A stretch of 64,000 nt of DNA from Holosporales bacterium (GCA_031266135.1 JAISBP010000007.1:617-64616), one strand, 5' to 3'. Counted from the first letter of the stretch, positions 1 through 64,000 are shown. Notes: generated by a model not told the origin, from the sequence alone. Program-made: numbers and translations.

Positions 1-27
1 TAGTTTCTCTACAAAGCGCAGCGGTCT

Positions 28-645
28 TTGAATATACACTTTGAACATGTCGATCTGCCGGAGTCGTTTATACGCAATATCGACATGGTCGCGATAGATA
101 CGGAGACAATGGGTCTGTGGCCTAGGAGAGATCGCCTCTGTCTGTCTCAATTTTCTGCTGGAGATGGGGATTGTTATGTCATTAAATTTGACGACTATAA
201 TAAGGCCAAGAATATTAAAAAATTACTTGCCGATAGTAATGTTTTAAAGATCTTTCATTATGCACGATTTGACATGACGACGCTGTATCATTATCTGGGT
301 ATCATGCCGAAGAACGTCTATTGCACGAAGATTGCATCGAAACTCGTCAGGACATACACACAAAAACATGGCTTAGCAGATCTTTGCAGAGAACTCCTGG
401 GGGTAGAGGTATCAAAGGAGCAGACGTGTACAGATTGGGGAAATCCCGATCTCTCCCACAAACAATTGGATTATGCGGGGACCGATGTGTTGTATCTCCA
501 CGAGCTCAAGAGGGAGCTCGATGCGATGCTCCTCCGGGAAAATAGGATGGATATCGCAAAAGGGTGCTTCGATTTCTTAGAGATAAGAGTGATGCTCGAT
601 CTGTTGGTCCATGAAAGTTATGATATTTTCTCGCATGGTGCGTAG
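28..645 (+). CDS. rnd: RNase D-like 3'-5' exonuclease (DEDD family)
   Basis: 205-aa ORF with VAIDTET, FHYARFD and YAGTDVLYL exonuclease motifs. The TTG at 28 is the only start after the in-frame TAG at 1-3. Confidence 0.8.
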   Translation: MNIHFEHVDLPESFIRNIDMVAIDTETMGLWPRRDRLCLSQFSAGDGDCYVIKFDDYNKAKNIKKLLADSNVLKIFHYARFDMTTLYHYLGIMPKNVYCTKIASKLVRTYTQKHGLADLCRELLGVEVSKEQTCTDWGNPDLSHKQLDYAGTDVLYLHELKRELDAMLLRENRMDIAKGCFDFLEIRVMLDLLVHESYDIFSHGA

Positions 646-653
646 GGGACGAT

Positions 654-1604
654 ATGTCTAGGATCACCGACGAGGCAAGACGAGTAATCCAAGAAGAAGC
701 GACCGCCCTCGAGTTCCTGGCCTCAAATTTACCGGGTAATTTCGAGGATGCCGTGGAGATGATCTATATGGGGCATGGAAGACTCATCATATCCGGCATC
801 GGGAAAAGTGGCCTCATCGGCCGGAAGATTGCGGCCACCATGGCGTCAATCGGCCAAAAATCCTTCTATCTTCACCCAAGCGAGGCTAGCCACGGGGATT
901 TGGGGATGATCGATTCCTCAGATATACTCCTGCTCCTCTCGATGTCAGGAGAATCATTGGAGCTCCTCCCGGTCATCGACTTTGCGAAACGGTATGGAAA
1001 CCGCATCATCTCAATATCTCAAAATACGGAATCGTCCCTGTCTAGAAACGCTGATATCTCAATCATTCTGCCTGATTTTAAGGAAGCATGCTCCATAGGA
1101 TTTGCACCCACCGTATCTTCGACCATGACACTGGCCATAGGGGACGCCATAGCTATGTCCCTCATCATCAAGCGAGGATTCACCTTGGAGCAGTTCAAAT
1201 CTTTGCATCCTGGGGGCGCTATCGGCGCCAAATTATCCTTCGTCCGTGACGTGATGCGAACGGAGATCCCGATCGTTCAGATTGGAACCGATATGCAGAG
1301 GGCCATCCTCGTGATGTCGGAATATGGGTGTGGGTGCGTCGGGATAGTAGACGACTCCAATAGATTATCAGGGATAATCACAGATGGAGATCTAAGGCGC
1401 CACATGTCGACGGGATTATTACGACTATTTGTAGACGATGTCATGACGCTGAATCCCTACTGTGTGGATGACTCCATGCTCTGCACGGAGGCTCTCCACA
1501 TCATGGAGACCCGCAAGATAACGAGCCTCTTCGTAATGGGAATGGGGCCCGCCCCCATCGGTATGATTCATATCCACGATCTAATCATGATGAAGATAGT
1601 GTAG
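654..1604 (+). CDS. kdsD: arabinose-5-phosphate isomerase (SIS domain plus two CBS domains; KdsD/KpsF type)
   Basis: 316 aa with the SIS motif GIGKSGLIGRKIAATMASIG and a C-terminal CBS pair. LPS genes occur elsewhere in the window. Confidence 0.85.
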   Translation: MSRITDEARRVIQEEATALEFLASNLPGNFEDAVEMIYMGHGRLIISGIGKSGLIGRKIAATMASIGQKSFYLHPSEASHGDLGMIDSSDILLLLSMSGESLELLPVIDFAKRYGNRIISISQNTESSLSRNADISIILPDFKEACSIGFAPTVSSTMTLAIGDAIAMSLIIKRGFTLEQFKSLHPGGAIGAKLSFVRDVMRTEIPIVQIGTDMQRAILVMSEYGCGCVGIVDDSNRLSGIITDGDLRRHMSTGLLRLFVDDVMTLNPYCVDDSMLCTEALHIMETRKITSLFVMGMGPAPIGMIHIHDLIMMKIV

Positions 1605-1667
1605 ATCAGCGATTAAGAAGAGGTCTCATCTGCCCAGTAATCATGAATCTGGTACTCTTAATTGTCG

Positions 1668-2459
1668 CTACTCCGCATCTCCCTCTGGAACAGTCGGAGA
1701 CTCCAAGGATTCCAACATCGGGCCAAGGACCTCAGCCTTTGCCTGGGATCCGACCCTGTGGTCTTCCTGTATTTCTTGTTTCAGTAGATCGTACTGCCTC
1801 TTGGTCGCATCCCTTGCTATGGCGTAGAAATATATTAGATCAGGGGTGAAGTAAATACCTTTATTCTTCTGGTTCTGAGGGCGACGTGCATGAAATGCCA
1901 CCATTGCGATACCATGATCAGTTGCTTTTTGAATAGTTAACACTCTATACCCTATATGAAATTTTGTATCTGCTCCTTTGGGAGAGAAAAAGTTTCTGGG
2001 GTGACTCAGTATTTTGATTGCTGATGTAGCGTTGGTTGTGAGCGCTAGTCCGAGGATCTGGATCTGGTCTTGGGGTGGCCTGGATTCGATACTTATCACC
2101 TTCGCTTGGCCAGGCTTGGGACTCCATTTTAGGTCCTGTATTTGGTGGACGAGAGATATCATATCTTCCGTTGATTGTTGATCCATCAGTTTCACCGACG
2201 ATGATCCTGCTCCCCTCTCGGAACGGTTTTTGACCTCCTGCAGGTCCAGGGCGTACTGTGGAAGGTACAGTATCTGAGTTGTATTTGGCTTGCCTATCCA
2301 TCCTGTCCGTTTCTCTAGTGTCTCTAGCTCTTTGTGGTGAGTAGATGACCACTCTATTTCGTAGCCTACCGCCTGTTCTCCTGTAGCCATGGCCGAAGCC
2401 ATATTGATGCACGCCGCCAGCATGATCTTTTCAACAATGTTACTCCTATTGAACTTCAT
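1668..2459 (-). CDS. hypothetical secreted protein (orphan)
   Basis: Long ORF. I chose the ATG at 2459 because AAGGAGA lies 7 nt upstream and it gives the signal-like N-terminus MKFNRSNIVEKIMLAACINMASAMA. No domain recognised. Confidence 0.55.
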   Translation of the reverse strand: MKFNRSNIVEKIMLAACINMASAMATGEQAVGYEIEWSSTHHKELETLEKRTGWIGKPNTTQILYLPQYALDLQEVKNRSERGAGSSSVKLMDQQSTEDMISLVHQIQDLKWSPKPGQAKVISIESRPPQDQIQILGLALTTNATSAIKILSHPRNFFSPKGADTKFHIGYRVLTIQKATDHGIAMVAFHARRPQNQKNKGIYFTPDLIYFYAIARDATKRQYDLLKQEIQEDHRVGSQAKAEVLGPMLESLESPTVPEGDAE

Positions 2460-2638
2460 TAAAATTCTCCTTTTATTTTCTAACAAAAACCCAATCCTTC
2501 AATTCGGTGAGATTATACTTGTTTTTGTTTGGGATTAATATGCCTTAAATGTTGTTGACTGAATGCGCATCTGCTCTGATTTCGCCTTGCAGTTTAAATA
2601 TATTCCATGGTTGCAGAGTGGGCCACCAGTAGTATGGA

Positions 2639-3619
2639 TCATGCAAGGCGTTCTATGATCCACGTCGGGCGTTGGGAATGCACAAGGTTAGCAAAACTTC
2701 TGTGTGTCATTTTGGGGACTATCTTAATGAGCAACTCTTCTAGTTTTTCCGAAATTTGCATAGTATCTGGCATTGCATCAAAGAATCTACCGGTGACGCC
2801 TGTTAATGTCAGGATCGTGTCACATCCAGCAATGTTACCACCCAGAATATCTGTCCAAATAGTATCTCCAACCATTGCAGTCTTTTCGCATCCGGTCAAG
2901 AATTGCTTAGCAAAGTCATAAATCTGCTGATACGGCTTACCGAAATATATTACTTCTCCGCCCATGTGTTCGTAGAACTCGCCGATGGCGCCCGGACACA
3001 AGATTGGTCTTTTGACGCCATTAATTGATTCTATAGCGAATATGTCTGGATTAATTACGACGAGCTTCCTGTTATACTTCAAACACGCCTCTAATATCTC
3101 TGTTATCTCCTCGAGGCCATCGATATTTTCGCATCCTACTTTCGTTATGTCTTCTAATTGGATTCTAGCCCCAGATTTAGTCTTCAGGTCATCGACCGGA
3201 TACGCCATGTTGCTTCCTATTAGACCACCAACGTATATAAAGTCTGCATTCGGTATTGAATCGGTTTCTATAAATCCACTATCCTCGAAGACACATGGAT
3301 TCTTAGCGAAGAGCTGGTGATACTTTGCCTCTTGCATAAAAAGTAGAGGAACCGTTTGCCTAAAGACTTCACCAGAGCTTACGATTTGATCATAGTGCAC
3401 GCCCTCTAGAAGCCCGAATTCTAAATATCTATCCCGACAGAGCTTAGAAACAACGGGAGTATTGGAAAGGATTATGATCTTCTTCCCGGAACCTTTCACA
3501 ATTTTCAGTGAATCTAAAACTGAATCATAAAGCTTTTCCCCATCGTACAGAACTCCATAAACATCAATTAGAAAAGAATCATAATCCTTATATATAGACA
3601 ATAAATTTTCATGAATCAT
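2639..3619 (-). CDS. HAD-superfamily subfamily IIA hydrolase
   Basis: 326 aa with the N-terminal FLIDVYGVLYDG nucleophile motif and the C-terminal MVGDTIWTDILGG motif. Confidence 0.75.
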   Translation of the reverse strand: MIHENLLSIYKDYDSFLIDVYGVLYDGEKLYDSVLDSLKIVKGSGKKIIILSNTPVVSKLCRDRYLEFGLLEGVHYDQIVSSGEVFRQTVPLLFMQEAKYHQLFAKNPCVFEDSGFIETDSIPNADFIYVGGLIGSNMAYPVDDLKTKSGARIQLEDITKVGCENIDGLEEITEILEACLKYNRKLVVINPDIFAIESINGVKRPILCPGAIGEFYEHMGGEVIYFGKPYQQIYDFAKQFLTGCEKTAMVGDTIWTDILGGNIAGCDTILTLTGVTGRFFDAMPDTMQISEKLEELLIKIVPKMTHRSFANLVHSQRPTWIIERLA

Positions 3620-4119
3620 TCTGTGAATACCGCAAATTATTCTAACGCGTAAGTCTTAATGATGTCATTATACACCAAACTGAAAATCCGATGTATTTAA
3701 TTAACCTCAGTTGTGTGTTTAATATTCTCGCAGGCCTTGTGTACAGCAGTCATCCTATGCAAAACTGACATTATTAGTAAGGGAGGATATGAGGAAAAAA
3801 CCGAAATGGCCACAGGGTGGATCACCTGTATCCTGACTCTTGAAAAAATAGGCAGACTGGTGCTTAGTTCTATGATAGCTCTAGCTTATATTGTGGAACA
3901 GGCGACCGCGACATCGCCAAATTTCCCAAAGCCTATTTACCCCAGGCCCCGTCAGAAGTATGGAACTGGGATTGAGGCACAACGAACTATGGCTACACAA
4001 AATAAGCTTCGGCTAGCTTCTGGATGCGATGTAGAAGCTCAGGCAAATCCAGTATATCACGAGCTTACGAAATGCTCCGATAGGGAGGGCGCCCACTTAC
4101 TTCCGGTGGCGCAATGGTG

Positions 4120-4398
4120 CTACAAAATAGTATTCAATACTCCAACCGTTCCAAGGGACACGGGCAGAGCCGCAGAAAGTATAGCAATAGCTCTGTATCC
4201 GTCTTTTCTAAAAGTGCAGGCATTGCTCACGCTCCGGAGATTGCCGTATGAGCCGACAGAAAGTACACCTTTGCCTCCGTGGGTCATATCCAATCCTCCC
4301 GCATCTTTGCAGGAGTTATCTCGCCCTCTGCAATTCATTGCGTTGGGATACACTTGGGCGGGACTTCGGTTTCCAGGTCCGGATGAAGTATTAGCCAT
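4120..4398 (-). CDS. small hypothetical protein, Gly/Ser-rich with a hydrophobic C-terminus
   Basis: 92-aa ORF 65 nt downstream of the HlyD-like gene on the same strand. The C-terminal AIAILSAALPVSLGTVGVLNTIL looks like a TM helix. No homology recognised and it may not be real. Confidence 0.25.
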   Translation of the reverse strand: MANTSSGPGNRSPAQVYPNAMNCRGRDNSCKDAGGLDMTHGGKGVLSVGSYGNLRSVSNACTFRKDGYRAIAILSAALPVSLGTVGVLNTIL

Positions 4399-4463
4399 GA
4401 CCCGCCTTCAACTCGGTCCGTGAAGCGTGTTCATAACAATTGAGAAACCGCCTTTAAGATCAT

Positions 4464-5318
4464 CTAATTGATTTTATTGATAACGACTGGCATACCCTGC
4501 TTCAACTCTGGAGCATCATCGTCGATTACTATACGAATTCTATACATCAAACTTGTGCGAAGTTCTTTTGTCTCAATATTTTTGGGGGTGAATTCAGCAG
4601 AGGAAGAAATGAAGCTGATATGACCGTGGAATGCTTTTTCAGGGAGGCAGTCGATATGAACAGTAACAGCGTCGCTATATTTCAATTTTGTCAACACCTC
4701 TTCCGTGGCGAAGGTTCTGACTTTGGTATGCTTCTTAGGCATTATCGTGAAGGCTGGAAGGCCAGTACTTACCATCTCTCCGATCTCAATGTTTCGAGTC
4801 AGCACGATACCATCAACCGGAGATTTTAATACCGAGTCATTCAAATGAATTTGAGCAAGTTTATAATTCGATATTGTTATACTTTTTTTTGACATAGCAG
4901 CTTCGTGATTCAAAACGCATTCATCAAATATTTTTTCTGAGATACTTTTCTTTTTAAACAAGGTCGTGGCCCGTGCTAGATTTTTCCTGCTGATTTTGAA
5001 GTTGGTAATCGCTTCCTTCATCCTGGCCTCTGCCAATTCGAACCTTAACTTCAGGATATCGTTGTCTAGCGTCGCCAAAATATCACCTTTCTTAACGCTA
5101 TTCCCCTCTTCGGCCATTATCTTATCGATACGTCCCGACGATCTGAACGATACATTAATATCCTGTACCTCAACGTTCCCATTCAAAACAATCTCATTGC
5201 TTTGCTTAAATAAAGATGAAGAAAAATAATAGAAGGCAATAGCTAGCAAAGGCAAAAATACAAAAACAACCAACGTACGACGAGCAATCATCGAGCGATT
5301 TTTTAAAAACACAGACAT
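4464..5318 (-). CDS. HlyD-family periplasmic adaptor / membrane-fusion protein
   Basis: 284 aa with an N-terminal TM anchor, a lipoyl-like GDILATLD motif, a coiled-coil hairpin and a beta-barrel C-terminus. No partner ABC or RND pump lies next to it. Confidence 0.75.
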   Translation of the reverse strand: MSVFLKNRSMIARRTLVVFVFLPLLAIAFYYFSSSLFKQSNEIVLNGNVEVQDINVSFRSSGRIDKIMAEEGNSVKKGDILATLDNDILKLRFELAEARMKEAITNFKISRKNLARATTLFKKKSISEKIFDECVLNHEAAMSKKSITISNYKLAQIHLNDSVLKSPVDGIVLTRNIEIGEMVSTGLPAFTIMPKKHTKVRTFATEEVLTKLKYSDAVTVHIDCLPEKAFHGHISFISSSAEFTPKNIETKELRTSLMYRIRIVIDDDAPELKQGMPVVINKIN

Positions 5319-5530
5319 CGAACATTATAGGTAATTTATACAACGAGGCCAATAGATTTATAGTAGATCTCATGCATAAGCATTGTGGTACATATATTTA
5401 AATGGTACACAACCTCCGGAGGTCATAACCCATTATTTTAATCGCAGAATAATGATGCTATTAGATGTCTAGTGTTTTCACTCTAATTTTTATAAAATTC
5501 GTTTCGTAAACATTTGATAATTGTTACAGT

Positions 5531-7624
5531 ATGCCGAATCCATCTTGGTTTTTCCCATATACTCAGGAAAATCTTCCCATCAAATTTAATATGAATGGCG
5601 CAGATAATGTTGTCGTCGTTAGGGCTCGAATTCGAGAACGTGTATCAAGTTTGTTGGAAGGCGATGTGTTCCTTCAAACTGGACGTGAGATTGATTTACA
5701 GGCATTCATAGGAGAGCCGTGCAAACTCTCAATTCAATATCAGGAAGATACGTTTAGGTATTTTGATGGCGTGATATCACATGCGTCCCTTACAAATATG
5801 CCGCATTTAGATGGAGATAACACCGATAGCATCATCCATTTAACATTCCGTTCGCCTTTATATTTGTCGAATCTAGGTCTTAAGTATAGACTCTTTCAAG
5901 ATATAACTACCGAAGATATACTTCGGCAAATCCTAAAAGAAAACAGAATATCCAATGTAGACATAAATCTGCGGAATGCTGGCCAGGAGATGTCTCCTTT
6001 GTGCGTTCAGTACCATGAAAGTGACTACCAGTTCTTTTTACGCTTATCTCAAGCACACGGTATCTTCTTTTATGATTCGTATTCTGACGGAGATTCAGCG
6101 TTTCATCTATCTGACTGCAGCCTATCTTCTCCTAAAATCCAAACAAAGCTACAGATATTAAAGATGCATGTCGAAGGTATGTATAGATGCGATATGGCTT
6201 TTAACGTATTTCGCGGAATGTCTGCCGGAACGAGGCAGGTTGATGTTTCAGCTTTTAATGAACAAAAGGCTGAAGTTATGCATGGTATCTCCTCTGATAC
6301 TTCGTTACCTTTCAACCTTGGAGAAGTAGAAAATTTTGATCACCTTTTCCTGGAGAAAACTGATGGAGATACTCTTGCAAAATTGGAACTTCAACGTGCC
6401 AATAGTTGTTCCATACAACTAAAGGGTCGAAGCTTTTGCCCGGAATTAAGTCCAGGATTGTTGTTTGATATTACTGGATCAAAATCATCCAGTCATAATG
6501 GTGAGTTTTTTGCGTACGACGTTGAGCACGTTATAGAGCAGTTCCCAAACAGAGGTGATGGCGGGCCGATGTATGTGAATACCTTTGAAGCTATCCCGAG
6601 CTCGGTTCCTTATGTTCCTCCCATCACGCAACCCAGTCCCAGGATTTATGGATGCCAGACGGCGACGACCACAGGGCCCGAGGGAGAAGAGGTATTCTGT
6701 GATGATCAGGGAAGAATTAAGATCAAGTTTCATTGGGATTTTCGGTCCGAGACGGATGATAAAAGCTCGTGCTGGGTGAGGGTTTCTCAATCCTGGGCCG
6801 GTCCTAATTTTGGAGCACTGGTTACTCCCAGAATCGGCATGGAGGTAGTCGTCGTATTCCTGGACGGAGATCCAGATCAACCACTTGTAACTGGGTGCAT
6901 ATATAATGGCATCAATCCACCACCAGGGAATTATCCATCGGATTTAAAGCTGGCATCCACCTTCTATTCATCCTCAACGAATGAAGTTAGAATAAACGAT
7001 GAGGAAGAGAAAGAGGAAATATTTATTCATGCTCAAAAAGATATTAATATTGTGGTCGAAGACAGTGTAACAGAAACATTAAATATTGGATCCAAGATTA
7101 CTAAACTTGAAAGTAATAAAGATCCGGTCGTGCATTCTCTGTATATTAATAAAGGTGATAAAACAGAGGAAATTGGTGAGGGTAATATTACGATCACCAT
7201 CAATAAGGGAAATAATAGCATTACCCTGGGTGAAGGTGATTCTGAGACTAGTGTTACTGGGAACGTGGTTATAAAGGCAACTAAGGATATAACATTTAGT
7301 TGTGATGGAGTATTCAAAGTTGATGCGGCTAAGGGTATAGAGCTCGGGACACAGACCAATATATCCCTTAAAGCTCAGCAGAATTTCGAAGTAACATGTT
7401 TGGCGTGGAAGGCAGAAGCTCAGACTACCATAGAATTCAAAGCTCTCAGTATGAAATTTGATGCAACGGCCAATTTTGAGATTGGTGCAGCGATGTTCAA
7501 TGCCTCGGCCACGGCTTCAATCACAATAAGCAGCCAGGCAGCCGCCAACATATCAGCGGCGATACTGAGCCTTAGCGGATCTGCCGGAGCATCACTCTCC
7601 GGCGCCATGGTTAAGTTGGGTTAA
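5531..7624 (+). CDS. vgrG: type VI secretion spike protein VgrG (no effector extension)
   Basis: 697 aa with a gp27-like N-terminus and a gp5 OB-fold region (WAGPNFGALVTPRIGMEVVVVFLDGDPDQPLVTGCIYNG). The C-terminus is a repetitive beta-helix. Confidence 0.85.
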   Translation: MPNPSWFFPYTQENLPIKFNMNGADNVVVVRARIRERVSSLLEGDVFLQTGREIDLQAFIGEPCKLSIQYQEDTFRYFDGVISHASLTNMPHLDGDNTDSIIHLTFRSPLYLSNLGLKYRLFQDITTEDILRQILKENRISNVDINLRNAGQEMSPLCVQYHESDYQFFLRLSQAHGIFFYDSYSDGDSAFHLSDCSLSSPKIQTKLQILKMHVEGMYRCDMAFNVFRGMSAGTRQVDVSAFNEQKAEVMHGISSDTSLPFNLGEVENFDHLFLEKTDGDTLAKLELQRANSCSIQLKGRSFCPELSPGLLFDITGSKSSSHNGEFFAYDVEHVIEQFPNRGDGGPMYVNTFEAIPSSVPYVPPITQPSPRIYGCQTATTTGPEGEEVFCDDQGRIKIKFHWDFRSETDDKSSCWVRVSQSWAGPNFGALVTPRIGMEVVVVFLDGDPDQPLVTGCIYNGINPPPGNYPSDLKLASTFYSSSTNEVRINDEEEKEEIFIHAQKDINIVVEDSVTETLNIGSKITKLESNKDPVVHSLYINKGDKTEEIGEGNITITINKGNNSITLGEGDSETSVTGNVVIKATKDITFSCDGVFKVDAAKGIELGTQTNISLKAQQNFEVTCLAWKAEAQTTIEFKALSMKFDATANFEIGAAMFNASATASITISSQAAANISAAILSLSGSAGASLSGAMVKLG

Positions 7625-7630
7625 CTATGT

Positions 7631-7648
7631 GAGTACTTGAGAGTACTC
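7631..7648 (+). terminator. short hairpin just after the vgrG stop
   Basis: GAGTACT-TGAG-AGTACTC gives a perfect 7-bp stem. There is no following T-tract, so terminator function is uncertain. Confidence 0.3.
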
Positions 7649-7995
7649 TATGGATGTGCATTATCACTCCATCACTGAATTAACACTGCTAAAACTTCGT
7701 CGTGCTACTGGTGAGCCTGGATAAAACAGCGCCGAGTATGGCTAATTTAGCACTGATAGCCCTCAAATATTGTTACAAAATAACTAAAAAATATACTCTT
7801 ATGTTACTGATCTGTTAATAAAAATGTAAATTTTAGAGTTTCATACACATAATGATAATATTACTTCGGTAATTTTTTATTATATGATGGGTTTTAAGAT
7901 GGAAATTCATTTATTAATTTTTTTGTTGCAATAGAGGTGGAAATATATTACAAATCTATGGTTGGTATTAGTAATTCGAAGAAATGGAGAGTTGA

Positions 7996-8451
7996 ATGAC
8001 AGAAAAAACGGAAGGATTGATCACTCAAAATCAAATATCTCACGAAAGTATATTGGATCTTACAGTAAAACTAGCATCTGCATACATGGCTAATAATCAG
8101 GTTATGCTAGAAGATATAGGTACGGTTTTAAGGAAATCGTTTGTAGCTGTCGTTGATATTAAAGGTGAAGCTGTTAATATCAAAAATAAGCCGTTCCTAA
8201 CTCCGGCAGTTCCAATCGAGGAATCAGTGCAGGATGATTACATTGTCTGTTTAGAAGATGGGAAAAAACTTCAGATGCTCAAAAGACACCTGAACACAGT
8301 ATACGGATTAACTGTAGAGCAGTATAAAGAGAGATGGGGACTTTCGCTGGACTATCCAGTGGTATCTCCGAGCTATGCCAGACGCCGTAGCGATATTGCA
8401 AAGACGACTGGGCTTGGAAGCACTGGGAGAAAAAAGCTGAAAGTTGCCTGA
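7996..8451 (+). CDS. mucR: MucR/Ros-family zinc-finger transcriptional regulator
   Basis: 151 aa. The segment DDYIVCLEDGKKLQMLKRHLNTVYGLTVEQYKERWGL matches the Ros/MucR core. The upstream region is very AT-rich. Confidence 0.85.
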   Translation: MTEKTEGLITQNQISHESILDLTVKLASAYMANNQVMLEDIGTVLRKSFVAVVDIKGEAVNIKNKPFLTPAVPIEESVQDDYIVCLEDGKKLQMLKRHLNTVYGLTVEQYKERWGLSLDYPVVSPSYARRRSDIAKTTGLGSTGRKKLKVA

Positions 8452-8462
8452 CTCAGAAGGCT

Positions 8463-8501
8463 GAATACTCGGTATTTATCGATAGAAGATGCCGAGTATT
8501 C
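8463..8501. terminator. hairpin between convergent mucR and mlaA
   Basis: GAATACTCGG (8463-8472) pairs with CCGAGTATTC (8492-8501), a 10-bp perfect stem around a 19-nt loop. Confidence 0.4.
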
Positions 8502-8583
8502 ATGAGATTCGTTATGCTCATTCTAATTTGTTATCGCCTTAAGCGTACATATTAAGTCCGAAGTATTACCTATTACAGTTAAT

Positions 8584-9414
8584 TTACTTTTCAGTTGACA
8601 TGACAACGTTACGATACAGAATATACTCGTCATCCAGCAGATTGTCCAGATCTTTCATTATAGAAAGTATTTTGGAACGTTTAGACAGGAGATCAGCTCC
8701 ATATATTGTGTAATAATATTTATTTCTCGTATTCTTTTTGTGTCTGTAAAGCGAGATTTGAGCGAACGGATCGAGGCCAAAATGAAAGGCTTTCGCGACG
8801 GCTCCCCTTAGACTTGTTGGTCCTAAAATTGGCAACACGACGTAGGGGCCAGGTTTTACTCCCCATTTCTTAAATGTATCTCCCAGTGATGTATCATTTG
8901 ATTTTATTCCCATTGTCTTCGCGACGTCAGCCGTTCCGAAAAATCCAAATACCGTATTTATTGCGAACCTAAATAATGTTTTGACTAGATTTGTCCCGTC
9001 TTTTTGAAAGAGAAATAAAATACATCTCACCGGAGAGAAGAAATTAGAGACAAAATTGTTGATTCCGATTTGTATAAAGGCTGGAAATACAACCTTATAC
9101 AAGGTTGCAATCGGTACAAAAAAAGCTTTATCAATACAGCCATTAATATAAAACATTAGTCTGTTGAATGGTTCCCATGGATCATAACATTCGTCTATTT
9201 CATCTTCAGACAGTGGTGAATCTTCAAATGTCCATCCATCATCGGACGCTTCCGTTTCAGAGTAAACTTCAGCAGTCAGTAGACCTGAAAGCAAAATTAC
9301 TAATAGCCATCTAAATTTGCACGATAATACCAATTCGATCTTATAAAAAAAGCCAATAAATTTCTGCAACATAATACAATAAATTTCTTTAGCATACATC
9401 AGACATCTACCCAT
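8584..9414 (-). CDS. mlaA: MlaA/VacJ-family outer-membrane lipid asymmetry lipoprotein
   Basis: DPWEPFNRLMFYIN, GINNFVSNFFSP and FGFFG MlaA motifs. The true start may be an internal Met. Confidence 0.8.
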   Translation of the reverse strand: MGRCLMYAKEIYCIMLQKFIGFFYKIELVLSCKFRWLLVILLSGLLTAEVYSETEASDDGWTFEDSPLSEDEIDECYDPWEPFNRLMFYINGCIDKAFFVPIATLYKVVFPAFIQIGINNFVSNFFSPVRCILFLFQKDGTNLVKTLFRFAINTVFGFFGTADVAKTMGIKSNDTSLGDTFKKWGVKPGPYVVLPILGPTSLRGAVAKAFHFGLDPFAQISLYRHKKNTRNKYYYTIYGADLLSKRSKILSIMKDLDNLLDDEYILYRNVVMSTEK

Positions 9415-9564
9415 TCCTTTCTCAGAATTTTTTCATGAGGTAGCTCTGTCATTTATTTTGAAAAAAATATTGTTTTCGCTTACTATACCAGCGTGTTATG
9501 ATGAATGTAGGGGTGTTTTTTTAAGCGTAGTTACTTTAATTTTTTTGGGAGATTATAAGAAAGT

Positions 9565-10185
9565 ATGAATGATAGTTCTGAGAATACTATTGCAACTCCA
9601 TCTAGGCCATTATCGCCACGCGTTAGTTTTATGCCTCCAAAACCGATTGTTATCATTGGGTTAATGGGGTGCGGCAAAACCAGTATCGGGAAGAGGATTG
9701 CGAAAAGGTTTGAACTACAGTTCTGTGATTCTGACCAGGAAGTAGAGGCTGCTGCTGGTTGTTCTGTTTCCGATATTGATTCTATTTACGGTGAAGGGGC
9801 GTTTCAAAATGGAGAGTATAGGGTTTTATCGAGGATTCTTAGTCAGACAATTCAAGTCATAGCAACAGGATGCCTGTCATTTACTTACGAATCTACTAGG
9901 CAGTTGATGAAAGAAAAGGCAATTTCGGTGTGGCTGAAAGCGGACCTCCAAACTCTGCTCCTGAGGGTAACCGGGCGAAAAGATAGACCATTACTTGAAG
10001 TCGGGAAAGAGGAGGAAATTTTGATCGATTTAATAGACAAGTATTATCCGATTTTTTCTGAATCTGATGTGTGCGTTCAGACATATGATGAGCCAGCCAA
10101 TATTACGGTCGATAGAGTAATAATTGCGATGAGTGAATTCATACAAGCGAACTACCCAGATCATCATGTTTTGAAATCTGTTTGA
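9565..10185 (+). CDS. aroK: shikimate kinase
   Basis: P-loop GLMGCGKTSIGKRIA followed by DSDQEVE, with shikimate kinase-like length and layout. Confidence 0.8.
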   Translation: MNDSSENTIATPSRPLSPRVSFMPPKPIVIIGLMGCGKTSIGKRIAKRFELQFCDSDQEVEAAAGCSVSDIDSIYGEGAFQNGEYRVLSRILSQTIQVIATGCLSFTYESTRQLMKEKAISVWLKADLQTLLLRVTGRKDRPLLEVGKEEEILIDLIDKYYPIFSESDVCVQTYDEPANITVDRVIIAMSEFIQANYPDHHVLKSV

Positions 10186-10207
10186 TTGTCTTCCCTTTAT
10201 TTAAATC

Positions 10208-10825
10208 ATGTCATTTGGAGAAATTGATAAACTAGTAAGCTGTATTGGGCGTCTGCCTGGGATAGGCATAAGATCTGCCGTGAGAATAGTTGTGCATCTT
10301 CTTAGACGAAGAGATTCCGTCATGGTTTATCTAATCAGGTCGCTGACTAACGTATATGAAAAATCTAAAAAATGTGAAGTATGTGGCAATATAGACGTTA
10401 AATCTCCGTGTTTTGTATGTTCAGATCGTAAAAGAGATGACAATACGATATGTATTGTGTCCGATGTATCTGATCTATGGGCCATAGAGAGGGCCGGATT
10501 TTACAGAGGCAGATACCATGTTTTGGGCGGAAAACTTTCGGCATTCGATGGGATACGTCCAGAAGATGTAGATATAGATAAATTAAAAAGAAGAATTATA
10601 GGCCAAGTTTCAGGGTCTGGCGAAGTAAAAGGTATCAGCGAGGTAATAATAGCGATGAGCGCCGATCTCGATGGTCAAACAACTATGTTTTTTGTTAAGG
10701 ATAAAATCAAGGAATTGAGTGTGAAGGTTACGACCCTTTCTAACGGAGTTCCAATCGGAAGCGATATTGAGGGCCTAGATGATGGAACCATAATAGCAGC
10801 CTTTAAACAACGTCACGATATTTAA
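10208..10825 (+). CDS. recR: recombination protein RecR
   Basis: HhH motif LPGIGIRSAVRI, a C4 zinc finger (CEVCGN...CFVCSD) and a Toprim domain. Confidence 0.9.
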   Translation: MSFGEIDKLVSCIGRLPGIGIRSAVRIVVHLLRRRDSVMVYLIRSLTNVYEKSKKCEVCGNIDVKSPCFVCSDRKRDDNTICIVSDVSDLWAIERAGFYRGRYHVLGGKLSAFDGIRPEDVDIDKLKRRIIGQVSGSGEVKGISEVIIAMSADLDGQTTMFFVKDKIKELSVKVTTLSNGVPIGSDIEGLDDGTIIAAFKQRHDI

Positions 10826-10892
10826 ATATATTACGAATCTTTTCAGCTCCTTTGTGCGTTTAGTTAAAAAAGCCAAGCAATCCTAGTTACAT

Positions 10893-11038
10893 TAGACCTC
10901 TTTCGTAACTCTCCATAATCAGTCTTCTGCTGCGTCGATACGGTACTCGAATCCTCATGTACACCAAAGTACACTGCGGTTCTGCGTGCCGTCTCTCCTT
11001 CCATAAGAACTGATTCTGGAGGTTTTGAAAGAGGTCTA
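10893..11038 (+). repeat. RPE-like palindromic element, full copy (146 bp, forward orientation)
   Basis: Runs from TAGACCTCTTTCGTAACTCTCCATAATCAG to CTGATTCTGGAGGTTTTGAAAGAGGTCTA. The arms are reverse complements. It lies between convergent recR and a YiiX-like gene. Confidence 0.9.
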
Positions 11039-11093
11039 TTAAATTACCTGGCTTTTTAATTGGCATTATGAGAATACTGAAATGTCTTTTATA

Positions 11094-11996
11094 TTACAAT
11101 ATGAGACAACACCCGTGTTCTGTATCATCATCGTCAAAACTAAACTTCTGTATCAAGGTGATTTCTGCGCCAGCTTTATCTTGAAGAATATCAAAAGCAC
11201 AAGCCCAAGATCCAAGCATTTCCGGAATAACATTGCTTACATTTTCAATATTTATTCCAACAACTTGTCTACAGAATAATGCTACTAACTCACTACAAAA
11301 TACTCTTCTAGTATCTTCTTCTTTATTTGCTTCTAAAGTCGATCTTAGAAGCTCTGTAAAAGTTGCAAATCCTTCATAGGGGCGCGCTAAATTCTCTTTT
11401 GCAAAGTTAATTACTCCATCATGTGGCACTGGCACTCTCAGTTGCCTAACATAAACATTACCAGGATAATTTTCGATAACCAATTCTAGAGGTGTGAGCT
11501 GGACATGTGGAGGAATTCCTCGAAAAACCTGCCCCGGAGTTCCTGTTGCCTCCAAACAAAATGGAATCAGTGTATCAGGATCGTATCCTTGCAATGATTC
11601 ACGCATTAGCATTAAGGCTTCTGGTTGTGGCACGTAGTCTAGCCTTGACTCTGCAAGATTGTTGAAAGAATTCAGAACTTCTGTGACTTCTGTCGGAGTC
11701 GCGACGACGACCATTCCAGAATGGGATAATCTCAGGGGATTTGGAATGTCATTTAGGTTTGATGCTAGCCTTATGACGCCACCCTGCAGCCCCGATGCTG
11801 CAAAATTAAGAATGTCTCCGTCTCTGATCCGTTCGTGTCGTTGGGCGCTCCCCGTGGGTCCTTGATCGTTAAATATAAGATGCGGTGTTGGCGTTTCGGA
11901 TATTGGGTAATCCACGAACTGACCGGCATTCGCTTGATGGTAAAATATTGCTAGTGTTAAAAGTGTTTTAGTTAAATAATGCATAATATACCTCAA
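11094..11996 (-). CDS. secreted YiiX/C92-like permuted papain-fold protein (paralogue 1)
   Basis: Signal peptide. GDILNF, then the His motif LSHSGMVVV, then the Cys motif FCSELVALFC; this His-before-Cys order is typical of permuted NlpC/P60-YiiX enzymes. It shares the FCSELVALFC motif with the ORF at 57002-58063. Confidence 0.6.
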   Translation of the reverse strand: MRYIMHYLTKTLLTLAIFYHQANAGQFVDYPISETPTPHLIFNDQGPTGSAQRHERIRDGDILNFAASGLQGGVIRLASNLNDIPNPLRLSHSGMVVVATPTEVTEVLNSFNNLAESRLDYVPQPEALMLMRESLQGYDPDTLIPFCLEATGTPGQVFRGIPPHVQLTPLELVIENYPGNVYVRQLRVPVPHDGVINFAKENLARPYEGFATFTELLRSTLEANKEEDTRRVFCSELVALFCRQVVGINIENVSNVIPEMLGSWACAFDILQDKAGAEITLIQKFSFDDDDTEHGCCLIL

Positions 11997-12244
11997 TGTA
12001 TTTAATCATTCTTTATTATTAATGTATATGTTAATAATGAATAAATAATTAATAACAGACGTTTTATTTTATTATATTAATAAAAAAATATAATAATCGA
12101 GCTTACTTAACTATATTTAAAATATTTGGATCTGCGATACTTCATCAAGATTAGAGCCCTGTGGCAATGAATAATCTACGTAAATTTCGTGTTTTAAGCT
12201 ATAATTCTGGAATATAAATTTTGATAATTTCCGAGAAGAATTAG

Positions 12245-13480
12245 ATGATCGAGCGATTTATCGCTAGAAGATATTTAACGGCTAGGGAAGGGGCTGGATT
12301 TGCATATATCGTTACTTGGTTTTCTTTTGTCGGGATCGCCTTGGGAGTAGCGACCCTCATCATCGTGACGTCCGTGATGAACGGTTTTAGGGCTGAGCTA
12401 CTCGATAAAATAGTCGGGATGAAGGGGCACGTCATCGCCATGAGTTCCAAATCGATCGGAATAATCAATCATAAAAGTATCGTTAAAAAGATAAAAGAAT
12501 CCGATGCTAATGTCTTAAATGTTGTTCCGCAAATTGAGCAACAGGCTGTATTGATGACGAATGGAAGCGCCAGAGGAATAATGGTCCACGGTATCTCTGA
12601 AAATACGTTGAGATCAAAGAAGCTAATCGCCGACAACATAAAGTATGGCTCTCTGCGAGGATTCCACGGACAACGTATCTTAATCGGTAAACGATTATCT
12701 GAATCGATTCATGCCATCACTGGTGACAAGATCAAGTTGTATATTCCAGATGGAGTAATAACTCCCTTCGGCAATCTCCCTAAAGAGGAGGTATTCGAGG
12801 TGGCTGGAGTTTTCGAAGTCGGTATGAATGAATATGATAAGAATATCGTGATGATACCACTTGAAGAGGCGCAATCTTTCTTTAATCTACCCAATATGAT
12901 CAATCAAATAGAGGTATTTGTAAGGGATACAGACGCTGCAACGCAGATAGCAACCTGCATCTCACGTGTCCTTGGATCAGATTTTTTGGTCCTAGATTGG
13001 AGGCATTCAGATGCCAGTATATTCCACGCCGTCGTCGTTGAGAAGAATGTGATGACCTTAATTTTGAGTATTATCATTCTGGTCGCGATCTTTAACATCA
13101 TATCTGGATTAACGATGCTGACCAGTAGCAAGACGAAGGATATAGCTGTCTTAAGGACTATGGGGATAACGAAGAACTCAGTCCTCCGAATATTTTTCTA
13201 TATTGGATCAGCGATTGGTATTGTGGGAACCGCCACGGGATTGACTCTAGGTCTATTGGTATCACTCAATATTGATCGCATCAAATCATTTTTGGAGAGC
13301 CTTTCTGGGAGTTCGTTATTCAGTGAAGAGATTTATTACCTTTCTCAAATACCATCCAAAATTAATTGGATAGAGGTGGGCTGTATCGTAGCATCCTCGC
13401 TGATCCTGTGCTTCTTAGCAACGATATATCCATCCCATAGAGCAGCGAAGCTAGATCCAGTAGATGCACTGAGAATTTGA
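12245..13480 (+). CDS. lipoprotein-releasing system permease, LolC/LolE family (FtsX-like)
   Basis: 411 aa with the N-terminus MIERFIARRYL typical of LolC/E. It has a large periplasmic MacB-like domain and a C-terminal FtsX domain ending DPVDALR. Confidence 0.85.
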   Translation: MIERFIARRYLTAREGAGFAYIVTWFSFVGIALGVATLIIVTSVMNGFRAELLDKIVGMKGHVIAMSSKSIGIINHKSIVKKIKESDANVLNVVPQIEQQAVLMTNGSARGIMVHGISENTLRSKKLIADNIKYGSLRGFHGQRILIGKRLSESIHAITGDKIKLYIPDGVITPFGNLPKEEVFEVAGVFEVGMNEYDKNIVMIPLEEAQSFFNLPNMINQIEVFVRDTDAATQIATCISRVLGSDFLVLDWRHSDASIFHAVVVEKNVMTLILSIIILVAIFNIISGLTMLTSSKTKDIAVLRTMGITKNSVLRIFFYIGSAIGIVGTATGLTLGLLVSLNIDRIKSFLESLSGSSLFSEEIYYLSQIPSKINWIEVGCIVASSLILCFLATIYPSHRAAKLDPVDALRI

Positions 13481-13680
13481 GGAATCATGAGAAGCTCTGT
13501 AAGTGTATTTTAATTGTTTGCAAAAATGCAGCACAAAGTTTCTATGGTCTTTAACCTATCTAGAATCAATCCGCCTGATTCTGGAGGTTTTGCGTGGCGG
13601 TTGCCGTTCTTTAAATAACCATATCTTTTAATACAGTCAAGTGTATAATCTCTGGTGTCGGGAATTCCGGGAGCCATGTT

Positions 13681-14124
13681 ATGAAGCAAGTTGCGAGTGC
13701 AATGCGTATAGTTATTGGATCATATAACTCGGTCGTTAGATTCAATATATTGCTCAGGAAATCGTGGAATTCTATCGCTGGAGAGCCGTTAGACGCTGTT
13801 TCAGCATTCGTTGAGGCTAAGTTTGTGGGCGTAGCCCAGATTCATGTGATAGTCGATATACTGAGTGCCGCAGCCATTATGATGAAGCATAAGGAGCCGG
13901 AGATTATAGCTTCCATCATGAGATTGACGGGGGTTACGGATGTGCATATTATCTGCAGGCATCGATGCGAGTTACGCAGCCATTTGTCGACAGAATATGC
14001 AGTATCCCAGAATATATCTGCCCAAACATCCAAAGAGCCCCGGAAAATTAGAAAGCAATTTCACAATGAGAAACTAAAATACGCATTAGAAATATTACAA
14101 ACAGAACTACTATCCGCAGCGTAA
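13681..14124 (+). CDS. DUF721 / DciA-like protein
   Basis: 147 aa. The segment W-SIAGEPLDAVSAFVEAKF..IHVIVDILSAAAIMMKHKEPEIIASIMRLTG resembles the DUF721 core. Confidence 0.45.
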   Translation: MKQVASAMRIVIGSYNSVVRFNILLRKSWNSIAGEPLDAVSAFVEAKFVGVAQIHVIVDILSAAAIMMKHKEPEIIASIMRLTGVTDVHIICRHRCELRSHLSTEYAVSQNISAQTSKEPRKIRKQFHNEKLKYALEILQTELLSAA

Positions 14125-14178
14125 GCAAAGCATAACCTTCACATTTCCTTCCAATAATGCTGATATAGCTTAAAGGAT

Positions 14179-14898
14179 TTATATCCTGAACTCATTTCCT
14201 AAGTAAGTCTGCCTTGCTATATCGTTTTGAAGGATAGCATCAGACGTTCCTTTGACCAGGATCTTGCCATTAGCGATGATGTATCCTCTATCAAGAGTTC
14301 TTAGAGTTTCCCTTACATTGTGATCAGTAATGATGATCCCGATTCCGGCTTCTTTTAATCGTTTGATAATATCTATGATTTCTGATATCGAAATTGGATC
14401 GATTCCGGAGAATGGTTCATCCAACATCAGGAATTTGGGAAATGTAGCGAGGGTTCTTGCTATCTCTACCTTCCGGCGCTCTCCACCGGATAATACTGGA
14501 GCATTGGCCTTTCGTAGATGAGAAATAGAAAATGCATCAAGTAATCTCTCGAGGTGCATCACTATTTCATCATTCGACCGCAAGTTCAGCTGTAGAATGG
14601 CCCGTATATTATCTTCAACCGATAGACCACGAAAAATTGACGAATCCTGAGGAAGGTATACGATACCTTCCCTAGCTCTCTGGAACACCTTCAGCTTCAA
14701 GATATCCTTTCCATCTATCGTGATTTGCCCTGTATCTGGATATGTGATCCCGGTCAATATGGAGAATAAAGTCGTTTTCCCGGCCCCGTTAGGACCTAGA
14801 ATACCAACGATCTCTCCCTGCTTAAATAATACGTCGACACCGTTCAGCACCATCCTTTCCTTAAACGATTTAGTAATTTTATTGGCCTCAAATATCAT
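14179..14898 (-). CDS. lptB: LPS export ABC transporter ATP-binding protein LptB
   Basis: Walker A GPNGAGKTT, signature LSGGERRKVEIAR and Walker B FLMLDEPF. It overlaps lptA by 4 nt. Confidence 0.9.
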   Translation of the reverse strand: MIFEANKITKSFKERMVLNGVDVLFKQGEIVGILGPNGAGKTTLFSILTGITYPDTGQITIDGKDILKLKVFQRAREGIVYLPQDSSIFRGLSVEDNIRAILQLNLRSNDEIVMHLERLLDAFSISHLRKANAPVLSGGERRKVEIARTLATFPKFLMLDEPFSGIDPISISEIIDIIKRLKEAGIGIIITDHNVRETLRTLDRGYIIANGKILVKGTSDAILQNDIARQTYLGNEFRI

Positions 14899-15383
14899 CG
14901 TGCTTTCTTTTTGGATTTATATGCTGTATCCGAAATAACTAAATTAACCTTTTCTCCGGCGCCAATATCTATCTGTTTCGTAGTCATATTATATTTCGCG
15001 GTGTTGGCCTTTACTTTGCATAATTTATTCGTAATTACAACCTGCCCCTTAAAGACAACGAATTTCATGTCGCATTCACAACTATCTGATTCAATTGTTA
15101 ATTCTCCGTTACGGTATACGATCTTTCCTATCGCCGTAATTTTCCTCGGTTTTTTGGCCTCATTCAAAACTACTGTAATTTTCTTGGCCAATAATGATAC
15201 GCCCTTGTACTTGACTGACGCATTCTCAGAGAATACAATGAATTTACTATCGGAACCAACCGATATATTTCCAGCTGAAGCCACAATAGACGCATTAATA
15301 ACAGGAGCACAAGCCAAGGAAATAAACGTCAATAACGAACCAAACCAAAGATTCAAGGGCAACCTAAGGTAAAGAGGGATCAT
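14895..15383 (-). CDS. lptA: LPS transport periplasmic protein LptA (OstA-like)
   Basis: 162 aa with a signal peptide and a beta-jellyroll-like repetitive sequence. It lies immediately upstream of lptB. Confidence 0.7.
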   Translation of the reverse strand: MIPLYLRLPLNLWFGSLLTFISLACAPVINASIVASAGNISVGSDSKFIVFSENASVKYKGVSLLAKKITVVLNEAKKPRKITAIGKIVYRNGELTIESDSCECDMKFVVFKGQVVITNKLCKVKANTAKYNMTTKQIDIGAGEKVNLVISDTAYKSKKKAR

Positions 15384-15556
15384 AGGAGATTATAGTAATA
15401 ATGGCATATCAACACAAGCATCTCATAGAGATCAGACCCATTCTCAGAGTTCTTCATGGGGTAGCCCAGGGTTTCTCGCATCCCTTTAATTGTAAAGCGT
15501 TTGATAGGCGTGTTATAATACCAATGTCTATTCCATCTGATTTATTATAATTTATC

Positions 15557-17029
15557 ATGGCCGATAGAAAGCATGCCCTTCCCGTTAGCAGGAAAGAAGA
15601 TTTCTCAGCCTGGTACCAGGCCGTTACTGCTGGGGCGGATCTCGCTGAAAATGCTTGTGTACGAGGGTGCATGGTCATCAAGCCATATGGTTTCGCGATC
15701 TGGGAGAGGATGCAGGCCATTATGGATGCTAAATTTAAAGAACTTGGCCACTGTAACTGTTACTTCCCATTGCTAATTCCAGTGGATCTCTTTGAACGAG
15801 AAGCGGATCACGTCGCCGGTTTCGCGAAGGAAATGGCGATCGTAACTCACCACAGACTCGAACAAAGAGACGGGAAATTAATACCGGCATCTCCACTTGA
15901 GACTCCCCTTGCCATTCGGCCCACCTCTGAGTTGATCATCGGTGAATCAATGTCGAGGTGGATTAAGTCATATCGCGATCTTCCGGTCCTGATTAATCAA
16001 TGGTGCAATGTAATGAGATGGGAAATGAGAACCAGGCTGTTCTTAAGGACATCCGAGTTTCTGTGGCAGGAAGGACATACGGCGCATGAAACCGAGGAAG
16101 AGGCCAGGAAAGAAGCCAGAACCATGCACGACGTATACTATTGGTTTGTTCATGATATCCTGAAGATCTCATGTATTCCGGGGAAAAAGCCTGATCATGA
16201 TAGATTCGCTGGAGCAGTTGATACGTTCTCGATAGAAGCCATGATGCAAGATGGAAAAGCTTTGCAGGCGGCGACTAGTCATTACCTAGGGCAAAACTTT
16301 GCGAGAGCCATGAATATCCAATTTCAAGGCCGAGATGATAAATTACATTTGGCTCATACGACGTCGTGGGGATCAACTACGCGACTCATCGGTGGCTTAA
16401 TCATGGTACACTCCGATGATGACGGCCTAAATCTGCCGAGTGAAGTAGCTCCATACCACGTCGTTATTATTCCGCTTTTGAAGGGATCTGATCGTGATGA
16501 CGACATAGTTTCTTTCTGCCATAGTATCAAGAGAGCCATCGAAAAATCTGCGAGGGTATTTATCGATCTCAAAGAGGCGGAGGCGCAGAATAAGAAATGG
16601 GATTATGTGAGGAAAGGCGTGCCACTAATCTGCGAGATCGGTCTTAGAGAGCTAGAAGATCAATCTGTGAGTATCATAAAGCGTGCCAGTAATTTGGAGA
16701 AGCTCCGAATACCATTGAATAAGTTTGAAGAGCAAATAGAGGATATGCTAATAGAACACGATAAAATACTTCAGCAAAAAAATGAAGAATATTTCAGAGA
16801 GAATACTAGGGACGATATTAAAACATATTCGGAACTTAAAGAATTATTTGAAACTGAAAATAAATTCGTCATAGCAAAATGGTCTGGATCACAGGAGAAT
16901 GTAAATCTTCTTGACGAGATAGGAATTACCATTAGGTGTATACCACGCCAACAAAGTAATGCAAAAGGAAAATGCATCCTCACGAACGAGGATGCAGATA
17001 TGGATGTAATCCTCGCAAAGAGTTATTAG
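15557..17029 (+). CDS. proS: prolyl-tRNA synthetase (short type without the editing insertion)
   Basis: 490 aa with the N-terminus FSAWYQAVTAGADL..RGCMVIKPYGFAIWE and class II motifs. Confidence 0.9.
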   Translation: MADRKHALPVSRKEDFSAWYQAVTAGADLAENACVRGCMVIKPYGFAIWERMQAIMDAKFKELGHCNCYFPLLIPVDLFEREADHVAGFAKEMAIVTHHRLEQRDGKLIPASPLETPLAIRPTSELIIGESMSRWIKSYRDLPVLINQWCNVMRWEMRTRLFLRTSEFLWQEGHTAHETEEEARKEARTMHDVYYWFVHDILKISCIPGKKPDHDRFAGAVDTFSIEAMMQDGKALQAATSHYLGQNFARAMNIQFQGRDDKLHLAHTTSWGSTTRLIGGLIMVHSDDDGLNLPSEVAPYHVVIIPLLKGSDRDDDIVSFCHSIKRAIEKSARVFIDLKEAEAQNKKWDYVRKGVPLICEIGLRELEDQSVSIIKRASNLEKLRIPLNKFEEQIEDMLIEHDKILQQKNEEYFRENTRDDIKTYSELKELFETENKFVIAKWSGSQENVNLLDEIGITIRCIPRQQSNAKGKCILTNEDADMDVILAKSY

Positions 17030-17041
17030 TTGTTCAGCTTT

Positions 17042-17142
17042 GTTAACTCAGATACTTTATAATCAGCTTCTTGATACGTCAATCCGGTGCTCGAATACCT
17101 CCTTCCATAAGATCTGATTCTGGAGGTTTTGAAAGGAATCCT
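17042..17142 (+). repeat. RPE-like element with the central part deleted
   Basis: GTTAACTCAGATACTTTATAATCAGCTTCTTG ... CCTTCCATAAGATCTGATTCTGGAGGTTTTGAAAGG. An opposed fragment lies at about 17395-17445. Confidence 0.75.
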
Positions 17143-17515
17143 TTAAGAATGTGTTAATTTACAAAAAATATTTTTTTGTTAAAAAAGTGAAAGTTTCTTG
17201 GAGGAGATAGATTTTGTTATTACGTGGTATTTCGATGTAATACAATATTCGGTAAAATCACAGCTTTGCTAAGTCTGTACAAACACTGGCCAGTACAAAT
17301 CTATCTATTTTTAAAAACTCTCAAAAAAGTATAAGGTGCTGAATATACTTCTCTTTCTATCCAACTTAGTGTGAGGTGTATCCATTGAACCTCGTCCAAA
17401 GCTCAAGAATCAGATCTTAAGGAAGGAAAGACGTAACGGAATCCAGTGATGCAATTAAGTGTCCCACCCCAACTAAATTAATGGCGGAGATCCATGATTA
17501 AGAATAGAGTGAGCA

Positions 17516-18154
17516 CTATTCCTGCGGGAGGGATACCCCCCTATTGTTAGCAATGACCAGAGCAAGCTTTAGTGCGAACACGCAACAATTCTCGGTCGCA
17601 CCGCAACTATCTTCACTCATCCTAACCTCTTGAAGCATTTTGAATAATGGGCCTCGATCTGTACCATATGCAGCGGCGAGACACTTCTTCGCATAATCTA
17701 TCCTCCCTTGATCGGCAGGCGGATTATCCCCTGGATGCTCCAATACCATATTCATGTATGCTGGCCAGACTCCAACTTTCCTATATATGCCACTTTCAGC
17801 AACAATTTTGCTAACCTTATTTTCAAGCTCTTTAGGATCTGACTCTCTCCAGTATGGGTCCTCACTTAATCTCTGTAGCAGGCTACAAACATCTTCGACA
17901 AGGAGAGGAGTCTTGGGAAATTTTTTCATACCGGTATCTCTACCTATTCTAATTCCTATGCCTATTGCATTTCCCTGTTCTAATGGAAAGGCATAGAAAG
18001 CAGTTTTCTCTTTTGCCCAGGACATCACTAGAACTGTCAGGTCTTTTTCGGGGCCCTTATTGTATTGTATATTATACTCTGTAGATATCGCGTTATCGCA
18101 AGCCATTACCTGCATGAACAGCACAACAGCAGAATACTTGATAAATCTATTCAT
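17516..18154 (-). CDS. hypothetical lipoprotein or secreted protein (orphan)
   Basis: 212 aa with the N-terminus MNRFIKYSAVVLFMQVMAC (lipobox-like). No domain recognised. Confidence 0.5.
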   Translation of the reverse strand: MNRFIKYSAVVLFMQVMACDNAISTEYNIQYNKGPEKDLTVLVMSWAKEKTAFYAFPLEQGNAIGIGIRIGRDTGMKKFPKTPLLVEDVCSLLQRLSEDPYWRESDPKELENKVSKIVAESGIYRKVGVWPAYMNMVLEHPGDNPPADQGRIDYAKKCLAAAYGTDRGPLFKMLQEVRMSEDSCGATENCCVFALKLALVIANNRGVSLPQE

Positions 18155-18327
18155 ATCCTTTCTCTGTAAATATAAGTCGATTACCCACCATCAGAACCAT
18201 GCTACTGTCAAGGATGCGTATCAGTCAAACACTTTTTGAGGGCCTTATCCACAACACAGAATATTTTTTTGAAATTTCGTTACAATTTGTTACAATGTCG
18301 GAGATATTTTATGAGTCAATTCTCGTT

Positions 18328-20003
18328 GTGCATTGGTACCATCTGTAAGCCCCCCTGAGGCTTACGCCGGGCGTTTTTGGAGCGAACCATTTTGAAGTCT
18401 GACAATAACGGATAGGAGCTAGATAATAGGCTGTTAGAGTTGCATAAGGGGAAGTTAGCAAGGAATACGTAATCCCGAAATCCAAACGTAGCAACATAAA
18501 CAGTAGATTTAGTATTGTCGTTCAAAAGGTACCTTAGTGGACAGTGAATAGTAATCGTGGAATATCGTGATATAGTATTCTGTTTTTTGGATTGGTAATC
18601 GTGTTTTTCTTTTTGCAGAAAAAACGAATTTCAGGAAACCTAGGTGAGTTACGCATTTGACGTATTCAATTGTCGATATTTCTCACGATGAGGAGCAATC
18701 TATAGAAGAGCCGGCTTACCAATCCAAGCCACCAGATAATCTCATATCAACATCATTTCTGATGGAACTCATTTGCGAAAGAGACAATCTCAACTTAGCC
18801 TACAAAAGAGTATATCAAAATAAGGGGATCGCTGGTTTCGATAAGATTACCGTATCGCAATTACCGGAATGGATCAAGAAGAACAAAGAAGAGTTTATAG
18901 GATCATTATTGGATGGAACGTATAGGCCGCGTCCAGTAAAAGGAATTTATATATCCAAACCAAAGGGGCGTGGAGCACGTTGTATCGGAGTTTTGAGCGT
19001 CATCGATAGACTCGTGCAAAATGCTATCTTTCAGATCATTAGTGATTCAATAGATAGCACGTTCAGTGACAACAGCTACGGGTTCAGGAAAAACAGGGGC
19101 GCCTTGAATGCCATCCAACAAACCAGGAAATACATTCTAGATGGATATAAATATGTCGCCGATATAGATATCGAAAAGTTCTTTGATAATATTCATCATG
19201 ATAAGGTGATGTATAAGCTATCCATGTTCGTGCGGGATAAAAGGGTCCTGGCGATCGTACGGAGATTCCTGCAGGCGGGTATGTGGAGGTATGATCTCTA
19301 CATAGAAAAAGAAAAGGGAATATATCAGGGTGGCTCGTTATCGCCACTTTTATCGAATCTATTGCTACACGATATCGACGTTTTACTCGAGAAACGGGGG
19401 CATGTGTTCTGTAGATACGCCGATGATATCAAGATATTTACACGGAGTCTCAAGGCCGCGGAACGAGTCCTACTTTCCACCAGTAAATATTTATCACGTA
19501 ATTTAAGGCTTAAATGTAATGAGAAGAAGACGAAGGCATGTCCAGTGCAATTTTCGGAATTCTTGGGTTATAAAATGGATGATAATGCTCTACTGACTGC
19601 GACGCAGGAGAATATTGATCACCTGAAATATAAGGTCAAAAAATTGACTAAAAGATCACGATTTATAGATGTGAAAGTCATGATAATGGAACTGAATCAG
19701 GTTATAGTTGGATGGACTTCATACTTTCGCTTTGATTACCGCCAGGAAACGTATAGAGAAATCGATACGTTATTGAGACGCCGGATCCGGGCCAACATCT
19801 TCCGGCGAGCCATCGTCCTCAGATCAAAGGGGTTGGCATGGATACGATCCATCGGTTGCCGGAACTGCAATATCGATTTCGCAAAGACGCTGTGGAGCTA
19901 TAATCTCTCAATAGGTCGCGCCAATTACGTCATTCCAAATAGTTGGTTTTTATCTAACAATCTTCGATCAGTTTTACAGTGTAAAGAAAAGTATAGGCAG
20001 TCT
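18328..20003 (+). mobile_element. group II intron remnant (5' RNA domains plus the IEP ORF; no domain V/VI found)
   Basis: A GTGCA motif at 18328 is a possible 5' end, with structured-looking sequence before the ORF. The ORF tail runs straight into an RPE copy. Both boundaries are approximate. Confidence 0.5.
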
Positions 20004-20042
20004 GAGATTATATTTGGTAGCTCTGAACAATCATCTTCTTAA
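18657..20042 (+). CDS. group II intron-encoded reverse transcriptase/maturase (no endonuclease domain)
   Basis: RT motifs ISKPKGRGARCIGVLSVIDRLVQNAI, SYGFRKNRGALNAI and FCRYADDIKIF, plus an X/thumb domain GWTSYFRF. The likely real start is the Met at 18762. The last roughly 13 codons are RPE-derived. Confidence 0.8.
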   Translation: MTYSIVDISHDEEQSIEEPAYQSKPPDNLISTSFLMELICERDNLNLAYKRVYQNKGIAGFDKITVSQLPEWIKKNKEEFIGSLLDGTYRPRPVKGIYISKPKGRGARCIGVLSVIDRLVQNAIFQIISDSIDSTFSDNSYGFRKNRGALNAIQQTRKYILDGYKYVADIDIEKFFDNIHHDKVMYKLSMFVRDKRVLAIVRRFLQAGMWRYDLYIEKEKGIYQGGSLSPLLSNLLLHDIDVLLEKRGHVFCRYADDIKIFTRSLKAAERVLLSTSKYLSRNLRLKCNEKKTKACPVQFSEFLGYKMDDNALLTATQENIDHLKYKVKKLTKRSRFIDVKVMIMELNQVIVGWTSYFRFDYRQETYREIDTLLRRRIRANIFRRAIVLRSKGLAWIRSIGCRNCNIDFAKTLWSYNLSIGRANYVIPNSWFLSNNLRSVLQCKEKYRQSEIIFGSSEQSSS

Positions 20043-20117
20043 TGTACGCTCAAGCGCACTCTTGGTACCGTGCTTCCTTCCAATAATTCTGATTCCGTAG
20101 GTTTCGAAAGAAATCTA
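20004..20117 (+). repeat. RPE-like element, internally deleted, containing the RT stop codon
   Basis: The right arm CCTTCCAATAATTCTGATTCCGTAGGTTTCGAAAGAAATCTA is clear. The left arm GGTAGCTCTGAACAATCATCTTCTT matches the consensus more weakly. Confidence 0.65.
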
Positions 20118-20118
20118 T

Positions 20119-21390
20119 TCAATCTATCAGAAGATTCACAATAATGCTGAGCGGGATGATGATGACGGCAGCCCATCCCATATACCATAGAAACGACGGC
20201 ATCTTTACTCCGTTTTTTTGTGCTATTGATTTGACCATCATATTTGGAGCATTCCCGATATAGGTCATCGATCCCATGACAACCGCACTCACAGAAATGG
20301 CCTTCAGAATATTGGGAGAAGAAGTCATGAGCTCAGATGCATCGCCACCGGCCATATTGAAGAACAACAGATATGACGGAGCATTATCCAGGAACGAAGA
20401 CGCCAGCGCACACATTGAAAAATAGATAGTAGATTCATCGAAATACTGTTTCCATTCATCAATCTGTCGATGAAGTAAATCTGAATTGGTTTCGAGAGTA
20501 AATAGAACCGGAGCAATCACTATAAATATTACAAAGAACGTGATGGCGACCTCACGGAATGGTACTAGATCAATTGTATGACCTCTCTCAGAGTTTCTTC
20601 TAAATATTATGGAAATAATACTTGTAGTAATTAACAATATACTACGCATCATAATCCCTATAGAATCAATAAACAATATAAAAATCGTAGATATTATTAA
20701 ACATATATTCAAGACGCCAAAAATTTCAATTCGTTGGCTATAGACCTTCTCTTCACTTGGCAATGGATTGTCTTTTAGCATTCTGCAATCTATTAAATAT
20801 AAGATCGTAAGGCATGGTATTAGGTATATCAGCCAATAGATAAATAAGTTCTCAATTTCCCATAGAAAATGTACTCCCTTGAGGTATCCGATCAGAAGCG
20901 GAGGGTCTCCCAGTGGGGTGAGTATTCCCCCAATATTTGAAACTAAAAATATAAAAAATATTACGAGGTGAGTCTTATTTTCTCGCGATTTATTCATTGC
21001 TAAGAAAGGGCGCAAGAACAATATTGAGGCTCCGGTCGTCCCTATTAGTGATGAAAAGACACTGCTACCTCCGAGAAATATGATGTTGGCCATCGTACTC
21101 GGCCTACGTTGAATACTAATGTGAATACCGTTGCTCAATACATAGAGTGTAAAAAGTGTAATAATAAATGGAATATAATCATCTGTTATTACGTTCTTTA
21201 ATATTGTGACGGACTTATCTGAAATCAATGAAAAGGAAATTACAGAAATAATAGATAATAAAACTAATATTATGGTTTCATATTTGTGCCAGAATTTTGG
21301 AAGAATTAAAGGTAACAGAGCCATCGATAGTAACAAAATAACTAACGGCAATGATAACGCAATTACCTGAAATGTATTTAAAAGCTGCAC
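20119..21390 (-). CDS. NhaD/ArsB-family ion transporter (putative Na+/H+ antiporter)
   Basis: 423 aa, polytopic, with GDPPLLIGY and FLDNAPSYLLF motifs. Confidence 0.6.
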   Translation of the reverse strand: MQLLNTFQVIALSLPLVILLLSMALLPLILPKFWHKYETIILVLLSIISVISFSLISDKSVTILKNVITDDYIPFIITLFTLYVLSNGIHISIQRRPSTMANIIFLGGSSVFSSLIGTTGASILFLRPFLAMNKSRENKTHLVIFFIFLVSNIGGILTPLGDPPLLIGYLKGVHFLWEIENLFIYWLIYLIPCLTILYLIDCRMLKDNPLPSEEKVYSQRIEIFGVLNICLIISTIFILFIDSIGIMMRSILLITTSIISIIFRRNSERGHTIDLVPFREVAITFFVIFIVIAPVLFTLETNSDLLHRQIDEWKQYFDESTIYFSMCALASSFLDNAPSYLLFFNMAGGDASELMTSSPNILKAISVSAVVMGSMTYIGNAPNMMVKSIAQKNGVKMPSFLWYMGWAAVIIIPLSIIVNLLID

Positions 21391-21391
21391 T

Positions 21392-21862
21392 CTATTCTAT
21401 AACGAGGAGGAGCTGGCCATACTCAACTGGATCCCCACTTTTAACAGCAATATGTATGACTTGACCGGATCTTTGAGCCTTCATCAAATTCATGACCTTC
21501 ATTGCCTCAATGATCAAAATGGATTGTCCTTCCTGTACGGTATCACCAACGGATATGAAGTTTTGGGCCCCAGGTTCCGGGGCAAGATAACAGGTGCCAA
21601 CCATCGGAGATTTCATGGCTCCTTGATGTTCTCCGAAATTAACTGGATTATCCTCTTGAGACTTCACAATTACCTTCTGATCCTCATGATTAACCGGAAG
21701 ATCCATTTTTGGCACATACACAGGATGCTGATACTCGCGATCTCTTTTGCCAAGGATTCTGATCTTTATATCACCTTGTTGGTATTCTATTTCCTTGAGT
21801 TCGTGCTTCTTCAAAATTTCCGCTAACTTATCGAAGATTGACTCATCTATCTTAAAGGGCAC
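21392..21862 (-). CDS. accB: acetyl-CoA carboxylase biotin carboxyl carrier protein
   Basis: C-terminal biotinyl domain with the EAMKVMN motif. Confidence 0.85.
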   Translation of the reverse strand: MPFKIDESIFDKLAEILKKHELKEIEYQQGDIKIRILGKRDREYQHPVYVPKMDLPVNHEDQKVIVKSQEDNPVNFGEHQGAMKSPMVGTCYLAPEPGAQNFISVGDTVQEGQSILIIEAMKVMNLMKAQRSGQVIHIAVKSGDPVEYGQLLLVIE

Positions 21863-21865
21863 AAC

Positions 21866-22573
21866 TTAAACTCCTCGAGTATCGGAGAAACAGTGATTAA
21901 TTATTTCGTCTGTTATTTTATGAATATCATCTTCAATTCTGAATAATTCCAAATGCTGCTCCCCTATGACTCCCTCAGCAATCGCCGAATCTTTTAACCA
22001 CTCTAGTAATCCGTTCCAGAATCGTGATCCGAAGAGGTAAATCGGAATCTTCTGCATCATTTCTATTTTTTCTCTGACGAGTAACGAAAATAACTCTTCG
22101 AACGTTCCGAATCCTCCCGGGAAGAATATAACGGCGTCACTGTTTGATATCAACGTTAATAATCTAAGTGATAAGGTGCTGAAAACGAAACGTCTATTCT
22201 GATTAATATAACTATTACTTCCTGAGAACTCATTACGAATTGCACTAACGAGAATACCGTACGAACGATTGTTGGATGCTCCTTTATTGGCGGCCTCCAT
22301 TATACCAGGGCCACCACCAGTCATAACAGCGCAGCCGGCTGAAGAGACAGCTTCTGCCAATGAAACGGCCTGTTCATAATAGAATGATCCAGGCTGAATA
22401 TTGCTCCCACCAAAAAACGCTATGAGCCTATCATCAGTGCGAGATATTATACGACTCATCTCTAAGTCATGAATAAACACATCAGAATTCGCCGATAGCT
22501 CAAGGCCATTCGGCCTATCAGGAATCTCAACCTCGTCATCAAAGACGATCTTATTTACAGCTAATCTACGCAT
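21866..22573 (-). CDS. LOG-family (TIGR00730) nucleotide-binding protein
   Basis: GGGPGIMEAANKG and PGGFGTFEELFS motifs. Confidence 0.8.
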   Translation of the reverse strand: MRRLAVNKIVFDDEVEIPDRPNGLELSANSDVFIHDLEMSRIISRTDDRLIAFFGGSNIQPGSFYYEQAVSLAEAVSSAGCAVMTGGGPGIMEAANKGASNNRSYGILVSAIRNEFSGSNSYINQNRRFVFSTLSLRLLTLISNSDAVIFFPGGFGTFEELFSLLVREKIEMMQKIPIYLFGSRFWNGLLEWLKDSAIAEGVIGEQHLELFRIEDDIHKITDEIINHCFSDTRGV

Positions 22574-22585
22574 ACAACCTCTCTT

Positions 22586-24487
22586 TTATTGTGGTTGGCT
22601 TTGTTGATTACTCATTGGCATTCCAACGAGCATATTCAATGTGCTATGTACGTATTCTTTCTGCTGCATCCATTCTTCGAATGACTTACCATTGATGCTC
22701 ACCACACCGTTCTTCATTATAGTTATAACGAACTTCACTGCAGTTTCTCTAAAAGCAAGACTCTCAAAGTAAGCCTTTTCTCTTGGATCAGATAATGAAG
22801 GTAGAGATATTGGCCTCCTATCAGAAGTATACATAATTGCATAATTTCCACCTTTGACACCGAACTGCCCCCCATTAACTTCGACTATCTCTTTGCAACA
22901 CGTTCCAGGAGCGCATTTCTTAACTAGAGACCAAAGTTCTGGAGGAGTTCCTCGCTTCCTGATATAACCAAGATCGATAGCCTCGTGATTCTTCAACTGC
23001 TCATTGAACTTATCTGAAAACTTAACATCTCCGCCTAGAATTTCGCTCAGAGCGGCCGATGCGTCCTCCTTCGTCTTGAAGAAAATCAGTTTAACAGCAA
23101 TCTCGTGATCATTCTTATCTTCCTCAGGTATTGATTGTATGTATTTTTTGTATACTTTCTTGGTATCTTCTGGAGTCACTTTTATACTAGCCTGAATGAA
23201 TTGCTGAACGGCCTCCATAGTTCTAATTTGATTACACTTCTCCACTACCTCATGCTCTTTATTAAATTTGGTTTCGAAAGCTTCTTTCCCTAAGACTAAA
23301 TCATCTACAAGAACTTTCACGGCGTAAGATATTACCTCCTCAAGTGAAATATTAAATTGACGAGACATTGAAAGAAAAACCTCGCTATACAACGAATCAA
23401 CCTTATAAAATGATTTTACATCCTTAACACAAACTGTTTTATCTCCAACATTCGCTAGCACTTGAGTATCTTTAATCTTCGATAAATTACTCATACCTTT
23501 ATCTTTCTTATTTGGATCGTGCTTAAACGGGTCTCGTTGTGTTCCCTTGAGATCACGGAATATCACCTTAAACTTCCCATATAACTTTTTCATAAATAAA
23601 TTAACGTATTCTTTGCTCTTCATTTCCTTGGATGAATTAAAAAGATCCTGAGTGAATTCTTTCTTTGCCGCCTTACGAATATCTTGCACAAAAAACAACA
23701 TGAAAGCTCCACCAAGCTCGAATGGTCCAACTGTAGCCCCTTTTCCTGCCTCCTTAACTGCGGTAACAATTTCCGGAGGAAACATAGCCTGATTTCTAGG
23801 TCCGAGTTCCATGTATTTGGTGGTATCCTTGTTACTATCTAGCAGTTTTTTCAGTGATTCCACTTCCCATCGCCCATCTTCTGCCTTTAATCTAGAAACT
23901 ACAGTACCGCTAGTTGTATTAATTGCAATTAGAGTAAATTCTTTCGAATTCTTACCTTGCTCATCCCATTTTTTATCGTATATCTTTTTTGCTTGCTCGA
24001 ATGTTACTTCTTCCATTGATTTCTTTTCGAGCAGCAGTAAGCCAACTGCAGTCTTAATTCTTGCATCAATAATTTCTTTAACTTTCGAATCCTTCAAGAT
24101 CCCAGCTTTTTTAGCGGCTCCATACATGACTCTGCTAAATGCCGCTTTCCAAGCCAACAAATTCCTAATGTCTACATACGACATTTTGGCAGCAAGTTGT
24201 GGCGGGACCTCTTCAAGATCCTTATTTATCTGGTCTTCCGTTACTGTTGCTCCGTCTTTGAATACCACGACTGTCTTCCCAGCAGGCTTCTCCGCTTTTG
24301 CTTTCTTTTTCTTTGGATGATGTGCCGATGGCTTCTTATCAGATACTGTCGGTTTTTTCGCTTTGGGAGTTTCTTCGGTCTTAAACCAATCCCTAATCAG
24401 AGAAAATGCATTTCCGTCTCCAGAAAATAAAACCAAGAAAACGAGGCAAGACAACAACGTTGCGAAAAACGTCTTTTTAATATTCAT
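22586..24487 (-). CDS. periplasmic PpiD/SurA-like chaperone with a Lys-rich linker
   Basis: Signal or anchor MNIKKTFFATLLSCLVFLVLF. The overall layout resembles SurA-N/PpiD proteins, but I could not recognise a PPIase core confidently. Confidence 0.5.
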   Translation of the reverse strand: MNIKKTFFATLLSCLVFLVLFSGDGNAFSLIRDWFKTEETPKAKKPTVSDKKPSAHHPKKKKAKAEKPAGKTVVVFKDGATVTEDQINKDLEEVPPQLAAKMSYVDIRNLLAWKAAFSRVMYGAAKKAGILKDSKVKEIIDARIKTAVGLLLLEKKSMEEVTFEQAKKIYDKKWDEQGKNSKEFTLIAINTTSGTVVSRLKAEDGRWEVESLKKLLDSNKDTTKYMELGPRNQAMFPPEIVTAVKEAGKGATVGPFELGGAFMLFFVQDIRKAAKKEFTQDLFNSSKEMKSKEYVNLFMKKLYGKFKVIFRDLKGTQRDPFKHDPNKKDKGMSNLSKIKDTQVLANVGDKTVCVKDVKSFYKVDSLYSEVFLSMSRQFNISLEEVISYAVKVLVDDLVLGKEAFETKFNKEHEVVEKCNQIRTMEAVQQFIQASIKVTPEDTKKVYKKYIQSIPEEDKNDHEIAVKLIFFKTKEDASAALSEILGGDVKFSDKFNEQLKNHEAIDLGYIRKRGTPPELWSLVKKCAPGTCCKEIVEVNGGQFGVKGGNYAIMYTSDRRPISLPSLSDPREKAYFESLAFRETAVKFVITIMKNGVVSINGKSFEEWMQQKEYVHSTLNMLVGMPMSNQQSQPQ

Positions 24488-24877
24488 CGTGGCAATTAAC
24501 CGACATAACAACTACATGCAATGCATTGTAACACAAAAAATTAGAGACTTAAATGAAGATTTCATATTCTCCTTCTTCGGAATATTGTCAAACTTAAGTA
24601 ATGGCACATAGAATAAATAATAATACGAGGAGGGTATTGTAGATAGATTCCCAGTTATAATAAAATATTTTCTTTCCTCTTGATTAACAGCCCAGTAAAC
24701 AAGGAACGAGACCGCGTGCATGCAAAGCGATACATTTCTGCTTAAATAGTTATAGTTGGCCATAACATGAAAAAAGATGAAAAAAGCACCAGATCTTTGA
24801 GAAGGATTATGAAGCGATCTTATCTCGGAGATTACTAGTGGAATATACTAGAAATCTATTGCTGAGATAACGAATAT

Positions 24878-25624
24878 GTGTACAATCACACATGTGATTT
24901 GGACAAGTTTTCCGCAATGCCTGCAGTGTCCCATACATTGAGATCAGTTTTCTTTTATTTTATATTCTGGCCAGTTATTGCTGTCTATATGATTTCGTTC
25001 TATCCGCTGACGTTACTTTCTTCAAGAAAAGTATCCCTAAGCGTTTCGTGTAACATCGCTAAATGGCTTACATTTTGTTTAAAAAACATTGCCAAAATAA
25101 ATTACGAAATAAAAAATTGGGATTTTTTAGAAAAAACTATAAAACAAAATAGAGTGGTCATCGGATGTAATCATCAATCTTCATGGGAAACATTTATTTT
25201 CCCGATGCTTCTAGAAAATTTATCGATCGTAATAAAGAAAGAGCTATTAAGCGTTCCGATTGCCGGCCTTTATTGCAGAAAACTAGGGTGCATTCCAGTC
25301 GATAGATCATCACCAGTTTTGGCGATTAAGAGTCTCATTAAATACGGGAAATTAGCCGTTGAAACTGGCAATAACATACTCATATTTCCAAATGGGACCA
25401 GAAGTTCTTCTGTGCAGACAGATTATAAAAGTGGAATATTTGCGCTTTACAAAACTCTTAATATTCCAGTAATACCAGCCAGCGTTAATTCTGGCAAATT
25501 TTGGCCAAGACGGGCTTTGCTTAAATTTCCTGGAACGATAACTCTAGTTTTTCATGAACCAATACAGCCAGGTCTTGATAAATCAGCTTTTTTTGAGGCC
25601 TTTAAGAACAGAATGGTTGAATAA
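24878..25624 (+). CDS. plsC: 1-acyl-sn-glycerol-3-phosphate acyltransferase
   Basis: NHQSSWE (HX4D-type block) and FPNGTRS motifs. The start is uncertain (GTG at 24878 or ATG at 24917). Confidence 0.8.
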   Translation: MYNHTCDLDKFSAMPAVSHTLRSVFFYFIFWPVIAVYMISFYPLTLLSSRKVSLSVSCNIAKWLTFCLKNIAKINYEIKNWDFLEKTIKQNRVVIGCNHQSSWETFIFPMLLENLSIVIKKELLSVPIAGLYCRKLGCIPVDRSSPVLAIKSLIKYGKLAVETGNNILIFPNGTRSSSVQTDYKSGIFALYKTLNIPVIPASVNSGKFWPRRALLKFPGTITLVFHEPIQPGLDKSAFFEAFKNRMVE

Positions 25625-25696
25625 TATGAACTTTTTAATTTAAGATTTATAAGAACATTGAGGCATTATTAAGATTTATTTCTGGAGATGTAATTT

Positions 25697-26530
25697 TTGG
25701 AGTATACTGAAACTATTCGGCAGATTATCTCGCGGTATGACCTTTTAAAAGATAAGTATCGATCAAAGCATTTTGGACAACACTTCCTTTGCGACCAGTC
25801 CCTTCTCGATAAAATAGCGAGGTGTGCATTACCGTTTGATGATGCAGATATCGTAGAAATAGGGCCAGGGCCATGTGGATTAACGCGGTCTATCATTGGG
25901 TTGTGCAAAACGAATAAAGTTTATTGTATAGAAAAAGACTATACTCTCGAACAACTACACCGTAACGTTTTAGATGGAGTAAGTAATTGCCACATCATTT
26001 ACGGCGATGCCCTCAAGATTATACCCCAATCATTGACACCTAGTAAGATCATTATTATATCAAATCTTCCATATAATGTCGGCACTCAGCTTCTTATTAA
26101 TTGGCTCCTTAATTTACGAAACATTGAAAGGATGGTCCTAATGTTTCAGAAAGAAGTGGCCGATAGGATTTGCGCTTCTCCATGCACTAAGGAATACGGA
26201 AGATTAAGTATTATATCTCAGCTGCTATGCAGAGTTGAAAAACTGTTCCCAGTATCGAGGTTGGCATTCTATCCGCAGCCACAAGTTAATTCCTTCGTCA
26301 TTAGGTTAACACCAAAAAATGCAGAAATTAAAAACATTGATAATCTGCAGAAATTAACTCAATATTGCTTTCAACATCGTAGGAAAATGATTAATTCAAT
26401 ACTAAGATACTATTACAACGAATCTAATATTGAATTAATTCTTAGGAAATGCGCAATCGAGAAGACTGTACGCCCTGAAGAAATCTCACCCTTAAAGTTT
26501 TTGGAATTGTCTCAATATCTTGACATATAG
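25697..26530 (+). CDS. rsmA: 16S rRNA (adenine1518/1519-N6)-dimethyltransferase
   Basis: KHFGQHFL, the SAM motif EIGPGPCGLT and NLPYNVGT. TTG start. Confidence 0.9.
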   Translation: MEYTETIRQIISRYDLLKDKYRSKHFGQHFLCDQSLLDKIARCALPFDDADIVEIGPGPCGLTRSIIGLCKTNKVYCIEKDYTLEQLHRNVLDGVSNCHIIYGDALKIIPQSLTPSKIIIISNLPYNVGTQLLINWLLNLRNIERMVLMFQKEVADRICASPCTKEYGRLSIISQLLCRVEKLFPVSRLAFYPQPQVNSFVIRLTPKNAEIKNIDNLQKLTQYCFQHRRKMINSILRYYYNESNIELILRKCAIEKTVRPEEISPLKFLELSQYLDI

Positions 26531-26547
26531 GCTCTCTGCCGTAGTAT

Positions 26548-26636
26548 TAGGCCCATTTCGTAACCTTCATAATCAGCTTCTTGGTGTACACGAAAGTATA
26601 CTACGCTTCTATGCGTCGTCTTTATTCCCAATAATG
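26548..26636 (+). repeat. RPE-like element, truncated or degenerate
   Basis: TAGGCCCATTTCGTAACCTTCATAATCAGCTTCTTGG ... TATTCCCAATAATG. It lies between convergent rsmA and rlpA. Confidence 0.65.
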
Positions 26637-26668
26637 TATCAACTCACGATAGAAATATAGTGATGACT

Positions 26669-27343
26669 CTAAATATAACTTCCGAGACGCTTGGGCTTCC
26701 TCTTTCCTCGCACTGGTTCATCAGTGGGCATTTTATGGGCAGCATAATACTGTGGTCGAATTCCAAGGATTTCCTGAAAATATAATTGGGCCCATGTTCG
26801 ACCGAATGGGTCCTTTCTTCTTTTGCAATAGGAATGTATATAGCGAGATAGGTTCAGACTGTCCGAAACTAGGCACTGTACTCTGACCATCGATGGTTTA
26901 AGCCGCGATACACCAAGATTTTTAGCGGCTCCATAAGATAAATCTATAATGCGGCCTCGATAGCCGTATGGCCCCCTATCATCAACTACCACTATAATCG
27001 ATTTACCATTCACTAAACTCGTTACCTTGACCACAGATGGAAGTGGAAGAGTTCTATGAGCCGCTGTCATAGTTAATTTATTGAACGCCTCCCCAGTGGC
27101 CTTTGGCTTACCATGACATTCCGGACCATACCATGAAGCAAGCCCAGTTTCATCGTATTCATAATGGGTTTGTGGATAGTACCAGGAGCCCCTCACGAAA
27201 TATGGTCTGCATGAAATACGTGTTGGTCCAGCTGGAGTTTTTACGGGCGTGCATCCGTAAAGAATGGCTATAATTCCAATAACTAATATACACCTTTCCA
27301 AATTCTTCACGATAAACCTTTCATCTAGCTCTCTTCCTAACAA
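26669..27343 (-). CDS. rlpA: RlpA-family septal lytic transglycosylase (DPBB domain)
   Basis: GLASWYGPECHGKPKATGEAFN....TAAHRTLPLPS.VKVT....GKSIIVVVDDRGPY. Confidence 0.8.
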   Translation of the reverse strand: MLGRELDERFIVKNLERCILVIGIIAILYGCTPVKTPAGPTRISCRPYFVRGSWYYPQTHYEYDETGLASWYGPECHGKPKATGEAFNKLTMTAAHRTLPLPSVVKVTSLVNGKSIIVVVDDRGPYGYRGRIIDLSYGAAKNLGVSRLKPSMVRVQCLVSDSLNLSRYIHSYCKRRKDPFGRTWAQLYFQEILGIRPQYYAAHKMPTDEPVRGKRKPKRLGSYI

Positions 27344-27441
27344 TTCTTAGGAAGAATACAAATGTACCCGTCAAAAATAACCCTTACGAGAGGATGGGAT
27401 CCATTATAATATAGCCGAAATTATTTTGTATTCTAAATCTA

Positions 27442-28593
27442 ATGAAGAAGCTGAATATTCAAATCCTGGAGAATCTCATTGGATTCAATACGGTGACTCC
27501 CAACGGGGAGAAAGCCATTAAATATTGCTCCAGTCTACTGGGAAATCTCGGATTTCAGTGCTACGAACTAAATTATAATGGAGTAAGTAACCTATACGCT
27601 AAGTTGGGTAACTTTGATCGGAATCTATGCTTTGCGGGACATGTTGATGTTGTGCCACCATGCGGTGACTGGAGCGTTGATCCATTCATTCTAACACGCC
27701 GGGACGGTAAATGTTACGGAAGAGGTGCCAACGATATGAAGGGGCCATTATCGGCCTGCCTATCCGCCATCAGTAAATTTGTTTGCTCCAATACCAATAC
27801 TTGTATACCATTTTCTATTAGTATGATACTCACGAGTGATGAAGAAATAATGGGAGGGAACGGCACGAATAAAGTAATCGATTTTCTAAAGGCAAAAAAT
27901 GAAAAAATAACTGGGTGCATTTTGTGTGAAAGCTGTTCTCCTGGGGATAAGTCTGGTAATTACATTAAGATCGGGTGTCGAGGAAGTCTCAACGTTGATC
28001 TAATATCGTATGGGGCTCAATGTCACGTTGTAAACGGCAGTGCTTTCGGGAATCATATTCATAAATTTATTTCAGATTTACATGAATTACTTCATAAAAC
28101 CCTGGATACAGGTGATGATATATTCCCACCGTCAAGTATCGAAATAACATCTATAGATACCGGCAATGATGTTCGGAATGTTATACCAAGTCAATTACAT
28201 GCCAAATTAAATATCAGATTTAATAGAGCTTGGAGTTTTGAGGATTTGGAGAAATATATTGTAGATAGCTTTCCGGGTAATATTGAAGTTATATTCGAGA
28301 GATTTAGAGGGCCCATCATCTGTGCTCAGCCAGAATTCATTTCATATATTAGAGAATCGATTACAGAAATCACTGGTAGTGCCCCAGAAGTCGGTGCATT
28401 CGGTGGAAATTCAGATGCAATTTTCATTGGAGATATCACGGATGTTGTAGAGGTTGGATCTCCTGTAATCGGGGCACATACCATCGATGAATGTATCGAC
28501 GAAGAACAACTAGATCTCCTCGAGCAAATTTATTTAAGAATATTACAGAAAACGGATGAACTAGAAAGATCAGACAACTCCCCGTTTAGTTAA
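27442..28593 (+). CDS. dapE: succinyl-diaminopimelate desuccinylase (M20 family)
   Basis: FAGHVDVVP, GRGANDMKG and SDEE motifs. 383 aa. Confidence 0.85.
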   Translation: MKKLNIQILENLIGFNTVTPNGEKAIKYCSSLLGNLGFQCYELNYNGVSNLYAKLGNFDRNLCFAGHVDVVPPCGDWSVDPFILTRRDGKCYGRGANDMKGPLSACLSAISKFVCSNTNTCIPFSISMILTSDEEIMGGNGTNKVIDFLKAKNEKITGCILCESCSPGDKSGNYIKIGCRGSLNVDLISYGAQCHVVNGSAFGNHIHKFISDLHELLHKTLDTGDDIFPPSSIEITSIDTGNDVRNVIPSQLHAKLNIRFNRAWSFEDLEKYIVDSFPGNIEVIFERFRGPIICAQPEFISYIRESITEITGSAPEVGAFGGNSDAIFIGDITDVVEVGSPVIGAHTIDECIDEEQLDLLEQIYLRILQKTDELERSDNSPFS

Positions 28594-28737
28594 TTCTTTA
28601 TGCAAGAAACATAAAGGATCAAGATTAACGCATCAATGAAGACGGATTATAAAGATGGTGTGGACAATCCTATCGTGTGCCGGGCAATCCAAGATTTTGG
28701 ATCGCCCATGATACTCTGTTTTGTTCATCCAGAACCG

Positions 28738-30162
28738 TTATTCTGGTGTCTCTGGCTCCCACCCCGCTCGGACTCGGTCTCTCTGCTCCTGGAGCTCGGT
28801 AATAAGCGCATCGAAAGCTGGTATTTGGCCCACCACATTTACCAGAACCTTTGGGTTTTGGTATTTCCGCATATTTAATCTGGGAAGAAATCTTGCGGTT
28901 CTCTGTATTTCTTGCACGATGCTAGTAAATTCCGCTATAGCATCAGGATCTCCTGGACCAATTCTTGTCCGGCAATCCGGCAAATTAATACGATCTTCTA
29001 ATTTAAGATACCATCTTCCATCAGACGCTCTTTCCTTTGATGCATCTCCATAATTGTGATATACGAATGATATTATCTGACGCTTGGATGGACTAAATGG
29101 ATGCTGTGGAGATTGCTGTGCGGTGAAGCTCTTAAACTGTCTAGAATCTTGAATTGGAGGATTAAGCAATATGGTTAGTAATTCAAGTTGCTCCTTTTGA
29201 CCAACTATATGCTCTACTTGTCCCGTAAAGAAGGATATTCGAAGCGAATCCAGTTCTGGAAAACAGGATCTCAAAAAAAGTGTAAAAGGATCTTCTGTTA
29301 GTACTATATTCGCTTGAAGTCTAGGCAAGAATTCACTTAGTTTTGTTTCATCAGAATTAGGAACACATTGAGCTACCGTAGTGAACTCATCAAAAGGTGT
29401 ATCTGAAGGAACCACAGCAAAACCATCTTTCGGATCTCTCGGTGGTTGAAGGATTTGTATCAACCAATCTCGCACATGCGGAGGACACGAACCTAAACGA
29501 TGCTGTGTATACTCAACGCTACCGGGCTCTGGGCCATGTGCCAGCGTTCCCATGATACTGTGGGCCAATTCTAGAATAGCCGGATCAGCTATTTGTTGGC
29601 AATTTATCTGGATATAGCGTTGATGAATAAACCAGTTGTGAGCAGCTGGACAAAAAATGTCAGGAATTACAGAAACCTCGAAATACAGTGCCCCGGCGAC
29701 ATTGGCCAACGCTTCCGGGAGCGTAAAGCGTATTCCATTCCTCTGGGCCTCATGATCCGTTATCACGTGAATTTTGCAGTTCCCGGAGAACAGGTGACAC
29801 CCGAGGAGAAACTCCACAGGGGACAAGCTAGACTTCAGAGCATCCAACTGACCGACACAGTCTGTTAGAGCATTCCCCACAGGTCCATTGCCACCTCCGA
29901 AGGCTATAACGGATTTGATTATGAGTGTTCTAAACGGCCCCCTTTCGTATAGTTTCTTGACGGACTGGTCCTTCAGCAGCCACGTTACCTTTACAGCATC
30001 TGGGTTAACCAACCTAGATTCGTTGACTAGGTTGACTTCGGGGAGAGGAGGCATACCGGCCCGCGGATCCCTGGTAGCCTGTGCCAAGCTCATGCCCCCT
30101 AACATCATGATGACCGTCGACACGATGCCTTTATAGTGGAGCCTCGCTTTATTTAACTTCAT
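28738..30162 (-). CDS. MKLNK-leader secreted protein family, member C (most divergent)
   Basis: 474 aa with the signal peptide MKLNKARLHYKGIVSTVIMMLGGMSLAQA and a C-terminal IGPGDP block shared with the two neighbours. Confidence 0.7.
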   Translation of the reverse strand: MKLNKARLHYKGIVSTVIMMLGGMSLAQATRDPRAGMPPLPEVNLVNESRLVNPDAVKVTWLLKDQSVKKLYERGPFRTLIIKSVIAFGGGNGPVGNALTDCVGQLDALKSSLSPVEFLLGCHLFSGNCKIHVITDHEAQRNGIRFTLPEALANVAGALYFEVSVIPDIFCPAAHNWFIHQRYIQINCQQIADPAILELAHSIMGTLAHGPEPGSVEYTQHRLGSCPPHVRDWLIQILQPPRDPKDGFAVVPSDTPFDEFTTVAQCVPNSDETKLSEFLPRLQANIVLTEDPFTLFLRSCFPELDSLRISFFTGQVEHIVGQKEQLELLTILLNPPIQDSRQFKSFTAQQSPQHPFSPSKRQIISFVYHNYGDASKERASDGRWYLKLEDRINLPDCRTRIGPGDPDAIAEFTSIVQEIQRTARFLPRLNMRKYQNPKVLVNVVGQIPAFDALITELQEQRDRVRAGWEPETPE

Positions 30163-30214
30163 ATCCTGTCCTCCTTTAGCATTCTAAATGAACATTACAT
30201 TTTAATTTTGCAAT

Positions 30215-30244
30215 GATATAACACTTTTCTATTTCTCCCGTCTA
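30215..30244 (-). promoter_or_regulatory. putative sigma70-type promoter of family member C
   Basis: On the coding strand, TAGACG-N18-TATATC. The block is conserved upstream of all three paralogues. AGGAGG RBS before the ATG. Confidence 0.4.
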
Positions 30245-30283
30245 GCCTCTTATGAATCTTTTGTAGAGGCGCTGCATCCGCAT

Positions 30284-39099: not shown

Positions 39100-40182
39100 G
39101 TGGCCAATAAGAAGATATACATCATAGCCGGTGAGCCATCTGGAGATCTGCTGGGGGCCAAAATTCTGAGGGCTCTGAGGGAAGATGATGTTACTGTTTC
39201 TGGGGTTGGTGGACCGCTCCTACAAAACGAAGGACTGGTCAGCCTATTTGATATCAGGGAAATTTCACATGGTGGCATCGTGGAGCTCATCCCCCATATT
39301 CCCCGGATAAAACAACTCATCAAGATGACGGTGGAAGATATAGTGAAAGCGCGTCCGGATGTGCTCCTTACAATCGATTCTCCTGGATTTTCATTTAGAA
39401 TCGCCAAGATCATCAAGAAACGTAATTTGGGCATTAGAACGGTGCATTTCGTGGCACCAAGTGTCTGGGCCTGGAGACCAAAACGTGCACAGAAGATTGC
39501 AAAAATTTACGATGTTTTGCTGGCTCTCTTTGATTTTGAGCCACAATACTTTCTGAAGTATGGCCTTAGGACGGAATTCGTAGGGCATCCACTGGTCGAG
39601 GATTTTGAGGAATGCGAAGATTTTCCTAAATCAGACACTTTATTACTCATGCCAGGGAGCCGTCTTCAAGAAATAAAACAAATGTTGCCGATTTTCCTAG
39701 CATTTGCAGATGATTTTCATCATGCTGGCAGGGTCGTAATCCCAACGCTCCCACATCTAAGATCGATCATCGAGGGAATGGTGGAATCCAGAGGCATCGA
39801 GATCATTACTGATGAAAAGATAAAGAATGAAATGTATCGGAAGGCCGGACTAGCGGTCGTCGCGAGCGGTACGGCGACCCTTCAACTGGCACTGGCTAGA
39901 TGCCCCATGATCGTGTGCTACAAGATGAACGGTATAACGTATAATATAATCAAACCACTCGTCAAGACGGAGTACATCGCCCTTTGTAATATAGTACTAA
40001 ACGCAAAAATAGTACCAGAATTAATACAGAAGGAATGTACCGCGGAAAATATTATGCGTCACGCATCGAATCTGGATAAAGAATTTCAGATATCCAGATT
40101 CAAAGAACTTAGAGATAGACTTTATAATGACGGTGTATCGCCAAGTAAAAGGATATCAGAGATCATCATTGGAGTAAGGTGA
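39100..40182 (+). CDS. lpxB: lipid-A-disaccharide synthase
   Basis: KKIYIIAGEPSGDLLGAKIL N-terminus and a GT19 layout. I prefer the GTG at 39100. The ORF is open back to the ATG at 39019 through an RPE fragment. Confidence 0.85.
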   Translation: MANKKIYIIAGEPSGDLLGAKILRALREDDVTVSGVGGPLLQNEGLVSLFDIREISHGGIVELIPHIPRIKQLIKMTVEDIVKARPDVLLTIDSPGFSFRIAKIIKKRNLGIRTVHFVAPSVWAWRPKRAQKIAKIYDVLLALFDFEPQYFLKYGLRTEFVGHPLVEDFEECEDFPKSDTLLLMPGSRLQEIKQMLPIFLAFADDFHHAGRVVIPTLPHLRSIIEGMVESRGIEIITDEKIKNEMYRKAGLAVVASGTATLQLALARCPMIVCYKMNGITYNIIKPLVKTEYIALCNIVLNAKIVPELIQKECTAENIMRHASNLDKEFQISRFKELRDRLYNDGVSPSKRISEIIIGVR

Positions 40183-40455
40183 AGGAGCTCTTAAAGATCT
40201 ACTCCATTCATCTGTAACTTCGAACATATCTCGGTCTGCCCAAGTAACTGGTGAGTCGTTTTTCCTTGCTTCTATAAAGGAAAGTAAGAATTCTATTCCG
40301 TTGATTATAGCAGAGCTATGAACCTAGAAGGAAACGATGTGGTGACCAAGGTCATTGTGGCATGTTCTGGCTGACCCGAGGCCGCCTGCCCAGTGTTTGG
40401 GTCGTGGCAAACCGGTCTCGGCGTCCATCAATCGGGTAGCCACCGCTGTCCGTCT

Positions 40456-42615
40456 CTACGCGGCTAGTAAAGCTTCTAACTCTAGCTGATGTATCTCGGC
40501 CACCTTCTGTAGTTTTTGCTCCATTCTCAGCCGGATCAAGGCAAACTCATTGTATCTGCCAGCCCTTAAGGATTGCAACTGGGTTCTAACTTGCGCTAGT
40601 TCGGCCTTTGTCCCACGGTGGGCGTCGCGTTCCAGCCTGAGATCATTGTCATTCACGGCGAGGGCCTTCCTCACACCCTCGATTTCCCCCACCATGATCA
40701 CCAACCGGTTCCTGTAGTCTTGTTGGGATAGGGCGTATTGACTGTATGCAGTTAATACTCCACCGAACGTGTCCCTTACTTCGGGATGGTCAGCAGCCCA
40801 CTTTTGGAGGAGCCCATCCTTGCCCTCATTGTCTGCTCCTGCCTTCACATTCTGTGGAGGGTTGTTGACGACTTGTATGGCTAAGAGTAGTTTGTTGTGT
40901 TGAGCTATTGCTTCCCCTGCCCGGATGTCGAGCCATGCCAAGGATACTCGTGCCTCTGTTGGGAGACACCGTTGCTGGGAATGATCAAATCCAGCTGGAA
41001 CTTTCCACGTCCATAGTGCGTCCGCTATCTGGTCCACCTCGGCGATGATGTTATTGATCGTATTTATTGCAAGTGTGCGGGACTGGGACACAGCCTCTGC
41101 GTATTCTTCTTCCATCTTCTCTACTTCTGCTTTGGTTTCGGCTCGGAGGGTGGAGAACTGTGTCCGGAACTTGACCAGCTCTGCACTTCTCTGCCTTCTC
41201 AGAGCCCTTATACTCATTACTGACTTCTCCCGCCCTTTTTCGGCCTCTAGTCTGGCGTTGTGTTCGAGGTGCCACTTTTTGTTTGCACACTTCATTCCGT
41301 CAGAGTGGGCTTGAATGAGTTTGTCGAGCCCTTCTTTTGCGATAGCCATTTCTCTCCCGAAAGCTTCTCTGACGACTTGGATTTTCCTACGCCCTGTATT
41401 TTTTTCTTGTTCTAGTTTGCCTTCCAATCTCCTTACTTCGGCTTGCTTTTCGTCGCGCTCTTGCTGGGCCTTGATTCTGTCATCTTTCTCCTTTTGCCAC
41501 GCTGCGGCCGTCTTTTCAACGCTCTGCCTAGCTTCCATCAGCGCATCCGCATAGGCTATTTGCAATATTTGAGCCCGCTCGCTGGCTTCACCTCTACCCA
41601 AATCTATTTCTTCCTTCATGGCTTTAAACGCGGCCCTGGCCCCCAGTATCAGTTTCCTCGTATTGTCTTTTAGTATGTTCACTCTCGTTTCGGCTGCGCT
41701 TCTAGCTTCACTCTCGCTTGTGAATTGGGACTGCAGGTCATCCAATTCATGTTCTTTTATTCTCAACTGCTGTTCTGCTGTGAGTCGAGCTTTCTTCTCT
41801 TTTTGCAATTCTGCTTCTTTCTTTTCGGTGAGTTTACGCTGTTCGTCTAGACTGGCGCTCGTCTCCCTCGATTTAGCTGCAGCCAGCTCTAACGCACTTT
41901 GCGCCTGCGCCAACTGCTCGTGCAATCTTGCAACTTCAGCCTGAAATGTCGATGACGACACTGAGTCTTGAGCAGGCCCACTCGTATCTACCTCGTCAAC
42001 TTCCCCTCCCGGAGTGACAATGGCCTCCTGGGAGACGGTTGTAGATGCTATGGCTAACTTCAACTGGGAATACCGGTTTCGTGCGTATTCTGCTAGGAAT
42101 ATATTGTCGTTGTAGAAGGCGAGACTGTCTGTGAATTTTGTCTTCTGTATCGAATCTGCAAAGAGTCCCTTGTTGTTAAATTCTTGAATTGTGTCATTCA
42201 TCTCTATTGCAGTACCTAATTTTACTGTTTTGCCTTCGTGCAAATCTTGAATAAATTTGTATATGCGTTCTTGTATGATTGTGTACATTACTTGCGAAAG
42301 CGACAGTGTTTCACTGCTGTTCTGATACTTGAATATTATGCCTCCGTCTTTGTGACGGATTTCTGTCAACTTTCGTGAACGCAGTTCAATTTGTTCCCCA
42401 TGTACTACGCTTTTTATGAGAGAATCGGTCATGGCACCTACAATACAAATGCTATAAAAATATGCTCCTCTGCAAGACTGATCTATTTCTGTTAGAGGTA
42501 TTTGATATTGATTCAGATGGGCCAGAATCCCATCAGCTGATGCGCTCACAGGATTGGCTCCTATGTGCATAATAAACAGTATGACGATTTTCGTCTTAAT
42601 ACTTTCTTGGTTCAT
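40456..42615 (-). CDS. large secreted coiled-coil protein (orphan)
   Basis: 719 aa with a signal-like N-terminus. The central roughly 450 aa are dominated by E/K/R/A/Q heptad-like sequence with three related KEK..R..A.Q modules. Confidence 0.7.
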   Translation of the reverse strand: MNQESIKTKIVILFIMHIGANPVSASADGILAHLNQYQIPLTEIDQSCRGAYFYSICIVGAMTDSLIKSVVHGEQIELRSRKLTEIRHKDGGIIFKYQNSSETLSLSQVMYTIIQERIYKFIQDLHEGKTVKLGTAIEMNDTIQEFNNKGLFADSIQKTKFTDSLAFYNDNIFLAEYARNRYSQLKLAIASTTVSQEAIVTPGGEVDEVDTSGPAQDSVSSSTFQAEVARLHEQLAQAQSALELAAAKSRETSASLDEQRKLTEKKEAELQKEKKARLTAEQQLRIKEHELDDLQSQFTSESEARSAAETRVNILKDNTRKLILGARAAFKAMKEEIDLGRGEASERAQILQIAYADALMEARQSVEKTAAAWQKEKDDRIKAQQERDEKQAEVRRLEGKLEQEKNTGRRKIQVVREAFGREMAIAKEGLDKLIQAHSDGMKCANKKWHLEHNARLEAEKGREKSVMSIRALRRQRSAELVKFRTQFSTLRAETKAEVEKMEEEYAEAVSQSRTLAINTINNIIAEVDQIADALWTWKVPAGFDHSQQRCLPTEARVSLAWLDIRAGEAIAQHNKLLLAIQVVNNPPQNVKAGADNEGKDGLLQKWAADHPEVRDTFGGVLTAYSQYALSQQDYRNRLVIMVGEIEGVRKALAVNDNDLRLERDAHRGTKAELAQVRTQLQSLRAGRYNEFALIRLRMEQKLQKVAEIHQLELEALLAA

Positions 42616-42855
42616 TCCAATTCTTTCTTTGACACCATACTAGGACGCCCTATCATAGCACAATACTATTTATCCGGATAATATAAATATGGTCATATTT
42701 TCTAAAGCTTACGACTTAATGAGAAGTATAAGATTCCGTTTAGAGAATATGAATTCAGTATTTAATGTGATACGTGTTAGAATTATATTGATTCACCTGA
42801 TGATATTATAATATAATGTCTGTGTAGGGGATACAATCTGAATTATGAAAAGATT

Positions 42856-43416
42856 ATGAGCAATACAATAAAAATAATAGCGATAATGTTAACGCAGTTT
42901 GGGTGCATGGCAGGAGAACTCTTGGTAGGATCAAATGCAACTCATTTGCAAGTAGGAATCGGTCCTTGCCGTAGGCTCCAGGGAGGAGAAACGTTAGTGC
43001 CTCCTATCCAGGGAGAATTGTGGTTGTTTTCTAACTTCTCCATCTGCTTAAACGGAAGTACTCGTAAACAGGCATATGAAGCGCACCATATTTACGAATC
43101 TGTCTGTCCGTCATCGAGCACCTATTTTTATTTCAGGCTTAATAGTAAATTAGAGTGGGAACAATTTCAAGCCGATGATGGGAATGCGATAGAAATTAGG
43201 ACTGGGTCTTCCCTAGTTCGTGCGCTCTATAAAGAAAACATGCCCGGAGTAAGAATCCCCCATATGTTGATAACAATACTCACTGGTTTGCAAGACAGTC
43301 AGCTCTATGTAACCACGCACGAAGGCACGGATTTAGACTTAAAGAATTGGATAGTTGCGTATGACAACCGTCCATTGCAATCGGTGCCTACTGGAATCCA
43401 GCCGGTAATTCCATAA
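42856..43416 (+). CDS. hypothetical secreted protein or lipoprotein (orphan)
   Basis: 186 aa with the N-terminus MSNTIKIIAIMLTQFGC. No domain recognised. Confidence 0.45.
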   Translation: MSNTIKIIAIMLTQFGCMAGELLVGSNATHLQVGIGPCRRLQGGETLVPPIQGELWLFSNFSICLNGSTRKQAYEAHHIYESVCPSSSTYFYFRLNSKLEWEQFQADDGNAIEIRTGSSLVRALYKENMPGVRIPHMLITILTGLQDSQLYVTTHEGTDLDLKNWIVAYDNRPLQSVPTGIQPVIP

Positions 43417-43514
43417 AGAGGAAGTAAGCGCCTATGAAGTTAAGACATATCTTCGATGCATTGCGCTTTATTATATAGTACTCTCCACGAATTAGATTCT
43501 TGACGTATTGCAAA

Positions 43515-46199
43515 TTACTCTTTACCACTCAATAATTTAGATGTGGCTATCATTCCATGGCAATGCTTATAACGTTTCCCCGAACCGCAATAACACATCG
43601 CATTTCGTGATGGAGGTTCCGGTGGCTGAGGAGGGGCTATCGATGCCTCCGCCGGACTTTCCCCATCATTTATACCGGCAAACATTCCCAATTTCTCGAA
43701 GAGGGTTGCCCTCAGATGATCCTGTAAATTGCAATGGAATATTTTCTTGAGTATTTCGAACTGCGTTCTCTGCAGCATTTCTTGGAATATACTGAATGCC
43801 TCAAATTTATATTCATTCAGTGGATTCTTTTGGGCGTACGATCTCAGGTTGATTCCGCGTCTCAGGTGTTCCAGGACGACGAGATGATTACGCCATGAGT
43901 TATCCAGGATCTTGAGGGTCGAATCCTTCTCGACATACTTCATGGTGGCTTCTCCCAATTCCTCCTTCTTGGCCTCGTACGCAACCATCACCTTCTCTAC
44001 GAGATTCCGACACAACACTTCCTGGGTCATTGTTGGGTTAGAGGTAATCTCTTCCGCCTGAAGATCTACGCCAAACGTAGACTTTAAAGTCTCTGCTAGA
44101 GAATCGATATCCCACTCACTGGCGGCCGTCTCCGGAGGAGCCGCAGCGTTCACAATGATCTCTATAGAACTATCAATCATATCATTTATATGTTCCGTGA
44201 CCTCCTCAGCCTCCATAATCGAGCGCCGTTGTTCGTATATTATTTTGCGCTGCTCGTTCATGACGTCATCGTACCTCAGGAGCTGCTTCCGGATATCGAA
44301 GTTATATGCCTCGACCCTTTGTTGCGCTTTCTCTATCGCCTTCGAAATCCAGCGATGAGTTAGGTCCTCGTCCTTCTGGACGCCCATCTTCTGGAGAGTC
44401 TTCGCGAAATTCGGAGAGCCAAATCTTCGGATTAGATCATCCTCGAGGGATAGGAAGTACTTCGACGCTCCGGGATCCCCCTGGCGCCCGGAACGCCCCC
44501 TCAGCTGATTATCAATACGCCTATTGTCGTTCCGCTCAGTTCCGATTACGAATAACCCGCCAACACTCGCGACAAACTCGTGATCCTTATCGATTTCTTC
44601 CTTTATTTCGGCGATCCTTTTCTCGCGCTCAATTGGATCCGTATTCTCGGCGCATTCCTGCTCGACACGCATATCCAGAGAGCCCCCGAGCTTGATGTCC
44701 GTTCCACGCCCAGCCATGTTGGTCGCTATCGTGACGGTGCCGGGAGCACCCGCCTCCGCCACAACGTATGCCTCTTTTTCATGCTGCTTCGCATTCAATA
44801 CGTTATGCTTGATACCATCAGCATTCAGGAGGCCGGATATGTATTCAGAGCGCTCGAGACTGGTGGTCCCAACCAGGACGGGCTGCCGTCTCTCGACACA
44901 CTCCTTGATGAGGTTCAGGACGGCCCTGTCCTTCTCCTCGAGGGAAAGGTAAATCGAATCATCGTGATCGATCCTGACGACCGGAAGGTGCGGCGGTATG
45001 CTCACGACCTTCAATTTATAGATCTCTTCAAATTCGGCCTCTTCCGTCATGGCGGTCCCGGTCATCCCCGCCAACTTTGGGTACATCCTAAATAGATTCT
45101 GGTACGAAATCGTGGCGACGGTGACGCTTTCGGTCTGAACCTGGACACCCTCCTTCGCCTCGAGGGCCTGATGCAGACCCTCAGAATAGCGTCGTCCATC
45201 CATGACGCGCCCAGTAAATTCATCGATTATGAGGACCTGGTTATTACGCACCATATAATCAACGTCCCGTGTGAAGATCTTGTGGGCCTTCAGGGCGCAA
45301 TTTACGTGATAAACAATACTGATGTTACTGTGATCGTAGAGCGTCGATTCCGGAGATAACAAGCCGATCTCCTTGAGGCCCTTCTCAATCTTTTCGACTC
45401 CGGCATCGGTCAATGTAACGACCCTGCTCTTTTCATCCTTTTCAAAATCTTCACTATCTATATTCCGGATGACTGAATCGACGGAGACATATAGCTGCGA
45501 TGCATTATCATCGGCACCGGATATTATGAGCGGAGTCCTGGCCTCGTCTATCAGGATGCTATCCACCTCATCGATGACCGCGAAATTGAAGGGCCTCATG
45601 ACCATCTCCGTCTCCGAGAACTTGAGGTTATCACGGAGGTAATCAAACCCAAACTCGTGATTGGTTCCATAGGATATGTCCGCCAGGTACGCCTCCCTCT
45701 TATCGCGATCAGACATACCACTGATGATGGTCGCTGTAGAGAGCCCCAGGAAGCCGTAGATCTTCCCCATCCATGCGGCATCACGTTTCGCGAGATAATC
45801 ATTGACGGTGACGACGTGGACCCCCTTCCCCGGGAGCGCATTGAGATAGACGGCGAGGGTTGCGACCAACGTCTTCCCCTCACCGGTCTTCATCTCGGCT
45901 ATCTGGCCATTATGGAGGGCGATTCCTCCTATTAATTGAACATCAAAATGTCGCATCTCGAGGATGCGCTTAGAGGCTTCCCTGACGACGGCGAACGCCT
46001 CCGGCAGGATATCGTCTAGAGTTTTTCCATTCTCCAACAGCGTCCTAAATTCGACGGTCTTGTTGGACAGATCCTGATCAGACAGGGCTGAAATGGACGA
46101 TTCCAGACCATTGATTTGCTTAACTATTTTTTCATATTGTTTAATAATTTTGGTATTATGATTTCCGAATAATTTTAAAAAGAACGGCGTACCAGACAT
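43515..46199 (-). CDS. secA: preprotein translocase ATPase SecA
   Basis: 894 aa with Walker A MKTGEGKTLVA, DEVDSILIDEARTPLIISG, and the C-terminal zinc motif CYCGSGKRYKHCHG. Confidence 0.95.
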   Translation of the reverse strand: MSGTPFFLKLFGNHNTKIIKQYEKIVKQINGLESSISALSDQDLSNKTVEFRTLLENGKTLDDILPEAFAVVREASKRILEMRHFDVQLIGGIALHNGQIAEMKTGEGKTLVATLAVYLNALPGKGVHVVTVNDYLAKRDAAWMGKIYGFLGLSTATIISGMSDRDKREAYLADISYGTNHEFGFDYLRDNLKFSETEMVMRPFNFAVIDEVDSILIDEARTPLIISGADDNASQLYVSVDSVIRNIDSEDFEKDEKSRVVTLTDAGVEKIEKGLKEIGLLSPESTLYDHSNISIVYHVNCALKAHKIFTRDVDYMVRNNQVLIIDEFTGRVMDGRRYSEGLHQALEAKEGVQVQTESVTVATISYQNLFRMYPKLAGMTGTAMTEEAEFEEIYKLKVVSIPPHLPVVRIDHDDSIYLSLEEKDRAVLNLIKECVERRQPVLVGTTSLERSEYISGLLNADGIKHNVLNAKQHEKEAYVVAEAGAPGTVTIATNMAGRGTDIKLGGSLDMRVEQECAENTDPIEREKRIAEIKEEIDKDHEFVASVGGLFVIGTERNDNRRIDNQLRGRSGRQGDPGASKYFLSLEDDLIRRFGSPNFAKTLQKMGVQKDEDLTHRWISKAIEKAQQRVEAYNFDIRKQLLRYDDVMNEQRKIIYEQRRSIMEAEEVTEHINDMIDSSIEIIVNAAAPPETAASEWDIDSLAETLKSTFGVDLQAEEITSNPTMTQEVLCRNLVEKVMVAYEAKKEELGEATMKYVEKDSTLKILDNSWRNHLVVLEHLRRGINLRSYAQKNPLNEYKFEAFSIFQEMLQRTQFEILKKIFHCNLQDHLRATLFEKLGMFAGINDGESPAEASIAPPQPPEPPSRNAMCYCGSGKRYKHCHGMIATSKLLSGKE

Positions 46200-46377
46200 T
46201 TTCCAGAGTTAATTACAGCGATATCCCATGAATTTATGATAAACCAAACTTTATGCGAAAACCACACAATATGTTGAGGGGGGCATGAATTACCACTAAA
46301 GAATGATCAGAGTTCATCCGAGTTATGTTTTGATGCATAGGAGAAATATATCCAGCAATAAATATTTCTTTCTTGCA

Positions 46378-46582
46378 CAAAAATATTTTTTGTTTCACGG
46401 GAAATATTCCCTGAAAATTAACGGATTCTTAATGTTTTTACGCTATTTTCATATACACCACCGCCGACCCCCACCCACCCGGGATACTACCATGTTTCGC
46501 TTAATAAAACGTTAATGACTCCATAAATTTAACGTTGATAGTTGGTTATGGCGGAGATCAGACGCACTCTAGGATTTAGCCT
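46378..46582 (+). repeat. repeat family B, copy 2 (longest)
   Basis: CACGGGAAATATTCCCTGAAAATTAACGGATTCTTAATG ... ACCCCCACCCACCCGGGATACTACC ... TTAATAAAACGTTAA ... CTAGGATTTAGCC. Confidence 0.8.
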
Positions 46583-46598
46583 TAGGAATCATCCAACA

Positions 46599-47783
46599 TT
46601 ACGCTGCAGTGGACGGCTTCGCTTGGGACGGAGGAGCATGCTTACTTCGAAGATCTCGAGCCGCCTGTGAATTATGGCATTCCCGAACTATGTCTTGAAT
46701 CTGGTCCAGTGCCTCTATTCTGCGTTTGAGGTATAGCGGGAATAGTTCCTCGATTTCTCCTGGTCTGGGCGCATATCCTGCTTGGGAAAGGAGCTGGCTG
46801 AAGTCCGGAAGCGAAATTTTATGATGGCTCTCTCTAGTTCTAACCTGACCTTGTCTTCTTGTTGACAACTGCGAAGCATTCTCGTTAACTGTACAGTACC
46901 TAAGAACTCCATCCGACTCCGAAAGTCCAGTCATAGCCTTGAACACGTGATTGTTGTGATAGGCTTGTATGAGAACCATCTTATTTGAAAAAATTTCTCT
47001 TAATGGACCTTTGTTCGGATACTTCGCAGGATCAGGTTGATCCAATGCTGCAGCCCAAGCTCCAATTTGAGCTGTAAGAGGAGGGGAACAGTCCACGAGA
47101 TGTAGTGCTATTCCAAAGCCGGTTCCTGCAATTACTGAGCATAATGTGAAAAACAGTCTTTCATGGAAAGTAAGTTCGGTGACTACTCGCTCGTGTCCTT
47201 CCCCCGTTCGTGAATTCAGCAGGACGAAGGTGGTTTCATGTTTGAGTTCATTTAGCACAATACCGTAATGGTTTGCATCAGCATGGACAGATTTGTCTGC
47301 TCGGACGAATTCAGGATCGGTTGGGAGCTGGGTAAGTACTGCCCTGATCATGGGTTCCATGTATGGCATATCCATCTCTCCCATCGCTTGAGCTAATTCT
47401 TCCGCTTTTTTCTGTTTCCGGGCATCATAGTACTGTGAAAGGCAGGCATGCGTAGCTGACGCTTTCCCGTGGAATATTGTTAGATTAGGCGCAGTCTTCT
47501 GCAGAAGACACAGAAGCATGCGCCCTACGGGGTATTTGCTAAATTCTTCACAGCATCCTTTCGTCAACGCATTTGCTTTTCCATCATAGGGGGTAATTAT
47601 TCCTAGCTGCTTTAATTTATCATAACTTGGGATTGGTTCGCCTTTACTGGAGAGCATGGTCTCCAACAAAATCGTAAATTTGTCTGTTTGATAGGCTATT
47701 GGTTCGAGTGTTGGGACTGATGCACTAGCGTTACACACGATCCCGACCATGCAAACTAATGCCGTAAACACTATCTTAATCAT
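46599..47783 (-). CDS. hypothetical secreted protein (orphan)
   Basis: 394 aa with the signal peptide MIKIVFTALVCMVGIVCNASA. No domain recognised. Confidence 0.6.
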   Translation of the reverse strand: MIKIVFTALVCMVGIVCNASASVPTLEPIAYQTDKFTILLETMLSSKGEPIPSYDKLKQLGIITPYDGKANALTKGCCEEFSKYPVGRMLLCLLQKTAPNLTIFHGKASATHACLSQYYDARKQKKAEELAQAMGEMDMPYMEPMIRAVLTQLPTDPEFVRADKSVHADANHYGIVLNELKHETTFVLLNSRTGEGHERVVTELTFHERLFFTLCSVIAGTGFGIALHLVDCSPPLTAQIGAWAAALDQPDPAKYPNKGPLREIFSNKMVLIQAYHNNHVFKAMTGLSESDGVLRYCTVNENASQLSTRRQGQVRTRESHHKISLPDFSQLLSQAGYAPRPGEIEELFPLYLKRRIEALDQIQDIVRECHNSQAARDLRSKHAPPSQAKPSTAA

Positions 47784-48012
47784 AACATTCCTCTATTTAA
47801 TAATTATCCGTATCGTATAATACAATGATCGTTATGTCAAACAATATTAAGAATAGTATACATACGGTGTTCCCATATTCTCTATCAATTTCCAATAAAT
47901 CTGGCTCTGGAGTTTGGACATTATGGGCTTTCGAAACTATCGTTAATCGCATAAGATGGTGATACATAATGTAGAAGCATGGAATATTGCGCGGTGTGCC
48001 CAATAAAATTGA

Positions 48013-48300
48013 ATGATGAATAAGTGGATGTTTATTATCGGTATTGTGTGCTCAATGTTTTTGTTTTTTATTTCTGGAACATTGGTCGGATATTCTGTCT
48101 GTGATAAAGTAACAAAATGTCATGATGCTAAGAATGGGAAGCCGCCAAGAGCTCCGAAACCAGATAAAACGACGACAAGGTTGATGCCGATGCCACTCCC
48201 TAGTCGCCATAATGTACTGACGCCCAGAATCCGAACACCGAGTCACCCGGCTATAGCGATGGCTCAGGCCTATAGACCACGATTAACAAAATCAAAGTAA
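48013..48300 (+). CDS. small membrane-anchored basic, Pro-rich protein (orphan)
   Basis: 95 aa with one N-terminal TM helix and a Pro/Arg/Lys-rich tail. Weak support. Confidence 0.3.
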   Translation: MMNKWMFIIGIVCSMFLFFISGTLVGYSVCDKVTKCHDAKNGKPPRAPKPDKTTTRLMPMPLPSRHNVLTPRIRTPSHPAIAMAQAYRPRLTKSK

Positions 48301-48319
48301 AGTAAATCAATCTTATGAA

Positions 48320-48455
48320 TAGACCTCTTCCTAAACTCTCCATAACCAGTCTTCTGTTGCGTCGATACGGTACTCAAATCCTCATGTACATTCTGGTTCT
48401 GCGTTCCGTTTCTCCTTTCATAAGATCTGATTCTGGAGGTTTTGAAAAAAGTCTA
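48320..48455 (+). repeat. RPE-like element, 136-bp copy with a small internal deletion
   Basis: TAGACCTCTTCCTAAACTCTCCATAACCAG ... GATCTGATTCTGGAGGTTTTGAAAAAAGTCTA. Confidence 0.85.
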
Positions 48456-48617
48456 ATGTTTTGCTCTCTGTTATGCAACTGCCTTACCAAATCATAAGCT
48501 CTTCGAAATATTGAAAAAGGATGAGGGAATTTTGGTAGTAGTTTTGATGTTTAATTTTGAACTTATCCGTAATACACTGATTTTGTGGGAGGGCAATGCG
48601 TTTCTGTGTTTTTTTGA

Positions 48618-50243
48618 ATGAATTACCGTATTCCGCTCGTTATTTTGTCGCTTATATTGAGTTCGTGTGATCGATACATTCAGCAGCAACAGAAATATAT
48701 TTCGACAGACGTTACAAGTGATTCCGTCAAAAAGATGGTCGAACCAATCGACGATGAGATCGAGACAACGGATCAGGTTGAACATGGTGAACCAGAGATC
48801 ATCATCCCAGACTCTTTGAAACAAAAAGTGTCACTCACTCTGAATGAGAGCCTATCGGTGAAATCGGTCCTATGTGAGACCGCCAAGAAGCTCAAGATCG
48901 ATTTTCAGATAGATCCCAGTATTAATGAGAGAATTATTTTTCAGGCTCATCAAAAACCATTTATAGAAATATTGGATGCCATTAGTGATATGGTTAATCT
49001 GAGGTATACCATCAGTGCCGGATTCGTCAAGGTCGTCCGGGATACTCCATACACCGAATCATACAATATCCAGGTCCTGAATTTCTCACGTGATAGTGAG
49101 AACAAGATCTCGATCGCGACGGAGGTTTCATCGACTTCATCCGATATCGATGAAAAGAGTAAGAACGGCTCTTCAGATAGTACGGTCACCGTCAGGGCAA
49201 AGAGTGACTTCTGGTCCGAGCTGGACGATGGTCTCAAGATTATGTTGAATAATCAATCGAAGGATCAGGCGACGTATTCAATCAATAGACAATCCGGAAT
49301 AATAACGGTCTGTGCCAATTCGAAGACTCAAAGATGTATCCGTGATTATATCAAGAAAATCAAGGAAGCTACGATGAGCCAAGTATTGATCGAAGCAAAG
49401 ATAGTGGAGGTAGTATTAAAGAATGAGTATAGGCGCGGAATTGACTGGGATATCGTGAGTCAAAAAAGTAAAATCGGTGCAAACTTTGGAACGATGTCAA
49501 AGGCAGGACTTAATTCTGATAAATCAACACCCGTTACGTTCTCATACAATTTTACCGGCGTAACGGCTACATCGAAAATGCCAGCTATCCTGAATATCCT
49601 CGAGGAATTTGGATCGATTAAAACCATTTCGAATCCCAGGATAACGGCTATGAATAATCAGGCCGCCATTCTGAAGGTCGCCCAGAATCACGTGTATTTC
49701 CGGTTGAATTACGATAAGACGTATTCAAACTCCGATACGAAGCGAGAAGGGGTGGCCGTCTCCAGCGATATCAAGACCGTCCCGATCGGGCTCGTCATGT
49801 TTGTTCAGCCTTCGATCGATACATCTACCAACACGACGACCCTCTTTCTGAGGCCCACGATCACGAAGCTATCGGGTACTATCCATGATCCAGCGGTTGA
49901 TATAGCGATTCGCTCGATAGAAACCGATAATAAAACCGAATATAAACCATCTGAAATTCCGGTCACTGAAATCAGGGAGGTAACATCGGTCCTGAAGCTC
50001 AAGGACGGAGAAATCGCGGTCCTGGGAGGATTCATGGAAGTGAGATCTGCGAAGGTTAAGTCCGGTATTCCTGGGATACAAGATATTCCGTATGTTGGAG
50101 AGATGGCATCATCCCACGGAATGAGTGACGACGTCGTTGAGCTCGTGATCCTGATTAAGGTGAAGATCGTGGGGAGACAACGCAATCAACGCGCGGCCGA
50201 CCTGAGATTATTGAGATTCGTCCCGGATCCACGCCCTTTTTAA
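48618..50243 (+). CDS. secretin-family outer-membrane channel lipoprotein (MshL/PilQ/GspD-like)
   Basis: Lipobox LILSSC. C-terminal secretin domain ISNPRITAMNNQAAILKV ... VLKLKDGEIAVLGGF ... GIPGIQDIPYVG. Confidence 0.8.
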   Translation: MNYRIPLVILSLILSSCDRYIQQQQKYISTDVTSDSVKKMVEPIDDEIETTDQVEHGEPEIIIPDSLKQKVSLTLNESLSVKSVLCETAKKLKIDFQIDPSINERIIFQAHQKPFIEILDAISDMVNLRYTISAGFVKVVRDTPYTESYNIQVLNFSRDSENKISIATEVSSTSSDIDEKSKNGSSDSTVTVRAKSDFWSELDDGLKIMLNNQSKDQATYSINRQSGIITVCANSKTQRCIRDYIKKIKEATMSQVLIEAKIVEVVLKNEYRRGIDWDIVSQKSKIGANFGTMSKAGLNSDKSTPVTFSYNFTGVTATSKMPAILNILEEFGSIKTISNPRITAMNNQAAILKVAQNHVYFRLNYDKTYSNSDTKREGVAVSSDIKTVPIGLVMFVQPSIDTSTNTTTLFLRPTITKLSGTIHDPAVDIAIRSIETDNKTEYKPSEIPVTEIREVTSVLKLKDGEIAVLGGFMEVRSAKVKSGIPGIQDIPYVGEMASSHGMSDDVVELVILIKVKIVGRQRNQRAADLRLLRFVPDPRPF

Positions 50244-50382
50244 GGTGTGTAGTTATGATTAAAAAAGATTAGATTCCTCACAGTAATTCAGATTATAGCT
50301 GTCCTTCATTTTGTGCTGAGGAATGAGTTGAGTTCGTACTATGATGTAGTGTATCAGCTTTACTACTCTGAGATTTGAGAGA

Positions 50383-50877
50383 ATGAATGCGCTGTTGAGA
50401 TGCTTAACGCTTGTACTAACCGTCCACGGTTACGCTATGGCAATGCACGGACAAATACCAGCTAGACAGCTTCGGGCAAATGTTATTCAGTGGACTTGGA
50501 ATAATGCAGCTTTGACTCAAGTAATAGATCAAGCCATGTGGATTAATGGTTTAATCTGCTCTAATACAAATGTAATTTCCTTAGGAATTAGATATCTTCG
50601 TGAGGATTATGTAGCTACACCATTGATATTAGCCTGTATAAAACGCCTCGAACTTGAAGGATGGCTCCCTGTTCCTGACGTATCAGTATACCGGAAGGCA
50701 GTTATAATATTGTGTCTACATTCTCATTTTCGCGATCAAGACTATATCTCTCGCTTTTTTAACGATTGCTCAACTGATTTACGCAGGATGTATTACTCCC
50801 AGAGCAGTGGATTTGCACGGAGTAGATCATTGGAAAATTTGAGAGTTCTCGAAAAATTGAGGGATTTTGTACCATAA
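50383..50877 (+). CDS. hypothetical secreted protein (orphan)
   Basis: 164 aa with a signal-like N-terminus MNALLRCLTLVLTVHGYAMA. Confidence 0.4.
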   Translation: MNALLRCLTLVLTVHGYAMAMHGQIPARQLRANVIQWTWNNAALTQVIDQAMWINGLICSNTNVISLGIRYLREDYVATPLILACIKRLELEGWLPVPDVSVYRKAVIILCLHSHFRDQDYISRFFNDCSTDLRRMYYSQSSGFARSRSLENLRVLEKLRDFVP

Positions 50878-51055
50878 TCCTTGTTCTGACAGATCTGGAA
50901 ATGATGTGAACTTACAGAGTTTCTCCAATTTTCCTTCCAGATATCCCGAGAACAACCTCTTGTCACACACTCAGACACGCAGCGGTTTGTGAGCAGTTTT
51001 CCCTTAACAATAATTCCATATCCGAATGTTGGTGACAAAAGGTCTATTGGATATC

Positions 51056-51688
51056 TTACTTCTCTGGGAATCCAGGAAACCCAGTTGGAACTGGATCGCC
51101 CATTATACGGCCATTATTCTGCTGTGAGCTGTTTTTGAATGTGTCTTTTAGCCTGTCTATTTCTATTTGGGAAGCAATTAGATCTCTCCGTTGCTCGTAC
51201 TTCCCTCTAGAAGCTATTGCTGAATACTTGCACAACGGATCTTGGAGCGGAACTTCACCTGAGATATTGAGATCGTTAGCGACCTTTACCTGTATTGAAT
51301 ATATATTTGGGTTTTTGAAATATTCCAAGTCTGCTTCTACATCTCGTATCATGTTTGTAACTAATGTTGGTAGGTTCGAGTATTCGCTTTGATCCACGTT
51401 GTGCAGGCATTCTAGAATAACTCTAGTAGTCCCATCTACAATTGTTTTTGCTTTGACGTGTGGTGATTTGATCATGCGTTGACAGAAGTCCACGATTTGA
51501 CCTGCTATCTGTTGGGATTCAGAATATTCTGGGAGAATTTCCTTGACTTTGTCAACTATATGCTGAGCGTATGGGGGGGGGGGGATATTTTGCGCATCGA
51601 CAGACGCATCTGTTGCAGCTTCGACCATAGCTGGCATGTTCATCATGAATATTGGAACAATGAGTAAGATTTTTATAATTCTATCCAT
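51056..51688 (-). CDS. hypothetical secreted protein with a C12 tract near its 5' end
   Basis: 210 aa with the signal peptide MDRIIKILLIVPIFMMNMPAMVEA. The homopolymer encodes I-PPPP just after the signal peptide. Confidence 0.55.
   Translation of the reverse strand: MDRIIKILLIVPIFMMNMPAMVEAATDASVDAQNIPPPPYAQHIVDKVKEILPEYSESQQIAGQIVDFCQRMIKSPHVKAKTIVDGTTRVILECLHNVDQSEYSNLPTLVTNMIRDVEADLEYFKNPNIYSIQVKVANDLNISGEVPLQDPLCKYSAIASRGKYEQRRDLIASQIEIDRLKDTFKNSSQQNNGRIMGDPVPTGFPGFPEK
51573..51584 (-). repeat. C12 homopolymer on the coding strand (G12 on the plus strand)
   Basis: Counted directly. The gene is currently in frame. Confidence 0.95.
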
Positions 51689-51815
51689 CTTTGTTCTCGT
51701 CCTTTTACTGTTTCACTCATAACTATTCTACCATTTACAATACCTGAAGTCAAATTCCCAGTATCCTCCGTAATCGGCTTATTGAAAACACCGAGAATGG
51801 TTCAGATAATTAATT

Positions 51816-53702
51816 CTACTTATTGAGATCGGTATAATCTCCATCCACGACGCCTTCTCCATCATCCTGCGTCTGTTGCTGGCCTCCTTCATTTGCCTGG
51901 CTTTCCTTATACATCATCTCTCCTATCTTCATCGATGACTGCATGAGGTTCTGGGTCTTGCTCTGTATATCATCGTTATTTTCTCCTTGGCATGCCTCCT
52001 TCAGGGCCGCGATATCCGCTTCAATTTTTGATTTCTCTTCGGCCGGGATTTTATCTCCATAATCCGTGAGACCCTTCTCGGTGGTGTGAATAAGAGATTC
52101 TGCATGATTCCGTGATTCTATCAATTCTTTCCGTTTCTGATCATCGCTGGCATTGGCCTCGGCATCCTTCAGCATCTGCTGTATATCGGCATCCGACAAA
52201 CCTCCCGAAGCCTGGATTCTGATCTGCTGTTCCTTCCCGGTCGCCTTATCCTTCGCCGATACATTGACTATACCATTCGCATCGATATCGAAGGTCACCT
52301 CTATCTGCGGGACTCCGCGTGGCGCCGGAGGAAGTCCTATCAAATCGAATTGCCCCAGCAACTTGTTTTGAACAGCAATCTCACGCTCTCCCTGAAATAC
52401 ACGTATCGTCACGGCCGTCTGATTATTTTCAGCCGTCGAGAATACCTGGCTCTTTTTCGTGGGGATGGTGGTATTCTTTTCGATGAGACGCGTGAAGATT
52501 CCACCGAGTGTTTCGATCCCCAGCGAAAGGGGTGTCACATCCAGGAGCAATACATCCTTCACGTCTCCCTGCAATACTCCCCCCTGAATGGCGGCGCCTA
52601 TAGCTACGACTTCATCCGGATTGACACCTCTATTCGGATCACGTCCAAAAAACTCTTTGACCTTCTCGATGACTTTGGGCATGCGTGTCATACCACCCAC
52701 CAGGATTACGTCCTGGATATCGCCTGCTCTAAGTCCAGCGTCCTTCAACGCGATCCTGCAGGGCTCTATCGTCTTATCGATCAGATCCCCAACGAGAGAC
52801 TCAAATTTCGCCCGCGTCAACTTTATATTTAGATGCTTTGGGCCACTGGCATCGGCCGTGATGAACGGTAGATTAATATCCGTCTGTAGCGACGATGATA
52901 ATTCAATCTTCGCTTTTTCGGCGGCCTCTTTCAGCCTCTGCAGTGCCATGTTGTCCCGTTTGAGATCGATCCCAGATTCCTTCAGAAACTCCGAGACAAC
53001 ATAGTCTATGATCCTGGCATCGAAATCCTCTCCGCCGAGAAAGGTGTCGCCATTCGTGGATTTCACCTCGAATACGCCATCACCAATCTCTAGGATCGAG
53101 ACATCGAAGGTACCACCACCTAGGTCGTACACTGCAATGGCGCCACTATTCTTCTTGTCGAGGCCATAGGCCAGGGCAGCGGCCGTCGGTTCATTGATAA
53201 TCCTCAATACTTCGAGCCCGGCGATTTTCCCGGCATCTTTAGTGGCCTGCCGCTGTGAGTCGTTAAAATATGCGGGGACGGTAATGACGGCCTGTGTCAC
53301 CTTATCTCCGAGGTGTGCCTCGGCTATCTCCTTCATCTTCTGCAGGATGAAAGCACTGACCTGGCTGGGACTATAATCCTTCCCCCTGGCTCGCACCCAT
53401 GCATCCCCCGAAGATGATGCCACTATATTATATGGGACGAGCTCGACGTCCCGCCTCGTCATTGGATCGTCGTATTTGCGCCCGATCAGCCGTTTGACGG
53501 CGAATAAGGTATTCTCGGCGTTGGTCACCGATTGCCGTTTCGCGGGCTGTCCCACTAGCTTCTCACCATTCTCCAGGAAGGCCACCATGGATGGTGTGGT
53601 CCTGGCTCCCTCGAGATTTTCTATTACCCGACCTGATTTACCATCCATTACGGCGACACACGAATTGGTGGTCCCCAAATCAATCCCTATTACTTTTGCC
53701 AT
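51816..53702 (-). CDS. dnaK: molecular chaperone DnaK (Hsp70)
   Basis: [14 protein letters not shown] ... DLGGGTFD ... The ATG at 53702 has AAGGAGA 7 nt upstream. The longer ORF start at 53741 would lie inside the CIRCE-like repeat. Confidence 0.95.
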
Positions 53703-53734
53703 ATTTTTGTTCTCCTTAAATTTTGATTCGTTAT

Positions 53735-53761
53735 TTAGCACTCTCTAACAACGTCTGCTAA
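53735..53761. promoter_or_regulatory. CIRCE-like inverted repeat (candidate HrcA operator) upstream of dnaK
   Basis: TTAGCACTC-N9-GTCTGCTAA compared with the consensus TTAGCACTC-N9-GAGTGCTAA. The left arm is perfect and the right arm has 2 mismatches. Confidence 0.5.
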
Positions 53762-54161
53762 CAGACTAACATACACATTTAATTGATGGCAAGTAAAATA
53801 TTTAATCACAGTAAAAATAAGCAAGAGGTCGAATTTCCCCTGCACCTTGCGCAATATTCATAGAAAGCGATACATATGTTTCATTCCTTCTTATAATTCT
53901 GCATCACACTTATTATTACGGTTAATGGTTCCATCAATTATGATATATTTGGAATCACTGTTTGAGACAGATGTATAGTAGAGCAAGAGAAGTAAGTTAT
54001 ATAAGTATATGACTTATATTATACATTCCATCTCTTGTTATGTCATGTGAACTTCGGTTATACTTTCATAATTCATAATCTCCTGCGTTGTTTAAGAATT
54101 TTCACTAATGAAGATATCAATGTGTCCGGGGAAAAGAGTTTGGAATTTCAGGACAAGGCCG

Positions 54162-54191
54162 TTGACAATAGAGGCCTTTGGCATGTAGAAT
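54162..54191 (+). promoter_or_regulatory. putative promoter of the tRNA-Tyr/tRNA-Gly unit
   Basis: TTGACA-N18-TAGAAT, ending 16 nt before the tRNA-Tyr 5' end. Confidence 0.5.
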
Positions 54192-54207
54192 ACCTACTAT
54201 GTTTGCT

Positions 54208-54293
54208 GGAAGGGTGGCCGAGTGGTTAAAGGCAGCAGACTGTAAATCTGCCGACGTCAGTCTACGTAAGTTCGAATCTTACCCCTTCCACCA
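54208..54293 (+). tRNA. tRNA-Tyr (anticodon GTA), CCA encoded
   Basis: Acceptor GGAAGGG/CCCTTCC, anticodon stem GCAGA/TCTGC with loop CTGTAAA, a long variable arm and T-arm GTAAG-TTCGAAT-CTTAC. Confidence 0.9.
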
Positions 54294-54304
54294 TGATGAT
54301 CGAA

Positions 54305-54378
54305 GCGGGTGTAGCTTAATGGTAAAGCCCCAGCCTTCCAAGCTGGCTACGTGGGTCCGATTCCCATCACCCGCTCCA
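54305..54378 (+). tRNA. tRNA-Gly (anticodon TCC), CCA encoded
   Basis: Acceptor GCGGGTG/CACCCGC, anticodon loop CTTCCAA and T-arm GTGGG-TCCGATT-CCCAT. Confidence 0.9.
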
Positions 54379-54420
54379 TGTTTTTTAATCTTTTTTGTTT
54401 TTTGTGGCACGAGTTAGAAT

Positions 54421-55416
54421 ATGTTTAAGTCACCGAAATTTTGGAATGAAGACGATAATTTAATAGTTAAGGCGCTATCGCCTTTGTCAAAGGTATATTC
54501 CTTGTTCTATGCAATTAATATCAATAAGACAGTACCGGTATCGGCTTCTGTCCCCGTGATCTGCGTTGGGAATATCGTGATGGGGGGAGCCGGTAAGACT
54601 CCAACCGTAGAGTTAATTTGCGATATCTTGAAGGATAGCGGATATGACCCGAATATTCTATCGTCTGGATTTGGTGGATACCTCAAGAATGTCGTCAAGG
54701 TAGATCCTGAATTACATTCGTATCTGCAGGTTGGTGATGAGGCACTCCTATCGGCGAGAGTTGCTCCAACATGGATCGGGAAAAACAGAATTAATTCGGC
54801 GAAAGCGGCCACGATATCGGGGGCTAATGTTCTGGTTCTAGACGACGGATTTCAAAACAATTCACTGATTCAAAATTTAAAGATTTTGGTCATTGATTCT
54901 GGGCAGGAATTTGGGAATGAGAAAATTTTCCCGGCGGGGCCATTACGTGAATCCGTCGATTCTGGCCTGAGGAAATCCGATATCGTCCTGATAATTGGGA
55001 GCAAAAATGAGGCGCTGGAGAGCAGGATTCATCAGATCAAGCCTGATGCCGTAATTTGTTACGCTAAAATGAATGTTATTAATGAGGATGAGTTTGAAGG
55101 GCAAAGGGTGATCGGCTTCTGCGGACTGGGATATCCTGAAAAATTCCATAGGACATTGAAGGAGATTGGGTTTGATGTTAAAGACTTCATTGCGTTTGCA
55201 GATCATCATCCATACACTATAACTGAAGCTCAAAAATTGATTAAGGCTGCCAGGAATGCTGGAGCAAAGTTGGTGACCACTATGAAAGATTATGTAAAGA
55301 TTCCCGATGTCTTTAAGCATGAACTATTGGTGATCAATATAAAACTGCAGTTAGAGGATAATACTTTAGCAGAAATGATACGAGATACTGTTGGCAAACA
55401 AGCTGGAGCACAATAA
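54421..55416 (+). CDS. lpxK: tetraacyldisaccharide 4'-kinase
   Basis: VICVGNIVMGGAGKTP P-loop and LDDGFQN. Confidence 0.85.
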   Translation: MFKSPKFWNEDDNLIVKALSPLSKVYSLFYAININKTVPVSASVPVICVGNIVMGGAGKTPTVELICDILKDSGYDPNILSSGFGGYLKNVVKVDPELHSYLQVGDEALLSARVAPTWIGKNRINSAKAATISGANVLVLDDGFQNNSLIQNLKILVIDSGQEFGNEKIFPAGPLRESVDSGLRKSDIVLIIGSKNEALESRIHQIKPDAVICYAKMNVINEDEFEGQRVIGFCGLGYPEKFHRTLKEIGFDVKDFIAFADHHPYTITEAQKLIKAARNAGAKLVTTMKDYVKIPDVFKHELLVINIKLQLEDNTLAEMIRDTVGKQAGAQ

Positions 55417-55611
55417 CTGTATGGAAGATCTGATATTACAAGCATAGCATAGTCTATTGATGGTTGTTGATGATGGTAGAACTCCACTTAAGTCTTCCAA
55501 TAAAAGAAGTAAAAGTTATCAATCTTACATGCAACTGAAGTTAATTATATTGGCTTAATCATCTTCTTTTCAGGGAATTATGTTATAATATCTAGGATCG
55601 GTGTTTGGGTT

Positions 55612-56163
55612 TTGATGAGATATATGAGCTATTTTAAAAGGGTTTTGTTGCCGTTTTTCGCCTTTTTCTTATCTTCCTTCTTTTCAGAATCGTATCTCGA
55701 AAGAGCTATAGCTGATGCGCAATCCGATACGACTGATAAAGAAGCGGTAGAAAAGGCAGAAGCGTATCTTAAAAAAAATATCCCTTATATTGTGAAGGCA
55801 TTAGAAGATGGAGATGTGGAAGGAGCTGCTTATTTTTTTGCTGTCGATGATTGGGAAAAGCAATTTGGAACTACTGACGATAATTTAACAAATATACTCA
55901 AAATGGGATTGCTGCTAGATATTGTGGGATATGAGCTCCAAAAGATTGTTAAGAGCAAGGTTACTGATAATTTTATTATGTTAAAGGCATTGTTTCAAAA
56001 AAATAATGGGAAAGATGCAATAGAAGTAGAGATAATATTAAGAAGGCCTGATTTGAAAATAATGGATATAGGATCAAATGGATTTGCACTTATACACATC
56101 TTAAAGGCACAGAAGAAGAGCAGGGACCAGGGAAAGAAGTCCCAAAAAGAGAAATCAAAGTAA
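55612..56163 (+). CDS. hypothetical secreted protein with a Lys-rich tail (orphan)
   Basis: 183 aa with a hydrophobic N-terminus. It is followed after 1 nt by the MORN-repeat ORF. Confidence 0.45.
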   Translation: MMRYMSYFKRVLLPFFAFFLSSFFSESYLERAIADAQSDTTDKEAVEKAEAYLKKNIPYIVKALEDGDVEGAAYFFAVDDWEKQFGTTDDNLTNILKMGLLLDIVGYELQKIVKSKVTDNFIMLKALFQKNNGKDAIEVEIILRRPDLKIMDIGSNGFALIHILKAQKKSRDQGKKSQKEKSK

Positions 56164-56164
56164 A

Positions 56165-56728
56165 GTGCACAATTTTTCCGGTGAGTTTGCGCAAGAATTA
56201 GACACTGGTAAGGTGATTATTAATTACGTACTCGGCAAGAAGAATGGCGTAACGAAATTTCTGGATCGTCATGGGATCGTACTATCTGAGATTAACTATA
56301 AAGATGACCTCATCGATGGCGATGTGAAGCAGTATTATCAGAGTGGTAATATTTTGTCCATCATCACGTATAGAGCTGGTATTCAGCATGGTCCATTCAT
56401 TTCATATTATGAGAATGGAATGAAACAAATGGAATCGTTTTATTCGAATGGTAAGTCTGAGGGGGAAATCGTGGTATTCGATGTATTTGGCGATATCATG
56501 AGCGAGACCCAGTACCATGGTGGATTAAAGAATGGGGCAAGTATTCTGAATTATCCAAAATCTCAGGGAGGCAAGGTTTTCGAGACGTCTCGTTATGAGG
56601 ACGGTAATCTCGTCGGAGACAAAATACAGTATTACAATACAGGGGAGGTCATGTCAATAACTCCGTATATCAAGGGCAAAGCTCAGGCATACCCCAGGAA
56701 CTTCGATAAAAATGGTAATGAAATATAG
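56165..56728 (+). CDS. MORN-repeat (YwqK-like) protein
   Basis: Repeated Y..G...G....YY.NG motifs (for example ISYYENGMKQMESFYSNGKSEG and IQYYNTGEVMSITPYIKGK). GTG start. Confidence 0.65.
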   Translation: MHNFSGEFAQELDTGKVIINYVLGKKNGVTKFLDRHGIVLSEINYKDDLIDGDVKQYYQSGNILSIITYRAGIQHGPFISYYENGMKQMESFYSNGKSEGEIVVFDVFGDIMSETQYHGGLKNGASILNYPKSQGGKVFETSRYEDGNLVGDKIQYYNTGEVMSITPYIKGKAQAYPRNFDKNGNEI

Positions 56729-57001
56729 ATTGGATTTATTAGATCTCTAATATCTTTCTTACAAGTATAATCGGCGTGATTCATGGTAGATACACATCAA
56801 ATCCCAGGAGATTATGTATGTATCTCCACTGGCGATACTGTCGTATCCAAATATCCATAAGAACTTAGATACCCCAAAGAAGATGATTCTGAAGAGTTAA
56901 GATGGAGAAATACTCTATATTCAAGTATATCCTTAGTATTTCTTTAATATAATTACGTTAGAATCTAATAGAAAGGTTCATTTAATTATCAAGAGAATCA
57001 T

Positions 57002-58063
57002 ATGAATAAATCAATTATTTATAGTTTACTATATTTGTACTTAATGCTAAATCATAATTGTTCTTCAGAAGAATTGACTACAGCGCATTTCAGCTCTCCT
57101 CTCTCGGAGGAAGAACAGCAAAGAACAAGGTGTATTGCAGAGAAGCAAGGATTCTGTGAGATTTTTAATGATGGTGAAATTCCTAACGGAAGTCTGGCTA
57201 TCACAGCTGGGTTGAGTTTTTTCAATGATACCACGCGGAGTCTCAGTCGTTTCAAGCATCGTTGTAATCCATTGGGCATTAGCCATGTACTTTTAGTTAT
57301 CAATGACTATCCGTCAGAAATTATTAAACTGATTGAAGAAAAGATGCAAGACACAGCTGATCCAGATGCGATAGTGCTCATGCAACGAATGATAGAAAAC
57401 ATCCGTGACAAAGTTACTCTGGATGAGAGTGGTGGTGACATCCTGATTCCGTTCGTATTTGAGGCAGATACGACATGCTGGCTCTGTCCATTAACCCAGT
57501 ATTTAGATGGGGAACGAAATTTATATCTACGATTGCGCAAGAGAGACGTTCAGCAGCTTAGCCTGGAATACTCCAGAAATTTTGTGAGGAGGTGGTTGTG
57601 CGTATCTTACCCATTCTGGATGGATTCTGTTCGTCTGGTAGCCTGCCCACTCGGACGTAATTCCCCTCAATACGACTATGAAAATATTTTTTGCAGCGAA
57701 TTGGTTGCGCTATTTTGCAATATCGCTAATGCCAGTAACGTTGTCCCATCAGAATTTAGCTCAACATCCGGACCGGAGCACGATCTTGTAAGAGATATGG
57801 TCGAACCCGATGTACCAGTAATGCTGGTCCGAGACTTTAGCCCTGCAGAAGCGAACGGCTTAACTTTTACTGGCTCTCTGTTAAGGGGAAGCGTGAATAC
57901 TATTATTTTTACGTATGATTATATAGCGTCTCCCATCCTCACTTCTCTACAAACAATGTCCTCAATACCTGAGAAAACTGGGTTAAAATTTAGAGCACTA
58001 TGGAATATGATATTACCGTCTCACCTGCCTGATACGTCACCTAATCAACCTCAGAATATTTGA
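57002..58063 (+). CDS. secreted YiiX/C92-like permuted papain-fold protein (paralogue 2)
   Basis: Signal-like N-terminus, the His motif LGISHVLLVI and then the Cys motif FCSELVALFC, which is identical to the decapeptide in 11094-11996. Confidence 0.55.
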   Translation: MNKSIIYSLLYLYLMLNHNCSSEELTTAHFSSPLSEEEQQRTRCIAEKQGFCEIFNDGEIPNGSLAITAGLSFFNDTTRSLSRFKHRCNPLGISHVLLVINDYPSEIIKLIEEKMQDTADPDAIVLMQRMIENIRDKVTLDESGGDILIPFVFEADTTCWLCPLTQYLDGERNLYLRLRKRDVQQLSLEYSRNFVRRWLCVSYPFWMDSVRLVACPLGRNSPQYDYENIFCSELVALFCNIANASNVVPSEFSSTSGPEHDLVRDMVEPDVPVMLVRDFSPAEANGLTFTGSLLRGSVNTIIFTYDYIASPILTSLQTMSSIPEKTGLKFRALWNMILPSHLPDTSPNQPQNI

Positions 58064-58100
58064 AATAAATTGGGCAGTGAGAAAAACTCCCAAATTTAAC

Positions 58101-58243
58101 AGACTTCTTTCCAAACCTTCAGAACCAGATCTTATGGAAGGAGATCCGGCACTCAGAACCGCAGCGTACTTTAACGCACGTGAGGATTTGAGTACCGGCT
58201 CGACGCAGCAGAAGACTGATTATGGAGATTTCGAGAGAAATCT
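58101..58243 (-). repeat. RPE-like element, near-full copy (reverse orientation on the plus strand)
   Basis: AGACTTCTTTCCAAACCTTCAGAACCAGATCTTATGG ... GCAGAAGACTGATTATGGAGATTTCGAGAGAAATCT. It contains the stop codon of the ferredoxin-like gene. Confidence 0.85.

Positions 58244-64000: not shown

Follow-up and report, generated by a model that had tools for sequence, protein, structure and literature searches.

A palindromic repeat family in a Holosporales genome is probably a lineage-specific branch of the Rickettsia palindromic element RPE-1

Introduction

Rickettsia palindromic elements (RPEs) are the textbook case of selfish DNA inside protein-coding genes, and they are treated as a peculiarity of Rickettsia. 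RPE-1 was reportedly described by Ogata et al. in Science in 2000 and originally defined as Rickettsia-specific. Some RPE families have been suggested to predate Rickettsia (PMC1779305). RPE inserts in Rickettsia proteins were described as tolerated surface loops (PMC2229807; PMC10969869), and a 2008 review lists the RPE target duplication as '?' (PMC2229807). Among other protein-coding palindromic repeats, RPE-4/-6/-7 and the Wolbachia palindromic elements carry frequent ATGAC motifs (PMC3767692). Coxiella burnetii QMITE1 is a MITE with an ORF able to fuse in-frame to host genes (PMC10969869).

Here we analysed a stretch of 64,000 nucleotides from a Holosporales bacterium (GCA_031266135.1, JAISBP010000007.1:617-64616; the window). 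The original prediction, made from this DNA, was a palindromic repeat family which is RPE-like or MITE-like. The data presented below indicate that the repeats most probably constitute a lineage-specific RPE-1 subfamily, i.e. non-autonomous, MITE-like mobile DNA in the genome of a member of the Holosporales (Alphaproteobacteria).

Results

Copies in the window

An nhmmer model was built from six near-full copies and run over the 64-kb window; a repeat search was run as well. An imperfect palindrome of 146 bp was found in six full and about seven partial copies (Table 1). The copies are 68-91% identical to each other. The six near-full copies were recovered by both methods exactly where they had been predicted. 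The predicted internally deleted or truncated copies were also recovered, with the boundaries listed in Table 1, and so were the fragments at 17394, 39023 and, weakly, 37727; a further proposed fragment at 13574-13592 was not significant (E 0.16). Three copies are indeed 146 bp long, but the ends TAGAC...GTCTA are not common to all three, as the copy in gyrA ends TAGAT...ATCTA.

Table 1. Repeat copies in the window and the two ORFs which host in-frame copies.
Feature	Position	Strand	Evidence or context
Full 146-bp RPE-1-type copy	10893-11038	+	nhmmer E 2e-49; intergenic
Internally deleted copy, hairpin tip missing	17054-17139	+	Directly 3' of proS stop (15557-17029, +)
Fragment, model positions 93-137	17394-17438	-	nhmmer
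Right half, model positions 61-146	20038-20117	+	nhmmer
Internally deleted copy	26550-26633	+	nhmmer
gyrA, host of in-frame copy	33230-36055	+	C-terminal tail ESTESDVMERKSDF also RPE-derived
Full 146-bp copy, open frame, within gyrA	35128-35273	-	nhmmer and repeat finding
Left-part fragment, model positions 102-133, E 0.009	36011-36042	-	Last gyrA codons
Full 146-bp copy, stop-bearing orientation, flanks ATT/ATT	37187-37332	+	nhmmer
Weak fragment, E 0.006	37727-37769	-	nhmmer
Right-part fragment, model positions 21-87	39023-39089	-	N-terminus of lpxB ORF
Copy with 10-bp deletion at hairpin tip, flanks AAT/AAT	48320-48455	+	Divergent intergenic region
Near-full copy, ends mutated	58101-58243	-	Between convergent 3' ends of ORF 57002-58063 (+) and NuoI-like ORF
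NuoI-like 4Fe-4S ORF, 161 aa, host of in-frame copy	58220-58705	-	
149-bp copy, open frame, within NuoI-like ferredoxin ORF	58384-58532	+	nhmmer

Seven copies are intergenic: five are flanked by convergent 3' ends, and one each is in a tandem and in a divergent context. The copy at 10893 separates the 3' ends of recR (10208-10825, +) and an unknown ORF (11094-11996, -). Its unit proper extends from 10894 to 11037 and is bordered by a direct repeat ATT at 10891-10893 and 11038-11040. Similarly, the copy at 26550 is located between the convergent 3' ends of an rRNA adenine dimethylase gene (25697-26530, +) and a DPBB/RlpA-like gene (26669-27343, -). The truncated copy at 20038 starts with the stop codon of a group II intron RT/maturase ORF (18657-20042) and precedes the 3' end of a CitMHS transporter gene (20119-21390, -). 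This ORF is part of a group II intron remnant at 18363-20117, with Rfam domains D1-D4 at 18363-18540; a domain V/VI was not detected in this interval. Since the right half of the RPE begins at the RT stop codon, the 3' end of the intron seems to have been replaced or lost. The repeat copies themselves appear to decay via deletions at the hairpin tip.

Coding behaviour depends on orientation, as had been proposed, and was confirmed by six-frame translation. Of the six combinations of orientation and frame, one is free of stops. It is reverse frame 1, open in five of the six full copies; in the exception, the copy at 48320, the frame is shifted by the 10-bp tip deletion. Each of the forward frames runs into a stop within 8 codons. 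The earlier translation of the 10893 copy was correct. Copies in the stop-bearing orientation are present only in intergenic DNA or at the extreme 3' ends of genes.

Relationship to RPE-1

The window model matched Rickettsia and Tisiphia copies over positions 1-146, at an identical length of 146 bp and with E down to 9e-25 (nhmmer). Identity between window and Rickettsia copies amounts to 82% in the core, 76% at the ends and 40% in the sub-terminal arms. The peptides of the open frame match NCBIfam TIGR01045, 'palindromic element RPE1 domain' (E 1e-9 to 1e-5). The curated cut-off of 30 bits was reached by four of six scanned proteins, three stand-alone copy peptides and full GyrA (38.1, 34.2, 30.7 and 31.4, the last within GyrA); two scored below it (27.8 and 25.3). 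Because the arms have diverged, the match spans profile positions 1-36 of 48 only. The peptide encoded in the equivalent frame of Rickettsia copies aligns with the window peptide, and this frame is open in 32 of 38 copies outside the window. DNA and peptide are thus both homologous, and this argues for membership in RPE-1, not for mere likeness. Judged by these alignments, the window repeats would be a divergent RPE-1 branch and no new kind of element. The MITE-like part of the original prediction stands as well: the repeats are short and multicopy, possess terminal inverted repeats and a target duplication, carry no transposase gene and show filled/empty polymorphism.

A 24-base conserved-core pattern was scanned over one genome per GTDB species and yielded at least 100 matches. 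Among the matches listed almost all are from Rickettsia, Candidatus Tisiphia and Rickettsiales MAGs; the list also includes at least seven Legionella genomes and one unclassified Pseudomonadota MAG. Matches in three Rhodococcus and one actinomycete were due to chance, no element being present there. Full-length Legionella copies of RPE-1 are located in loci L002, L011, L026, L032, L044, L077 and L082, with RPE1-domain ORFs called by PGAP. A profile of the window peptide retrieved small ORFs of the Holosporales MAG (locus tags LBJ92_) which PGAP names 'palindromic element RPE1 domain-containing protein', a name also used in Legionella norrlandica, L. anisa, L. feeleii, Tisiphia and Trichorickettsia. 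Automated annotation, then, already recognises RPE1 in this MAG. In the literature searched we found no paper reporting RPE-1 outside Rickettsiaceae.

Copies inside and at the ends of genes

The frame used in gyrA is open end to end, as predicted. The insert, however, consists of 49 residues (about residues 630-678) and not of 48 codons: it appears as one clean 49-column gap in all seven aligned Holosporales homologues. In an AlphaFold model (57 homologues) residues 627-676 have pLDDT values of 29-42 compared with 80-90 for the flanking strands of the C-terminal domain. According to this model the insert is a tolerated surface loop.

The second in-frame copy is in the NuoI-like ORF. When the copy at 58384 was excised in silico, a split match turned into one continuous alignment with the NuoI models; residues 17-106, for example, aligned to TIGR01971 positions 1-99. 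All NuoI scores of the ORF are far below the equivalog cut-offs, and the gene may be degenerate. PGAP calls only a 91-aa 4Fe-4S protein which starts inside the copy, while the NuoI-like N-terminus lies upstream of it. A homologue search with the ORF returned only this 91-aa version from the same contig. The ORF at 58220-58705 is a case of repeat-induced mis-annotation. Its last codons (RFLSKSP) and its stop are supplied by yet another copy, that at 58101. In the same manner a GH5 cellulase ORF (35997-37202) ends within the copy at 37187, from which it takes its final four codons and its TAA stop (37200-37202). The lpxB ORF owes its N-terminus (MAVRHLNIHDDSSTVSTKQKTEYR) to the fragment at 39023-39089; LpxB of L102, the closest sampled relative (GyrA 85-89% identical), lacks this part. 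This has practical consequences. Around the copies, gene callers predict small 'RPE1 domain' ORFs which are spurious and put starts and stops in the wrong place; the gyrA tail, the NuoI-like gene and the start of lpxB are examples.

The gyrA-lpxB junction and insertions in a close relative

The gyrA gene of L102 contains neither an RPE copy nor the RPE-derived tail, and its distance to lpxB is 4 bp. In L104, a more distant Holosporales lineage, gyrA and lpxB overlap. The two genes are separated by about 3 kb in the window (35997-39090). A left part (36011-36042) and a right part (39023-39089) of an RPE mark the borders of this segment, which contains a full RPE copy and another repeat as well as the GH5 cellulase ORF and two unknown ORFs. 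It looks like DNA which was inserted into, or recombined through, an older RPE copy.

L102 possesses its own copies, at 6750-6895 and 8015-8159, which are located in-frame in lpxB and tsaE. They are 97% identical, and this suggests very recent transposition in that lineage. The Rickettsia endosymbiont of Pseudomimeciton antennatum and Tisiphia likewise have young copies, more than 95% identical. The lpxB gene of the window is empty at the L102 insertion site, with a 49-column gap. Window and L102 copies share about 69% identity. Because L102 is empty at gyrA and the junction but carries copies elsewhere, insertion must have continued after the lineages split. The identities within and between lineages further indicate that each lineage had its own bursts. 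In both Holosporales pairs (window gyrA/L102 and L102 lpxB/window) the sites are in variable loops of 73-81% identity, in which the duplication is unreadable at base level.

The hairpin and its maintenance

The element was predicted to fold into one long hairpin. Indeed, the 10893 copy has an RNA minimum free energy of -62.2 kcal/mol compared with -30.8 +/- 3.3 kcal/mol for shuffled sequences (z = -9.5); with DNA parameters z was -6.5. Next, 25 copies from the window, its relative, Rickettsiaceae, a Pseudomonadota MAG and Legionella were aligned. The consensus structure has 44 pairs. Standard pairs occupy 92.6% of the cells; column shuffling lowers this share to 78% and sliding the partners to about 40%. 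Compensatory changes were observed in 29 of the 44 pairs versus 17.7 in shuffles, a value reached by none of 500 shuffles. The arms differ between lineages yet co-vary, i.e. the hairpin is kept. The reverse strand folds slightly more stably in 20 of 25 copies; the effect is weak and does not separate RNA from DNA. The core is conserved at all codon positions, in intergenic copies too, which points to a constraint on the nucleic acid rather than on the protein.

Maintenance of the hairpin and the location of five of seven intergenic copies between convergent 3' ends raise the question whether the element has been domesticated. It might act as a bidirectional terminator or mRNA stabiliser between convergent genes, or the 48-residue peptide might be a useful module, its frame being kept in five of six window copies and in 32 of 38 elsewhere. 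Several observations argue against such a function. A terminator scan identified neither a T-run nor a terminator-like site, and no Rfam family matched the element (the best, sX9, had an E of 0.27, well below threshold). The insertion sites are not common to the nearest relative, copies decay by internal deletion and the gyrA insert is modelled as a disordered loop. Moreover, enrichment at 3' ends would be expected anyway from purifying selection against hits in promoters and coding regions, and conservation of the open frame can originate from a master copy. We therefore consider domestication unlikely and continue to regard the repeats as mobile DNA.

Host genome and spread among bacteria

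A protein named 'MAG: DNA gyrase subunit A [Holosporales bacterium]' shows 100% identity with the window GyrA, and the next approximately 40 homologues are all from Holosporales. This agrees with the original impression that the surroundings do not resemble Rickettsia. The window has about 42% GC, and its genes include those for VgrG, Ros/MucR, SecA, DnaK and LepA; the type VI secretion VgrG gene (5531-7624) adjoins the Ros/MucR regulator (7996-8451). The host thus is outside Rickettsia and Rickettsiaceae, which is a limit of the original naming of RPE-1 and not of homology. Could the copies stem from Rickettsia DNA by an assembly or binning artefact? This is unlikely because copies reside within Holosporales genes and have arm sequences of their own.

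We infer a horizontal transfer of RPE-1 among intracellular bacteria, by which it came to Holosporales and Legionella. The argument is based on the patchy taxonomic spread and on the absence of RPE copies in 22.6 kb each from two more distant Holosporales lineages, L104 and L105, the GyrA proteins of which are about 74-79% and 68-72% identical to that of the window. Subfamily-specific patterns had no match in metagenome contigs.

Alternatively, RPE-1 could be an ancient, vertically inherited alphaproteobacterial repeat which predates the split of Rickettsiales and Holosporales, with no horizontal acquisition. Both orders comprise intracellular Alphaproteobacteria, and an age beyond that of Rickettsia has been suggested for some RPE families (PMC1779305). 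However, RPE-1 is also present in Legionella, a gammaproteobacterium, and it is missing from the 22.6-kb samples of the two other Holosporales lineages. Further, the core is 82% identical between window and Rickettsia, far above the expectation for neutral DNA over that time, and insertion sites differ even between close relatives. Vertical descent is therefore very unlikely.

The copies in Holosporales and Legionella point to exchange among bacteria which share eukaryotic host cells, and RPE-1 insertion activity, at least in the recent past, extends to another order of intracellular Alphaproteobacteria.

Target-site duplication

For each full copy in the fetched loci, the 200-bp flanks were joined and searched against all loci to find empty sites. 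About ten orthologous empty sites were identified, all in other Rickettsiaceae genomes, at 80-97% identity. Each empty site was one base shorter than the flanks minus 146 bp, i.e. the net gain upon insertion is 147 bp. An example is the filled site TTTTATT-ATT-[AGAC...GTCT]-ATT-TTAAC and its empty counterpart TTTTATT-ATT-TTAAC.

The flanks of 73 copies whose ends are intact were then evaluated, with all taxa represented and the window included. The left triplet, which ends with base 1 of the element, equals the right triplet, which starts with base 146, in 57 of 73 copies. Matched triplets are ATT/ATT (31), AAT/AAT (22), AGT/AGT (2) and two single cases. The middle base is identical on both sides in 64 of 73 copies. 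For an outer control triplet, agreement between the two sides was limited to 4 of 73. A pyrimidine (C or T) occupies position -3 in 77% of the copies, and a purine (A or G) occupies position +3 in 79%. In the window, the copies at 10893 (ATT), 37187 (ATT) and 48320 (AAT) are flanked by perfect repeats; those of the two intragenic copies are imperfect.

In the simplest reading of these sequences, a 144-bp unit AGAC...GTCT would generate a 3-bp A-N-T duplication at a loosely symmetric Y-A-W-T-R target. The sequences would be explained equally well by an element of 146 bp which duplicates 1 bp at A|N|T; the two cannot be separated at this level because the A and T of A-N-T are invariant. The gain of 147 bp corresponds to 49 codons, in agreement with the 49-column gaps in the alignments of gyrA and lpxB. 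In the open frame the element accounts for 48 of these and the duplicated ANT for the 49th (ANT AGA CCT ... TCT ANT), and because this triplet is a codon the host gene can survive in frame.

These data do not support a TA duplication, which had been read from the ends of the copies, nor the sum derived from it (146 - 2 = 144 bp or 48 codons). The same applies to a MITE derived from IS630/Tc1-mariner, the insertion of which would add 144 bp. It is true that every intact copy starts with TA and ends with TA, and TA termini are found in many bacterial MITEs (PMC2229807). Yet filled and empty sites differ by 147 bp, the gaps in the proteins have 49 residues, and the repeated unit is A-N-T with a middle base which varies but matches on both sides in 64 of 73 copies. 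In addition, no DDE_3 or IS630-like ORF is present in the window, and a search that covered the window and about 0.86 Mb of fetched loci detected neither an IS630-type transposase nor a parent IS. This origin is most improbable.

Equally little weight is given to a Y1 transposase of the IS200/IS605 or RAYT type, which would place the palindrome next to a fixed tetranucleotide without duplication: the long hairpin spans the whole element and in several cases four bases (TATT or AATA) match on both sides, but the middle base varies (T, A, G) and is copied to both sides, i.e. a true duplication, ATT or AAT flanks occur irrespective of how the element is oriented, and the window has no Y1 or RAYT ORF. 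An IS200/IS605-like link of flank type to orientation had been considered and was dropped after all copies had been tabulated.

Mobilisation

How could a 144-bp unit with A-N-T duplications be moved? The repeats would depend on an enzyme acting in trans. A transposase would make cuts with a 3-bp stagger and would recognise the conserved ends and/or the core of about 60 nt, which is near-invariant across taxa. The hairpin itself may be needed for propagation because its arms co-vary between lineages. When it lands in phase in a tolerant surface loop, the element extends the protein and leaves it unbroken; gyrA and the NuoI-like ORF are examples.

A Pfam search of the 64-kb window identified no transposase ORF apart from the group II intron RT/maturase. 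A candidate parent element would be bounded by the termini AGACCTCTTTC...GAAAGAGGTCT and by A-N-T repeats. Neither the window nor the approximately 0.86 Mb of fetched loci contained a longer element with matching ends. Where such ends occurred singly or far apart, they proved to be chance pairs (27327-28893 of the window, over an M20 peptidase, and in L092, over a Kdo transferase) or variant right arms.

Possibly RPE-1 spreads horizontally among Rickettsiaceae, a Holosporales lineage and Legionella without a dedicated transposase. Then a conserved host enzyme would recognise core and hairpin and insert the 144-bp unit at A-N-T with a 3-bp stagger. To our knowledge no autonomous RPE partner has been reported since 2000. 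A host enzyme, if true, would explain this and also why the examined sequence contains none; still, we give this proposal only a slight chance of being correct. In any case, the insertion signature (144-bp unit, A-N-T duplication, 49 codons, Y-A-W-T-R) makes the question of mobility testable, as any candidate mobilising enzyme must reproduce 144 bp plus A-N-T.

Other features of the window

Another repeat family, about 170 bp long and unrelated to the first, has the core CACCACCGCCNACCCCCACCCACCCGGG and is present at 37380-37560 (-), 46373-46517 (+) and 61189-61396 (+), the third copy carrying a 50-bp internal insert. A tandem duplication of about 1.5 kb covers 60574-63640 (60574-60873 versus 62107-62406, 95%; 60973-61038 versus 62489-62554, 98%). 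Three tandem paralogous ORFs of 436-474 aa at 28738-33044 (-) had no Pfam match; their upstream segments are repeated.

Discussion

The cross-order distribution with lineage-specific insertion sites and the 147-bp signature are the results which matter most beyond the annotation label. How then do the window repeats compare with described elements?

Coxiella burnetii QMITE1, compared by its description, is similar in behaviour only. RPE-4/-6/-7 and the Wolbachia palindromic elements likewise are protein-coding palindromic repeats of intracellular Alphaproteobacteria; direct reading of the six window copies found no ATGAC. Classical MITEs such as Correia/NEMIS, ERIC and RUP share the small size, the multiple copies without transposase, terminal inverted repeats, a target duplication and occasional ORF fusion (PMC2229807; PMC10969869). 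In contrast to these, the inverted repeat of the window element spans its whole length, its duplication is 3 bp, A-N-T, and not TA, and one frame is systematically free of stops and in phase with the duplication.

The repeats annotated as RPE1 in L. norrlandica, L. anisa, L. feeleii and other Legionella are closer. Core, ends and length are as in the window, combined with a third arm variant. They differ in having a gammaproteobacterial host and a single copy in each locus fetched. The literature searched yielded no description of them.

The closest relative is RPE-1 of Rickettsia. It differs in its host, as the window belongs to a Holosporales MAG with about 42% GC outside Rickettsiaceae, and in the sub-terminal arms, which are about 40% identical though co-varying, so that the C-terminal part of the peptide diverges. 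Shared are the length of 146 bp, the ends TAGAC...GTCTA, the A-N-T flanks and a near-invariant central core, CGTCGA..GGTACTCGAATCCTCAYGTAC...GTACRCTGCGGTTCTGCGT. Shared, too, are the open strand and frame, a homologous peptide and in-frame insertion into housekeeping genes.
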